A stretch of DNA of 64,000 nt from an uncultured Desulfurococcaceae archaeon (lineage in GTDB: Archaea > Thermoproteota > Thermoprotei_A > Sulfolobales > NBVN01). The position numbers and the translations under genes are program-made. How positions within the stretch are numbered: the stretch's first letter is position 1; every line of letters starts with the position of its first letter. Where the stretch lies: NCBI GenBank assembly GCA_964399035.1, contig CAYNPH010000009.1, positions 73,846 to 137,845 of the forward strand. Reading direction: 5' to 3'. The notes beneath the pieces are model-generated. The model made no database searches. It was not told where the DNA came from and saw only the letters and a program-made list of their open reading frames with translations. Positions 1 to 64,000 of the stretch are shown here, one piece after another.

Positions 1-637
1 CTATGCTCACACCGGTTCTGTTGGCATCCTCCAAGGCTAACTTCATGATCTCGGGATCGGGATCATAGCCTTCGGCCGTACCGATCTTTATATTAATCCC
101 TAGCTTAGCCGAAGCTAATAACAGGGAATGAAGTACATTGTCACTCCCATCACCCACGAACGCTATAGTGAGGCCGGCCAGTCTCCCCTTCTTCTCAAGT
201 ATTGTTAACATATCACCGATTATCTGACACGGGTGTTCCTTGTCACTTAAGGCATTAATCACCGGAATAGTTGCGTACTTAGCTAACTCAACTAAGTCGC
301 CGTGGTTGTATACCCTAGCAACTATTCCGTCAACGTACCTGCTGAGAACCCTTGCAGTGTCCGCTATGGTTTCACCTCGTCCCAATTGCATTTCCTTCCA
401 ACCCAGTGATATGACGTAACCACCTAGCTGCACCATCGCTTGCTCGAAGCTTATTCTGGTTCGGGTGCTTGGCTTCTGAAATATCATCAGGAGGGTCTTC
501 CCCCTTAACACAGGGATAATCCTCTCACCAGCGTAGAACCTCCTCTTGAAATCAAGGGCCGTCTGAATAATGAATTGAAGTTCCTCCGAACTTAGGTCAG
601 CTATGGATATCAAGTCTCTCCCACGAAGGGACTTCAC
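1..637 (-). CDS. argF: Ornithine carbamoyltransferase, N-terminal part only (gene runs off the window start)
   Basis: Absent from the ORF track because it is open at the window edge. Hand translation of the minus strand from GTG at 637 gives VKSLRGRDLISIADLSSEELQFIIQTALDFKRRFYAGERIIPVLRGKTLLMIFQKPSTRTRISFEQAMVQLG ... DLVELAKYATIPVINALSDKEHPCQIIGDMLTILEKKGR. The STRTR and HPCQ motifs are OTCase hallmarks. The listed ORF 597..1208(-) is in another frame and looks spurious. Confidence 0.8.
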   Translation of the reverse strand, partial: MKSLRGRDLISIADLSSEELQFIIQTALDFKRRFYAGERIIPVLRGKTLLMIFQKPSTRTRISFEQAMVQLGGYVISLGWKEMQLGRGETIADTARVLSRYVDGIVARVYNHGDLVELAKYATIPVINALSDKEHPCQIIGDMLTILEKKGRLAGLTIAFVGDGSDNVLHSLLLASAKLGINIKIGTAEGYDPDPEIMKLALEDANRTGVSI

Positions 638-708
638 ATTTCTCCCTAGTGCTAGGGACGTGGAACACCGTAATAAACGTTAAACTAAGGTAGCACGATA
701 TATTAAGT

Positions 709-1350
709 GTGCTCGCGATGGACGCCGCAAGAATCATTGCTGAGATAGCGATGCCGCGTCGGAAGGTTAAACCTAACTTCACCCCATACCATGTAATCAA
801 GGCACTCATGATAATTGGCAAGGGCCGTGTAGGCCGCCCTAAGCTACGGGAGGAACTCGGGTTAGGGGATGCCAGCACAAGAACATTGCTTAAGCGCCTT
901 AGGGAGGCCGGATTGATAAGGTCGTTCCGTCCGACCGGGACTGAGTTAACGGAGAAAGGACGTGAAACTCTCAAGGAAGTGCTAAGTAGCTTAGTGGTGC
1001 TCGGGGAGGTAGTGCACGGCAACATCTGCAGTAACTGCGTCACCTCAGCAGTAGTTTTAAGGAGTGCTGCAAGCATCCTCAGGAGAATTGGAGTGATAAG
1101 GGTTAGGGATCTAGTAGTTAAGCAAGGAGCGGATGGAGCATTAGTACTGTTAGTAGGCCCTGACGGGGAGGTCTTAATGCCCGTACAGGACGGAGAGGTA
1201 CCTTTCACAGATCCGCTAGTCTTGAACGTAAGGGGAAAGGTTTCGTTGAGGGAGGGCGACGTGATACTTGTCGCTATGTGTAGTCCTCATGACGAGTCAT
1301 GCACTGAGCATGTAGTGAATGCCGCCATTGCGGTACTTGAGCGGGGTTAG
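709..1350 (+). CDS. Conserved hypothetical protein with an N-terminal winged-helix-like segment
   Basis: 213-aa ORF. The segment GRPKLREELGLGDASTRTLLKRLREAGLI resembles a wHTH recognition region. Its stop lies 3 nt before the next gene, suggesting an operon. The start is uncertain (GTG 709, ATG 718 or ATG 751); a TATA-like box gatatattaag at about 692-704 favours a downstream start. Confidence 0.45.
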   Translation: MLAMDAARIIAEIAMPRRKVKPNFTPYHVIKALMIIGKGRVGRPKLREELGLGDASTRTLLKRLREAGLIRSFRPTGTELTEKGRETLKEVLSSLVVLGEVVHGNICSNCVTSAVVLRSAASILRRIGVIRVRDLVVKQGADGALVLLVGPDGEVLMPVQDGEVPFTDPLVLNVRGKVSLREGDVILVAMCSPHDESCTEHVVNAAIAVLERG

Positions 1351-1353
1351 CAC

Positions 1354-2050
1354 GATGCGTAGGGCCGTAGCCCTCTACACTGGCGGGAAGGACTCCCACT
1401 ACGCGATAATTAAGGCCTTAGAGAAGGGCATCATGACCACCTGCTTAATAGTAGTGAGGGCTGGCAGGGAGGACTCATGGATGTTCCACACAGTGAACAT
1501 TGATCGGGCAGTCCTTCATGCCAAATTAATGGGCGTGCCTTATGTGACGGTGCAGGTGAGTGGTGCGAAAGAAATTGAAGTCGAAGAACTTAAGCACGCG
1601 CTAAGAACTCAAGCTATAACGTGTACCGACGAAGTCGAGTATCTAGTGACTGGTGCTGTGGCCTCGAAATACCAGAAGGAGCGCGTTGACATACTGGCGG
1701 AGGAGCTAGGTTTAAGGCACTACGCTCCCCTATGGGGCGCTGATCAAGGTAAGTTATTCCTTGAAGAAGCGAGCGCCTTAGGTTTCCTGATAACAGCCGT
1801 TCAAGCATATGGTTTAAGTAGTGAGCTACTAGGTAGGCTCATAACTCCCAGCTTTGCAGTAAAGCTACTCTCTAGGTTCAAGCAATACTCTATAAGCCCC
1901 GTGGGGGAAGGCGGCGAGTTCGAAACATTCGTTATTTCCTCACCACTGTTTCGGGGGCGATCCATGGCCGTACGTAAGGCTTCAATGACTTGGAACCCGA
2001 ATACCTTCACAGGGTACTACGTAATTGAGGATGTTGGGATCTTACCTTAA
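1354..2050 (+). CDS. PP-loop ATP pyrophosphatase, diphthine-ammonia ligase (Dph6/MJ0570)-like
   Basis: MRRAVALYTGGKDSHYAI carries the SGGKDS-type PP-loop. GEGGEFETFV near the C-terminus is typical of the MJ0570/Dph6 family. I take the start at ATG 1354, not the ORF-track 1319. Confidence 0.7.
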
Positions 2051-2063
2051 AATAAGGAATGCG

Positions 2064-3122
2064 CTACTTCCTGAACCATGCATCCAATCCCCTAACCCGT
2101 GCCTTTATGTTCTCCCTGTACGCCTTCCTCAGCCTTTCATACGCGTTCTTAACCCGCTCAGGAGAAAAGTCGTGCTCCTTCACGAGTATCTCCATTAGCT
2201 CCTCTAGGTTTGGTTCACGCCATTCAACCTTGTACTCGTCGGTGACTGGTGGGTTGAGGAATAGTTCCTTAATTTTCTCGGGCGGTACGGGGAAGGACGC
2301 GCCTGGGAGGGCCTTAAGTGCTCTCTCCAACGTTCCGTATGTGCGTATTAAACGATACGCTGTCTTAGGCCCTACCCCCTTAACACCCGAGGGATTGTAG
2401 TCCGTCCCGAGCAGTATAGCTATATCTATTAGTTGCTCCCTCGTGAGATTAAGTACCTTCAGTAGCGTGTCAAGCTCTATGACTTCCGGCTTTATTTCTA
2501 CGTAAACGTTCTTGCGCGGTAGCTTCCTCCTTCCCGAGATTGTCAAGTTCCTGAGCAATCGAGGGGCGCCGAAGAGTAGTGAGTCATAATCCTGTGAGGC
2601 GGCTGCCCAAGCATCGCCCTTCTTAGCTAGGTACGCTGCCTGAGCCTCCCCCTCGGAAGGGGCTTGAACCCATGGGACACCCATGGCGTTAAGCAGTTTC
2701 TTCGCATCCTCAACCATCTCGTTCGTTAACCTAGATGACATCTGCGCATACCTCCTAGCTGCCTCTAAGTCACCTTTACTTAGTGCTTCGACGTACTTCT
2801 TCGCCGCCTCCTCCCTTACGCTCATCCTCTCAGCTATTTCCTTAGCCTTCAGTTCCGGTGGCTTACCGTCAAACACGTAGACGGGCTTTATCCCTGCTTC
2901 CATGAAGTTAATCGTCCTGTAGAAGAGCCCGCTTAAGTGACTGGTTACCCTCCCCTGCCTATCCTTTAAGGGAGTCCCGTCGGGCTGCCTTATCGCCGCA
3001 AGAAACTGGTATAGCGCGTTGTACGCGTCTATAGCCACTACCTTCCCTTTGAGTTCCCTTAGATCCCCTACAACACGTACTGCCTCCTGCGGTATCAGCT
3101 CCTTTAAGTTCACACCCAACAA
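2064..3122 (-). CDS. fen: Flap endonuclease 1 (FEN-1)
   Basis: 352 aa. [10 protein letters not shown]...[66 protein letters not shown] is the canonical XPG-N/I FEN-1 sequence. Confidence 0.92.
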
Positions 3123-3215
3123 TAATCCCCATATACCTTAACCTTGTGGACATAGTTAAGTATTGCAATCACCACCGGATTGTTTTTAAGGCCACCTACT
3201 TACCTATGATAGGTC

Positions 3216-3437
3216 GTGAGCATGAGTCACGCAAGCGAGCAGAGTAAGGGACCAGTGATAGTTGAGGCTTCAACCCCGCCGATATGCAGTAGTTGCGGTA
3301 GGGTAGTTCCTCCCGGCGAGAAGGCCGTTAAGTTCTACTGCCCGAACTGCGGCACAATATTAATCTGGAGATGTAGGAAGTGCAGGGAACTAGTGATACC
3401 GTATAAGTGCCCGAACTGTGGTTTTGAAGGTCCTTAA
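3216..3437 (+). CDS. Small double zinc-ribbon protein, conserved partner upstream of EF-1beta
   Basis: Three CxxC-type knuckles plus one further Cys pair (CSSCG, CPNCG, CRKC, CPNCG) in 73 aa. It sits immediately upstream of aEF-1beta, a conserved archaeal pairing. The start is GTG 3216 or ATG 3222. Confidence 0.6.
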   Translation: MSMSHASEQSKGPVIVEASTPPICSSCGRVVPPGEKAVKFYCPNCGTILIWRCRKCRELVIPYKCPNCGFEGP

Positions 3438-3451
3438 GAGGTGGGTCAGAT

Positions 3452-3730
3452 ATGGCTAAAGTACTGGTTGCATTAAGAGTAAACCCTTCAGATGAGAACG
3501 TGGATCTCGACAAGTTAGTCGAGGAGGTAAAGAAGAACTTACCTAAGGATTTTGAGATAGTGAAGCACGAGAAGACCTACATAGCGTTCGGGCTTTACGC
3601 GTTGAGGCTGTATGTGATAATGCCGGAGGAGTTCGAGGGCGGGACGGAGAAGCTGGAGGAGTATCTGAAGGGCATCGAAGGTATATCATCAATAGACATA
3701 GAGTACGTAACTAGGACAGAAGCATTTTAG
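3452..3730 (+). CDS. Translation elongation factor aEF-1 beta
   Basis: 92 aa. MAKVLVALRVNPSDENVDLDKLVEEVKK...IAFGLYALRLYVIMPEEFEGGTEKLEEYL is the typical aEF-1beta length and pattern. Confidence 0.85.
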   Translation: MAKVLVALRVNPSDENVDLDKLVEEVKKNLPKDFEIVKHEKTYIAFGLYALRLYVIMPEEFEGGTEKLEEYLKGIEGISSIDIEYVTRTEAF

Positions 3731-3750
3731 AATGAGGCACCTAAGTCTTC

Positions 3751-3786
3751 TTAATTTTTGAGGCAGAACCGTTGCTTGAGTCATGG
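3751..3786 (+). terminator. Oligo-T tract plus hairpin downstream of EF-1beta
   Basis: A T5 run lies at 3755-3759, followed by the inverted repeat agaacc(14 nt)ggttct. Archaeal RNAP terminates at oligo-T tracts. Confidence 0.35.
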
Positions 3787-3905
3787 TTCTAAGAATCTAT
3801 AGTTAACGTATTTAGTAGTACCAACCACATCTGCACGATTGGCTGAGAATTAACCAAGCAATCCCTATAAGCTCTAGAACTACAATCGAGCTTAGGTAGT
3901 GATGA

Positions 3906-6113
<2,208 letters not shown>

Positions 6114-6171
6114 TTTCAGCAATAACGTCTTTAAGGCTTAACAGAAGAAGGTGTAGCGGAGGGACATGTAA

Positions 6172-6426
6172 TTGCTGATAACTAGGTTCCCTTCCAATAT
6201 CGTATTAAGGATACTGGAAATACTAAATGAGAACACTGGAATAATGAAGGATACCGACCTTTATGAAGCCCTAAGAAGAGAGTTCGATATATCGTACCAC
6301 GAGATGATGAGGTACTTAATGATGTTGGAAATCCGAGGATATATCCATGTTTCCTCGTCACGAGAGAACTTACGGGTAATATCGCTTAACCCTAGGATTA
6401 AGGAGTACCTGGCTTCTAGGGCTTAG
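6172..6426 (+). CDS. Small hypothetical winged-helix-like protein
   Basis: 84-aa ORF with a TTG start (alternative ATG at MKDTDL). LRILEILNENTGIMKDTDLYEAL...MRYLMMLEIRGYI looks wHTH-like. No family was recognised. Confidence 0.4.
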   Translation: MLITRFPSNIVLRILEILNENTGIMKDTDLYEALRREFDISYHEMMRYLMMLEIRGYIHVSSSRENLRVISLNPRIKEYLASRA

Positions 6427-7289
6427 GGCGGCTCCACGCCATAGACCTTCGAGATATTGTCTATCATTACCTTATGGATGAACTCTAGGAACCCAATGTC
6501 AGTACTTAGTAGCTGACTAACCGCCTTCGCTATTTCCCAGGGATACATTACTACTCCGGGCCTCTTAGGGTCATCTATGTAGTCACTTTCGGCCTCAACG
6601 CATAGAGCGCCTAGTCGCTTAGCCTGCGCCAGTACCTCACCTCTACCCACTACCGTGGTGCTTAGTCCCTTCTCGCAGGCGTGAAGCGCCATACCCGTTG
6701 ATGAGTGGTGTAGGATCACGGATCTAGTATTTTGTACCCCTAGCAAGTTCACCATAGTTTCCACGGACTCTACTGTTATTTGACCCCCTTGCTCCAGGTG
6801 TAAGTGTAGGACACCTCCATGATCACGAACTATTTCTAATGCCGCTAACAGCAATGCGTCGTTAGCCGCGAATGACTCGGGTATACTTTTGTAGTGAGGT
6901 CTGCCAAACTCCCCTATTCCTTGAAGCTTACCCTCATCAATCATCATCGCCAGTATCCTCATTATATTCTCACGCACAAACGAAACTACGTTGGAGGTGT
7001 CGCCCCTACTTCTCTTGATTAAATGATCAATGAATGCTGGATGTACTCCCGCGATACACGCGACCTTAATACCAGCTTTTCTAGCTTCGTCACATTGCCT
7101 TACATGTAACTCTATGGCTTTAACAGCACCCTCCAGTGTCTGCGGTAGGCCATAATGCTGCGGTGGTAGCGAAACTAGAGCGATGAACCAGCCCCCATGT
7201 TTACTAAACTTCTCGCTAATACGGAAAGCACCTAACCCCGACGGTGAGGCATGCGCATGTGCATCCGCTATCGGCACCGTGACCCTCAT
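6423..7289 (-). CDS. TatD-family metal-dependent hydrolase
   Basis: N-terminal IADAHAHASP (HxH metal ligands) and later histidines (VLHLHLE, ILHHSS) fit the amidohydrolase/TatD fold. The ORF extends to 7307. I prefer ATG 7289 (MRVTVPIADAHAH) because a TTTTTATAG box sits about 30 nt upstream of it. Confidence 0.55.
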   Translation of the reverse strand: MRVTVPIADAHAHASPSGLGAFRISEKFSKHGGWFIALVSLPPQHYGLPQTLEGAVKAIELHVRQCDEARKAGIKVACIAGVHPAFIDHLIKRSRGDTSNVVSFVRENIMRILAMMIDEGKLQGIGEFGRPHYKSIPESFAANDALLLAALEIVRDHGGVLHLHLEQGGQITVESVETMVNLLGVQNTRSVILHHSSTGMALHACEKGLSTTVVGRGEVLAQAKRLGALCVEAESDYIDDPKRPGVVMYPWEIAKAVSQLLSTDIGFLEFIHKVMIDNISKVYGVEPP

Positions 7290-7395
7290 ACTTATCGTTA
7301 CCTCCATAACTCTATAAAAAGATCGTTACGTATTAAACCCCTCCAAACTAAAGCTTATTAAGCAATTCCAGCCCTACTTTTCACGGTGTTGAATA

Positions 7396-7815
7396 GTGTC
7401 GATTGTCGTGCGTGAATTTAACAGTATTGGTGAGTTCATAAAGAGTGTAGATGATGAACTCAGCGAAATGCGTAGGAAGCTAGGTGAGCTCTTGAGGAGG
7501 CTTGAGGAATTGCGTGTGAAGGTGGAGCAGGAACGGAAAATTAAGTCCATACTTAGCAAGTTAGGAGCGGCTGCTTCGGCTGGTGCACAATCAAATATTG
7601 TTGAACTTAAAACCATCAAGCTAATAATGAACCCTACAGCGGAACAGGAAGTATCGGCTTTAGAGCAGGTTGTTGAAATGCTTAATAATAAGATTACGCA
7701 ACTGCAGGCGATAAAGAAAGACTTAGACGTTCTAGGAGGAATGGACATTGAAGTAAAGCTTACAGCTATCTATGTCGATGGATTACCTAAAAACATCCTT
7801 ATTAGGATAATGTAA
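7396..7815 (+). CDS. Hypothetical coiled-coil protein at the edge of the pilus island
   Basis: 139 aa with a GTG start. It has heptad-rich stretches (LSEMRRKLGELLRRLEELRVKVEQERKIK; LEQVVEMLNNKITQLQAIKKDL). No family was recognised. Confidence 0.4.
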   Translation: MSIVVREFNSIGEFIKSVDDELSEMRRKLGELLRRLEELRVKVEQERKIKSILSKLGAAASAGAQSNIVELKTIKLIMNPTAEQEVSALEQVVEMLNNKITQLQAIKKDLDVLGGMDIEVKLTAIYVDGLPKNILIRIM

Positions 7816-7887
7816 AAAGCGATGTGGTAAATTAACTGAAATATTTAGTTTTAAACATTAAAAATTACCTTAAATGCAGAATATACC

Positions 7888-10800
7888 TTAAAATATTTCT
7901 TCACTTGATGCTAACCTTTCTGCTAATATTGCTTTTAGTTTTGCTATGATAATGACAGCAACTCCAGCAATAGCTGCTATGGCTATGATTGGCAAATACC
8001 TAAATACCACAGTAAGTATCTGTGGTTGTAAGGTTATACGGATATTCTTGCTTGAGTCTAAAGTAAATTGCTGTACCGCTTGATAGAAACCCTTAGCATC
8101 AACTATTATCTTGTAATGACCGTAAAATAGGCTTGTGCTAGCCATACCATTTTGATCTGTGTACATCTGTGTAAGTAGTGAACCCATATCAGTGTTAATA
8201 ACCGATATTTTAGCATTTTTTACGGGGTTACCTAAATCATCATATACACTTACACTTAGTGAGTAGTACATCCTTCTCATGTTAAAGCTTACTTTAGTAT
8301 TGTTTTCAACTTTAATTGTCTTAGGTTTAGATTCCATATACATTTTCTCATACTTAGGTAAAGGTTTAAGTTGGAATACATATTTCCCATAAGGTAAAGT
8401 TACATTAGCCTCTGCCCTAATATTAGTGAGTACCTGAGTATTATTAACTATTAACGCAAATTTCCCTTCCAACTTACCTGTTGTTATATCCCTTACACTA
8501 ATATTAACAACATAGGTCTTCCTAGGTATCTGCAGCGTATCTTCGTAATTTCTAGTTAGATCCACACGTAATGAGACATTATTATAAACTTTTTCAAAGC
8601 CTCGCGCAGGCTTAATGCTTATCGTGTAATTAGCAGAACGCAAATACAACGTAAATTCCTCATTACCTGGCTTTAAGATCTGTGTTGTACTTCCATTAAC
8701 ATAAACCATTAATGGCGTTATAGGGGCTGATTCCGTTACGTCATCAAGCAACATTATTTTTACACGATACATAATTCTCGACATTGATATCACCACGCTA
8801 GTCGATCTGTTAACATTGAGAAGTAAGTTACTAGGTCTGTAGATTTTCGCGTATATCCCCTGAGGGACAATGGAAATTGTATGGTTACCGTAAACCAACT
8901 GCATTCTCAGCGATCCGTTGACTACCGGAACTTTCATTTTACCGTCAATTATTGCGGTAAAGTTCCCGTTGGGTATTTTACCCGTGAGAGTGTCCATTAG
9001 TTTCACATTTACTGAAAACTTTCTGTAAGGTATGGGAATAGAAACAATGTACTTACCGAATGTGGGTATCGTCACTAACTTTGTAACGTTCTGCAAGTGT
9101 GGGTTGCTTGACATTATTGATATAGCATAAGTTTCACCAGGTATTACTCGGGGCACTACTACTTCATAATTCTTTGTTTCTGAAAGATTATATACTATTT
9201 TTCCGTTTGGATAACTAAACACTAACCTACCATTGGTAAGTTTCTCCTTATTTGGAGGGATAATCCGAATTGTCAGGGACGGTAATAGATATTTACTTAT
9301 GTCCACAGGAACACGTCCAAAAACCACATTATTTAGTCCCTTTGCCACAACTAATGAAGACCCCCCTCCTACAGCTATCAGCGTTAAGGAAGCCGAGGCA
9401 TCTCCTGACACTACATGCAATGGAGCAAAACTCAATCGAGTATTAATACGCAAGTACGGAAACTGCGAGACACCAATTGAAATGACCTGCAATCCATTGC
9501 TTGTATATACTACATATACATTCTTCCCTGCCATTGGCACAGGTTTCATTGAAACCAATTTAGCTGGAGATACATATTCGTTTACGTACATATAACTAGT
9601 TCCCATCCATTCATACGCCTTAATGGTTCCATCATCCAAACCAACCGCAACATAAGGCGAATTAGGAAACGTAATAACACTAGCTACACTACGTGATCTA
9701 CCAACATAATCCGTTACTGATCCGTTAGTAACGTCAAAGTTATTACTTATTCTAAGTAAGTTAAGATTCCCACTTAGGGGATCTACAAATACTAGCAAAT
9801 ACCATGAACCATACTTATTGCTATGCCTTACAACCCTCATACTGAGAGTACCACGAGGCAATTTATAATCCAGTACCTTGACAAGCTTATAATTAGTTGG
9901 TGCTGTCGAAACATCAAGTACACCAACAATGTACTTAGTAAAGCTAGGCTGACCATATATCTCGGCCATTGGTGTCGTAAGTGGCGGTGCCCGTAAGACT
10001 AATTGCTCATGTATAACACGCACGTAGCTAGGCATCTTACTTAAGTTAAAGGATGCATGATACTTAACCCCATATATATCAAATACGGTTACGTTTACAT
10101 CAAACCCTCTAGGCACAATTATGTCAGCAATTCCACGACTGTCGGCATTTAAACCATAAACATACTTTGTCCCTGTACTTCTATTGAACACAACTACCTC
10201 CACAGCTGCTTTTGATGCAGGGATAGCACTTTTCTCAGAACTCGTTACGTATGTTACATTAAGTAGTAAATGCACAAATTCAGTATAAGGTAACCAAGCT
10301 ACAAATAAATGCGATGCATCATAGTAGTACTTACCCGGCTCAACAACCAAGGGAGCTGCAATTAATTGAGGATATACCTTATGAAATGAAGAAGCTGATG
10401 CGTTACCTACCGTGGCTCCTACTCTGAATACAGACTTTGATAATTCATCGAATACGTATACTTGACAAGTTAAACATACCCCGCTAGGTCTACCACCCTC
10501 ACTAACTAGTGCAGCAACCTTATACGAGTTACCTTTTCCTGTTAAGACAATAATTTTCTTCACGTAGAAGTCAACACCGCCAATATACTGAAGTAATTTA
10601 TATAGCTTACCCCCGTTCACAGCAAATAACAATATTTCTCCTTTATCTGTACCGATAGCTATCCTCTCTACGGGATATCCATTAGTAGCAACAGCTGTAA
10701 CCCTACCCACAATTGGGTAAACCATTACTTGTTTAACACCGGAGATCGGGTCAGATACTTCGTAAACCGCCAGAAGCGACGTTCCCTTAGCACTACCTAT

Positions 10801-11010
10801 TACTGCAATCTCATGATCGTTTATTACTATAACATGTTCTATTGATATATTACCTAGATTTACTGAGTAGGCATAAACTTGTGGTTGCTGAGCATTAACC
10901 ACAAACCCCGTAGCGCTAGGAAATATTACTGTAAACAATACCATTATAAATAATAATATTGTTATAAGGTATATCCCTCTTAATCCCTCTCTACCAGTTA
11001 TGTACATCAT
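7888..11010 (-). CDS. Large membrane-anchored surface (glyco)protein: N-terminal signal/TM, propeller-like region, about 5 tandem Ig-like repeats, C-terminal TM anchor
   Basis: 1040 aa.
- N-terminal hydrophobic segment: IYLITILLFIMVLFTVIFPSATG.
- C-terminal anchor: LPIIAIAAIAGVAVIIIAKL.
- About 20 N-x-S/T sequons by hand count.
- Five modules of about 83-85 aa (aa about 577-996) with a recurring G-x-Y-x-[IV]-x-[IV] motif: PGETYAISIM, YGNHTISIV, SANYTISIK, YGKYVFQLK, YGHYKIIVD. Confidence 0.7.
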   Translation of the reverse strand: MMYITGREGLRGIYLITILLFIMVLFTVIFPSATGFVVNAQQPQVYAYSVNLGNISIEHVIVINDHEIAVIGSAKGTSLLAVYEVSDPISGVKQVMVYPIVGRVTAVATNGYPVERIAIGTDKGEILLFAVNGGKLYKLLQYIGGVDFYVKKIIVLTGKGNSYKVAALVSEGGRPSGVCLTCQVYVFDELSKSVFRVGATVGNASASSFHKVYPQLIAAPLVVEPGKYYYDASHLFVAWLPYTEFVHLLLNVTYVTSSEKSAIPASKAAVEVVVFNRSTGTKYVYGLNADSRGIADIIVPRGFDVNVTVFDIYGVKYHASFNLSKMPSYVRVIHEQLVLRAPPLTTPMAEIYGQPSFTKYIVGVLDVSTAPTNYKLVKVLDYKLPRGTLSMRVVRHSNKYGSWYLLVFVDPLSGNLNLLRISNNFDVTNGSVTDYVGRSRSVASVITFPNSPYVAVGLDDGTIKAYEWMGTSYMYVNEYVSPAKLVSMKPVPMAGKNVYVVYTSNGLQVISIGVSQFPYLRINTRLSFAPLHVVSGDASASLTLIAVGGGSSLVVAKGLNNVVFGRVPVDISKYLLPSLTIRIIPPNKEKLTNGRLVFSYPNGKIVYNLSETKNYEVVVPRVIPGETYAISIMSSNPHLQNVTKLVTIPTFGKYIVSIPIPYRKFSVNVKLMDTLTGKIPNGNFTAIIDGKMKVPVVNGSLRMQLVYGNHTISIVPQGIYAKIYRPSNLLLNVNRSTSVVISMSRIMYRVKIMLLDDVTESAPITPLMVYVNGSTTQILKPGNEEFTLYLRSANYTISIKPARGFEKVYNNVSLRVDLTRNYEDTLQIPRKTYVVNISVRDITTGKLEGKFALIVNNTQVLTNIRAEANVTLPYGKYVFQLKPLPKYEKMYMESKPKTIKVENNTKVSFNMRRMYYSLSVSVYDDLGNPVKNAKISVINTDMGSLLTQMYTDQNGMASTSLFYGHYKIIVDAKGFYQAVQQFTLDSSKNIRITLQPQILTVVFRYLPIIAIAAIAGVAVIIIAKLKAILAERLASSEEIF

Positions 11011-11195
11011 TTCCCCCCACGTTAACCCTATTGTTAACCTAGATTATTCCTCTAACTTTACAGCTAACCCACGATATAAAATCCTTAGCTGTCCCCCTTA
11101 AATTATTACTCCGATCCGTTCTTGTAGTAGAACAAAAATAAAAAAACAGTAAAAGTACGTATTTCTCATGGCAAATCCCAAAGGGTGATGGTGAT

Positions 11196-12800
11196 TTGGT
11201 GGGTCTTTTCAGAGGCTTCCGAATGAAGCTAAAGAGGAAGAAGAAAGAGGAAGAAGAAATACTTGAGAAGGAGGAAGAAGAAATACCTAGGCTAACCCGT
11301 CGGACAAGGACATTCCTTTCGGGTAGAGGACGCCTCTTAGCATCTTACCCACTCTACGAGCCATGGGCTTATGCTTTCATAGTGGAAGATCCGCGTACTG
11401 GAAAAATAATCTATAATGTAGAGGAGGTTAGTATGAATGAAACTGAGAAAAAAACTTACAAGGAGGTCATAGATTACATAACATGGGAATTAGAGCCTCC
11501 CAAAGGATCCGTAGATCCTCGTGAGTACCTTATTCGTTATGCCCGTAAGGCAATCAGGCTCTTCCAAATAAGGTTAGGCCGTACGCCAGGTCTTTCTTGG
11601 GCTAAGATAAGTTACTATGTAGAACGAGATCTTTTAGGTTATGGACCACTAGATCCCCTATTTAGAGATCCAAACATTGAAGATATCTCATGCAACGGTG
11701 TGGGTATACCAGTTTATGTATGGCACAGAAAGTTCGAGTCATTACCTACTAATATTACCTTCGATAATGAGAATGACCTTGACGGATATATTCTAAAGTT
11801 AGCACATATGGCTGGTAAACACATATCTGTAGCCTACCCTATACTTGATGCGATACTACCGGGAGGTCACCGTGTCGCTGCAACCTTCCAGAAGGAAGTA
11901 TCCACTAAGGGTTCAACTTTTACCATACGAAAATTTAGGGCAGATCCCATAACAATCATTGACCTAATAGACTTCGGCACAATTTCTCCTGAAATAGCTG
12001 CATATTTCTGGTTAATAATGGATTACAAGATGACAACCTTAATTCTTGGCGTAACTGGTGCTGGAAAAACCAGCACGCTTAACGCTATGGCCAACCTTTT
12101 GAGACCAACGTATAAGATAGTAACCATAGAGGACACTCCAGAACTAAGGTTGCCGCAGGAAAACTGGGTTCAACTAGTTTCTAGACCCTCATACTTAGCT
12201 GCTGGTGGCATAGGTGAAATAACACTCTTTCACTTAGTTAAGGTCTCACTAAGATACAGACCCGATGTAATAGTTGTTGGTGAGGTTAGAGGTGAAGAGG
12301 CTTACGTACTTTTCCAAGCAATAGCTACAGGTCACTCAGGCATGACAACACTACACGCCGAGTCCATCGATGCAGCAGTAAAAAGGCTTACATCACCACC
12401 AATGAATATACCGCCATCATATATTCCGTTAGTTAACGTTGCAATGGTTATTAAAAGAGTAATAAAAACTGATGAAACAGGTCGACCAAGACCTGTTAGA
12501 CGAATAACAAACGTCTGGGAAATCCAAGACTATGAGAAATATAAAGAAATAGCTAGGTATGATCCTGTGCACGACAAATTTGACCTTAGATTAAATGACA
12601 GCATAGTTTTAAGGAAAATACGCGAACTCACTGGTAAATCTATCGATAATCTAATGGAAGAGGTTGCTCGAAGAAAAGCAATTTTGGAGTGGTTAGCTGC
12701 CAATCGTATAAGATCATATAGGGAAGTAGCGTCATACGTACAAAGATACTATGTTAATCCTAAGTCAGTATTACGTGAAATAGGGGTTGGTGAACTTTGA
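11196..12800 (+). CDS. Type II/IV secretion system ATPase (FlaI/UpsE/AapE-like pilus assembly ATPase)
   Basis: 534 aa with Walker A LGVTGAGKTST, Walker B/Asp-box region RPDVIVVGEVRGEEA and His box ATGHSGMTTLHA, typical of the GspE/VirB11/FlaI superfamily. The N-terminal K/E-rich tail is low complexity. The start is TTG 11196 or ATG 11223. Confidence 0.85.
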   Translation: MVGLFRGFRMKLKRKKKEEEEILEKEEEEIPRLTRRTRTFLSGRGRLLASYPLYEPWAYAFIVEDPRTGKIIYNVEEVSMNETEKKTYKEVIDYITWELEPPKGSVDPREYLIRYARKAIRLFQIRLGRTPGLSWAKISYYVERDLLGYGPLDPLFRDPNIEDISCNGVGIPVYVWHRKFESLPTNITFDNENDLDGYILKLAHMAGKHISVAYPILDAILPGGHRVAATFQKEVSTKGSTFTIRKFRADPITIIDLIDFGTISPEIAAYFWLIMDYKMTTLILGVTGAGKTSTLNAMANLLRPTYKIVTIEDTPELRLPQENWVQLVSRPSYLAAGGIGEITLFHLVKVSLRYRPDVIVVGEVRGEEAYVLFQAIATGHSGMTTLHAESIDAAVKRLTSPPMNIPPSYIPLVNVAMVIKRVIKTDETGRPRPVRRITNVWEIQDYEKYKEIARYDPVHDKFDLRLNDSIVLRKIRELTGKSIDNLMEEVARRKAILEWLAANRIRSYREVASYVQRYYVNPKSVLREIGVGEL

Positions 12801-14605
12801 CTAGCTCTCCACGGATGCCACAAGTACGGCGTCGCAAAAGAGTAACATTAAGTGAAGTATTTAATGCCCTAAGCCTAGCTCTGTTTGAAAAATGGGCCCG
12901 CCATCTAGTTCACTCATTCGAACTAGATACACTACTTCAAAAGGCAGGAATGACATGCCACCCAGTAATTTATGCGTCAAGAGTCCTCTTTGTGACAATG
13001 CTTATTCTCCTGCTCATTACCTCACCTGCAATGTTTGCTATAACCTTAATACCTGTACACTTAGTGATCAAAGTAATCCTACTAGTACTGGCTATAATAG
13101 CACCAACAATAACATTCACTATAGGACTCCTTTACCCTAACATAAAGGCGTCAACTAGGAAAATTATGGTTGACAATGAATTACCTTTCTTTATGGCGTA
13201 CGTCTCAACAATGGTGAGAGGAGGAGTTAGCGTTGACAGAGTAATAGAAAGAGTGGCGCAGTTAAAGATTTTCAAGTATTTAAGGGAGGAAGCACAACGT
13301 ATAGTACTACATATAAGGTTCTTTGGAGAGGATCCTTTAAGCGCGATTGAAAAAGTAGTTAAAAATCATCCTAGCAGTCGTTTTAGGGACCTAATGCTAG
13401 GTTATACAACTACTCTGAGAACTGGCGGTGATGTCCTACATTACCTTGAAATAAGGACACAAGAACTCTTCGCAGCCCGGATGAATGAAATAAAGTCACT
13501 TACTGAAAAGATGGGCTCCTTCCTAGAGATATATATAGTCCTAGGAGTGATAACCTCTATAACTCTGTTTGTATTCTTCGCTGTGAGCGGTGCTTTAGCT
13601 ATGGCTGGATCACAAGCAGGAGGTAGTGCATCAGTACTTAAATTATCTGCATTACGAGGCACACAGAACCTTGTCACGCCAACACTCTACAACTTCCTCG
13701 TGCTCCCCTTACTAGGAATAATGGTACTTGCAATGGCACACTCCGCACAACCGAAATCGTCGATAATTAGATATGAACCTTATTTAACACTATTAGTAGT
13801 CTCTCCTTTCGCACTAGTCACTTTTATAATAGTGCTGAGTGTGACTGGAGGCATTAGGATCTTTTCAGGCGAGTTCGGTATAAAGGAAGTAAAAGCTCTA
13901 ATAATAGCAATATCCGCAGCTCTACTAATGCTCTCTATACCGCCCTGGATTACATATGAACGGCAAGCAAAAGACACCAAAGGAATAATTAAATCAACCG
14001 CTGATTTCCTCAGGGACTTAAGTGAAGTGCGAAAGACTGGATTAAGTCCTGAGAAATGCATAATAACTCTATCTGAGCGAGATTACAGAAATTTAAACAC
14101 AGTAGTTAAACGAGCTGGGGCAGCACTAGCTACAGGTATAGGACTTGAAAGTGCCTTAAGAACTGCTCTAAAAGGGATTAAGGAATGGTTCGTAATAACT
14201 ATATTTAGGTTTTTAACGGATTCCATAACCGTGGGCGGCGGATCCCCAGAAATCATAGATGCGCTCGCTAGGTTCACGCAAAATCTTGCTGAATCTGAAG
14301 AGGAAATGCGAAAAAGATTACGGGCCTACGTCGCACTACCTTACTTTGGTGCAATCATGCTGGCTGCGGCCCCGCTAGTAATACTTTGGCTACTTGTAGC
14401 GTCAGCAAAGAGCCTAGAACCTAATGCCTTAGCGCCACTGATATTTATATTAAGTGGCGGCGCTCTAATTAACAATTATATTATGGGCATAGTAGCTGGT
14501 AAGGTAAGCAGGATGAACGTAGCTGCTGGGTTCAAGCATGCTGTATTCATGACATTAATAACAACGATAACAACAATGTTAACGTTGAAGTTCCTAGGGA
14601 TATAG
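12797..14605 (+). CDS. Polytopic pilus platform protein (FlaJ/TadC/UpsF-like, T2SS-F type)
   Basis: 602 aa with many TM helices separated by two soluble helical regions. It overlaps the ATPase gene by 4 nt (coupled). This is the classical ATPase-platform gene pair of archaeal type IV pilus-like systems. Confidence 0.75.
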   Translation: MTSSPRMPQVRRRKRVTLSEVFNALSLALFEKWARHLVHSFELDTLLQKAGMTCHPVIYASRVLFVTMLILLLITSPAMFAITLIPVHLVIKVILLVLAIIAPTITFTIGLLYPNIKASTRKIMVDNELPFFMAYVSTMVRGGVSVDRVIERVAQLKIFKYLREEAQRIVLHIRFFGEDPLSAIEKVVKNHPSSRFRDLMLGYTTTLRTGGDVLHYLEIRTQELFAARMNEIKSLTEKMGSFLEIYIVLGVITSITLFVFFAVSGALAMAGSQAGGSASVLKLSALRGTQNLVTPTLYNFLVLPLLGIMVLAMAHSAQPKSSIIRYEPYLTLLVVSPFALVTFIIVLSVTGGIRIFSGEFGIKEVKALIIAISAALLMLSIPPWITYERQAKDTKGIIKSTADFLRDLSEVRKTGLSPEKCIITLSERDYRNLNTVVKRAGAALATGIGLESALRTALKGIKEWFVITIFRFLTDSITVGGGSPEIIDALARFTQNLAESEEEMRKRLRAYVALPYFGAIMLAAAPLVILWLLVASAKSLEPNALAPLIFILSGGALINNYIMGIVAGKVSRMNVAAGFKHAVFMTLITTITTMLTLKFLGI

Positions 14606-14737
14606 CTTTCCATTATTAAACTGAACCGCGTTAATGTAAACATATTCCTACAAATAAAACATTAACGAATATCATAGCAATTAATCTAAATATTCAATTA
14701 AAGTATTATTGATTTTCAATAAGGGAAAAGTGGACGT

Positions 14738-14750
14738 AAATTAATTTAAA
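14738..14750 (+). promoter_or_regulatory. TATA-like box upstream of pilin A
   Basis: aaattaatttaaa lies about 35-45 nt upstream of ATG 14783. A G-rich stretch (agggg, 14771-14775) lies 8-12 nt upstream of the ATG. Confidence 0.35.
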
Positions 14751-14782
14751 CCCCTCCTAGCTACTGAAATAGGGGAAAATTC

Positions 14783-15202
14783 ATGGATATGCGCAAGGCT
14801 ATATCCCCAATAATAGCAACGGTAATACTAGTAGCCGTCACGTTAGTAATTGCCGTAGCCATAGTAGGATGGTTAATGGGTCTATGGGGCGGACTAGCTG
14901 GCGGATCACCAGCTATATCAATTACGAACCAGAAGCTCAATACTAATGGCACACTAATAATATATGTGAAGAACTCTGGTGGCGGATCAGATAAGCTACT
15001 TAGTGCAGAACTTCTAAGTGGCGGATCAGTCATTGGTACTAATTCAACTACTATGACGATATCGGCAAATTACGCTGGTTGGATCACAATAAACTTCAAG
15101 CTCAATACTGGCGTAACTATAAATCCTGGAGATACCTTGACTGTTAAACTGTACTTCGAAAACTCAGGCACACAGCAATTCTCTGTGACGGCCGTCGGTT
15201 AG
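14783..15202 (+). CDS. Type IV pilin-like protein with class III signal peptide (pilin A)
   Basis: The N-terminus MDMRKA/ISPIIATVILVAVTLVIAVAIVGWL is a short basic leader, a small residue, then about 22 hydrophobic residues, as in the archaeal flagellin/pilin N-terminal domain. The remainder is beta-rich with the sequons NGT and NST. Confidence 0.75.
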   Translation: MDMRKAISPIIATVILVAVTLVIAVAIVGWLMGLWGGLAGGSPAISITNQKLNTNGTLIIYVKNSGGGSDKLLSAELLSGGSVIGTNSTTMTISANYAGWITINFKLNTGVTINPGDTLTVKLYFENSGTQQFSVTAVG

Positions 15203-15431
15203 CAAACGTTAGCTGCCTTATACAATTTTTAATATCAAGCCTTTGCCGAATATTAATGTTAGCTTAGTTATATTTTTACCCTATACTTACCCTACACTGC
15301 TACTGCCTATACCGCATAAGTTAAGTCCTATTTATTTAGCGCTACACTGCTATAGTGCTAAATTTAATGATGTGAGTAAGGCACAAAGTTTTATAGTAAA
15401 ATACTCCTCCAAAGACAAAGGAGTACTCATC

Positions 15432-16655
15432 ATGAAGTCCTTCCGGCATTACGTGACTAGAAAAACCGCTGGATGCGCTGAAATCCTCTTGCCTATACTT
15501 ATGTTATTATTACTTGCATATATTGCTGGGCTTCGCCTTTCTGAAGTTGTTTTTCCTTATAGCTATAGTGATGAATATTATTACATTACAGCTGGAATTA
15601 ATTATGTAAAATATGGTAATATAGATTTAATTAACTGGGAACATCCTCCTCTAGCTAAGTACTTGATAGGGCTTTCTACAATATATTTAGGTAATCCTCA
15701 TGTGATAGTTTTTTTAGTTGGTTATCTATGTGTTATAATCTTCTTTTTCACAGTACTTACGCTTACACACAATTATTACAGGGCATTATTTAGTTCATTG
15801 CTACTATGTTCTTCTATACCATTTATTAAGACATTTAATTATGCTCTACTAGATTGTTTTGCTTTGTTTTTCTCCTCACTTGCGTTCTATTTAGCAATAC
15901 TCACATTAAATAGAGAACATGCATATACATACAGCTTTGTTGAGGGAATTCTTTGGGGATTAGCTGTAGCAAGTAAGTGGACATCATTATACTTGTTTTT
16001 AGGAAGGATAATATGCTCCCTCTTCCGGCCTACGATTAAGATCTCCTACAAAAAATATTTTATAATTTTATTTGTAATGTCCTCTATAACGTATATGTTA
16101 GCCTTCATTAGTGATTTAAATAAATCTTTCAGTGTTTTCCTCCAGCATAACATCAGGATGATATTATTTATGTTATCCCACCATTCTATAACGTTACATA
16201 CGCTCACCAAAGGACTTACACTACTTTTTTTGAAAACTACTTTCTGGCATAGACTCCCAAATGTTTTTATTACGCTGACAGTAGTTAACTCTACAGTAAT
16301 TAATCAGAGTATTACAATTACACCTGCACCATATACTCTCGAAATAGATATTTTACCAACCTTCGGTGCTTTCTTACTTCCTCTTGTACCGTTTGCGTTA
16401 GTTTATGGGATACTTCAATTTAAGAAACTAAGTACCCCACATAAATATGCCTTCATATTGGCAGTATCATCAATATTTCCGGTGCTACATGGTTCAATAC
16501 CGTGGTACTATATTTACGCTACATACTTTTGGTGCGCTTTTTTCGCAACAATGTTTCGATCTAAGTACTTAATTATTCTACTTATCATGAATATTCTGTA
16601 CTACGCTTTATTAACAAGCCTAAATTTAAATAGGTTAGTGATTTTCGGTGTGTAA
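15432..16655 (+). CDS. GT-C fold membrane glycosyltransferase (PMT/ArnT-like, GT39/GT83-type)
   Basis: Polytopic membrane protein. The first loop after TM1 carries a DE motif (YSYSDEYYY). It is followed by NWEHPPLAKYLIG, which is characteristic of PMT_2/ArnT-type enzymes. I start at ATG 15432 (MKSFRHY); the ORF-track extension from 15243 is probably non-coding because a TATA-like ttttatagtaaaat lies at about 15389-15402. Confidence 0.65.
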   Translation: MKSFRHYVTRKTAGCAEILLPILMLLLLAYIAGLRLSEVVFPYSYSDEYYYITAGINYVKYGNIDLINWEHPPLAKYLIGLSTIYLGNPHVIVFLVGYLCVIIFFFTVLTLTHNYYRALFSSLLLCSSIPFIKTFNYALLDCFALFFSSLAFYLAILTLNREHAYTYSFVEGILWGLAVASKWTSLYLFLGRIICSLFRPTIKISYKKYFIILFVMSSITYMLAFISDLNKSFSVFLQHNIRMILFMLSHHSITLHTLTKGLTLLFLKTTFWHRLPNVFITLTVVNSTVINQSITITPAPYTLEIDILPTFGAFLLPLVPFALVYGILQFKKLSTPHKYAFILAVSSIFPVLHGSIPWYYIYATYFWCAFFATMFRSKYLIILLIMNILYYALLTSLNLNRLVIFGV

Positions 16656-16753
16656 TCACCTAACTATATCGTTTTAGAGATGTTACACAATATTCAACTG
16701 AATAATAAAATATATCTTACTCGCGTAGTAATTAGCTATACGGAGGTATCCAC

Positions 16754-17206
16754 GTGAGCAGGTGTAATATTAAATTATGCAGGGGAATATCCGCGATGAT
16801 AATTGAGGTGTTAATAATAGCGCTAACTCTAATAATGGTTTCATTGGCAGTATCATGGATCATGGGATTATGGCACACTACAGAGGAAACATTTATGATT
16901 AGACCTATGATTCAAATAAGTTATGGCTCACTATCATCAAAGCCCGTGCTAAAGCTTTATATTACAAATAAGGGACAACGTGGTGACGAAATACTAAGAG
17001 TGGAGATAAAGGCTGGCTCTGGCTATTATGTTAACACAACAACATTTAATATACCTGCAGGGTTTTCAGGTCCCATACTTATCGATAAATGGAGTATTGC
17101 TGGTTCCCCTAAGTCGTTAGAACCGGGGGATAGATGCCGAATCTACATATATACTAAGGAACATGGTATGTTATTTTATGATATCGTGGTTACATCACAA
17201 GGATAG
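16754..17206 (+). CDS. Type IV pilin-like protein with class III signal peptide (pilin B)
   Basis: The N-terminus is MSRCNIKLCRG/ISAMIIEVLIIALTLIMVSLAVSWIMGLW, with a GGAGGT Shine-Dalgarno-like motif about 10 nt upstream of GTG 16754. It shares the W[LI]MGLW motif with pilin A. Confidence 0.7.
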   Translation: MSRCNIKLCRGISAMIIEVLIIALTLIMVSLAVSWIMGLWHTTEETFMIRPMIQISYGSLSSKPVLKLYITNKGQRGDEILRVEIKAGSGYYVNTTTFNIPAGFSGPILIDKWSIAGSPKSLEPGDRCRIYIYTKEHGMLFYDIVVTSQG

Positions 17207-17408
17207 ATCACGAAATATACGCATCATTGGTTGCATATTTATTGCTATGTCGGGTTGATGATCCTTGAACATCTTTTCCTTAACACAGTATAGACACAAG
17301 GAGTTAACCTAAGCACTAAGGCAGTTAGTATTAGCTTATGGTATTAATGCCATTGAGTACTGCATAGCATTTTATTCGGAGCCAGAATTTATGTATTTGG
17401 GGAATTAC

Positions 17409-18707
17409 ATGAAACTACCAGAAAAGCTTGTTCAAGTATTGGAAATAACACGTAACCATAACCGCTGGAGAAGATTTGAGTGCGTTAACTTAATAGCGTC
17501 TGAGAACGTTATGTCTCCTTTAGCTGAGGCCGCGTACTTTACCGATATGATGCACAGATATGCTGAGGGCAAGCCCGGGAAGAGGTACTATCAGGGCAAC
17601 GTATACACCGATCAGATAGAATTGCTGGTAATGGAGCTCATGTCTAACTTGCTCCAAGTTGAATATGTTGAGCCCAGACCAATAAGTGGGACTATAGCTA
17701 ATGCTGTAGTGTTTAGGAACCTTGCTAACCCGGGCGATAAGGCGTTAATAGCGCCTGTTCAGGCTGGCGCACATGTTTCACACACGCGTTTCGGCACGTT
17801 AGGTGCGCTGGGTATTAAGCAAGTAGAGTTACCTTTTGACATGGAGCGCTGGAACATAGATGTTGATAAGGCCGTTAAGATGATTGAGGAAGTGAAGCCC
17901 AAGTTCGTTACCTTAGGTGCTAGTGTCTACATGTTTCCACACCCAACCAAGGAGATAGCTGAAGCCGCGCACGCTGTTGGTGCTAAGGTAGTCCATGATG
18001 TCGCCCACGTCCTAGGGCTAATAACTGGTAAGAGGTGGCCTAACCCTGTGCACGAGGGCGCCGACGTTGCTACATCGTCAACACACAAGACATTTCCGGG
18101 CCCACAAGGTGGGCTGATATTCACAAACGACAGGGCACTATACAAGGCAGTGGCTAAGACCGTGTTCCCGTGGTTTGTCAGCAATCATCACCTCCATAGA
18201 TTACCTGCGATGGCCGTAACTGCCATTGAGATGATGGAGTTCGGTGAGGTATATGCTGACCAGATAGTGAGGAACGCTAAGGCATTTGCTGAAGCGTTGG
18301 CAGAGGAGGGCTTTAAGATACCGACGGAGCACCTAGGTTTCACACAGTCCCACACCTTCGTGGTTGACGTGCGGGAATTAGGTGGCGGAGCTAAGGCGGC
18401 CAAACTACTGGAGGACGCGAACATCATACTGAACAAGAACCTACTCCCATGGGATCCGCCTGAGGCCGTCAAGAATCCCAGTGGTTTAAGGATAGGTGTG
18501 CAGGAGATGACTAGGTTCGGCATGAAGGAAGGGGACTTCAGAGAGCTAGCTAGGTTCTTTAAAGAGGTACTAATAGAGGGCAAGGACCCGACAGAGATTA
18601 AGAAGAAAGTCATAGAATTCCGGAGGAACTTCCTAGAAGTTAAGTACGGGTACGACATACCGCAAGAGTTCAGGGACAGCTTACTGAAGGTGCCAATGCT
18701 ATTATGA
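17409..18707 (+). CDS. glyA: Serine hydroxymethyltransferase
   Basis: [11 protein letters not shown], the PLP-lysine region [13 protein letters not shown] and overall length are typical of SHMT. ATG 17409 is preferred over 17391 because a TATA-like gcattttattcgg lies at about 17369-17381. Confidence 0.9.
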
Positions 18708-19519
18708 CACCCGTCAAAAAACCTCAGGAATTCCGCTGGGATCTTTTTAAGTGGGTAGAACTCGCTGAGAACCTAAAGGGAATTAAGTATCATGTCGTTT
18801 TCTTCCCGATAGGTAGTGTGGAGCAACATGGCCCCCACCTCCCTTTAGGTCTTGACTACATCATAGCGGATGAGGTCAGTAAGAGGGCATGCCAGAGGTT
18901 ATGGGCGAACGGCGTTCTGGCGTTGAAGCTCCCCCCTCTACCCTTCGGCATGAGTAGCATGTGGGGAGCGTATCCTGGCACAATAACGCTCTCGACCGAA
19001 ACACTGTATGGCGTAGTGAAGGACATCCTGCACTCGCTATGGAAGTCGGGGGTTAGACTTGCAGTAGTAGTGAATGGGCATGCCGGTAATGCGGATCTAC
19101 TTAGGGTGGTTGCTAGGGACTCCGCCGAGGAGTTCGAGGGTTTAACCATTGCTGTAATCACTGTGTGGGAAATTGTTGGTGACCTAATCAAGGAGTTATT
19201 CCAGACGCCGTTCTTCCACGCTGACGAGGTCGAGACAAGCATTGCGTTAGCCCTTAACTTGCCCGTTAGTGAGCCTCCAAGAAACGCGCCTCAACCAACC
19301 GAGTTTAGGATGTACAACGAGGAGTGGCACTCACTAGATCTAACAACTAGGCCCAAGGTATTCGTGTATTCGAAGGAATCCTCGAAAGTCGTTGGTCTGG
19401 GCGCCTTCGGTTTGCCATCCTTAGCAACTAAGGATAAAGGACTGAAACTTCTGGAAGGGATAGAATCCAGAATCGTGAAATTCGTAACCGACCTGCTCCA
19501 TGAGCTTGGGCATAAGTGA
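18704..19519 (+). CDS. Creatininase-family amidohydrolase (archaeal ArfB-like)
   Basis: [22 protein letters not shown] and VNGHAGN are creatininase-fold signatures. It overlaps glyA by 4 nt. Confidence 0.7.
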
Positions 19520-19528
19520 TTTTTAGTG

Positions 19529-20209
19529 CTAGCCTATAATCCGATATTCTCTACCTGCGTGAAGGTACACTAACCCCTCCTTGATTAAGGAATCGAGCAA
19601 GCCCCTCTCCTCGGGACTTAATTTCCCAACTTCGCTGACGCTTAATGGGAACTTTTTCTTGAATCTGTCGAGGAACTTCGGATCAACTAAGTAGTCCCCG
19701 ATGGGTATCGCTACGCCCTCATTGACATACGCCTCGATAGGTTTACTCGCAAGCTTCCTGGCCTCGCTTAGCGTGACCAGACCTTTACCAGATAAGATAC
19801 TCAGTAATGAATCGGTGACCTTCTTATCCTTCCTCTGCCTTGCCTTGTGTGTCGATATGCCCTTCTTCAGTAAGTTTATTTCCTGCTCCAGCCGATCAAC
19901 CCTAGCTTTAAGCTCCATCACCACTGATTTTAGTTCTTCAATAGTGCCGACAAGTTCAGCTACCGAAATATCGGGCCGCGAACTACTGCTTTCGCCTTGA
20001 GTCACCTCAACATCATCTAATGCTGGGAATCCCACTCTAACTAAGTAACCGCCCCTTGGTGACCGTATCACGTAACCCGCTTCCCTAAGTCTGAGTAGCG
20101 CGTAACGAACGACATTATACGGCAGACCTAAGGCGTCTGCCACCTCCCTGGGTGTGGCGCCCGGATTATTCTTCAGGAACGCTAGTACCTTTCTGTCAAC
20201 GCCGCTCAA
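19529..20209 (-). CDS. Winged-helix DNA-binding protein with central coiled coil
   Basis: The N-terminus LAFLKNNPGATPREVADALGLPYNVVRYALLRLREAGYVIRSPRGGY is a MarR/ArsR-like wHTH. It is followed by LKSVVMELKARVDRLEQEINLLKK. Confidence 0.55.
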   Translation of the reverse strand: MSGVDRKVLAFLKNNPGATPREVADALGLPYNVVRYALLRLREAGYVIRSPRGGYLVRVGFPALDDVEVTQGESSSSRPDISVAELVGTIEELKSVVMELKARVDRLEQEINLLKKGISTHKARQRKDKKVTDSLLSILSGKGLVTLSEARKLASKPIEAYVNEGVAIPIGDYLVDPKFLDRFKKKFPLSVSEVGKLSPEERGLLDSLIKEGLVYLHAGREYRIIG

Positions 20210-20263
20210 GACACCATCAAGAGATATAGGTTTGCTAACCTAATAAAGTGTGGTTGAGGGTGC

Positions 20264-20608
20264 ATGGGTAGGTCAACAGAGGAGAAGATTCGGGAGATCG
20301 TTGAACTCATTGATGAATGTGACGATTACTGGCGCAAGGCCGCATTTTACTCAGACCCTGACGTCAGCGCGCTACTCGATACCCTTTATGAAAGGTGGGA
20401 GTCCAGTAGTATGCGTGGAGTCCCTCTAGACTACGCGACCGATGATGAAGTGGACTTCCTTTACCACAAGGCTAAATCGCTAACGCGTGAGGACGCTAGG
20501 AGGAGTGAGCGTACATTCATTAAAAAGTCCATGGGTATTGATGAGGAAATCAGTAAGAGAGATAATAGTAAACGTCGTAAGAGAAGGTTTTTCGGCTTAT
20601 TCCCTTAA
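20264..20608 (+). CDS. Hypothetical protein
   Basis: 114-aa ORF, acidic with a basic C-terminal tail. It is divergent from the wHTH gene. No family was recognised. Confidence 0.35.
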   Translation: MGRSTEEKIREIVELIDECDDYWRKAAFYSDPDVSALLDTLYERWESSSMRGVPLDYATDDEVDFLYHKAKSLTREDARRSERTFIKKSMGIDEEISKRDNSKRRKRRFFGLFP

Positions 20609-21978
20609 TCCTTCTTCCTGGGGTAGATGTAATCCTTAGGCGCTTTGTTAAAGGGTTCTAGGTACTTCCTCAGAACCTTCGGTATTTCCACAACTCCGTC
20701 CTCTTTCTGATAGTTTTCTAGAATAGCAGTTATCGTTCTAGTGCTTGCTATCGCTGTCGAGTTTAGCATATGTACGAAATCCCTAATCATCCCCTTTCTC
20801 CTGAGGTACTTTACGTTCAGCTTGTATGCCTGCCAGTCAAGGACGTTGCTACAGCTTACTAGTTCCCTAAACTTACCCTGTGCTGGGTACCATGCCTCCA
20901 AGTCGTACTTCATGGCGGCACGCAGGTTGAGTTCGCCCGAAGCAATGTTGACTATCCTAAACGGTATTCCGAGACCCTTGTAGAGTTCCTCAGCATTGCC
21001 TATGAGGAGATCGAATACTTCCCAGCTTTGCTCTGGTAGGGTGTACGCGAATTGCTCGACTTTATGGAACTGATGAACCCTGAATATTCCTTTAATGTCC
21101 CTGTTAGCTGCTCCGGCCTCCTTACGGAAGCACGGGCTTACACCCACGTACAGTAGCGGGAGGTCCTCCTCCGGTATTACCTCACCCGCATGAAGTGCTG
21201 CTAGCGGGTGCTCAGCCGTCGCTATTAAGTATAGGTCCTCACCGTCTATTTTGTAGAGGGCGTCCTTAAATGCCTCAAACTCCTCGACCGCCCGCATGTA
21301 CTTGCCTTTGAGGAAGTATGGTGGGAGGACTAGCGTGAATCCTTTACTCGTTAGGTAGTCTATAGCGTATGAGAGGAGCGCCATGTCTAGCCAGACCAGG
21401 TCGTCGAAGAGGTAGTAGAACCTGGAACCTGCTACTTCACCAGCTTTTAGTGTGTCGCCAAGCCTCAGCACGTTTTCGAGCATATCCGCGTGACCCACTA
21501 TCTCCCTATCAGTAACCTCGTACTCCATCCTAACGCCCTTGCCCTCGGTCTCGGCGAGGAAGTCCTTGAGATGCTTGCGCTGTACTAAGGCCTTACCCCA
21601 TACCCTGACAACTGCGTTATATGAGTCGTCAGGCCCTATGGGTACAGACTCATGAAGCAAGCTGGGCATCTGATCGAGTATCTGCTTTCTTCGAGTTTCA
21701 GCCTCCTTCAGCTTTGCTTCATACTCTCCTATTTCTTTCAGCAGTTCCTTAGCCTTGGCTATTAATTCGCTCCTCTCTTCGGGCTTAGCCTTCGCTATGC
21801 GTGAACTTATTACATTGTGTTCGTGTCTGAGCTTATTCAACTCCGTCTGCAACCTACGCCACTCAGCGTCGACCCTCAGGAACTCATCCACTAGGCTAGG
21901 ATCCATGAACCTTTTCCTGAGGTTCTCCCTCATTAAGTCCGGGTTCGTTCTCAGTGTTTGTAGGACGGACCAAGGCAC
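20605..21978 (-). CDS. serS: Seryl-tRNA synthetase
   Basis: 457 aa with an N-terminal coiled-coil arm and a class II core (FRKEAG, GELNLRAAMKYDLEAW). GTG start with GAGGTGG upstream. Confidence 0.9.
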   Translation of the reverse strand: MPWSVLQTLRTNPDLMRENLRKRFMDPSLVDEFLRVDAEWRRLQTELNKLRHEHNVISSRIAKAKPEERSELIAKAKELLKEIGEYEAKLKEAETRRKQILDQMPSLLHESVPIGPDDSYNAVVRVWGKALVQRKHLKDFLAETEGKGVRMEYEVTDREIVGHADMLENVLRLGDTLKAGEVAGSRFYYLFDDLVWLDMALLSYAIDYLTSKGFTLVLPPYFLKGKYMRAVEEFEAFKDALYKIDGEDLYLIATAEHPLAALHAGEVIPEEDLPLLYVGVSPCFRKEAGAANRDIKGIFRVHQFHKVEQFAYTLPEQSWEVFDLLIGNAEELYKGLGIPFRIVNIASGELNLRAAMKYDLEAWYPAQGKFRELVSCSNVLDWQAYKLNVKYLRRKGMIRDFVHMLNSTAIASTRTITAILENYQKEDGVVEIPKVLRKYLEPFNKAPKDYIYPRKKD

Positions 21979-22084
21979 CTAAATCCACCTCTTTACTCTC
22001 ACTAGGCTAAGTCTGAACCTAAAGATATATCTCTTTTCCGGTCGCTTAACGTGCCTTACTACTGGAAACCTTTATTTCTCTTTA

Positions 22085-24928
22085 TTAAGACTTCCAGAAT
22101 CTCCTAGTCCTTATAAAGTTCCTCTCAAGGTCATACAGACCCATATAGAACTCCAAGCCCTCCTTACCTAAAACCCTCTTCGCCGTACTTGGACCCACGC
22201 CATACATGGCAAGCGCCTCAACTGCCTTTCTACCATACGTCAGCACAAGCTTTGCAGAATCAAGCAATTCCTCGAAAACCCTCCTTTCCTCACCGCTCAA
22301 CACAAACTTGTAATTACGTCCTCCACTCAATCCCTTCCTAGCTATGCCTAACACGCGTTCCCTGTCCTTCCCGAAGTACGGCGCTACTAAGCCGCAACCG
22401 CATTTAGGACATGTGATGCGTTCGGGGAGTTCTTTTACCTTAGCTACCCAAGTATGTGTGCACATCATGCATATCATGTACGCCTCCTTAGCCTGAATTC
22501 TCCTCTTAACTAATTCCGCTAACGTACTGCTAGGTAGCACGCTGGAGCGTACAACGCCAGCTACTATCTGACCAGCGTATCTCAGCAGATCACTCGCGAT
22601 GACTGAGGGTTTCATTAGGGACACGTAAGTTAGCTTCACTGATCCGTTGCGAAGCTTCCGTGATAGGGTCATGACGTGATCCTTGTCTAGAAACCTAACA
22701 TATATCTCGTTGAAGGCCTCCCTTGATACAATCTCGTCCTTACCGTACCGCTTGACTAGGGCCTTAACAACTTCTGAACTAGCGTCGGCAGGTATAACGC
22801 CCATACGTCGGAGGACTCTGGAAACAACCACTAAGTACATGGATGTATTGCTTACTGCAGTATTCAGTTCCTCAAGTATTCTGGGGTTCCTCAGCGTTTC
22901 ACTGATTATGTTCCTCACAATGGCGTACTCACCCTTGCCTGAGAGGTGCGATATGCTCCCGGTAAGCAGTACTATGCCGTAGGGAGTGATCGTGAACCCT
23001 ACTCTACGTCCTAAGTACTTACTTAACACGTAAGATAGCAGTATTGCTAAGGCTCTGTTACCTCGCGTGCCCAAGCATGCATGAATCACTATTAAACCTT
23101 CATTACCTATTATCTCCACTACGATGTTCCGCTCGCTCGGTAAGGGCGCTCCTGAGGATGTATGCTGGGTTAGTATTCTCTTTAGTCCCTCAATAACGTC
23201 CTTTTCCGCTATCCTCGCTATATCCTGCATAACGTACCCCATAGCAAGTAGCCGCCTATTCGCGCACACCTCCCTGGCAACCCGGTAGTGCACCGGTATG
23301 CTCTCCCCGCGCCAGAATGGTACCTCGGCCTCACTTATTGACACTGGTGGCTCAACGTACACTTTCTTTTCGTCGTCATCAACCCCGACGATCCTCCACG
23401 CCCTGCCAGAGAGTATGACGAATTTACCGTTTTCATCGTACTTCCTCTCATCCATCAGCATGACTATGAAATCCTCATCAAAGTAGCCGATTTTCTTCAT
23501 AGACGTTAAGTCCACAACGTCATACCTGGGCGCGTCAACTATCATCGTCGTCCTTAAGTAATAGAGCTTCCCACGCTTAGTTGCTCTGAAGGAGCCCCCT
23601 TCAAACCTCACGTATCTTAGCCTACTGAGGAATTTTGTTAAAGATACTACGTCGTCCTCGCTCAGATTCATGAACGGGTAGGATCTCCTCAGTACATCGC
23701 ATGCCTTCTTAGGGGTGTAACCTCCCTCTAAAGCCATCCCAACAAGGACGTGGGCCAACACATCTAAGGGGTTCTTGTACGCGTCTACTGGCTCAACTTC
23801 GCCTTTGATCGATCTTCGCCCTATGATTAGGGCTTCAAGTGCCTCATGGAGTATGTCACGCACTATTAAGTATCCATGTGCGACCCCACTAACGTAGTGT
23901 CTCGACCTACCTATTCTTTGCAGGAACTTAGTTACCTGCTTGGGTGACCCAACCTGTATTACGGCGTCGATATGTCCTATATCTATACCTAGCTCTAAGC
24001 TAGATGTGCAGACCACAGCGTTGATCTTCCCTTCACGTAATCCTTCCTCGACTTCCTTTCTCTCCTTCTTGGAGAGAGAGCCGTGATGCACGCGTATCTT
24101 TAAGCCTAGTCCGTGACGCTCGACGTACGTTATGAGTTTATTACCAAGCATTTCAGCTTCATCCCTAGTGTTAGTAAATATTAGGACACGTCCATGCTTG
24201 CGTATCTTATCAACTATCCTCCTGACGATGTCCGTGTACCTTCCTGGCCCAGAGACCTCCACCTTAATCTCAGCTTGCCTCGCACCGTGGACAACGACCT
24301 CCTCAACAACCTTACCTGGTGCGAGAGCCTCGGATGCCGCCCTAACATTGCCTATGCTAGCTGATAAGGCTATACGTTGAAAGGCACCTGCAAGTTCTCT
24401 TAGGCGTTCAAGATCCGCAAGTAAGTGAGCCCCTCTCTTGCTTCCTAGTAACTCGTGGAACTCATCAATAATGACCCACCTCACGTTCCTTAGGTGTGTG
24501 CGCATCGCTTCATTTACTAGCATTATTGAAAGGGTTTCAGGCGTGGTTATCAGAATATGGGGTGGGTTACTGGCTATCATCCTCCTAGCGTAGCCTGACG
24601 TATCGCCGTGCCTTATGGCTACCTTAATCTTAAGGGCTTTGCAGATGCTCTCGATTCGGCGGAACATGTCTCGGTTTAACGCCCTCAACGGCGTTATGTA
24701 AAGCACTGCTATGGGCTTCACGGGCCGGTTAGCTGAAACTATCCTTGATAGGACAGGGAGCAAAGCCGCTTCAGTTTTTCCGCTTCCTGTAGGTGCTACT
24801 ATGAGTGTGTGCCTACCACTGAGTATCCTAGGTATCGCCTGCCCTTGAACTTCCGTGAGTTCCTTGATGCCCGCCTTCCTCGCTACATCAGCAACTCGGC
24901 TATTCAGGTACTTCCAGCCGTCGCTCAT
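22085..24928 (-). CDS. lhr: Lhr-type superfamily 2 DNA/RNA helicase with C-terminal zinc ribbon
   Basis: 947 aa. Motifs: motif I APTGSGKTEAA, motif II IIDEFHEL (DExH), motif VI LQRIGRSRH. The long C-terminal extension contains CMMCTH...CPKCGC. Confidence 0.8.
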   Translation of the reverse strand: MSDGWKYLNSRVADVARKAGIKELTEVQGQAIPRILSGRHTLIVAPTGSGKTEAALLPVLSRIVSANRPVKPIAVLYITPLRALNRDMFRRIESICKALKIKVAIRHGDTSGYARRMIASNPPHILITTPETLSIMLVNEAMRTHLRNVRWVIIDEFHELLGSKRGAHLLADLERLRELAGAFQRIALSASIGNVRAASEALAPGKVVEEVVVHGARQAEIKVEVSGPGRYTDIVRRIVDKIRKHGRVLIFTNTRDEAEMLGNKLITYVERHGLGLKIRVHHGSLSKKERKEVEEGLREGKINAVVCTSSLELGIDIGHIDAVIQVGSPKQVTKFLQRIGRSRHYVSGVAHGYLIVRDILHEALEALIIGRRSIKGEVEPVDAYKNPLDVLAHVLVGMALEGGYTPKKACDVLRRSYPFMNLSEDDVVSLTKFLSRLRYVRFEGGSFRATKRGKLYYLRTTMIVDAPRYDVVDLTSMKKIGYFDEDFIVMLMDERKYDENGKFVILSGRAWRIVGVDDDEKKVYVEPPVSISEAEVPFWRGESIPVHYRVAREVCANRRLLAMGYVMQDIARIAEKDVIEGLKRILTQHTSSGAPLPSERNIVVEIIGNEGLIVIHACLGTRGNRALAILLSYVLSKYLGRRVGFTITPYGIVLLTGSISHLSGKGEYAIVRNIISETLRNPRILEELNTAVSNTSMYLVVVSRVLRRMGVIPADASSEVVKALVKRYGKDEIVSREAFNEIYVRFLDKDHVMTLSRKLRNGSVKLTYVSLMKPSVIASDLLRYAGQIVAGVVRSSVLPSSTLAELVKRRIQAKEAYMICMMCTHTWVAKVKELPERITCPKCGCGLVAPYFGKDRERVLGIARKGLSGGRNYKFVLSGEERRVFEELLDSAKLVLTYGRKAVEALAMYGVGPSTAKRVLGKEGLEFYMGLYDLERNFIRTRRFWKS

Positions 24929-24991
24929 GTCGTGAGCACACCTTCCTGTAACACGTGTTTCTATTCACACCCTCATCTATGGAGTCTTTAG

Positions 24992-25001
24992 CCTTATAAT
25001 A
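24992..25001. promoter_or_regulatory. TATA-like box in the lhr / membrane-ATPase divergent intergenic region
   Basis: ccttataata is centred about 37 nt upstream of TTG 25034. It lies in the 105-nt spacer shared with lhr (ATG 24928, minus strand). Confidence 0.3.
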
Positions 25002-25033
25002 CCGTAATACAAGCTCTTCCATGGATAAGCACC

Positions 25034-26719
25034 TTGAGAGACCATAGCATAGTCGTCACAGCGCTCGCATTGACTGTAGTAAATGTGTTAGCGTACTATG
25101 CTAGTACAGGGTTAGGGTACCTAGTGTTCATGGGTGTGGCTTCCTCATGGCTTCTCGCGGGTTTAGGCGGGTATATTGCTGGCAGGTCACGGCACCTCAT
25201 ACTAGTAGTTATTGAAGGCCTAGCACTCATGACCTTAGCCGTCATCTCTACTCCGCCACTAACCTCGAGCCGGTATGTAGCCCAATCAGTGGCAATCATA
25301 GCAACAGCGTACATGTTAGGTGTGGTTAGTGGGGCCTCACTCTCAGCTCGTAACCCAACCGTTCATCACATACCATCCGCTAAAACGTGGGATGTTAGAC
25401 TGATTATGCCGATATTCATTGGAGGACTAGGCGTGGCGATCCTTATTAGGGGGGTTTGCGAGTACTTCACCTGCCCGCTTCCTCTTCCTCAAAATAGCAT
25501 TGGTCTCTATGCTACAATGGTTGCTTGGGTAGCGAGCGCGTTACTAACTTCGGCCTTACTGGCGAGTCATGAAGTGAGGTTCCCTGCATCCTTGCTAGTT
25601 ACCGGCCTCGTAACCCTGCTCTCACCCTTGACCTTACCCATACCTGTCGTGCTTGAGGGACTAAAACATCAAGAGACAGGAGCAAATATCAACGAGTGCA
25701 TAATGTTGGGAAGAACCGTCAAAATCATTAGGAAGCAGAGTAAAGGTAGGCAAGTCCCATGCCTTACCTTCAAGATGGGAGAGAACAACCACATGGTAAT
25801 CACGGGTTCTTCGGGAACGGGTAAAACGCATGCCGCTAAGCGATTAATTAGTGAGTCTATGAAAAGAAACCTAAGCGTACTCGTTCTCGATGTGCATGGA
25901 GAGTACGCAACATTGCCTGCAGCTAAGGTAATTAACCCAGCTGAAAACCCCATTAATTTGTTAGCTAGGTTTGATAAGTCACCCGCTGTACGGGCTGAGG
26001 AAGTGGCCGACCTTATCGCCTCAGCTTTCAGGTTAGGGAATGTACAGAAGTCCGTTCTACAACACATGATAATCTACGCGTATAAACTATTCGATAACCC
26101 CAAGGTAACAGACCTACTCGATATAGCATCCGATCCTCGCGCTCCTGAGTACTTAGGCTTTAGCAAAGACGTCATTCGGTCGTTGATCCCTTATTTAAAG
26201 ACCCTCTCCGGCCTGGAAAGCAAGGTTGAGTGGCTCGAACCATCAGAGCTTAGTGAGGGTCTAATCGTGGCGGACCTCTCTAGAGTTGAGAGCCTCTCGC
26301 TCCAGATCATATATCTTGAGGCGTTAGTTCATATGCTCTTTAATTACAGAAAATCGAGACCGCAACCAACCCTAGTCGTCGTTGAGGAGGCACATAGATT
26401 TATAACAAGGAATAGGGCGAGCATACTGACTAAGCTCTTCCGCGAAGGCCGGAAGTTCGGTATAAACGTAATTGCTATCACCCAAGAACCATACTCCCTA
26501 GAGCCTGCGGCCCTAAATAACTGCGGTTACGTACTCAGCCTGCAACTCACGGAGGAGCGAGCAACCTCAACGATAGCGAGGCTCATGGCTGGAGGGAATG
26601 ATAAACATTTCAAAAAGATACGGGGTCTGCTAGCCGAACTGGATAAATTTGAGTGCCTCCTTTGGGTAAGGGGCGGTGATGTCTTCTTGCTAAGACTACC
26701 TAGTTTGCCGAATAACTAA
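25034..26719 (+). CDS. Polytopic-membrane HerA/FtsK/VirB4-like P-loop ATPase (about 7 TM N-domain fused to a DUF87-like ATPase)
   Basis: 561 aa. Residues about 1-210 form about 7 hydrophobic helices. The C-terminal half has Walker A HMVITGSSGTGKTH (nt about 25805-25828), Walker B TLVVVEEAHRF, then FREGRKFGINVIAITQEP, the HerA/FtsK-type arrangement. The start is uncertain (TTG 25034). Confidence 0.7.
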   Translation: MRDHSIVVTALALTVVNVLAYYASTGLGYLVFMGVASSWLLAGLGGYIAGRSRHLILVVIEGLALMTLAVISTPPLTSSRYVAQSVAIIATAYMLGVVSGASLSARNPTVHHIPSAKTWDVRLIMPIFIGGLGVAILIRGVCEYFTCPLPLPQNSIGLYATMVAWVASALLTSALLASHEVRFPASLLVTGLVTLLSPLTLPIPVVLEGLKHQETGANINECIMLGRTVKIIRKQSKGRQVPCLTFKMGENNHMVITGSSGTGKTHAAKRLISESMKRNLSVLVLDVHGEYATLPAAKVINPAENPINLLARFDKSPAVRAEEVADLIASAFRLGNVQKSVLQHMIIYAYKLFDNPKVTDLLDIASDPRAPEYLGFSKDVIRSLIPYLKTLSGLESKVEWLEPSELSEGLIVADLSRVESLSLQIIYLEALVHMLFNYRKSRPQPTLVVVEEAHRFITRNRASILTKLFREGRKFGINVIAITQEPYSLEPAALNNCGYVLSLQLTEERATSTIARLMAGGNDKHFKKIRGLLAELDKFECLLWVRGGDVFLLRLPSLPNN

Positions 26720-26775
26720 GGAAGCTTATTGTAAAACTTAAAATGAGTTAACGCACCACATCTGAAGGGGCTAGC

Positions 26776-27105
26776 TTGCCAGAGGAGGAACCAACGCCCG
26801 GAATCCCAGAGGAGGAAAGCGCTGAGAGCTTAGAGAAGATGAGTGAGGTTCTTGAGAAAGAAAGTGGAGAGGAGGAAACTAGCGAATACTTGTTTGAGGA
26901 TGAGGAACCCTCCACCTCAACCTCCCTTGATGTTCGGGCATTAGAGGCTATGATAGTCATAAGTGACCTCTTAGTTCAAGCAATCAAGGAAAACCTTGAT
27001 CCGAAAGAAATAGCTGAAAGAATACGTAAGGTGCAAGAAACACTGCTTAGGCCCCGCAGGAGGAAAACACGAAAACAATCATCTAAGCGCGCGAGAACCC
27101 GTTAA
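26776..27105 (+). CDS. Hypothetical protein, acidic N-terminus and basic C-terminal tail
   Basis: 109-aa ORF with a TTG start. PEEEPTPGIPEEESAESLEKM...EDEEPSTS is followed by RPRRRKTRKQSSKRARTR. It sits directly downstream of the membrane ATPase. Coding status is uncertain. Confidence 0.35.
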   Translation: MPEEEPTPGIPEEESAESLEKMSEVLEKESGEEETSEYLFEDEEPSTSTSLDVRALEAMIVISDLLVQAIKENLDPKEIAERIRKVQETLLRPRRRKTRKQSSKRARTR

Positions 27106-27122
27106 TCTATTGAAGATCGCCG

Positions 27123-27488
27123 TTACGAGCCGCTGAGCTTCTCTACTAATCGCTCCAGCTCGTCTTGATCAACACGTTTATCGAAGACCACTGTAACTAT
27201 CCTAGCATCACCGCTTTTTGCAAGTTTTATTTTATCAACGACTACTAGGCCTCTTATAAGGTCAGCTTCCCTTTTCCTAGGGGATATGTACTCCTTAAAC
27301 TTCTTCCGCATCATCTCATAGAAGACATCGAAATTACTTATGATTCTGATCGCGTCATCTAAATCATCAGTGTCACGCCCCCACTCATTACGTATCAATT
27401 CAAGCAGTGATACTACTTCCTCGGGACTTCCCTCAACATATATGTAACCGAAGGGAGACCTAGAAACCCTCAACACCAAATTAGACAC
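27123..27488 (-). CDS. Hypothetical protein
   Basis: 121-aa ORF with a balanced, non-repetitive composition, divergent from pcn. No family was recognised. Confidence 0.4.
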   Translation of the reverse strand: MSNLVLRVSRSPFGYIYVEGSPEEVVSLLELIRNEWGRDTDDLDDAIRIISNFDVFYEMMRKKFKEYISPRKREADLIRGLVVVDKIKLAKSGDARIVTVVFDKRVDQDELERLVEKLSGS

Positions 27489-27604
27489 CGTTAATAGGGT
27501 GGCTTAACGATAATATTTTCTTCCAACACAGGACAACAATTTCCATTTCCTTGGAGGGAAGCAAACTTATAGCTTCTATGAAGACCCTATAAATAGGTGT
27601 TAGT

Positions 27605-28357
27605 GTGTTTACTGTGAAGTACCCTGACGGAGCACTATTTAAGCGCTTAACCTACGGTTCGTTAAAGCCCCTTAGTGAGGTACCGTTAAGCGTGACTAGT
27701 GACTCATTCCTGATCAGGGCACTGAGTCCTGACAAGAACCTCCTAGTGGAGGTGTATATCCCGAGCACCGCCTTCGAGACGTACGACGTCACTAGCGACG
27801 CACTCCTAACCCTGGACCGCGACGAATTCTCCAAGGCTGTTAGGAAGGGCACGAAGCGAGACACGGTGACTCTCCGTTATGAGGACGGGGCTAGGCACCT
27901 AATATTCACGCTAACGAACACGAAGACTGGGGCTGAACGAACGTACCAGATCACGGTATTAGAGACCGGGCGGGAGTTGATACAGTCGCTGGACTTGGAC
28001 CTGCCTGTTAGAATGCAGATGGAGTCTAAGGACTTCAAGAAGATCATAGCGGATGCGAAAATCATAGGTGACGAGCTTGAAATATCATATAACTCTGGGG
28101 AAGTGACGGTCAAGAGTGTTTCCGAGGGGAGGATGTTCGAGGAGAAGCTATCGCTTGATAAACCACTTCTCTCTTTAGAGTCTAGGGAAGACGCTGCGTC
28201 TAGTAAGTACGACCTAGATCTACTGAAGTCCATAGCCTCAACTTTGGAAGCTGCTGATGTAGTCACTATTGAGTTCGGTGCGGGTTTACCCATGAGGGTA
28301 GCCCTAGCAACGGAGGACGGGGCTCGGGTAACGTTCTGGATAGCGCCGCGTGCATAG
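27605..28357 (+). CDS. pcn: DNA polymerase sliding clamp (PCNA)
   Basis: 250 aa. The N-terminus MFTVKYPDGALFKRL...DSFLIRALSPDKNLLVEVYIPSTAFETYDV and the two-domain length are typical of archaeal PCNA. GTG start. Confidence 0.85.
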   Translation: MFTVKYPDGALFKRLTYGSLKPLSEVPLSVTSDSFLIRALSPDKNLLVEVYIPSTAFETYDVTSDALLTLDRDEFSKAVRKGTKRDTVTLRYEDGARHLIFTLTNTKTGAERTYQITVLETGRELIQSLDLDLPVRMQMESKDFKKIIADAKIIGDELEISYNSGEVTVKSVSEGRMFEEKLSLDKPLLSLESREDAASSKYDLDLLKSIASTLEAADVVTIEFGAGLPMRVALATEDGARVTFWIAPRA

Positions 28358-28394
28358 AAGGCTTGGAACCCTACTCTAATACGGTAAGCCAGGA

Positions 28395-28613
28395 TCACGT
28401 ATCCTTAATCTTAAAAATCATTTTAGAGAGCCTCGCTTCCGGCTCTTTATGAAGTTTTCCATCCCTTAGCATGTCCGCAAGTACCTTTCTCACTGCGAAT
28501 GGTGGTATTCCCTGTGCTAAGAGCTTCCTTATTATTTGTTCCGTAGTGAGTCCCTCTGGGTGATCTCCTATTAGGCTTGTTATGGTCTCCACTAGGTCTG
28601 CAGGGTAATTCAT
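28395..28613 (-). CDS. Small winged-helix-like protein
   Basis: 72 aa. HPEGLTTEQIIRKLLAQGIPPFAVRKVLADMLRDGKL. It overlaps the upstream aminotransferase gene by 4 nt. Confidence 0.45.
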   Translation of the reverse strand: MNYPADLVETITSLIGDHPEGLTTEQIIRKLLAQGIPPFAVRKVLADMLRDGKLHKEPEARLSKMIFKIKDT

Positions 28614-29959
28614 GGTTTAATACCTGATATCTCCTTATTTACTTCCTTCAATACGCTCTCTATGACGTCCATTCCTTTCTGAGCTAGTTCCTCGCTTATT
28701 ACTAGTGGCGGTGAGAGCCTTATTGTGGAGAATCCTGCCCCTATTACCGCGACGCCGCGCTTGAAGCACGTGTTGATTACCTTCGCCAACTCCTTACTGG
28801 CGTATTCTTTCGTCTTCCTATCACGCACTAACTCTATGCCTATCATTAAGCCTTTACCCCTAACATCACCTACTATCTCGTACTGCTCCTTCCACTCCAT
28901 AGCCCTCTTGAGTAAGGACTCGCCAACCTTTGCCGCGTTCTCCAGTAGTTTCTCCTCGCGAATTATGTCGATGACCTCGCTGGCTGCTGCTAGCGCTACC
29001 GGGTTACCGCCAAAGGTGCTAGCATGTGATCCGGCTGGCAGATTCATTACGTCTTCCCTCCCAGCAACAACGCCTAAGGGTATCCCGGATGCCACTGCCT
29101 TAGCCATCGTTATTATGTCTGGCTTAACTCCCCAGTGCTCTATGGCGAACCACTTACCCGTCCTGCCCATACCAGCCTGTACCTCATCATCAACTAGGAG
29201 AATGTCGTATTGACTTGTTAACTTCCTCAGCTTGGGGAAGAAGTCGTCCGGAGGAACGACGTAACCTCCCTCTCCCTGTATAGGCTCAACGAACACTGCG
29301 GCAACCTCGTTCGGGTCAACCATCCTCCGGAATACCCACTCCTCTAAGAACCCTATTACCGCATCGCCGCACTTGTCGGGATCGACGTTGAAGGGGCACC
29401 TGTAAGGATACGGGTATGGAACGTGTATTACCCCAGAGATCAACGGCTGGAAGCCTTTCCGCTGCACTGGCTTACTAGCTGTTAATGCCATAGCACCGGT
29501 AGTCCTTCCGTGGAACGCACCTATGAACGCTATCACGTATGGTCGCTTACCTTCCGCCCTTCCTCTAGATATCTTTATTGACGCCTCGATAGTCTCAGCA
29601 CCACTATTTGCGAAGAAGAACTTCTTACCGCCTTCTATAGGGACGACCTTTGATAGCTTTTCGGCGTAGGTTACGGCTTCCTCATAGTAGAAGTCCGTTA
29701 ATGAGTAGTGAAGCAACTTCTCCGCCTGCCTCTTTATGGCGTTAACCACCCTAGGGTGTCCGTGCCCGACAGACATTACCGCTAACCCAGCATTCATGTC
29801 TAGGAAAAGATTCCCGTCAACATCTTCGATGACTACGCCATAGGCTCTCTTAGCAACCAGTGGGTACCACCTAACGAATGACTGCATAAGTAATCGTGAG
29901 TCCTTTTCCAGTAATTCCCTGGCTTTAGGTCCTGGGGGCTCAACCACTATTTTCGGCAC
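28610..29959 (-). CDS. Class III PLP aminotransferase (4-aminobutyrate / acetylornithine aminotransferase-like)
   Basis: 449 aa with FANSGAETIEASIK, LLVDDEVQAGMGRTGKWFA and the PLP-lysine context DIITMAKAVASG. Confidence 0.8.
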   Translation of the reverse strand: MPKIVVEPPGPKARELLEKDSRLLMQSFVRWYPLVAKRAYGVVIEDVDGNLFLDMNAGLAVMSVGHGHPRVVNAIKRQAEKLLHYSLTDFYYEEAVTYAEKLSKVVPIEGGKKFFFANSGAETIEASIKISRGRAEGKRPYVIAFIGAFHGRTTGAMALTASKPVQRKGFQPLISGVIHVPYPYPYRCPFNVDPDKCGDAVIGFLEEWVFRRMVDPNEVAAVFVEPIQGEGGYVVPPDDFFPKLRKLTSQYDILLVDDEVQAGMGRTGKWFAIEHWGVKPDIITMAKAVASGIPLGVVAGREDVMNLPAGSHASTFGGNPVALAAASEVIDIIREEKLLENAAKVGESLLKRAMEWKEQYEIVGDVRGKGLMIGIELVRDRKTKEYASKELAKVINTCFKRGVAVIGAGFSTIRLSPPLVISEELAQKGMDVIESVLKEVNKEISGIKP

Positions 29960-30096
29960 ATCCTCAGGCTTGTACCTATCGTAGTAGTAGAACAGGGTTT
30001 ACCACCAGTAACATATTATTCGGCTAGGTGTGAAAAAGTTTTAGCATCTTATCTAGCACGAGGTAAAATCGCCGGAACTCAAGGGAGATCTTCTCA

Positions 30097-30167
30097 GGGA
30101 TCAGACGGGGTGTCCCCTCCTCATTTACCGAGGGTAATCGTCGGCGGATAGGGCATCATCACATCCC
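30097..30167 (-). ncRNA. Candidate C/D box sRNA
   Basis: The minus strand reads GGGA-u-GUGAUGA(C)-ugcccuauccg-CCGA(D'?)-16 nt-AUGAGGA(C')-ggggacaccccgu-CUGA(D)-u-CCC. The C and D boxes are perfect and the 5'/3' terminal stem is GGGA/UCCC. It is intergenic, with no ORF. Weak points: a degenerate D', a long D'-C' spacer, and a self-complementary D guide. Confidence 0.4.
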
Positions 30168-30238
30168 ATCATTCAATATCCATAATGTAACTCAGGAGCC
30201 TCCTTCATAAAATATAATGATCACATACCCACACTATA

Positions 30239-30424
30239 ATGGGGAATTCCTTGGAGTCAAACGCCGTGGATCTTGAGATAATTGAGGAATACATCATTGA
30301 TGGACAACGGAGGTATAGAGTTAGGTTAAAGGGAACTAACATAGTAGTGAACGTGGAAGCCCAGAACGATGAAGAAGCCCTCCGGAAAGTGGCTGAACTC
30401 ATGGTAAAGCTCAAGATGGTTTAG
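30239..30424 (+). CDS. Small hypothetical protein
   Basis: 61 aa. MGNSLESNAVDLEIIEEYIIDGQRRYRVRLKGTNIVVNVEAQNDEEALRKVAELMVKLKMV has a protein-like alpha/beta pattern. The stop lies 1 nt from the tRNA end. Confidence 0.4.
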   Translation: MGNSLESNAVDLEIIEEYIIDGQRRYRVRLKGTNIVVNVEAQNDEEALRKVAELMVKLKMV

Positions 30425-30425
30425 C

Positions 30426-30525
30426 TGGTGGGGCCGCCGGGATTTGAACCCGGGACCACCAGCGCTCCGGGACCACGGGGATTCCTCCCCAGGCTGGCAT
30501 CCTAGCCAAGCTAGACGACGGCCCC
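30426..30525 (-). tRNA. tRNA-Pro (anticodon GGG) with a 22-nt intron at 37/38 (intron about 30465-30486); 3' CCA is genomically present
   Basis: Hand-folded on the minus strand:
- acceptor GGGGCCG/CGGCCCC;
- D arm GUCU-AGCUUGGCUA-GGAU;
- anticodon stem CCAGC/GCUGG;
- loop CU-GGG-G, then intron AGGAAUCCCCGUGGUCCCGGAG;
- T arm CCGGG-UUCAAAU-CCCGG;
- discriminator A, then CCA. Confidence 0.85.
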
Positions 30526-30593
30526 TCGATCCGATGTACTTTATCCATAAGCCTCTTTATAAGCGTTTAATGTTAGGTTTATGGGCGGGATAA

Positions 30594-31154
30594 TTGAGGT
30601 TATTCGTCGCTGTAGAGATTGAGGACCCCGCTACACTAACTAATATCATTAAGTTCCGCGATAGCGTATTAGCCTGCTCCAACAACAAGGGATTCAAGGG
30701 TGTGGAGGACGAGAACATCCATATCACGATTAGATTCATAGGTGAGGTGCCGGATCCCTACGTTAAGGATGTGTCGAAATGTCTTGAGAGAGTAGCAAGC
30801 ATCCCTAGGTTTAGCATCCGGGTGAAGGGTGTAGGGGCCTTCCCGAGCATAAGTAGGCCTAGGGTGATATGGGTTGGGATTAGCGAGGGAGCTAATTACC
30901 TTAAGAGACTGCGTGACACGTTAGAGCCCTGTCTAAGGAGCTACGCAAAGCCCGATCACGCCGAGTTTAGACCTCACGTCACTGTCGCCAGAGTTAAGGG
31001 GAGATTCGACAGAGCATGTTTAGCGGAAGTGATGCGTGCATATGAAGATTTCGAGTTTGGGTCATTCATAGTAACTAAGGTGGTGCTGAAGAGAAGTATC
31101 CTTCGGCCCCAGGGCCCGCTCTACATCGATGTTAAGTCGGTGGGCCTAAAGTGA
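30594..31154 (+). CDS. thpR: RNA 2',3'-cyclic phosphodiesterase / 2'-5' RNA ligase family (2H phosphoesterase, ThpR/LigT)
   Basis: 186 aa with the two HxT motifs of the 2H family (HITIRF and HVTVAR). TTG start. It overlaps cca by 4 nt. Confidence 0.8.
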   Translation: MRLFVAVEIEDPATLTNIIKFRDSVLACSNNKGFKGVEDENIHITIRFIGEVPDPYVKDVSKCLERVASIPRFSIRVKGVGAFPSISRPRVIWVGISEGANYLKRLRDTLEPCLRSYAKPDHAEFRPHVTVARVKGRFDRACLAEVMRAYEDFEFGSFIVTKVVLKRSILRPQGPLYIDVKSVGLK

Positions 31155-32575
31155 TGCGACACGATATCCGTGCTGTGGTAAAGGAAGTTAAAGAGGTACT
31201 TAGGCCAACACCTTCCGAGTTAAAAGAAGCGTTACGTCTCTATAAGGAGTTAAAGGAAATTCTAGAGAACGTACTATCTAAGTCGATACCCTACGACTTC
31301 AAAGTCGAACTGGAAGGGTCTGTAGCTAAGGGCACCTCCTTGAGGGGAGAGATGGACTTAGACATCTTTGTACTCATACGGTATGAGGACTTGAGCAAGG
31401 AATGGATTATTGAAAAGTTTGTGAAGCCCGTGAGCAAAGAGCTAAGTCATTTGGGGAGGGGATATCAGGTAGAGTTAAGGTACGCCTCCCACCCTTACGT
31501 GAAGATCTACGCTGGAGGCATAGAAGCGGATATAGTGCCAGCCTACTGGGCCGAATCCCTCGATGACATAAAAACACCCGTCGACAGAACGCCTTTCCAC
31601 ACAGAATTCGTGAAGAGGAACCTAACCGACGAGCAACGCGATGAGGTTCGGCTACTAAAGAAATTCTTTAAGGGGATCGGGGTTTACGGCGCGGAGATAA
31701 AGGTTGAGGGCTTCTCCGGTTACTTAACGGAACTGCTCATCATAAGGTACGGTTCCTTCGAGGGGTTCCTTAAGTCAGCAGTAACTTGGAGGGAACCCCA
31801 GATCATATCGTTAAACAGACTAAACTCCTACGAGGTCTCAGTGTTGCGGAGAACCTTCAGGGGAGCGCCACTGATATTCCCTGACCCAGTTGATAATAGA
31901 CGGAATGCTGCCGCTGCAGTTTCTAGGAGATCCATGGCTTTAGCTATACTCGCCGCTCATGAGTTCTTAAGGAATCCATCACCAAAATTCTTCTTCCCCA
32001 CGCGAAGGACATTAAGCGTCGAGGAACTCCAGTCTCGCTTGGAATCTACTGAGAGACGCGCCATCCTCATACTCTATGACGTGACCGAGGGAACTTCGCC
32101 CGATATTATCTGGGGCGAGCTTAAGAGCGTGGGGAGACGCATAGCGAATATTCTCAAGGTAAACGACTTCAACGTCTTGGACCTGAGGTTCTGGAGCGAT
32201 GAACGCAACCATGCCGCGATTTACGTGGAACTCCATGGAGGAAACTTAAGCAAGTTGAAACCCGTGAGAGGCCCTGCTAAGATTGGAGCTGGCTTACTTA
32301 ACTTCTTTGGGAAACACACCGTTAGGGACCCGGTACCGCCTTGGATAGACTGGGAGGGAATTCCTAGGGCTCTCTCCCTTAGGAAGATCCGTAATCCTGA
32401 GGATCTTCTGAGGAAGAATAAGGGTCTGTTAAGTGCTAGTCACCTGAAATTAACAGGCATTACGGTGAATTTAGTTGAAAAAGATGTTCGTGCCTTGTGC
32501 CGTGACAGTAGTTTCCTCGCGTGGCTTAGTGAGGCTATCGTTAAATCACTGCCTTGGAAAGAAGTGCTGGTGTAG
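31151..32575 (+). CDS. cca: CCA-adding enzyme (archaeal class I tRNA nucleotidyltransferase)
   Basis: 474 aa with the catalytic region LEGSVAKGTSLRGEMDLDIFV (GS...DxD) and archaeal class I length. Confidence 0.85.
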   Translation: MMRHDIRAVVKEVKEVLRPTPSELKEALRLYKELKEILENVLSKSIPYDFKVELEGSVAKGTSLRGEMDLDIFVLIRYEDLSKEWIIEKFVKPVSKELSHLGRGYQVELRYASHPYVKIYAGGIEADIVPAYWAESLDDIKTPVDRTPFHTEFVKRNLTDEQRDEVRLLKKFFKGIGVYGAEIKVEGFSGYLTELLIIRYGSFEGFLKSAVTWREPQIISLNRLNSYEVSVLRRTFRGAPLIFPDPVDNRRNAAAAVSRRSMALAILAAHEFLRNPSPKFFFPTRRTLSVEELQSRLESTERRAILILYDVTEGTSPDIIWGELKSVGRRIANILKVNDFNVLDLRFWSDERNHAAIYVELHGGNLSKLKPVRGPAKIGAGLLNFFGKHTVRDPVPPWIDWEGIPRALSLRKIRNPEDLLRKNKGLLSASHLKLTGITVNLVEKDVRALCRDSSFLAWLSEAIVKSLPWKEVLV

Positions 32576-32792
32576 TTTCAGGTACGTAGAAGGGTGAAGA
32601 TTGGCGTATTCTTCCCAGAACCCTAACGTCATCTATTGTTGGGGTTCCGAGCATCCTACCGCAGTTGGGGCATTTACCTTCGTACCTCATGGCTAACTCG
32701 GAAGGTGCGGGTAATCCAAAGCAATCCTGGCCTACCCGCTCAAATACGAATATTATGGATCCGCATCCCTTACAACGAAATATTACCGGCAC
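32541..32792 (-). CDS. Hypothetical zinc-ribbon protein
   Basis: 83 aa with a GTG start. CKGCGS ... CPNCG are two CxxC knuckles. The last about 11 codons overlap the 3' end of cca convergently. Confidence 0.45.
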   Translation of the reverse strand: MPVIFRCKGCGSIIFVFERVGQDCFGLPAPSELAMRYEGKCPNCGRMLGTPTIDDVRVLGRIRQSSPFYVPETTPALLSKAVI

Positions 32793-32988
32793 TTACAGAA
32801 CACCGATTATTTCTTACGCTGATCAAGTAGATAATAAGCTACCCTTTAAATACTAGGGGGTATTACTTGATAATCAATCACTAGTGTAGCATGTTCGATG
32901 GTAATGCATTTATATACATCGCACCGGTATTATCCATTAATGGATTTTTAAGAAAATAGTGATGCCTCTACGTGATAAGGTATTACTC

Positions 32989-33423
32989 CTAGACCTTCGG
33001 CATTGAGTACTCCCATAGAGGCTTACCTTTACTTGTCTTGGGTGCCAGCCAGTCTATGATTCTCTCCAAGTCATCGCTAACTATGACTACCCTAATGGGT
33101 CCCAACGGTGACTCAGAGTCATACGTAACAAAGGATACGTGGCCTGCGTACGCGCTTTGCTTGTGTAGTTTCAGCGTTATCCTATTGTCTACTCTTGAAG
33201 AAAACATAATTTTGCGTGCTGTATCGAGTATCCTATCCTGCCTTAAAACCTGGTGGAACCTCAACAGTGATTCTACTTTATTCGATTCGCAAACCACCTC
33301 CTTATAGGGCGAGCCATCAATGACATCGTAGTGCTCAACATCGAATAAATTACGAATGGATCTAAGCACGCGCTCCAGATCCTCTGTCGGTCTGAGATCG
33401 CTTCGTACCTGTAGCAAAAACAT
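32989..33423 (-). CDS. UPF0201-type putative RNA-binding protein (COG1931-like)
   Basis: 144 aa. The N-terminus VRSDLRPTEDLERVLRSIRNLF matches the conserved PTED start of the family. It is paired with the P-loop gene upstream, as is usual in archaea. Confidence 0.55.
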   Translation of the reverse strand: MFLLQVRSDLRPTEDLERVLRSIRNLFDVEHYDVIDGSPYKEVVCESNKVESLLRFHQVLRQDRILDTARKIMFSSRVDNRITLKLHKQSAYAGHVSFVTYDSESPLGPIRVVIVSDDLERIIDWLAPKTSKGKPLWEYSMPKV

Positions 33424-33982
33424 TCCTTAACTCCTCCCTTAGCTTGGAGACGGCTTCCTTCTTTATATCGCTTATGTCTCGCCCCTCATTAACTATCATT
33501 ATGTCGGCTAACGCTATCACACCCCCTATCCCGAAGCTTAACTCCTTAAGATCCCTCTCCCGGAAGTCCTCCCAGTCTGTAGGATCATCAGGTCTCCCTC
33601 TACGCACGAGTCTCTCAAAACGTGTTCTAGGGGAGGCATGCACCGCAACTATTATCACTGAACCCTCCTTGGAGAAACGCGCGATTTCGTCAAGACTTCG
33701 CACACCATCTATCACTACCACATCAGAACTCACGTTTCGGATCCTTCGGGAAGTTAATTCCGCAACCGCCGTAGGCCCCATTTCCTCGCGTAGGCGTTTA
33801 GCGAATTCCATCATTGATTTAAGATCCTCCTTTACACCTCTACGCCTCGCTTCCTCTCTGACAACGTCACCCATACTTAGGACGGGGTACCCGAATTCCT
33901 CAGCTATACCCTCTACAACCACTGACTTACCGGATCCCGGCATTCCGGTTACACAGATAAGCACTCGCTTCAAGCCTGTCAC
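33362..33982 (-). CDS. UPF0200-type P-loop kinase (dephospho-CoA kinase / adenylate kinase-like fold)
   Basis: 206 aa with Walker A ICVTGMPGSGKSV and a small NMP-kinase-like size. Its 3' end overlaps the next gene by 62 nt. Confidence 0.6.
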   Translation of the reverse strand: MTGLKRVLICVTGMPGSGKSVVVEGIAEEFGYPVLSMGDVVREEARRRGVKEDLKSMMEFAKRLREEMGPTAVAELTSRRIRNVSSDVVVIDGVRSLDEIARFSKEGSVIIVAVHASPRTRFERLVRRGRPDDPTDWEDFRERDLKELSFGIGGVIALADIMIVNEGRDISDIKKEAVSKLREELRNVFATGTKRSQTDRGSGARA

Positions 33983-34063
33983 CTACCCAACAACTTTCAA
34001 CACTAGTCCCAGAGCTTCTTTTCGCCCTAAGTATTTAAAGTAGGATTCGAAAATCGTAGTGAA

Positions 34064-34834
34064 CTACTTGATCATAATGCGCATGAATTTCCTAGCTATC
34101 CATGAGTACTTGAATATTTTCCTTGCCTCTCTCAGGTGATCCCCGTAACCATGCCTATACCTCTGCGAAACGTGGAATAGAAGTAACATCCTTGCTCTAA
34201 CCTCCCTAGCAACGTGGGCTGCCTCAGCTGCCGTTGAATGCTTGTACTCCAGTGCTAAGTCGCTGTCGTTTGATGAGAGTGTTGCATCATGTATTAATAC
34301 GTCAGGCTCCTCCACGATGCTGGAGAGCTTCTTGGGTAATGGGCGAGTGTCAGTAATGTAAGCAAGCGTCCTCTTGCCTCCGAAGTGGAGCACGTATCCG
34401 TAAGTAACTATGCCGTGATCAAGTTCTATTGCCTGTACCACTACGTCATTGGAGAGTCGTAACTCGTCCTCACTCTTAAGCTCGATAACAGCTACGTCAA
34501 ACCTAGGCCTAAAGTACAGGAGTTTGAAGTTCTCTAGAAGGTAATCTCGTATTCCTTCAGGCCCTATGATGGTCACTTGCGTTTCGGTGCCTGAGAGCGA
34601 CCTGGACTGCAGTAACGGGATTAGTCCCAATATGTGATCGCCATGCATGTGCGTTATTAAGATATAGCGTATGGAGGCAACACTGGAACCCGCCTCGTGT
34701 ATCCTATGTTGCGTTCCTTCGCCAGCATCCAGCAATAGGCGTGTTCTTCCATAGCAAACGATTATAGAGGGAAGGTCGTCACTTCCTGGGTATGGTCCTG
34801 ACGCCCCTAATATTGTTGCTCTAATGGGGTTCAA
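34064..34834 (-). CDS. rnz: Ribonuclease Z (tRNA 3' endonuclease, metallo-beta-lactamase)
   Basis: LPSIIVCYGRTRLLLDAGEGTQHRI and the ITHMHGDHILG (HxHxDH) motif. At 256 aa it is at the short end for RNase Z. Confidence 0.7.
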   Translation of the reverse strand: MNPIRATILGASGPYPGSDDLPSIIVCYGRTRLLLDAGEGTQHRIHEAGSSVASIRYILITHMHGDHILGLIPLLQSRSLSGTETQVTIIGPEGIRDYLLENFKLLYFRPRFDVAVIELKSEDELRLSNDVVVQAIELDHGIVTYGYVLHFGGKRTLAYITDTRPLPKKLSSIVEEPDVLIHDATLSSNDSDLALEYKHSTAAEAAHVAREVRARMLLLFHVSQRYRHGYGDHLREARKIFKYSWIARKFMRIMIK

Positions 34835-35865
34835 GGCTTCCTCACCACGAAGATGTCCCTTGTTAGTGCTCCATGAACCCAGTTAAGGTGTCTCTCCATG
34901 ATCTTTAAACCGACGTCATCAATTACCTCTTCCACCTCAACATCCTTTCTTTGGGCAAATGCTAAGTAACCACCACTGATTAGGGTCTCCGCTGCCTCAT
35001 TCAAGAAGCACTCCATTAACTCCCGTAACCCCCCGCTACACTTCACCTGCGTTAACCTTCCGTAGGGCGGGTCTGTTCCTATGGAACTTACTTTCCGTAC
35101 AGGCATACTACACGCATCAGCCACGAAAACCTGAGGCACACATCCATAATGCATGAGGTTCTCTGCCGCACCCGTAACGTGACGTACGCTTATATCGCTC
35201 CCAACATACTTGAGTCCCATAACACAAGCCTCAAGCAGGAATCCCCCAACACCGCAGAACGGATCATAGAACAAACCCTCAGGTCCAGCTCTACTCAAGT
35301 TCACGAATATCCTACTCCAGAGAGGGGTGAGTGTCCCCGGGAGATATACTGGCCTATGCTGTGGTGCCCTCGCATCGAACTCACGCATTCTCCTTGTGAA
35401 GAGCCTGTAGCCAATAATAATAACTCCTTCACTCAATATGATATCTATTAAGGGGGCATCAGGGGAACGTATAGCGCCTTGTAGCGTTCCTCGAATCGCA
35501 TTGATCACGTCAGCATACCTCACGTTATATCCATACCTCTTCACTCGCTTGAACGCTACGTGGCTGAAGGGTAATTTCCTTAACTCATCACACTCCTTCA
35601 GGAGCCTACGTAGCCCCTCTACACCCTCACTTGTTTCAACTACACCAAGCATTACTCCAGCATATCTCACCAAGGCTGCCCTTCTTCTAAGTACCTCAAA
35701 GAAGCCCTCCTCACATTCTCCAATAACTACTTGATCCAGCTTAGCATGGATCTTAAGGTATTTGTGCTCAGCTTCACTAAGTGCTATTAACTCTGAGTAA
35801 GGTAGCGTCCTATGCTCTCCTGACAAGAAGAAGTATGCTTTACTAATTCGTGGTAATGAATTCAT
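34831..35865 (-). CDS. THUMP-domain tRNA (guanine-N2) methyltransferase (Trm-G10/Trm11-like)
   Basis: 344 aa with SAM motif I DPFCGVGGFLLEA and catalytic GTDPPYG. The N-terminal about 150 aa fit a THUMP-like module. It overlaps rnz by 4 nt. Confidence 0.65.
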   Translation of the reverse strand: MNSLPRISKAYFFLSGEHRTLPYSELIALSEAEHKYLKIHAKLDQVVIGECEEGFFEVLRRRAALVRYAGVMLGVVETSEGVEGLRRLLKECDELRKLPFSHVAFKRVKRYGYNVRYADVINAIRGTLQGAIRSPDAPLIDIILSEGVIIIGYRLFTRRMREFDARAPQHRPVYLPGTLTPLWSRIFVNLSRAGPEGLFYDPFCGVGGFLLEACVMGLKYVGSDISVRHVTGAAENLMHYGCVPQVFVADACSMPVRKVSSIGTDPPYGRLTQVKCSGGLRELMECFLNEAAETLISGGYLAFAQRKDVEVEEVIDDVGLKIMERHLNWVHGALTRDIFVVRKP

Positions 35866-35902
35866 AGTCTATCACTGTCTTTCAGATGTGTACTTCATTA
35901 CC

Positions 35903-36805
35903 TCATGGAGCACGGTATTCCCTAAGCACGGCAGTTAGTTCCGGGCTAACGTCCACGTACTCTATTAAGTCATCGTTAATTCTAACGGCCAGCGTATTCA
36001 GTGTAAGTACCTTGTCTACGCCAGCATTCCTCAATTTTCCTAGGGCTTCACCAACGAATAGCCCATGGCTCGCAACCGCGAACACCTCTGATGCCCCACA
36101 TCCCCGCAAGAAAGATGCTATGTTAGCTACGGTGCCACCAGTACTTATTATGTCGTCCACTATTACGACTTCCTTCCCATCAACATCTATGTTTTCCGGT
36201 AACTCATGTCTTATTTGACCTGTAATCCTATCCCTGTGTTTCCTTATTACGAAGCACTCGCACTCAAGTTCGGACGCGAGCGCCTTAGCCCTATGAGATG
36301 CTCCTAGATCAGGTGAAACAACTATGGGGTTCTTAAGACCCATGCTCCTTAGTTTGCTGGAGAAAACCTTAGAGGGTATAATGTTCCTCGCTTGACCCGC
36401 GAAGTACCTTAGGCTTTCGGGTTTATGTAAGTCAACAACGTAGAGCTCGTCCACACCCGCATCGCTCAGTAGCCTCAACACAGTCCTTACGCTAACAGCC
36501 TCGCCGGGCAGGAACTCACGATCCTGACGTGCATATGCTAAGTAAGTAAGTACCACTCTGACATTGCGCACGCCATGACTCCGCAAGGCATCCACGGCGA
36601 AGAATAACTCCAGTAGCCTCTTATCTTGCTCAGGATACGTGGTCTGCACTAGAATGACGTCCTTATTCTCAACGTTAGTTTCTATCCTGACGTAGGACTC
36701 ACCATCTGGGAACACTTTCCTTCGAATTACTTGGAAGTAAGATCCTAAATCCTCAGCAACCTTCCTCCCTATACCCTCAAGCTCTGGAAACACTAATACT
36801 ATCAT
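35903..36805 (-). CDS. prs: Ribose-phosphate pyrophosphokinase (PRPP synthetase)
   Basis: 300 aa with the PRPP-binding loop VVIVDDIISTGGT and YLAYARQDR. Confidence 0.85.
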   Translation of the reverse strand: MIVLVFPELEGIGRKVAEDLGSYFQVIRRKVFPDGESYVRIETNVENKDVILVQTTYPEQDKRLLELFFAVDALRSHGVRNVRVVLTYLAYARQDREFLPGEAVSVRTVLRLLSDAGVDELYVVDLHKPESLRYFAGQARNIIPSKVFSSKLRSMGLKNPIVVSPDLGASHRAKALASELECECFVIRKHRDRITGQIRHELPENIDVDGKEVVIVDDIISTGGTVANIASFLRGCGASEVFAVASHGLFVGEALGKLRNAGVDKVLTLNTLAVRINDDLIEYVDVSPELTAVLREYRAP

Positions 36806-36917
36806 TCCCGTCCCCTGTGTTTTAATTCACGGTTCCCCTTATTGACGTATTCGGTGTTACTCGATAACTTAATCCTTTGTGTAAACACTACTTACCTAGT
36901 GGGTCGGTGGTGTTAAA

Positions 36918-38000
36918 ATGCCTAGAAAACCTGATCTTTCAAAACCTTGGGTGAGAGAAGCTAAGTATTGGGAACCGCTCGATCATAGGAGAGTGAAGTG
37001 CAACCTATGTTCAAGGAGGTGTGTAATACAGCCTGAATCATACGGGGTTTGCGGTGTCAGGTACAACCATGACGGCAAGTTATACACACTAGTTTACGGT
37101 CTACTTACAGCCGCAAACGTAGATCCAATTGAAAAGAAACCCCTCACCCACTTTCACCCTGGCTCGCTAGTAATGTCTATCTCTACCGCTGGTTGCAATT
37201 TCATGTGCAAGTTCTGCTTGAACTGGACCATAAGTCAGGCACGTCAGGAGAAGATCATCGGAGACTACTTTACCCCGGAGGAAGTCGTGAATCTAGCCCT
37301 AAAGTATGGGGCTGACGGTATGAGTTACACCTATAACGAACCTACGGTCTTCTACGAATTCATGCTCGATACAGCTAAGTTAGCGATGAAACGCGGACTG
37401 TTTAACACAATAGTAACTAACGGATACATGACCCCTGAAGCCATACAGGAACTAGCACCTTATTTAAATGCTGCCACAGTTGATGTCAAGGGAAATGCGG
37501 ATCCATCCTTCTACAGGAAATTCATGGGCGTGAACGATCCTACACCCATATTCGACGCCCTACTAGAACTCAAAAAGCATGGGGTGTTCATAGAAGTGAC
37601 GGATCTTGTGGTTCCGAGATACGGTGAGGATGAGGATGCCCTTAGGAAGCTGGCTAGCTGGATAGTGGATAACCTCGGCCCTGACACACCTTTTCACGTG
37701 CTGAGATTCCACCCCGACTTCCTCATGCGTGACGTGCCCTCAACACCCTTGAGAACCCTAGAGAAGCACGCCAAGATAGCTAAGGAATGCGGGCTGAACT
37801 ACGTCTACGTGGGGAACGTGCCTGGTCATCCCCTAGAGCATACTTACTGTCCCAAGTGTGGAACGCTTCTAGTGCAGAGGTACGGCTTCGATATAATCGA
37901 GTGGAATTTAAGTGAAGACAATAAGTGCCCTAAGTGTGGACATAAGATTAACATCATTGGAAAGTATAAGAAGCGCCCGAGACATCTGCTCTGGTGGTGA
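36918..38000 (+). CDS. Radical SAM enzyme of the AmmeMemoRadiSam / PflA-like type
   Basis: Cluster motif GCNFMCKFCLNW (CxxxCxxC). The N-terminal Cys-rich region is KCNLCSRRCVIQPESYGVCGVRY and the C-terminal one is CPKCG...CPKCG. Confidence 0.75.
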   Translation: MPRKPDLSKPWVREAKYWEPLDHRRVKCNLCSRRCVIQPESYGVCGVRYNHDGKLYTLVYGLLTAANVDPIEKKPLTHFHPGSLVMSISTAGCNFMCKFCLNWTISQARQEKIIGDYFTPEEVVNLALKYGADGMSYTYNEPTVFYEFMLDTAKLAMKRGLFNTIVTNGYMTPEAIQELAPYLNAATVDVKGNADPSFYRKFMGVNDPTPIFDALLELKKHGVFIEVTDLVVPRYGEDEDALRKLASWIVDNLGPDTPFHVLRFHPDFLMRDVPSTPLRTLEKHAKIAKECGLNYVYVGNVPGHPLEHTYCPKCGTLLVQRYGFDIIEWNLSEDNKCPKCGHKINIIGKYKKRPRHLLWW

Positions 38001-38004
38001 GTTA

Positions 38005-38817
38005 ATGTATTACATCTTAATCTCCGGACCCGCAGGCTCGGGAAAGTCAACGCTAGTTAAGTCTCTCGGTGAATGGATGGAGGATCACCAAATGGATGTC
38101 GTTAGGGTGAACTTCGATCCCGCTGCTGAGGTACTTCCCTATACTCCCGATGTTGATGTGCGAAGGTACGTTAATGCTCGTGACTTAATGATTAAGCATG
38201 GATTAGGTCCTAACGGTGCAATGATTGCCAGCGTTGATTACTTAGTGAATTACGTCGCAGACCTAAGGAACGAAGTAGAGGAGTTACGCGCTAATTACGC
38301 ATTAGTTGACTTGCCCGGGCAATTAGAGGTCATAGCGTTCAGGCGTTTAGGACCCATAATAATTAAGGAGCTAGTTAGGGGTTACAAATCCGCCATGGTT
38401 TTCCTAGTGGATGTTAGGCTAGCTACTGAGATGACTTCCGCGCTCTCAATAACCCTCCTCGCACTCTCAACTCTTTACAGATTAGAGCTACCGCTGACGC
38501 TAGCACTCAACAAGATTGATTTAATCACCGCCGATCTTGCAAATCCGAATGAACTGTTTACTACGCTTAAGAATAGTGTGAACCTCATGAAGCTCCTTGA
38601 GGATACCCACAGCTGTGCAGAATTAACCCTGTCAACGGTCTTTGTGGATCCGGAGATCAGCGAAAATCTATGTAGAGTAGTGAAGAACGCCTTCAGCGAA
38701 GTGATCCCCCTCTCGGCTAAGGAGGGTTACGGCATTGATTCACTCTACGCTGCCACCCAGAGGGTTTTGGCTGGAGGCGAGGATTTCCTTACCGAAGAAC
38801 CCAGCGGGTTCTACTAA
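38005..38817 (+). CDS. GPN-loop GTPase
   Basis: MYYILISGPAGSGKST P-loop, GLGPNGAM GPN motif, and the LNKIDL NKxD-like motif. True start is ATG 38005; the ORF-track 37912 extension overlaps the previous gene. Confidence 0.75.
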   Translation: MYYILISGPAGSGKSTLVKSLGEWMEDHQMDVVRVNFDPAAEVLPYTPDVDVRRYVNARDLMIKHGLGPNGAMIASVDYLVNYVADLRNEVEELRANYALVDLPGQLEVIAFRRLGPIIIKELVRGYKSAMVFLVDVRLATEMTSALSITLLALSTLYRLELPLTLALNKIDLITADLANPNELFTTLKNSVNLMKLLEDTHSCAELTLSTVFVDPEISENLCRVVKNAFSEVIPLSAKEGYGIDSLYAATQRVLAGGEDFLTEEPSGFY

Positions 38818-38874
38818 AACCTTAATTTACTCATGATTAAAGGATTAGTTATAATGAATTGAACCGTTTCTCCC

Positions 38875-47474: not shown

Positions 47475-48443
47475 TCACTCTAATTTCTCAATGCTGACTT
47501 TGTTTAGGTTAACGTAGGGGGATATCTCGTCCTTAACCAAAGACTCATTTTCTCGTGAAGCGATAACGCTCACACTAGCCTTGAGTTCTCTCTGCACAAC
47601 ATCAACTAATTTAACGCATTCCACGGTTTTCCTGACGACATCCTTGAGCGTGTTCCTGCTTGGTGGTGTGGCGTCGACCACAACCTGTATCTCCTCTCCT
47701 GATACTATGTAGTCGGGAGCTGACTTACGTATGTCGTACACCTCTCCCCATTCTCTCAAGCGTTGTTCTAGTCGTGGATTGCTTAGTGCCTTACGTAGAC
47801 ATAACCCTAATTCACGTATTCGTTCCTGGATATCCTTAGCTATTATGTCAAAACTTATTGATTCTACGACGTCCTCGCCTACCACACTCACTAGTTTCTC
47901 GGCATTCTCAACCGTCACCATTCCTCCTTCTTTCTTGTATTTGAAGACCGTGCGTCTAGAGATGCTTGTAAGGTATGATAACTCACTAATGCTCATCATT
48001 CTCCTCCGCATTGCTTCGTTGAGCTTTTCTCTATTTACCGACAGATACAGCTCGCCCTTCTTGTAAAGGGCTATCAGCTCCGTTGGCTTGAGGTACATGT
48101 TCTCCAATGTCCTTTCATTCATTACATACACGCCGCTCCTCTCATATACGATATTATCGTAGAGCTCTGGATCATCGGATATTACCACTGGGACTGAGTC
48201 CAGCGCTAACGACGCTTTTAACATGTCGTGTGCTTCGTCCTTGCTTACGCTCGCGCCTGTCTTAACCCTAATTATCACGTCGGCAACGTCACCACCAACT
48301 GCTATGAGGTCTATGGACCTCTCTCTGTAGCTTGATGGAAAACGTAGTATTGTATATCTCTTCCCTGTGATTTCTAGAATATTAACTACCCTCTCCAGCA
48401 ACATCCTCAGCTTTTTCCTTCGGTTTCTTGACTCCCCGCTCAT
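47475..48443 (-). CDS. Archaeal putative transcription regulator with central HTH (COG1395-like)
   Basis: 322 aa with an XRE-like HTH, MSISELSYLTSISRRTVFKYKKEG, in the middle of a conserved archaeal architecture. Confidence 0.55.
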   Translation of the reverse strand: MSGESRNRRKKLRMLLERVVNILEITGKRYTILRFPSSYRERSIDLIAVGGDVADVIIRVKTGASVSKDEAHDMLKASLALDSVPVVISDDPELYDNIVYERSGVYVMNERTLENMYLKPTELIALYKKGELYLSVNREKLNEAMRRRMMSISELSYLTSISRRTVFKYKKEGGMVTVENAEKLVSVVGEDVVESISFDIIAKDIQERIRELGLCLRKALSNPRLEQRLREWGEVYDIRKSAPDYIVSGEEIQVVVDATPPSRNTLKDVVRKTVECVKLVDVVQRELKASVSVIASRENESLVKDEISPYVNLNKVSIEKLE

Positions 48444-48630
48444 TGTCGCACTAATAATTTATTATGTTATAAGCGTAAAAAGAAATTCCCTGACCTTAAG
48501 GAACACCTACGCGCACATATTATCTTGCTTGATGATCTCTAACTTGGAAAGTGGAGTATCGGGAGTTATGTTTAGTTTATGTTTAGTTATTATAAAATAT
48601 AGTTAAAATAAAACGTTAGATGGGTTCATC

Positions 48631-49335
48631 CTACCCTCTTTTGAATCTGGCGAATACCATCGCGTGGTCCTTGTCGTAAGGGTCTAGGTGCACGACGTCT
48701 ATTATTTCAAAGCCACCTTTAATGAGCGTGTTTATTTCTCTTTGATAGACTTCGTCAGGCTCTTTAGTTACGTCTATGCTTCTGGCCTTTATTGCTAGGT
48801 AGAGGTACCCACCATCACGCAGGAAGTACTTCGCGTTCACATTTACTATTGACGCCTGCTCGGGTTGTGCTACGTCAGCATATATTATGTCAGCATAGTC
48901 TACTATGTGCGCATACTTATTCGGGAACCTTGCGTCACCCAGTATTGGAATTATGTTCTTCCTAACTTCAGCCACCGTTATTAGTTCTCTAACCACTCTA
49001 GGTGCGAATTCCACGCTATACACTATACCCTTGGGACCTACGAGGTCGGAGACGTGGCTCGGTGTGGTTCCGGATCCTGCGCCTAAGTATAGGACGCGGC
49101 TACCCTCCTTAATTACTAGCTCCTTTATGCCCTTTAGGAGAGCAGCCGATAACTTGCTACGGTATGAGTTCCACTCTCTGTACTCCTCATCACCTATTCT
49201 GAAGAGCCATTCCCCGTAAACCTTCTTGCCTGGCACTAGATTCTTAGTAGCTAATCGAACCGAGCCATCCTCCAGCTCTACTATGTACACGCCCTTGTAC
49301 TGTGGATGCGGTTCTATCTTAACTACTTCCGTCAT
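48631..49335 (-). CDS. flpA: Fibrillarin (C/D box RNP 2'-O-methyltransferase)
   Basis: VYGEWLFRIGDEEYREWNSYRSKLSAALLKG, VLYLGAGSGTTPSHVSD and ADVAQPEQA are canonical. Confidence 0.92.
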   Translation of the reverse strand: MTEVVKIEPHPQYKGVYIVELEDGSVRLATKNLVPGKKVYGEWLFRIGDEEYREWNSYRSKLSAALLKGIKELVIKEGSRVLYLGAGSGTTPSHVSDLVGPKGIVYSVEFAPRVVRELITVAEVRKNIIPILGDARFPNKYAHIVDYADIIYADVAQPEQASIVNVNAKYFLRDGGYLYLAIKARSIDVTKEPDEVYQREINTLIKGGFEIIDVVHLDPYDKDHAMVFARFKRG

Positions 49336-49360
49336 GCGTGCTCACCTCCAGGAAGTAATC

Positions 49361-50611
49361 TCATTTTCTACGACCCCTTCTCCCTCTGAATTTCTTTTTA
49401 GGTCTAGGCCTTCTCCTGCCAAATCTTTCTCTCTTCTCCTTGGGACGCTGTGGTGGTTTGACATATAGTTTCTTTATCTCCTCTATTCTCTCCATTAATT
49501 CCTTCTTTAACTTATCCGCTATGAACCTTCCGGTGAAGTAATCTGCTTTAGCGGCTATCGCTAACTTCGTTGCTAGTGCGCGGGCAATCTTTCCGCGCTG
49601 CCATCTCGGTGAGGAATGTATCTCCGGGTACTGGAATATTATGCCGTGCTTCGGCGGCTTCCCACCCGTCCTGAGCGCCCTGAATAATGCTTTCTCAGCT
49701 CCTAGCACCTGTATCGTGCTGGCAGGCATCTTAGCGAGGTTTTCGAGGCTTCCTGCTAAGGAGAGTAGCCTAGCACCTAGTAATGGGCCTACTAGGGTCG
49801 TTATATTTGGGGCTACCTCCCTCATTACCTGGCCTATGTACTGCGTTAGTGTCTCTCTGAGCCTGCTCATCTCCAGCATTATGTTGGCTAGGGTCTGTAT
49901 TGGCCTTATATCGAAGTCCGAAAGTTCGGCACCGATACTCTTCTTAGCTGCCTTAGCTATCCTCTCTGCCTTCCCCTCGCTGAAGCCTAACTTCCTTAAC
50001 GCCTCCTTCGTTATGTTCTCCCTGCTACCTAACTCAGCAACTATTCTCGCGTAGTTAAGGTGGTCAGCTACTAAGTCGTCAAGCTCGGGGAAGTGAATGC
50101 TGTACCACTCCCTGAGTCTCGCCGCGAAGAGATTCAACGTCTTATCAATGTCATCTATAGCCCTTATCGCTTGAATAGCTAGAAGGTCCCGCTTCTGTGC
50201 AACCTTCCTTAATTTCATCCTCGTTATCTGCAATGAAACTTCATTAGCGAAGTTCACCCACTCCTCAACAGAGCTTATGAAGCCCCCCTCAACAGCTAGC
50301 TCAGCGATTCTGCTCCTTAAAGCAAGCACTGATTCGTCGCCTGGAGCTAACTCTATCTTAAGGTTTAGACCCCTTAGCGCTCTTGCATGCTCCTCGTCCT
50401 CGACGACGAACACTACTTCCTCCGAGTTCCCTAATTCCCTGGACAGCTCTAGGAATTCCTCTGAGGGCTTACCCTCCTCTATCGCTAAGGCCCTCGAGAC
50501 TAGTTGATTTATTTCCTTAACCGTAAATTTCTTCGCTACGGAATCACCGTCAAGTGCAAATGCACCTATGACAGTATCTATTACTGGTATTTTCCTCAAA
50601 CCACGCACCAA
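49361..50611 (-). CDS. nop5: Nop5 (Nop56/58) C/D box RNP core protein
   Basis: 416 aa with the NOSIC/Nop domain (LREWYSIHFPEL, GAEKALFRALRTGGKPPKHGIIFQ) and a basic C-terminal tail. It lies upstream of flpA, the conserved operon. Confidence 0.9.
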   Translation of the reverse strand: MVRGLRKIPVIDTVIGAFALDGDSVAKKFTVKEINQLVSRALAIEEGKPSEEFLELSRELGNSEEVVFVVEDEEHARALRGLNLKIELAPGDESVLALRSRIAELAVEGGFISSVEEWVNFANEVSLQITRMKLRKVAQKRDLLAIQAIRAIDDIDKTLNLFAARLREWYSIHFPELDDLVADHLNYARIVAELGSRENITKEALRKLGFSEGKAERIAKAAKKSIGAELSDFDIRPIQTLANIMLEMSRLRETLTQYIGQVMREVAPNITTLVGPLLGARLLSLAGSLENLAKMPASTIQVLGAEKALFRALRTGGKPPKHGIIFQYPEIHSSPRWQRGKIARALATKLAIAAKADYFTGRFIADKLKKELMERIEEIKKLYVKPPQRPKEKRERFGRRRPRPKKKFRGRRGRRK

Positions 50612-50750
50612 GCTGAATACATTATTAACCTATTTTAGGTTTTGCAGATAGTACGGCTACGCAAGACGTCGCTCAGCCCTTGAAGGGACATCGTTAGGGC
50701 GAGCCAAGCCTTTTAAAGGTCTAACTCCTCTGAGATACGGGCGTGAGAGA

Positions 50751-50945
50751 ATGCCAACGCACGGTTCGATGACTAAGGCGGGTAAGGTGAGGAGCCAGAC
50801 ACCGAAGATAGAGAAGAAACCTAAGAGGAACTTACCTCCTAGGGTACGGAATAGGAGGGAGTACTGGATTAGGAAGAGGAAGGAGGCAGGTCTTCCCGTA
50901 CCGACTGTAGTGCCTCCCTCATCAGTACCGCGCGGGAGCAAGTAA
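50751..50945 (+). CDS. rps30e: 30S ribosomal protein S30e
   Basis: [38 protein letters not shown] is the eS30 signature. A TATA-like ccttttaaagg lies at 50709-50719. Confidence 0.8.
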
Positions 50946-50964
50946 CACGCTTTCCGAGTATTGT

Positions 50965-50997
50965 CTAAGGACGTAATTGTTTCCTTAGGATCTTTTT
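50965..50997 (+). terminator. Hairpin plus T5 tract downstream of rps30e
   Basis: ctaagga (50965-50971) and tccttag (50982-50988) form a 7-bp stem, followed by ttttt at 50993-50997. Confidence 0.45.
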
Positions 50998-51033
50998 AAC
51001 TTAGGCTCACCTACTATTCTCAGGTGTTGCGAA

Positions 51034-52353
51034 GTGAGTGATAACCCCGAGGTAGGGGATTTAGTTCGTGTATATACGGAGTCTGGCTTAATACTCGAAG
51101 GCATTGTGATGCCTTCTACGGAGTTCAGCTCCAGTGAAGTACTAGTGATCAAGCTAAGCAACGGATATAATGTTGGGGTTTCTAGGAAGGGTGCTAAGAT
51201 AGAGATTCTACGCAAGAAAGCTGTAGACGTCGGGAAGGTGGCCCCACCAGGCACTAGCAGGATTTCCGGGAAAGGCTCCCTGAAAACATCCTTGATAAGT
51301 ACGGGTGGCACCATAGTAAGTAAGGTGGAGTATGAGACGGGAGCTGTGAAACCAGCTATCACGGCGGAGGAACTTGTGGAGATGGTTCCTGAGTTTCTGG
51401 AGAATTCCTCTCTGATAGAGGTTCTTGAGCTTTACCGAGTTTTCAGTGAGGATATAACGCCGAAGCACTGGAGTAGGCTAGCGCAGGAGGTAGCTAAGAG
51501 GATTAATGAGGGTTTCGATGCCGTAATAGTTGCTCACGGTACTGATGCCATGGCATTCACGGCGTCTGCACTTGCCTTCGCGTTACAGAACCTCCCCATA
51601 CCCGTAATGTTTGTTGGCGCTCAACGAAGTAGTGATAGGCCGAGTACCGATGCTGTGCTTAACCTCAAGGCATGCATGAGCGTCGCTAAGCATGCACCCT
51701 ACGGAGAAGTAGTTGTTGTCATGCATGGAACCACCTCAGACGAATACATACTGGTGCACCGGGGCGTTAAGGTCCGGAAAATGCATACCAGCAGAAGAGA
51801 TGCCTTCCAATCCATCAACGATGTGCCCTTAAGTAAAATAATCATGCCTGAAGGGAAATTCATTCAGCTAAGCAACACATACTTACCCAGAAAGAGAGGG
51901 GAGCTTCTTGTGAGGCCTAAATTCAGTGATAAGGTAGCATTACTGAAATTCTACCCCAACATGGACTGCACCCTAATAGATTACCTAGTCGATAAGGGTT
52001 ATGAAGGAATAATTATTGAGGGAACAGGTCTAGGGCACATAAGGGGTCCATGCATAGATTCCGTGAAGAGGGCATCCGAGGAGGGAGTCATCGTAGGTAT
52101 CACGTCACAGACATTATTTGGCAGAGTTAACCTCAAAGTGTACACTAACGGGAGAAGACTCTTGCAGGCCGGAGCTATACCGCTTTCTGACATGCTTCCC
52201 GAGACCGCATATGTTAAACTTTCATGGATCATAGGTAACTTCCCGGACACCGAGAGGAGAGAGCGTGTAGAGATGTTGACCAGGAACATGGTTTTCGAGA
52301 TAAACCCCGTTCACGACATGAGGCATTACCCGAGGTGGTACCATGGAGATTGA
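51034..52353 (+). CDS. gatD: Glutamyl-tRNA(Gln) amidotransferase subunit D
   Basis: 439 aa with an asparaginase-like core (LISTGGTI, VAHGTDAMAFTA). GTG start. It overlaps gatE by 11 nt. Confidence 0.9.
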   Translation: MSDNPEVGDLVRVYTESGLILEGIVMPSTEFSSSEVLVIKLSNGYNVGVSRKGAKIEILRKKAVDVGKVAPPGTSRISGKGSLKTSLISTGGTIVSKVEYETGAVKPAITAEELVEMVPEFLENSSLIEVLELYRVFSEDITPKHWSRLAQEVAKRINEGFDAVIVAHGTDAMAFTASALAFALQNLPIPVMFVGAQRSSDRPSTDAVLNLKACMSVAKHAPYGEVVVVMHGTTSDEYILVHRGVKVRKMHTSRRDAFQSINDVPLSKIIMPEGKFIQLSNTYLPRKRGELLVRPKFSDKVALLKFYPNMDCTLIDYLVDKGYEGIIIEGTGLGHIRGPCIDSVKRASEEGVIVGITSQTLFGRVNLKVYTNGRRLLQAGAIPLSDMLPETAYVKLSWIIGNFPDTERRERVEMLTRNMVFEINPVHDMRHYPRWYHGD

Positions 52354-54277
52354 CTATAAGGCGCTAGGTCTGAGGGTAGGGCTTGAAATACATCAGCAAC
52401 TTGATACTAAGCACAAGCTCTTCTGCTCATGCCCCACAGCACTCTCAAGCGATAACATCCCTGAAACTACGATCACCCGCTACCTCAGGGTAGCGAAGAG
52501 CGAGGTAGGGGAGATAGACCCTGCTGCCCTCTACGAGATGAGGAAGGGACGAAGGATAATATACCACGTTCCACAAGGCCACGCATGCATGGTTGAGACG
52601 GATGAGGAGCCCCCTCACGACCTCAACAGGGAGGCGGTAATCATCACTCTAGCTGTGGCAAAGGCGCTTCACTCAACACCTGTTGATGAAATCTACGTTA
52701 TGCGTAAGATCGTGATAGATGGCTCAAACACTACGGGATTCCAGCGAACTGCCATAGTGGCGTTAGGGGGCTACGTAGATGATGAGGAGGGACGCGTAGG
52801 GATACAGACGATATGCTTGGAGGAGGACGCCGCAAGGAAGGTTGGTGAAGGGCCGGGCTACGTGGAATATAACCTCGATAGGCTAGGCATACCCTTAATC
52901 GAGATATCCACAAGCCCCGACATACATTCACCAGAGCAGGCAATGCGGGTAGCTCTCAAGATAGGTATGCTCCTACGACTAACCGGTAAGGTTAAGCGCG
53001 GGTTGGGAACCATAAGGCAGGATCTTAACATATCAATCTCAGGCGGGGTAAAGACCGAGGTGAAGGGCGTAAGTAAGCTCGAGCTAATACCGAAGATAGT
53101 GGAGTACGAGGTAATGCGTCAATTAAAACTTCTTGAGATTAAAGAAGAGCTTGCCAGAAGAGGTGTGCGCGAGGAGGAGCTAACCTACGAGTTCATCGAC
53201 GTCACGGGAATCCTCAAGGACGTCAAGACCAGGTTTATACAGCGAGCCATTAAGAGGGGGGCAAGAGCACTTGCTGTGAGGCTCAAAGGCTTCGGAGGTC
53301 TATTAGGCATGGAGGTACAACCATCGCGCCGTTTCGGCACTGAACTATCAGACTACGCTAAAGCGTGGGGTGGTGTTGGGGGTATAATACATAGTGATGA
53401 GCTACCAGCTTACGGAATAAGCGAGGAGATCAAGGATAAGCTCTTCAAAGTCCTTGGGCTCGACCCCCAGAGGGACGCGTATGCCATAGTGGTCGCTGAT
53501 AAGGAGAAGTGTGAACGAGCGCTGAGAGCATTAGTCGATAGGGCTAGGTATGCACTCAAGGGAATACCCCCCGAGACACGTGGGGCGAATCCCGACGGCA
53601 CCACTAGGTACTTACGTCCACAGCCAGGCGCTGCCCGCATGTACCCGGAAACCGACGTGCCTCCGTTAAGGTTAGCCGCGGACATTCTTAAAGAAGCAGA
53701 TAAACTAAAGCCAAAAACACCCGAAGAAGTTCTGGAGGAACTCATCAAGGATCACGGGCTTAGTAAGGAGCTAGCGCACCAGCTAATAAAGGACCCTGCC
53801 TTCACGACCTACCTTGATCTTCTAAGGGAGCTTCATGGTAAAGTACATCCGCAGATCATAGCTTCAACGCTACTCATTCACCTGAAGGCCCTTAAGTCAG
53901 AAGGCTTAGACGTGAGTAAAGTATCCTTCAAGGACCTAGTCACAGTACTATCCAAGGTTGGCGAGGGATGCATAGCGAAGGAAGCTATCCCTGAGGTACT
54001 AGCAGAATACTTAAGCTCAGGAGCACCCATTGAAGAAATCCTACGGAAGTATGAGAGCTTACCAGATGAGGAACTCCTCACGATAATTAACGAAGTGATT
54101 AACAATAATGCCCAAACGGTATGTGTCCGGGGAACTAGGGCGTTTGGGCTTGTTATGGGAAAGGTAATGTCTAAAGTCAGGGGTAGGGTGGATGGCAGCA
54201 AGGTTGCTCAATTAGTTAAGAAATTACTGGACAAATACATTAGTGAGCACTGCGGCAATAACGTCACTGCTCAATAA
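52343..54277 (+). CDS. gatE: Glutamyl-tRNA(Gln) amidotransferase subunit E
   Basis: 644 aa. GLEIHQQLDTKHKLFCSCP, DRLGIPLIEISTSPD and the GatB/YqeY-like C-terminus are typical. Confidence 0.9.
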   Translation: MEIDYKALGLRVGLEIHQQLDTKHKLFCSCPTALSSDNIPETTITRYLRVAKSEVGEIDPAALYEMRKGRRIIYHVPQGHACMVETDEEPPHDLNREAVIITLAVAKALHSTPVDEIYVMRKIVIDGSNTTGFQRTAIVALGGYVDDEEGRVGIQTICLEEDAARKVGEGPGYVEYNLDRLGIPLIEISTSPDIHSPEQAMRVALKIGMLLRLTGKVKRGLGTIRQDLNISISGGVKTEVKGVSKLELIPKIVEYEVMRQLKLLEIKEELARRGVREEELTYEFIDVTGILKDVKTRFIQRAIKRGARALAVRLKGFGGLLGMEVQPSRRFGTELSDYAKAWGGVGGIIHSDELPAYGISEEIKDKLFKVLGLDPQRDAYAIVVADKEKCERALRALVDRARYALKGIPPETRGANPDGTTRYLRPQPGAARMYPETDVPPLRLAADILKEADKLKPKTPEEVLEELIKDHGLSKELAHQLIKDPAFTTYLDLLRELHGKVHPQIIASTLLIHLKALKSEGLDVSKVSFKDLVTVLSKVGEGCIAKEAIPEVLAEYLSSGAPIEEILRKYESLPDEELLTIINEVINNNAQTVCVRGTRAFGLVMGKVMSKVRGRVDGSKVAQLVKKLLDKYISEHCGNNVTAQ

Positions 54278-54863
54278 CCTTCTTCAATTCCTCCATGAAC
54301 TCCCTGTTTTCCTCTAAGGTCTTAGCAAGTCTACGAGCATGCATTGTGCTAATTCCGGACTTCTCGGCGACCTCCTTGGCATTAATTCTCCTTCCTGTCA
54401 AGAGCATTAACGCCATCAAAGCTAACGCTACCTTAGCACGGTCCGTCCTGGAAGACAATCTGGGGAAGCGCAACATTACCTCTAGTATTAGTCTAACCTT
54501 AGGATCTTTCAACAGCATCTGAACGTTCTGCGGGTTCCTCTTAAATATCTTGACGGGCGGTCCTTCCCCGTCAACATATCTCCTTAATTGCTCAGAGTCT
54601 ATAACTATGTTCTTTAATCTTTTACTTCTCTTGACCTTGTCTATTAGCTTTAGGTACTCTGACGTGTACTTCGTTATGGTGACCCGCCTGCTTCCGTGCC
54701 TTTTGTGGGTGCGGGTCCTTGCAGGCTCCTGCATGAGTTCTTGACTAATGTGCTGCTCGGTAACGTATATTCTCTCAAGAACCGTACCACACGACGCACA
54801 GATAACATCGCCTCTCACATAGTCCCAAACAATATTATTAGATCCGCAGTATGGACACCTCAT
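54264..54863 (-). CDS. Truncated TFB paralogue (intact TFIIB Zn ribbon plus one helical/cyclin-like domain; TFB3-like architecture)
   Basis: MRCPYCGSNNIVWDYVRGDVICASCGTVLE is a complete CxxC...CxxC ribbon. Only about 165 further residues follow, ending in an HTH-like INAKEVAEKSGISTMHARRLAKTL. Start taken at ATG 54863; the ORF-track start at 54968 is probably an overextension. Confidence 0.65.
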   Translation of the reverse strand: MRCPYCGSNNIVWDYVRGDVICASCGTVLERIYVTEQHISQELMQEPARTRTHKRHGSRRVTITKYTSEYLKLIDKVKRSKRLKNIVIDSEQLRRYVDGEGPPVKIFKRNPQNVQMLLKDPKVRLILEVMLRFPRLSSRTDRAKVALALMALMLLTGRRINAKEVAEKSGISTMHARRLAKTLEENREFMEELKKVIEQ

Positions 54864-54989
54864 ATTCCTTACCGCGCAGTGGTCGAGGGTATTACTCTTT
54901 CTTATTTGCTGGGTTGCTAATCTATGGTGTGAGGGAGAGCTCTGTGAAACTTTTATTCCGGATCCCATGGATTGGGAGGTGGGTACTCC

Positions 54990-56138
54990 ATGTCAGTAAT
55001 GGTGGGGTTTCTTGTTAATCCAATTGCCGGTATGGGAGGCTCTGTAGGGTTAAAGGGGACTGACGGCATGCTATATGTTGAGGCGGTAAGGAAAGGGGCA
55101 ACACCCGTAGCTCCCTCGCGTGCGTTACGTTTTCTCAAGCACTTACGTCAAGCAGGGTTTAACCACGGTTTACTCGTAGCTGGCGGGGTCATGGGCTGTA
55201 AGTATTTGAGGCAAATCCCTTCCCTACAGTATAAGTGTTTAAGCTATCCTCCAGAGTCACAGGAGAAAACTTCCAGCACAGACACAAAGGCTGTCGTAAA
55301 GATGATGTTAGAACACGGGATTGATCTTTTAGTATTTGTGGGTGGGGATGGAACTGCTAGGGATGTTGTGGAGGTTCTTGACTGTGAGGTACCTGTGTTA
55401 GGTATACCCTCGGGCGTTAAGATGTATTCAGGAATCTTCGCTGCATCCCCTGAAGCAGCTGCTGAGCTGGTGACAATGTTTTGTGAGGGCAACACTGTGC
55501 TTGATTACGCTGACGTTGCCGACATTGATGAGGGCTCCTTGCGGGTAGGGGAACTTAAAGTTAGGAAGTATTTTAGAGCAATTACGGTACGTGCAGACGG
55601 TCTCAGCGTTCGGAGTAAGGATTTCGGGGCTTCGGGCTCCTCCGAGGAGAAGTATGCGCTGGCTGAATACTTCATTGAGGAGTACCTTCGTGACGGCATT
55701 CTCTACCTGCTTGGCCCCGGGTCCACCGTAAAGGCTATAACAGACGTGCTGGGACTTCCGAAGACTATCTTGGGTGTTGATGCGTTGTTCAATAGATTAA
55801 TAATTGCCAAGGATTTAGGGTACCGTGAAATCCTTAACCTATTGAATTCATTTGCTCAAGCCAGAATAGTTGTGACGGTAATTGGAGGGCAAGGGTACCT
55901 GTTTGGGCGAGGCAATCAGCAGTTCACCCCCGAGGTTATATGGCGCGTTGGTAGGGACAATATTCTCGTGCTGGCGACCAAGACCAAGCTAAGAGGATTA
56001 AAATACCTGTTAGTGGACACCGGAGATCCCAAGCTGGATGCTGAGTTAAGTGGGTATATACGAGTTATAACTGGTTACAGGGAAGAAACTATGATGCGTG
56101 TAGTACCTGCTAGTAATCCGACGTTACTTACCTGTTGA
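54990..56138 (+). CDS. ATP-NAD kinase-like protein (COG3199 family)
   Basis: MSVMVGFLVNPIAGMGGSVGLKGTDG and VFVGGDGTARDV (GGDGT motif). A GGAGGTG motif lies upstream of ATG 54990. Confidence 0.65.
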   Translation: MSVMVGFLVNPIAGMGGSVGLKGTDGMLYVEAVRKGATPVAPSRALRFLKHLRQAGFNHGLLVAGGVMGCKYLRQIPSLQYKCLSYPPESQEKTSSTDTKAVVKMMLEHGIDLLVFVGGDGTARDVVEVLDCEVPVLGIPSGVKMYSGIFAASPEAAAELVTMFCEGNTVLDYADVADIDEGSLRVGELKVRKYFRAITVRADGLSVRSKDFGASGSSEEKYALAEYFIEEYLRDGILYLLGPGSTVKAITDVLGLPKTILGVDALFNRLIIAKDLGYREILNLLNSFAQARIVVTVIGGQGYLFGRGNQQFTPEVIWRVGRDNILVLATKTKLRGLKYLLVDTGDPKLDAELSGYIRVITGYREETMMRVVPASNPTLLTC

Positions 56139-57645
56139 CGTTTCTCTTAATGTACTTGTATGTAGGCGCTAACGTCCTTGGGTGATTAGCCCTCAGTGCG
56201 TCTAGTCGTCTCACTGACGTGTTTTTAGGTGCTTCCTTTAACTTGCCTGGGTCCTCGTACGCTTGGCGTATAATATCCTTGTACGCACTTATCACTTCGT
56301 CTATGGTTCTTTTACTTTCACTTTCCGTGAATTCCACCATATGTGCTTCAGGGACTGTGAGGGGGAAGTATATTGTTGGGGCATGTATTCCTCTATCTAG
56401 CAGGGCTTTCGCTACGTCCTCCGCGCTCACGCCGGTCTCCCGATGAAGGCCCTCAAAACTTATTACGACCTCGTGTTTCCTCCAGCGTTCACGCCCGTAG
56501 ATCAGGTCGACTCCGGGAAGTTCCTTAACCTTCTTCATAAAGTAGTTGGTGTTTAACACAGCTACCTCAGCTACCTCACGTATTTCGGGACCTAACATCA
56601 TTAAGTATATGAATGATTTCACAGCTGGCACGATATTGCCATAGAACCACGTTATCCTTCCTATACTTCTCCTGATATTATAGTCTAGGTAATACCTGCT
56701 TCCCTCCCTCCTTACTAGTGGTTTGGGCAGGTAGTCAGCAAGTTCCTTCTTAACGCATATAGCACCCGCTCCTGGACCACCGCCGCCGTGAGGTGCCGCG
56801 AATGTCTTGTGTAGGTTTAAGTGGACGATGTCGAACCCCATGTCGCCTGGCCTAGCTATACCTAGTATGCCGTTTAGGTTTGCTCCATCGTAGTAAAGGA
56901 GCCCTCCTTTAGAGTGTATCAGGTCGGATATCTCCGTTATTTTCTCCTCAAACAGTCCAAGTGTGCTTGGGTTCGTTAGCATTATTCCTGCCGTTCTGTC
57001 GGAGACCGCGGTCTTCAACGCGTTTAGGTCCGTATTTCCCCTTTCGTCTGTAGGTATGCGTACTACTTTGAAGCCTGCCATGGCAGCGCTGGCTGGGTTT
57101 GTTCCGTGCGCGCTTTCAGGTATTAGGATTTCGTCCTTATGCGTGTATCCCCTATCCCGCAGGTATTCCCTAATTATCAGTACGCCGGCCAACTCACCTG
57201 CTGCCCCTGCCGGGGGGTGTAGGGAGCATACATCCATACCAGTTAACTCAGCTAGCCACTCTTGCAGGGTGTAAAGCATTTCTAGTAGTCCTTGTAGGTG
57301 CTCCTCACTCATGTAGGGATGGGCATACGTTATCCTGTCGTCGTTGGCTAGGTCCTCGCAAATCTTAGGGTTGTACTTCATCGTGCATGAACCGAGTGGA
57401 ACTACACCTACGTCTATCCCGTAGGACATTTGAGTTAATCGGGTGTAATGCCGTACAACTTCAGGCTCGCTGAGGTTAGGTATGTTAGGATCTTTCTCTC
57501 GAACAATGTCCTGCGTTGCTTCAGTGAGGGTTTCCTTACCTAGATTAGCGAAGTAATCGTCTCCTAGCTGGAATGTTTCCCTGTCTTGATCAGAGGTTAA
57601 TTCGAATATTAGTGGTTCGTTCCAACGTGCCTGCCTGTACTTCAT
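56128..57645 (-). CDS. gcvPB: Glycine dehydrogenase (decarboxylating) subunit 2
   Basis: 505 aa. GSCTMKYNP and the PLP-lysine context HLNLHKTFAAPHGGGGPG are canonical. Confidence 0.92.
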   Translation of the reverse strand: MKYRQARWNEPLIFELTSDQDRETFQLGDDYFANLGKETLTEATQDIVREKDPNIPNLSEPEVVRHYTRLTQMSYGIDVGVVPLGSCTMKYNPKICEDLANDDRITYAHPYMSEEHLQGLLEMLYTLQEWLAELTGMDVCSLHPPAGAAGELAGVLIIREYLRDRGYTHKDEILIPESAHGTNPASAAMAGFKVVRIPTDERGNTDLNALKTAVSDRTAGIMLTNPSTLGLFEEKITEISDLIHSKGGLLYYDGANLNGILGIARPGDMGFDIVHLNLHKTFAAPHGGGGPGAGAICVKKELADYLPKPLVRREGSRYYLDYNIRRSIGRITWFYGNIVPAVKSFIYLMMLGPEIREVAEVAVLNTNYFMKKVKELPGVDLIYGRERWRKHEVVISFEGLHRETGVSAEDVAKALLDRGIHAPTIYFPLTVPEAHMVEFTESESKRTIDEVISAYKDIIRQAYEDPGKLKEAPKNTSVRRLDALRANHPRTLAPTYKYIKRNVNR

Positions 57646-59051
57646 CTTGCCTCACCTCCGAGAGTCAAAGCTAGCTTACTTACTAGCTCATCTATATCGT
57701 CTTTGCTGTGAAGTTCCGTGAAGCACAGTAAGCTACAATCATGCATCGCATCATAAAACCTAGACAACGGCGGCCCTACGTGGATTCCATACTTCTCTAA
57801 CTGGCTTATCACGTCCCTTGCATCCCTGCCCTTAAAGGAGATCGTAACTTCACGGAAGTACAGTCCTTTCTCGAAGAGCGGCATGGCCTCAACGCTGTGC
57901 TTATGTAAGACCTCTAAGAAGTACTTAGTGCGACCCAGCAGTGCCTCGCCCAACCTCCTGAGGCCTTTAGCACCGAGTAACGACACGTATACAGCGGCGG
58001 CTATTGCTTCAAGGCCAGAGTTCGTTGTGATGTTTGATGTTGCGCGCTCCCTCCTTATATGTTGTTCCCTAGTTTGGAGGATTAGCATGAAGCCTTCTTC
58101 TGATCCGTCGATAGTCTTAGTCATGCCGACAAGCCTCCCTGGGAGTTGCCTTATAAGCTCCTTTCTACCCTGAATGCCTAGTATTCCGGCTGAGGGGCCA
58201 CCATAGTTCAGGCCCACGCCTAAGGGTTGTGCGTCCCCAACCACTATGTCGGCACCAAGCTCCCCGGGAGCCTTGAATACCCCTAATGAGAGTGGGTTCG
58301 CATTCACTATAGCGAGCGCACCTGCATCATGGGTAACTTCTATAATATCACGTAACTTACGCTCAATTATACCGAAGAAATTAGGGGACTCCACGTAAAC
58401 CGCGGCTACGTCATGATCGAGCTTTGTGTGGAGTGCGCTAATGTCAAGCTCACCGTCTTCCTGCCTGTAGGGGATCTCCTCTAACCGGACGTCTAACCCC
58501 TTAACCCAGGTCCTAATGACCTCCTTAATCTCAGGGTGCGCTGAGGATGCTATGAGTATTCTCTTCCTTCCTCTTTTAACCCTGAGCGCCATTCTAACCG
58601 CTTCAGCGGCCGCCGTGCTCACGTTATACATCGAGGCGTTTACCACGTCAACGCCATAGAGTTCCGCCATCAGGCTCTGGTACTCGAAGAATGCCTGTAG
58701 TATGCCTTGATTTATTTCAGGCTGGTAGGGTGTATAGGCGGTGTAGAATTCGGCCCGGGACACTATGGCCTTAACCACCGAGGGGACGTAGTGAGCGCAG
58801 ATGCCTCCGCCTAAGAACACACGGTGTATGTCCGCAAATCCTGCAAACTTATTCTTACTTAGTATTTCGAGGAACCTCCTTCTGGCCTCGTGTTCAAGTA
58901 GCGGCTTACCGAATCCTACACGTAATTCCTTCCTCAAACGAAGTTGTTCTGGGATGTCCTTAAAGAACTCCTCAATGTCATCGACTCCTGTTTCCTTGAG
59001 CATCTCCTGCTTTACTTCTTTAGCGGAGTTCGGTATCCAGTAATGTGGCAT
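57642..59051 (-). CDS. gcvPA: Glycine dehydrogenase (decarboxylating) subunit 1
   Basis: 469 aa. FLGGGICAHYVPSVV and YTPYQPEINQGILQAFFEYQ. It overlaps gcvPB by 4 nt. Confidence 0.92.
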   Translation of the reverse strand: MPHYWIPNSAKEVKQEMLKETGVDDIEEFFKDIPEQLRLRKELRVGFGKPLLEHEARRRFLEILSKNKFAGFADIHRVFLGGGICAHYVPSVVKAIVSRAEFYTAYTPYQPEINQGILQAFFEYQSLMAELYGVDVVNASMYNVSTAAAEAVRMALRVKRGRKRILIASSAHPEIKEVIRTWVKGLDVRLEEIPYRQEDGELDISALHTKLDHDVAAVYVESPNFFGIIERKLRDIIEVTHDAGALAIVNANPLSLGVFKAPGELGADIVVGDAQPLGVGLNYGGPSAGILGIQGRKELIRQLPGRLVGMTKTIDGSEEGFMLILQTREQHIRRERATSNITTNSGLEAIAAAVYVSLLGAKGLRRLGEALLGRTKYFLEVLHKHSVEAMPLFEKGLYFREVTISFKGRDARDVISQLEKYGIHVGPPLSRFYDAMHDCSLLCFTELHSKDDIDELVSKLALTLGGEAR

Positions 59052-59208
59052 CCCAACACTCCCTTACTAATTAGGGGTATCACTAAAAGTGTTTAACTAT
59101 CCACGCATGAAGTGATGATTAATGTTGTGATTGCGCCTCAATTTTTATATGTTGCAGTGTACTCGCTTAGATAAAAGTTAATCAGCCATCACTGCGAGAA
59201 TTTTTAAG

Positions 59209-60318
59209 GTGTTAAAAACGGTTAGGGAGACACCGCTCCTAGAAACCCTCAGAAAGTACGGTGCCAGCGTGGGAGAGTTTGCAGGATGGATAACCGCGAT
59301 GGACTATGGGAACCCTCTAGAGGAACACATAGCGACCCGCAACTCCGTTACCGTGTTCGACGTGTCGCATATGGGGAGGTACCTTATACGCGGGGACAAT
59401 CTCTTCGAGTTCTTCCAGAAATTAGTGTCTAAGGACCTGAGTAAGTTCAGGGAAGGGCGCATGAGTGGCCCAGTACTGCTACTTGACGAGAATGCACACA
59501 TTATTGACGACGTCATGCTGTACTACTTAAGCAATACCGAGTGGCTTGCCGTTGTTAATGCACCTAACGTTGAGAAAGATCGTGCATGGATGTTAAAATG
59601 GGCTAGGGAGTGGGGATATAACGTCACGATCGAGGACATCACTCTGAGTACCACCCTTATAGCTATTCAAGGTCCACGAGCTCCTGAAGTACTTGAAAAC
59701 CTAGGCGTGGGGGAAGCGGAGAACCTGAATGTACTTGAATTCCTACGTCGCCCTAGCGTGCTAGGAGAGGAAGCAATGCTCGTGAGTAGGTCTGGCTGGA
59801 CGGGTGAGGAGGTGCGCTCGCACGGATACGAAATCATGACCACGGTCGAGCATGGGAAACGCATATTTGAAGCAGCGGTCAAAGCGGGAGCCAAGCCCGC
59901 GGGGCTAATAGCTAGAGATAGCCTAAGGTTGGAGATGGGGTACCCACTCATAGGCGTTGACATAGGCAACGACGTGAACCCCATAGAGGCAAGGTACTGG
60001 ATGGCCCTTAGTCTCAAGAAGCAAGGTTTCCTAGGGGAGGAAGCTCTAAGGAAGATCTACAAGGAGGGAGTAAGGAAGTTTAGGGTGGCATTCAAACTTA
60101 AGAAAGGCGTTAGGAGGATCCCCCGACACGGGAATAACGTATTGATCGACGGTAAAGTCGTAGGTTACGTGACCAGCGGAGCCTACTCCCCCCTACTCGG
60201 GAGAAGCATTGGTATGGGATATATTGAGGCAACACACGCCTACATAGGCTTCAAGGTAGCAATAGATATTCGCGGCAAACCCTGTGAAGCTAAAATACTT
60301 GATTTCCCTCTAATATAG
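59209..60318 (+). CDS. gcvT: Aminomethyltransferase (glycine cleavage T protein)
   Basis: 369 aa. VTVFDVSHMGRYLIRG, IAIQGPRA and ARDSLRLEMGYPL. GTG start. Confidence 0.9.
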   Translation: MLKTVRETPLLETLRKYGASVGEFAGWITAMDYGNPLEEHIATRNSVTVFDVSHMGRYLIRGDNLFEFFQKLVSKDLSKFREGRMSGPVLLLDENAHIIDDVMLYYLSNTEWLAVVNAPNVEKDRAWMLKWAREWGYNVTIEDITLSTTLIAIQGPRAPEVLENLGVGEAENLNVLEFLRRPSVLGEEAMLVSRSGWTGEEVRSHGYEIMTTVEHGKRIFEAAVKAGAKPAGLIARDSLRLEMGYPLIGVDIGNDVNPIEARYWMALSLKKQGFLGEEALRKIYKEGVRKFRVAFKLKKGVRRIPRHGNNVLIDGKVVGYVTSGAYSPLLGRSIGMGYIEATHAYIGFKVAIDIRGKPCEAKILDFPLI

Positions 60319-60327
60319 TGTGATCCG

Positions 60328-60768
60328 GTGAAAACAATGAGCACAGAGGACATTTTAGTAAAAACAAAACTTGGTGAATATTTAGTTAAGAAAGGATTAC
60401 TTTACACGGAGAGCGACGAGTGGGTCAAGGTCCAGGATGACGCCATCGTCTTTGGCATAACAGACTACGCACAAAAGAAATTAAAGTACATAGTGAACGT
60501 TGAGTTACCCGAACCGGGCACATCAGTAAATGCAGGCGAACCAATAGTTACGCTAGAGTCAGTAAAGTCAGTGGCTGACGCGTACTCCCCCTGCTCTGGT
60601 GAGGTACTGGAAATCAATGAGGATCTCTATGATAATCCTGACTTAATAAACAAAGATCCGTACGGTGCGGGATGGTTAGTTAAGATAAAACCCATTGAGC
60701 CCATAGACAAGAGCAAATTCTTGGATCCCGAAACTTATGCGGAGAGAATTAAATCTAAGGAAGGATAA
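60328..60768 (+). CDS. gcvH: Glycine cleavage H protein (lipoyl carrier)
   Basis: YTESDEWVKV and the lipoyl-lysine context TLESVKSVADAYSPCSGEV. The start is GTG 60328 or ATG 60337. Confidence 0.9.
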   Translation: MKTMSTEDILVKTKLGEYLVKKGLLYTESDEWVKVQDDAIVFGITDYAQKKLKYIVNVELPEPGTSVNAGEPIVTLESVKSVADAYSPCSGEVLEINEDLYDNPDLINKDPYGAGWLVKIKPIEPIDKSKFLDPETYAERIKSKEG

Positions 60769-60774
60769 ACGAAG

Positions 60775-60793
60775 AATTCCGGAAGTTTTTTCC
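60775..60793 (+). terminator. Palindrome plus T6 tract downstream of gcvH
   Basis: The ttccggaa palindrome (60777-60784) is followed by tttttt (60786-60791). Confidence 0.4.
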
Positions 60794-60843
60794 TTGATTA
60801 AGTCTCTTACTTTAATGAAGTAAAATCACCTAGGTGACAAATA

Positions 60844-61305
60844 TTGTCCTACCTCAGGATGCCTCCAAAAATAAAGGTATTAGAAGCTGCGGGTGCCGTA
60901 GCTGACGGTAGGATTACATTCACTGACAAGAAGAGTGCCATAGTCGTGTCCTCTGATGGTAGCCGAAGGTACTCGGTTTACATCGATCTAGCACGTAAAG
61001 AAGCATGTAGTACCGACAACGGTACAGTCTTCAGGAGATACGTGGGTTACCCCATAATAGCAGTACTCATGATTAAGGGTGTCTTACCTTACGACACAAG
61101 AGTAGGGGAGGCACTCAAGGGAATACCCTGGAAGATGTTAAATGAAAAATACAAGAAATATGCTATAGTTGAAGAAGAGGTGAAGAAGATTGCCGCTAGG
61201 CGGGGACTTCCCCTAGAGGAACTGGAGGAATTTAAGAACAAAGTCTATAAAGAGCTAAAGAGGTTTAAACTTAAGTTAACCGATATTTGCATAAGTAAAG
61301 AATGA
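60844..61305 (+). CDS. Hypothetical protein
   Basis: 153-aa ORF (TTG 60844, or ATG 60859 MPPKIKVLEAAG...) with protein-like composition. No family was recognised. Confidence 0.4.
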   Translation: MSYLRMPPKIKVLEAAGAVADGRITFTDKKSAIVVSSDGSRRYSVYIDLARKEACSTDNGTVFRRYVGYPIIAVLMIKGVLPYDTRVGEALKGIPWKMLNEKYKKYAIVEEEVKKIAARRGLPLEELEEFKNKVYKELKRFKLKLTDICISKE

Positions 61306-61352
61306 TCCGTAAGTTTAATACCTGATGTAACAGGTATCAGAATAGAGAGATC

Positions 61353-61760
61353 ATGGTGAAGAGCCTAAGGATCGTTGGAGGATACAGGATAGTGATGGAA
61401 TTATACTCTCCTTATAGAGTTAGGATCTATGAGTACAACGACAAAATAAAGGACAGCGGCTACTACTTAAAGCCCCTTCACATAGTCCATAAGGTTGTTG
61501 GCGGGAGAAAGTTAAAGTACCTATACTTTGGACGTTACTGGTACCGCGTAATAAAACGAAAAGGGAGAATCAGGTGGGTATACGTAGGTAGGGATAAGCC
61601 TGACCCCCACCTTCCTGACCCACCGATCTCACCATTTGAGGGCCTTGGTATACTAGTGGAGGGTGAGGACGTATTAGTCGACGAGAAAACCTACGAAGCC
61701 CTCTCGAGGATATCAATTAAAATAAAAGGAGAGAACCTACTGCCAGAGATTAATGTTTAA
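61353..61760 (+). CDS. Hypothetical protein
   Basis: 135-aa ORF with a basic, aromatic-rich segment KYLYFGRYWYRVIKRKGRIRWVYVGRDKP. No family was recognised. Confidence 0.4.
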   Translation: MVKSLRIVGGYRIVMELYSPYRVRIYEYNDKIKDSGYYLKPLHIVHKVVGGRKLKYLYFGRYWYRVIKRKGRIRWVYVGRDKPDPHLPDPPISPFEGLGILVEGEDVLVDEKTYEALSRISIKIKGENLLPEINV

Positions 61761-61860
61761 CTGAGGTTCCTGTTGCATTGGTTGCCTTAGTGGACTATCC
61801 TTATCTTAATAAGATACCTATTATAGCATAGTTTACGACTTATGATGGGGCTTAGAGAGA

Positions 61861-62997
61861 ATGCCTAAGGAAAGACCCTTCTACGCTAAATACCCTTTTA
61901 TGGTATCCTTAAGGGAGTACCTCCTACATACTTACGGGACTGAGCTGACTCTCAATGACTTACTGGATCTGCAAGATTTTAAAGAACGTGGATTGCTGAG
62001 GGTCCGATCAGCGCTTGGGAAAGGCTCTTACTTAGTTTCGTTTGATGAGGATCAAGAGGTTATTTCGTTTTACTTGGCGTTAATGTTTGCTAGCATCGTG
62101 GATCCTTGGGCTTTACGCAAGTACGCCGATGTTGAGGCCAAACGCGCTACTAACTTCATGTTGGGAGATAAAGATAAGGTAGTCGGCATAATAGCTGGAA
62201 AACTCGGTGTTGAGTTAGAGTATTTTGGCTCAGAGTCAAACATCTGCGGTCATAGAGTGATCATAGGCGTAGAGAAGCGCACAGGTAGAGAGGTAGTTGA
62301 GTGTTACCCTTTCAGAGTAACTATCCCTACGTACCTACGGTTAACAGAGTCACTCGTTTCAGACCCTAAGTGGAAATTAGTGAATAGGTACGTGATCGGT
62401 GGATACGTGTACCTGAACAAGCATGATGCCGCTAGGCTACTTGAAAACGCAATTAAATTAAGAATTACTGAGTTAGCGAGTGAGTTAGCGTCAACCGCAA
62501 GTATTGACCCAGAACGCGTCATGCCTGAGGTTAATGAACTTAGGGAACTTGTACGTAGCGTGCGTGGCTTCTTAAGCACAGAGAAGGAGAAATTCATGGA
62601 GGAACTCAGGGGTCAGATTGTGGAGAAATTCTTCCCTCCCTGCATAACAGAAATCATGAACACCTTACTTAAGGGCGAGCACCTCTCACATCATCAGCGT
62701 TTCGCCTTAGCTACGTTTCTCTTGAATATTGGCGCGGATGTCGATTATGTGCTTGACCTAATGCGTAATCTCCCGGATTTCAATGAAAGAATAGCTCGTT
62801 ACCAGATCGAACATCTAGCAGGTTTAAGAGGGTCTAGGAAGAAGTATAGCATGTACAGTTGCGAGAAGATGAAAACCTTAGGTATGTGTGTAGCGGAGTG
62901 CGGCGTTAGAAGTCCTCTCCAGTATTACTGGCGTCACTTGCGTGCTTCTCGGAAAGCGGAGGGAGGTAAAACAGTATCTTCTCATACCCGGGAGTAG
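61861..62997 (+). CDS. priL: DNA primase large subunit PriL
   Basis: 378 aa. FFPPCITEIMNTLLKGEHLSHHQRFALATFLLNIG and C-terminal cysteines (YSCEKMKTLGMCVAECG) fit the PriL FeS domain. Confidence 0.8.
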   Translation: MPKERPFYAKYPFMVSLREYLLHTYGTELTLNDLLDLQDFKERGLLRVRSALGKGSYLVSFDEDQEVISFYLALMFASIVDPWALRKYADVEAKRATNFMLGDKDKVVGIIAGKLGVELEYFGSESNICGHRVIIGVEKRTGREVVECYPFRVTIPTYLRLTESLVSDPKWKLVNRYVIGGYVYLNKHDAARLLENAIKLRITELASELASTASIDPERVMPEVNELRELVRSVRGFLSTEKEKFMEELRGQIVEKFFPPCITEIMNTLLKGEHLSHHQRFALATFLLNIGADVDYVLDLMRNLPDFNERIARYQIEHLAGLRGSRKKYSMYSCEKMKTLGMCVAECGVRSPLQYYWRHLRASRKAEGGKTVSSHTRE

Positions 62998-63469
62998 AGG
63001 AACCCTTCGGAACTCTGAATGAAATCACATTATCAGGACCTACTTCATACTTAAAACCAAACTCAGCTTCAATAATGCGGCTCCCTGGGGGTAATACCCA
63101 CGTAACCGTGTAGTCATACTCAGCAATGTCCTCTTCGTATGTATCCTCATACATGTTCAACCCGGGCTTAAGGGATCCCCTAAACCTAATAATAAATGAT
63201 ATGTAGGGTCTATGCGGGTCGCCCGCAATACCCGCTAGAACCCTAATTATTCGCGGGTGAACACGCTCTCCATTCACCCTGACTTCCTCGGTGTCAATAA
63301 ATGATTGCATGTTCTCTTTTACCTTAGCTAGCTCTTCACGTAGCCTATGACTGTCTGATAGGATCTCCGCAAATTCTTGGTTTTCATCAGTGTACTCAAA
63401 AACTATTACTTCTGTGAATTGTCCTGACCTGTCTACCGTGAAGTAGCAGTATCCAAATATGGGCTTCAC
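62906..63469 (-). CDS. Hypothetical protein co-transcribed with the Lrp regulator
   Basis: 187-aa ORF. Its GTG start overlaps the lrp stop (GTGA). Its 3' end overlaps priL convergently by 92 nt. No family was recognised. Confidence 0.45.
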   Translation of the reverse strand: MKPIFGYCYFTVDRSGQFTEVIVFEYTDENQEFAEILSDSHRLREELAKVKENMQSFIDTEEVRVNGERVHPRIIRVLAGIAGDPHRPYISFIIRFRGSLKPGLNMYEDTYEEDIAEYDYTVTWVLPPGSRIIEAEFGFKYEVGPDNVISFRVPKGSSTPGYEKILFYLPPLSEKHASDASNTGEDF

Positions 63470-63936
63470 GGTGGTGTTACCTTTCTGTCCTCTTTAATTA
63501 CACGTAGTACGACAGCTGTTGATGTGTGCTGAACGCCTTCGATGGTTCCTATCTTGTCGAGGAGTTCTGAGAGTTCCTTATGGTCCCTGACAAGTATCTC
63601 TAATGCGAACGTCCACTCTCCCGTGATGTCGTAAATTACTTTTATCTGTGGAATCTTGAGGAGTGCCTGCACTATGTCATTGTACTTCTTTATGTCTACT
63701 GCAAGGAAGACTAAGGATCTTAAATTATACCCTAAGGTTTCTGGCGAGACCTCCGCAACGATCCTCTTAATAATACCTCTCTCCTTAAGGCGCTTAACAC
63801 GCATGTAGACCGTAGAAGAGCTAATGCCTAACATTCTTCCAAGTTCCGCATATGTTAGGTCGGCGTTTTCTTGGAGAATATTTATTAATTTCTTGTCTAT
63901 TTCGTCTAAATCTAAGACGGCCAAGGTAGCACCCAC
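63466..63936 (-). CDS. lrp: Lrp/AsnC family transcription regulator
   Basis: LDEIDKKLINILQENADLTYAELGRMLGISSSTVYMRVKRLKERGII is the HTH, followed by a RAM-type C-terminal domain. Confidence 0.85.
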   Translation of the reverse strand: MGATLAVLDLDEIDKKLINILQENADLTYAELGRMLGISSSTVYMRVKRLKERGIIKRIVAEVSPETLGYNLRSLVFLAVDIKKYNDIVQALLKIPQIKVIYDITGEWTFALEILVRDHKELSELLDKIGTIEGVQHTSTAVVLRVIKEDRKVTPP

Positions 63937-64000
63937 TTAATTTTTTATCATCAGTCAAATAAAAATCTTATCATTACATCTTTGGCGCCAGTAGATATTC

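What the first reader, a model, noticed from the sequence alone, without database searches (positions are those of the whole stretch)
7888..11010. 1040-aa sequon-rich surface protein with about 5 tandem Ig-like repeats, divergent from the pilus operon
Read directly from the translation:
- an N-terminal hydrophobic signal/anchor;
- a region with recurring ...G.D.G.I..[FY].. strands (IAIGTDKGEILLFAV, VAVGLDDGTIKAYEW) suggesting a beta-propeller;
- five consecutive modules of about 83-85 aa (aa about 577-996, nt about 8023-9282), each with a G-x-Y-x-[IV]-x-[IV] strand motif, as in carboxypeptidase-regulatory-like/PEGA folds;
- a C-terminal TM anchor with a short charged tail.

I count about 20 N-x-S/T sequons by hand, concentrated in the repeats. 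The architecture fits a stalk-displayed glycoprotein. Sharing a divergent promoter region with the pilus ATPase suggests a co-regulated partner, such as an adhesin, pilus receptor or S-layer-associated anchor. In Sulfolobales, Ups pili recognise surface glycans, so a co-encoded heavily glycosylated surface protein is a plausible self-recognition determinant.
Basis: partly seen in the sequence, partly recalled or inferred. Interest (0 to 1): 0.55.

Follow-up and report, generated by a model that had tools for sequence, protein, structure and literature searches.

The report
Pilus-linked propeller-on-stalk surface glycoprotein
This gene encodes a membrane-anchored, probably heavily glycosylated archaeal surface protein (a beta-propeller head on a stalk of five Ig-like domains) that consistently travels with a type IV pilus gene cluster in hot-spring archaea, so it is most likely an uncharacterised accessory part of that pilus system and an example of an already recognised theme.

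Summary
ORF 7888-11010(-) encodes 1040 aa: a cleavable Sec-type signal peptide, a WD40-like beta-propeller head (aa ~43-576) with a beta-sandwich insert (aa 244-342), five tandem ~84-aa CarboxypepD_reg/transthyretin-like domains (four clear by sequence, the first mainly by structure), a C-terminal TM helix and a conserved acidic tail. It has 20 N-x-S/T sequons against 8.4±2.6 expected. The link to the pilus is real. Homologues, down to about 22% identity, sit next to T2SSE/T2SSF pilus-machinery genes in five different genomic contexts. In this genome the protein shares an anomalously low-GC3 block with the pilus genes. The family is small, confined to uncultured Desulfurococcaceae-like lineages and Zestosphaera, and unnamed. 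It is not UpsX-like, not a recognisable S-layer protein and not PilY1. The stalk, anchor and tail form a generic display module shared by about 100 other large surface proteins; the specific part is the head, whose blades 2-3 are the most conserved region. Best reading: a dedicated cell-surface accessory of a Ups/Bas-like type IV pilus, holding a conserved binding head at roughly S-layer height. Large Ig-rich accessory proteins in archaeal pilus loci are already described in general, so this is a new member of a known kind, of moderate interest.

The parts
10891..11010 (-). Signal peptide (aa 1-40): n-region, hydrophobic core at aa ~12-35, c-region ending VNA|QQ
   Evidence: Hydropathy. AF2 gives helix 10-28 followed by a disordered stretch up to aa 42. 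Homologues have classical Sec signals with A-x-A-type ends and no class III pilin motif.
10282..10884 (-). Beta-propeller, N-terminal half (blades 1-4, aa 43-243). Blades 2-3 (aa 88-190) are the most conserved region. The only two Cys form CxxC at aa 179-182.
   Evidence: AF2 head model pLDDT 86.4 with four-strand groups. Foldseek matches WD40 propellers. Conservation by domain. Invariant residues.
9985..10281 (-). Seven-strand beta-sandwich (CarboxypepD_reg-like) inserted between blades 4 and 5 (aa 244-342)
   Evidence: AF2 strands. hhalign against repeat R5: E = 1.5e-6, probability 90%. Pfam bMG3 hit at the equivalent position in paralogue P0049.
9283..9984 (-). Beta-propeller, C-terminal half (blades 5-8/closure, aa 343-576)
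   Evidence: AF2. Family profile hits RACK1 WD40 over profile positions 403-540, E = 3e-5.
9028..9282 (-). Stalk domain R1 (aa 577-661), a divergent beta-sandwich
   Evidence: AF2 strands 579-659. Weak profile similarity to R5 (E = 4e-5) and R4 (E = 2e-4).
8776..9027 (-). Stalk repeat R2 (aa 662-745)
   Evidence: hhalign R2-R3 E = 7e-25, R2-R4 E = 1e-20.
8521..8775 (-). Stalk repeat R3 (aa 746-830)
   Evidence: hhalign.
8272..8520 (-). Stalk repeat R4 (aa 831-913)
   Evidence: hhalign.
8023..8271 (-). Stalk repeat R5 (aa 914-996), the only one that passes Pfam's CarboxypepD_reg threshold
   Evidence: Pfam PF13620: 40.8 bits against a cutoff of 32.3. PDB sequence hit to B. anthracis TIE/collagen adhesin 6fwv, E = 3e-9.
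7888..8022 (-). Anchor module (aa 997-1040 plus the stop codon): TxxxRYxP motif, TM helix, basic stretch, acidic tail ending EEIF-COOH
   Evidence: Hydropathy. AF2 helix 1006-1032. The same signature occurs in about 100 other large proteins. No curated sorting-signal model matches it.
11011..11195 (.). AT-rich divergent intergenic region shared with the pilus ATPase gene (extends to 11222 if the ATPase starts at the ATG used by gene callers)
   Evidence: Sequence. GC 0.37. 525-aa ATPase call on the public contig.
11196..12800 (+). Type IV pilus assembly ATPase (T2SSE; FlaI/BasE-like)
   Evidence: Pfam T2SSE E = 3e-34 and PilB3_C. NCBIfam FlaI 374 bits and BasE 270 bits, both below their cutoffs.
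12797..14605 (+). Platform membrane protein (T2SSF/TadC; UpsF/BasF-like)
   Evidence: Pfam T2SSF E = 3e-22. NCBIfam UpsF 118 bits and BasF 99 bits, below their cutoffs.
14783..15202 (+). Pilin 1 with a class III signal peptide (MRKA|ISPII...)
   Evidence: Pfam Pilin_N and TIGR02537; weak UpsA similarity.
15243..16655 (+). GT-C/PMT-like polytopic membrane glycosyltransferase candidate. The true start is probably downstream, since homologues are 364-393 aa.
   Evidence: Pfam PMT 24.2 bits (cutoff 22.7) and PMT_2 25.1 bits (cutoff 26.1). Conserved in L001, L004, L005, L010.
16754..17206 (+). Pilin 2 with a class III-type N-terminus (CRG|ISAMII...)
   Evidence: Pfam Pilin_N (weak) and weak NCBIfam UpsA similarity.
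7396..7815 (+). 139-aa coiled-coil protein convergent with the target; possibly associated, in two of the five contexts
   Evidence: 61-74% identical in syntenic relatives. A homologue is also convergent with the target homologue in L027, which has a different downstream context (E = 5e-17). No family assignment.

Best explanation
The gene encodes a dedicated cell-surface accessory protein of a Ups/Bas-like (clade 4) archaeal type IV pilus.

Shown or strongly predicted:
- It is exported through Sec.
- Its signal peptide is removed.
- It stays anchored by one C-terminal TM helix with a short conserved cytoplasmic tail (a type I membrane protein).
- Five beta-sandwich domains in tandem form a stalk, with a WD40-like beta-propeller at the distal end.
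- It is inherited together with the pilus ATPase, platform and pilin genes.

Inferred:
- It is N-glycosylated at many of its 20 sequons, as extracellular crenarchaeal proteins generally are.
- The stalk is roughly 20 nm long (5 domains of about 4 nm each, an estimate from my own knowledge). This would place the propeller at about the height of the S-layer canopy.
- The conserved face of the propeller (blades 2-3) would bind a conserved endogenous partner, most probably the pilus filament or the envelope around its exit site.
- It would therefore act as a pilus-associated envelope adaptor or adhesin-like holder, not as a variable recognition tag.
For: Architecture.

Sec-type signals across the family.

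Linkage across five genomic contexts:
- Divergently adjacent to T2SSE-T2SSF-pilin in 16 of 17 informative loci.
- Includes relatives at 28-29% identity where both flanks differ: RFC/Cdc6 on one side, FBPase/TIM/A-ATPase on the other.
- A third context, with PhoU/PHO4 downstream.
- The 1120-aa subfamily, homologous over the full length (hhalign E = 4e-51), keeps the divergent T2SSE pairing even though the module is inverted relative to SHMT.
- Paralogue P0043 lies directly upstream of a T2SSF gene.

Shared history: in this genome the target and all five pilus-cluster genes have GC3 0.30-0.39, against 0.43-0.59 in the flanks. The relatives do not show this. This indicates en-bloc replacement of the unit.

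Conserved partner:
- Blades 2-3 and the tail are the most conserved parts.
- Protein length is tightly fixed within each subfamily: 1029-1073, 1121-1139 and 1186-1235 aa. This is as expected for a spacer matched to the envelope and not for a strain-variable adhesin.

Precedent: large Ig-fold-rich adhesin-like or S-layer-like proteins are a recognised accessory class in archaeal TFF loci, proposed to mediate adhesion or to prime the S-layer for filament passage (10.64898/2026.04.22.720090; PMC4858521).
Against: - There is no experimental or expression data, and co-regulation from the divergent promoter region is untested.
- One relative (Zestosphaera tikiterensis NZ3, L012) has the gene without an adjacent pilus ATPase.
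- The stalk, anchor and tail are generic, so any contact between the tail and the pilus machinery is not specific.
- The propeller has no match to a functionally defined family; it resembles generic WD40 only.
- The binding partner is pure inference.
- Overall sequence divergence is as fast as for the pilins (33% identity where the ATPase is 68%), which also fits an externally exposed adhesin.
Confidence: 0.6

Rival explanations
1. One reading: the protein is a glycan-bearing self-recognition determinant or pilus receptor. Its N-glycans on the stalk repeats would be what the co-encoded pili of neighbouring cells bind, by analogy with Ups pili recognising S-layer glycans in Sulfolobales.
For: - Sequon enrichment is real and family-wide, at 1.05-2.6 per 100 aa.
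- A GT-C/PMT-like glycosyltransferase candidate sits in the same cluster.
- The pilins resemble UpsA weakly.
- The protein is co-inherited with the pilins.
Against: - Sequon richness is typical of exported crenarchaeal proteins and lies on a stalk module shared by about 100 unrelated-head proteins, so it is not specific to this protein.
- The cluster fails every Ups equivalog cutoff.
- The most conserved part is the propeller, not a variable region.
- A receptor needs no genetic linkage to the machinery. In Sulfolobus the recognised glycans are on the general S-layer (PMC3892339).
Confidence: 0.15
2. It is a free-standing adhesin for external surfaces or other cells (for example a symbiont or prey), co-regulated with the pilus but acting independently of the filament.
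For: - Best structural and sequence matches of the stalk are to Gram-positive adhesin and pilus proteins (TIE 6fwv, PitA 7vcn).
- The sequence evolves fast.
- The literature labels comparable proteins 'adhesin-like'.
Against: - Repeat number is fixed within each subfamily.
- The distal head contains the most conserved segment, the opposite of what is usual for host- or substrate-facing adhesins.
- The tight divergent pairing with the ATPase survives inversions and relocations.
Confidence: 0.15
3. It is a general envelope component, such as an S-layer stalk protein analogous to SlaB, whose position next to the pilus genes is historical and not functional.
For: - The overall plan (Sec signal, beta-sandwich domains, C-terminal TM) resembles SlaB.
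- Distant relatives' repeats weakly hit the NCBIfam SlaB model (20-54 bits against a cutoff of 700).
- In context A the housekeeping flanks are syntenic too.
- L012 lacks the adjacent pilus genes.
Against: - The target itself gives no SlaB or S-layer model hit, and no S-layer structure is hit by the family profile.
- Linkage to T2SSE/T2SSF persists where all other synteny is lost.
- It shares the low-GC3 block with the pilus genes only.
- The family is narrow in taxonomic range.
Confidence: 0.08

Closest known systems
Large Ig-fold-rich 'adhesin-like / S-layer-like' accessory proteins of archaeal type IV filament loci (e.g. arCOG05616 in subsystem 4G, arCOG07037 in 4B, arCOG05057 in archaellum loci; Makarova et al. 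2016, PMC4858521; Sivabalasarma and Albers 2026, 10.64898/2026.04.22.720090)
   Same: A large secreted multi-Ig-domain protein, encoded next to the ATPase and platform genes of an archaeal T4P-type machine. Function unknown; proposed roles are adhesion, recognition or S-layer priming.
   Different: This family has a WD40-like propeller head with an inserted sandwich domain, a type I C-terminal TM anchor with an EE-x-F tail, and a divergent orientation to the ATPase. It is confined to Desulfurococcaceae-like lineages. Neither paper's text, as far as I read it, describes it. I could not check the arCOG assignment.
UpsX (arCOG05986) of the Sulfolobales ups operon
   Same: An accessory gene immediately upstream of the pilus ATPase in a cluster with the same content (X, E, F, A, B). 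UpsX is described as consisting of several Ig folds.
   Different: UpsX is a 79-kDa protein predicted to be cytoplasmic, only partly membrane-associated after UV, and co-directional and co-transcribed with upsE (PMC3892339). The target is Sec-exported, TM-anchored, 1040 aa, carries a propeller and is divergently transcribed. Sequence homology could not be tested because no UpsX sequence was obtainable.
PilY1 / archaeal PilY-like adhesins (bacterial T4P; archaeal subsystems 2 and 4A/B)
   Same: A beta-propeller-containing accessory protein genetically tied to a type IV pilus.
   Different: No Pfam or NCBIfam PilY1/PilC hit. PilY1 is not TM-anchored and associates with the pilus tip through minor pilins. 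The propeller here is N-terminal and distal on a membrane-anchored stalk.
SlaB, the stalk protein of the Sulfolobales S-layer
   Same: Sec signal, CarboxypepD_reg-like beta-sandwich domains and a C-terminal TM anchor spanning the pseudo-periplasm.
   Different: No coiled-coil stalk. The target gives no SlaB model hit. It has a propeller head and is linked to pilus genes, not to an slaA partner.
Gram-positive tandem Ig-like stalk proteins (B. anthracis TIE 6fwv; S. oralis PitA 7vcn)
   Same: Tandem transthyretin/CnaB-type beta-sandwich domains. These are the best fold and sequence matches for the stalk.
   Different: Similarity is at the domain level only, in a different domain of life. There is no sortase/LPXTG signal, and isopeptide-bond signatures were not tested.

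Membership tests
CarboxypepD_reg (PF13620) domain-containing proteins | A match to the Pfam model above its gathering score | tested here: met
   aa 918-994: 40.8 bits against 32.3. R2-R4 are related to this domain by profile comparison but do not themselves pass Pfam.
WD40-like beta-propeller fold | A closed toroid of 4-stranded blades, with structural similarity to solved propellers | tested here: met
   AF2 pLDDT 86.4 and pTM 0.86, with eight 4-strand groups. Foldseek probability 1.0 to many WD40 propellers, RACK1 TMt 0.51-0.56. Profile against PDB sequences: RACK1 E = 3e-5.
WD40 repeat family (sequence family) | Pfam WD40 repeat matches | tested here: not met
   No WD40 Pfam hit at E <= 0.1. 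The similarity is at fold and remote-profile level only.
Archaeal type IV pilus (TFF) locus | Adjacent genes for a T2SSE ATPase, a T2SSF/TadC platform and pilins with class III signals | tested here: met
   A prepilin peptidase was not looked for in the window.
Accessory component of that TFF locus | Gene neighbourhood conserved across lineages independently of general synteny | tested here: met
   Five distinct contexts keep the pairing. There is one exception, L012.
Accessory component of that TFF locus | Co-expression or physical interaction with pilus components | not testable with these tools
Ups pilus system (Sulfolobales) | UpsF and UpsA equivalog models above their cutoffs | tested here: not met
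   UpsF 118 bits against 400; UpsA 30.8 and 33.3 bits against 130.
Ups pilus system (Sulfolobales) | An UpsX homologue upstream of the ATPase | tested here: inconclusive
   Position and 'several Ig folds' are similar, but localisation, size and orientation differ. No UpsX sequence could be fetched for a homology test.
Ups pilus system (Sulfolobales) | UV/DNA-damage induction and a role in aggregation and DNA exchange | not testable with these tools
   An experimental property.
S-layer proteins (SlaB-type) | A match to S-layer protein models or structures | tested here: not met
   No NCBIfam SlaB hit for the target. No S-layer chain among the PDB sequence hits. Only distant paralogues hit SlaB, at 20-54 bits against 700.
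PilY1-type pilus adhesins | PilY1/PilC propeller domain model; vWA domain | tested here: not met
   No such Pfam or NCBIfam hit at E <= 0.1.
Archaeosortase substrates (PGF-CTERM and related) | A match to a curated C-terminal sorting-domain model | tested here: not met
   The C-terminal 55-62 aa of four family members were scanned at E <= 10, and no sorting-signal model matched.
N-glycoprotein | Occupied N-x-S/T sequons | not testable with these tools
   Sequon enrichment is shown. Occupancy needs glycoproteomics.

The most novel reading that the evidence does not exclude
The protein is a trans-envelope coupling element of a crenarchaeal type IV pilus machine. Its conserved cytoplasmic EE-x-F tail would contact the ATPase/platform complex (or the small coiled-coil protein encoded convergently), while the propeller docks on the filament or S-layer at a fixed height. 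This would give archaeal pili a functional counterpart of the bacterial PilMNOP alignment complex or the archaellar FlaF/FlaG stator. As a corollary, the PxxxTxxxR[YF]xP-TM-EE-x-F module shared by about 100 large proteins would be an undescribed crenarchaeal surface-protein anchoring or sorting signal.
Probability: 0.15. Interest if true: 0.7.

Novelty: new member of a known kind. Interest (0 to 1): 0.38.

Why it matters
Type IV pili of Crenarchaeota are usually modelled with only three parts: ATPase, platform and pilins. How the filament passes through and is held in the S-layer-bounded envelope is an open question.

This family gives a concrete candidate. It is a conserved, pilus-linked, membrane-anchored protein whose head would sit at about S-layer height. 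It is found in a lineage that includes Zestosphaera, the cultured host of a nanoarchaeote.

The finding also separates a generic display module (stalk, TM and acidic tail), used by many large surface proteins, from a pilus-specific head. That is useful for annotating archaeal surface proteomes.

It does not change the general picture, which already includes large Ig-rich accessory proteins in archaeal pilus loci.

Tried and rejected
- Self-BLASTP for repeats found nothing. The repeats are visible only with profiles.
- The search for related loci with the broad alignment A2 failed for lack of a conserved stretch. The narrower A1 worked.
- UpsX homology test: the Fig. S1 alignment in the supplement is only an image. 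A metagenome scan with the S. acidocaldarius upsX qPCR primer found nothing. Homology is therefore untested.
- Hits of 600-720 aa were scanned as possible UpsX-like proteins. They gave only generic CarboxypepD_reg-type matches and weak SlaB hits.
- The last homology search, with the broadened profile A4, returned only already-known members because of the word-index limit, and gave no named or cultured relatives beyond Zestosphaera.
- L012 upstream region: checked for rRNA or CRISPR as a cause of the apparent absence of ORFs. The cause was an Lhr helicase ORF running off the contig end.
- Class III (pilin-type) signal on the target: considered because of 'LRG|IYL', and rejected because the motif is not conserved and homologues have ordinary Sec signals.
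- Full-length Foldseek gave low TM-scores because of the multidomain geometry. It was repeated on the head alone.
- Archaeal promoter elements in the intergenic region were inspected by eye only. The sigma-70 scanner is not appropriate for archaea, so it was not used.
- The Ups UV-responsive hexamer was considered and not pursued, because a 6-mer is not informative in 185 bp.

Full report

Yes. The minus-strand ORF 7888-11010 encodes 1040 aa. Gene callers on the identical public contig start at the second Met, giving 1039 aa.

Hydropathy shows only two strongly hydrophobic segments, at aa ~12-35 and aa ~1005-1027. The second is followed by a 13-aa charged tail.

Shuffled sequences give 8.4 ± 2.6, and none of 2000 shuffles reached 20. 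Thirteen sequons lie in aa 577-996.

Pfam recognises only one domain above threshold: CarboxypepD_reg at aa 918-994.

**2. Architecture**

*Models.* An AlphaFold2 model built on 15 family members has mean pLDDT 79.8 and is all-beta between a terminal helix at each end. A separate model of aa 43-575 has pLDDT 86.4 and pTM 0.86.

*Head.* Foldseek places the head among WD40-type propellers; against 7-bladed RACK1/Asc1 the target-normalised TM-score is 0.51-0.56. The family profile also hits RACK1 by sequence (E = 3e-5). By strand count there are eight four-strand groups. A seven-strand sandwich (aa 244-342) is inserted between groups 4 and 5.

*Stalk.* Profile self-comparison gives an ~83-aa periodicity, with E = 6e-31, 2e-17 and 4e-5 for shifts of one, two and three units. 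The domain-by-domain comparison gives:

| Comparison | E-value |
|---|---|
| R2-R4 with each other | 1e-19 to 7e-25 |
| R5 with R2-R4 | 7e-8 to 6e-12 |
| R1 with R5 | 4e-5 |
| Propeller insert with R5 | 1.5e-6 |

So "about five tandem Ig-like repeats" is right: four are firm by sequence and the first rests mainly on structure.

The closest solved relatives of the stalk are tandem-Ig adhesin or pilus proteins: B. anthracis TIE 6fwv and S. oralis PitA 7vcn.

*Signal peptide.* N-termini across the family are ordinary Sec signal peptides with A-x-A-like ends, not class III pilin signals. The mature protein is therefore a type I membrane protein.

**3. The family**

Word-based and exhaustive searches find a small family of full-length homologues. 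All are unnamed or labelled "hypothetical". They come from Zestosphaera and from uncultured Desulfurococcaceae/"Sulfolobales" MAGs.

There are three length classes, each with tightly conserved length: 1029-1073, 1121-1139 and 1186-1235 aa. The 1120-aa class is homologous over the whole length, head included (hhalign E = 4e-51, 931 aligned columns).

Sequon richness is family-wide, at 1.05-2.6 per 100 aa. Four of the query's sequon positions are kept in at least 17 of 20 members.

Conservation is highest in propeller blades 2-3 (aa 88-190, including a nearly invariant CxxC formed by the only two cysteines) and in the cytoplasmic tail. It is lowest in blades 5-8 and in stalk domains R1-R3.

**4. 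The stalk, anchor and tail are generic**

About a hundred other large proteins (up to 2610 aa), with different N-terminal parts, share the last repeats together with a characteristic C-terminus: P-x-x-x-T-x-x-x-R-[YF]-x-P, a TM helix, a basic stretch, and EE-x-F as the very last residues. Of the 163 hits, 106 have a TM helix plus an EE tail, and 95 end in Phe.

No curated sorting-signal model matches this C-terminus. No other ORF in the 64-kb window carries it.

The pilus-specific part of the target is therefore its head.

**5. Is the link to the pilus genes real?**

The neighbours are:
- a FlaI/BasE-like T2SSE ATPase;
- a UpsF/BasF-like T2SSF platform;
- two pilins with class III signals;
- a GT-C/PMT-like membrane protein between the pilins.

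In close relatives the whole region, including CDC48, TatD and SHMT, is syntenic. Adjacency there proves little.

The decisive observations are the distant ones:

| Context | Loci | Arrangement |
|---|---|---|
| A | the window and close relatives | CDC48, TatD, 139-aa gene, target, then divergently T2SSE, T2SSF, pilins, ending near SHMT |
| B | L016, L018, L019 (28-29% identity) | target still divergent from T2SSE-T2SSF-pilin, between RFC/Cdc6 and FBPase/TIM/A-ATPase genes |
| C | L027 | same pairing, with PhoU/PHO4 downstream |
| D | L025, L028 (1120-aa subfamily) | pairing kept although the module is inverted relative to SHMT |
| E | L026 (a more distant paralogue) | directly upstream of a T2SSF gene |

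Of the 17 loci with enough upstream sequence, 16 have the ATPase adjacent. The exception is Zestosphaera tikiterensis NZ3, where an Lhr helicase gene lies upstream.

There is independent compositional evidence. In this window the target and the five pilus-cluster genes (7888-17206) form a block with GC3 0.30-0.39, against 0.43-0.59 for the flanking genes. In relatives the target, ATPase and platform match their flanks. In this lineage the unit, target included, looks as if it was replaced en bloc.

**6. What it most likely does**

*Shown or strongly predicted:* an exported, membrane-anchored, stalk-displayed propeller protein, co-inherited with a clade-4 type IV pilus machine.

*Inferred:* heavy N-glycosylation, and a stalk of roughly 20 nm that puts the head near S-layer height. 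The length is an estimate from typical domain dimensions and was not measured.

The conserved head, the fixed stalk length per subfamily and the tight pairing with the ATPase all argue for a conserved endogenous partner. The pilus filament, or the envelope at its exit site, is the most probable. This fits the role proposed in the literature for Ig-rich accessory proteins of archaeal TFF loci, namely adhesion or priming the S-layer for filament passage (10.64898/2026.04.22.720090; PMC4858521).

The rivals are not excluded, and each is judged less likely:
- a glycan-bearing recognition determinant;
- an independent adhesin;
- a general S-layer component.

**7. Comparison with known systems**

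- *Ups.* The cluster is Ups/Bas-like but misses all Ups equivalog cut-offs.
- *UpsX.* UpsX occupies the equivalent position and is now described as made of several Ig folds. It is a 79-kDa protein predicted to be cytoplasmic and co-transcribed with upsE. Homology could not be tested because no UpsX sequence was obtainable.
- *Others.* There is no PilY1, SlaB or archaeosortase-signal match.

**8. Verdict**

It is an uncharacterised family within an already recognised class, so a new member of a known kind and of moderate interest.

The most novel reading still open is a trans-envelope coupling role, together with a new crenarchaeal C-terminal anchoring signal.

Noticed in passing
L005 3813-7838(-); L010, L017, L021; L028 64-4539(-); compare window 11196-12800: The pilus ATPase carries inteins in several relatives. 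L005, L010 and L021 each have two insertions, one at the Walker A motif and one before the conserved TGHSG motif. L017 has one. The L028 copy is 1491 aa with Pfam Intein_splicing and LAGLIDADG hits. The window's copy is intein-free.
   Followed up: partly
window 7888-17206: The target plus the five pilus-cluster genes form a low-GC3 block (0.30-0.39) between housekeeping genes at 0.43-0.59. In related genomes the target, ATPase and platform match their flanks. This suggests en-bloc replacement of the module in this lineage.
   Followed up: yes
window 7888-8022 (aa 997-1040); proteins P0039-P0163: A C-terminal signature (PxxxTxxxR[YF]xP, TM helix, basic stretch, EE-x-F as the last residues) is shared by about 100 large secreted proteins (79-2610 aa) with different N-terminal parts. 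No Pfam or NCBIfam sorting-signal model matches it. It may be an undescribed crenarchaeal anchoring or sorting module.
   Followed up: partly
window 15243-16655 (+): A GT-C/PMT-like polytopic membrane protein lies between the two pilin genes (Pfam PMT 24.2 bits, just above its cutoff). It is conserved in L001, L004, L005 and L010 but absent from the minimal module in L016, L018 and L019. It is a candidate pilin or surface-protein glycosyltransferase. The listed ORF probably starts too far upstream.
   Followed up: partly
window 7396-7815 (+); L027 6051-6497 (-): A 139-aa coiled-coil protein lies convergent with the target and is far better conserved than it (61-74% identity). A homologue (29% identity, E = 5e-17) keeps the same convergent position in L027, where the further downstream genes differ. 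It may belong to the module. No family assignment.
   Followed up: partly
L012 1-2845 (Zestosphaera tikiterensis NZ3 contig start): In this genome the target homologue is preceded by an Lhr-type DEAD-box helicase gene instead of the pilus ATPase. This is the only exception to the linkage. It could be a rearrangement or a scaffolding artefact.
   Followed up: partly
L019 14861-16108 (+): A TnpB/Cas12f-like gene (Pfam Cas12f1-like_TNB) is inserted directly downstream of the target homologue, between it and the FBPase gene that is adjacent in L016.
   Followed up: no
window 10465-10476 (aa 179-182): CxxC formed by the only two cysteines of the protein, at least 90% conserved across the family. 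It lies in a lower-confidence loop of propeller blade 3. Possibly a disulfide or a metal site on an extracellular hyperthermophile protein.
   Followed up: no
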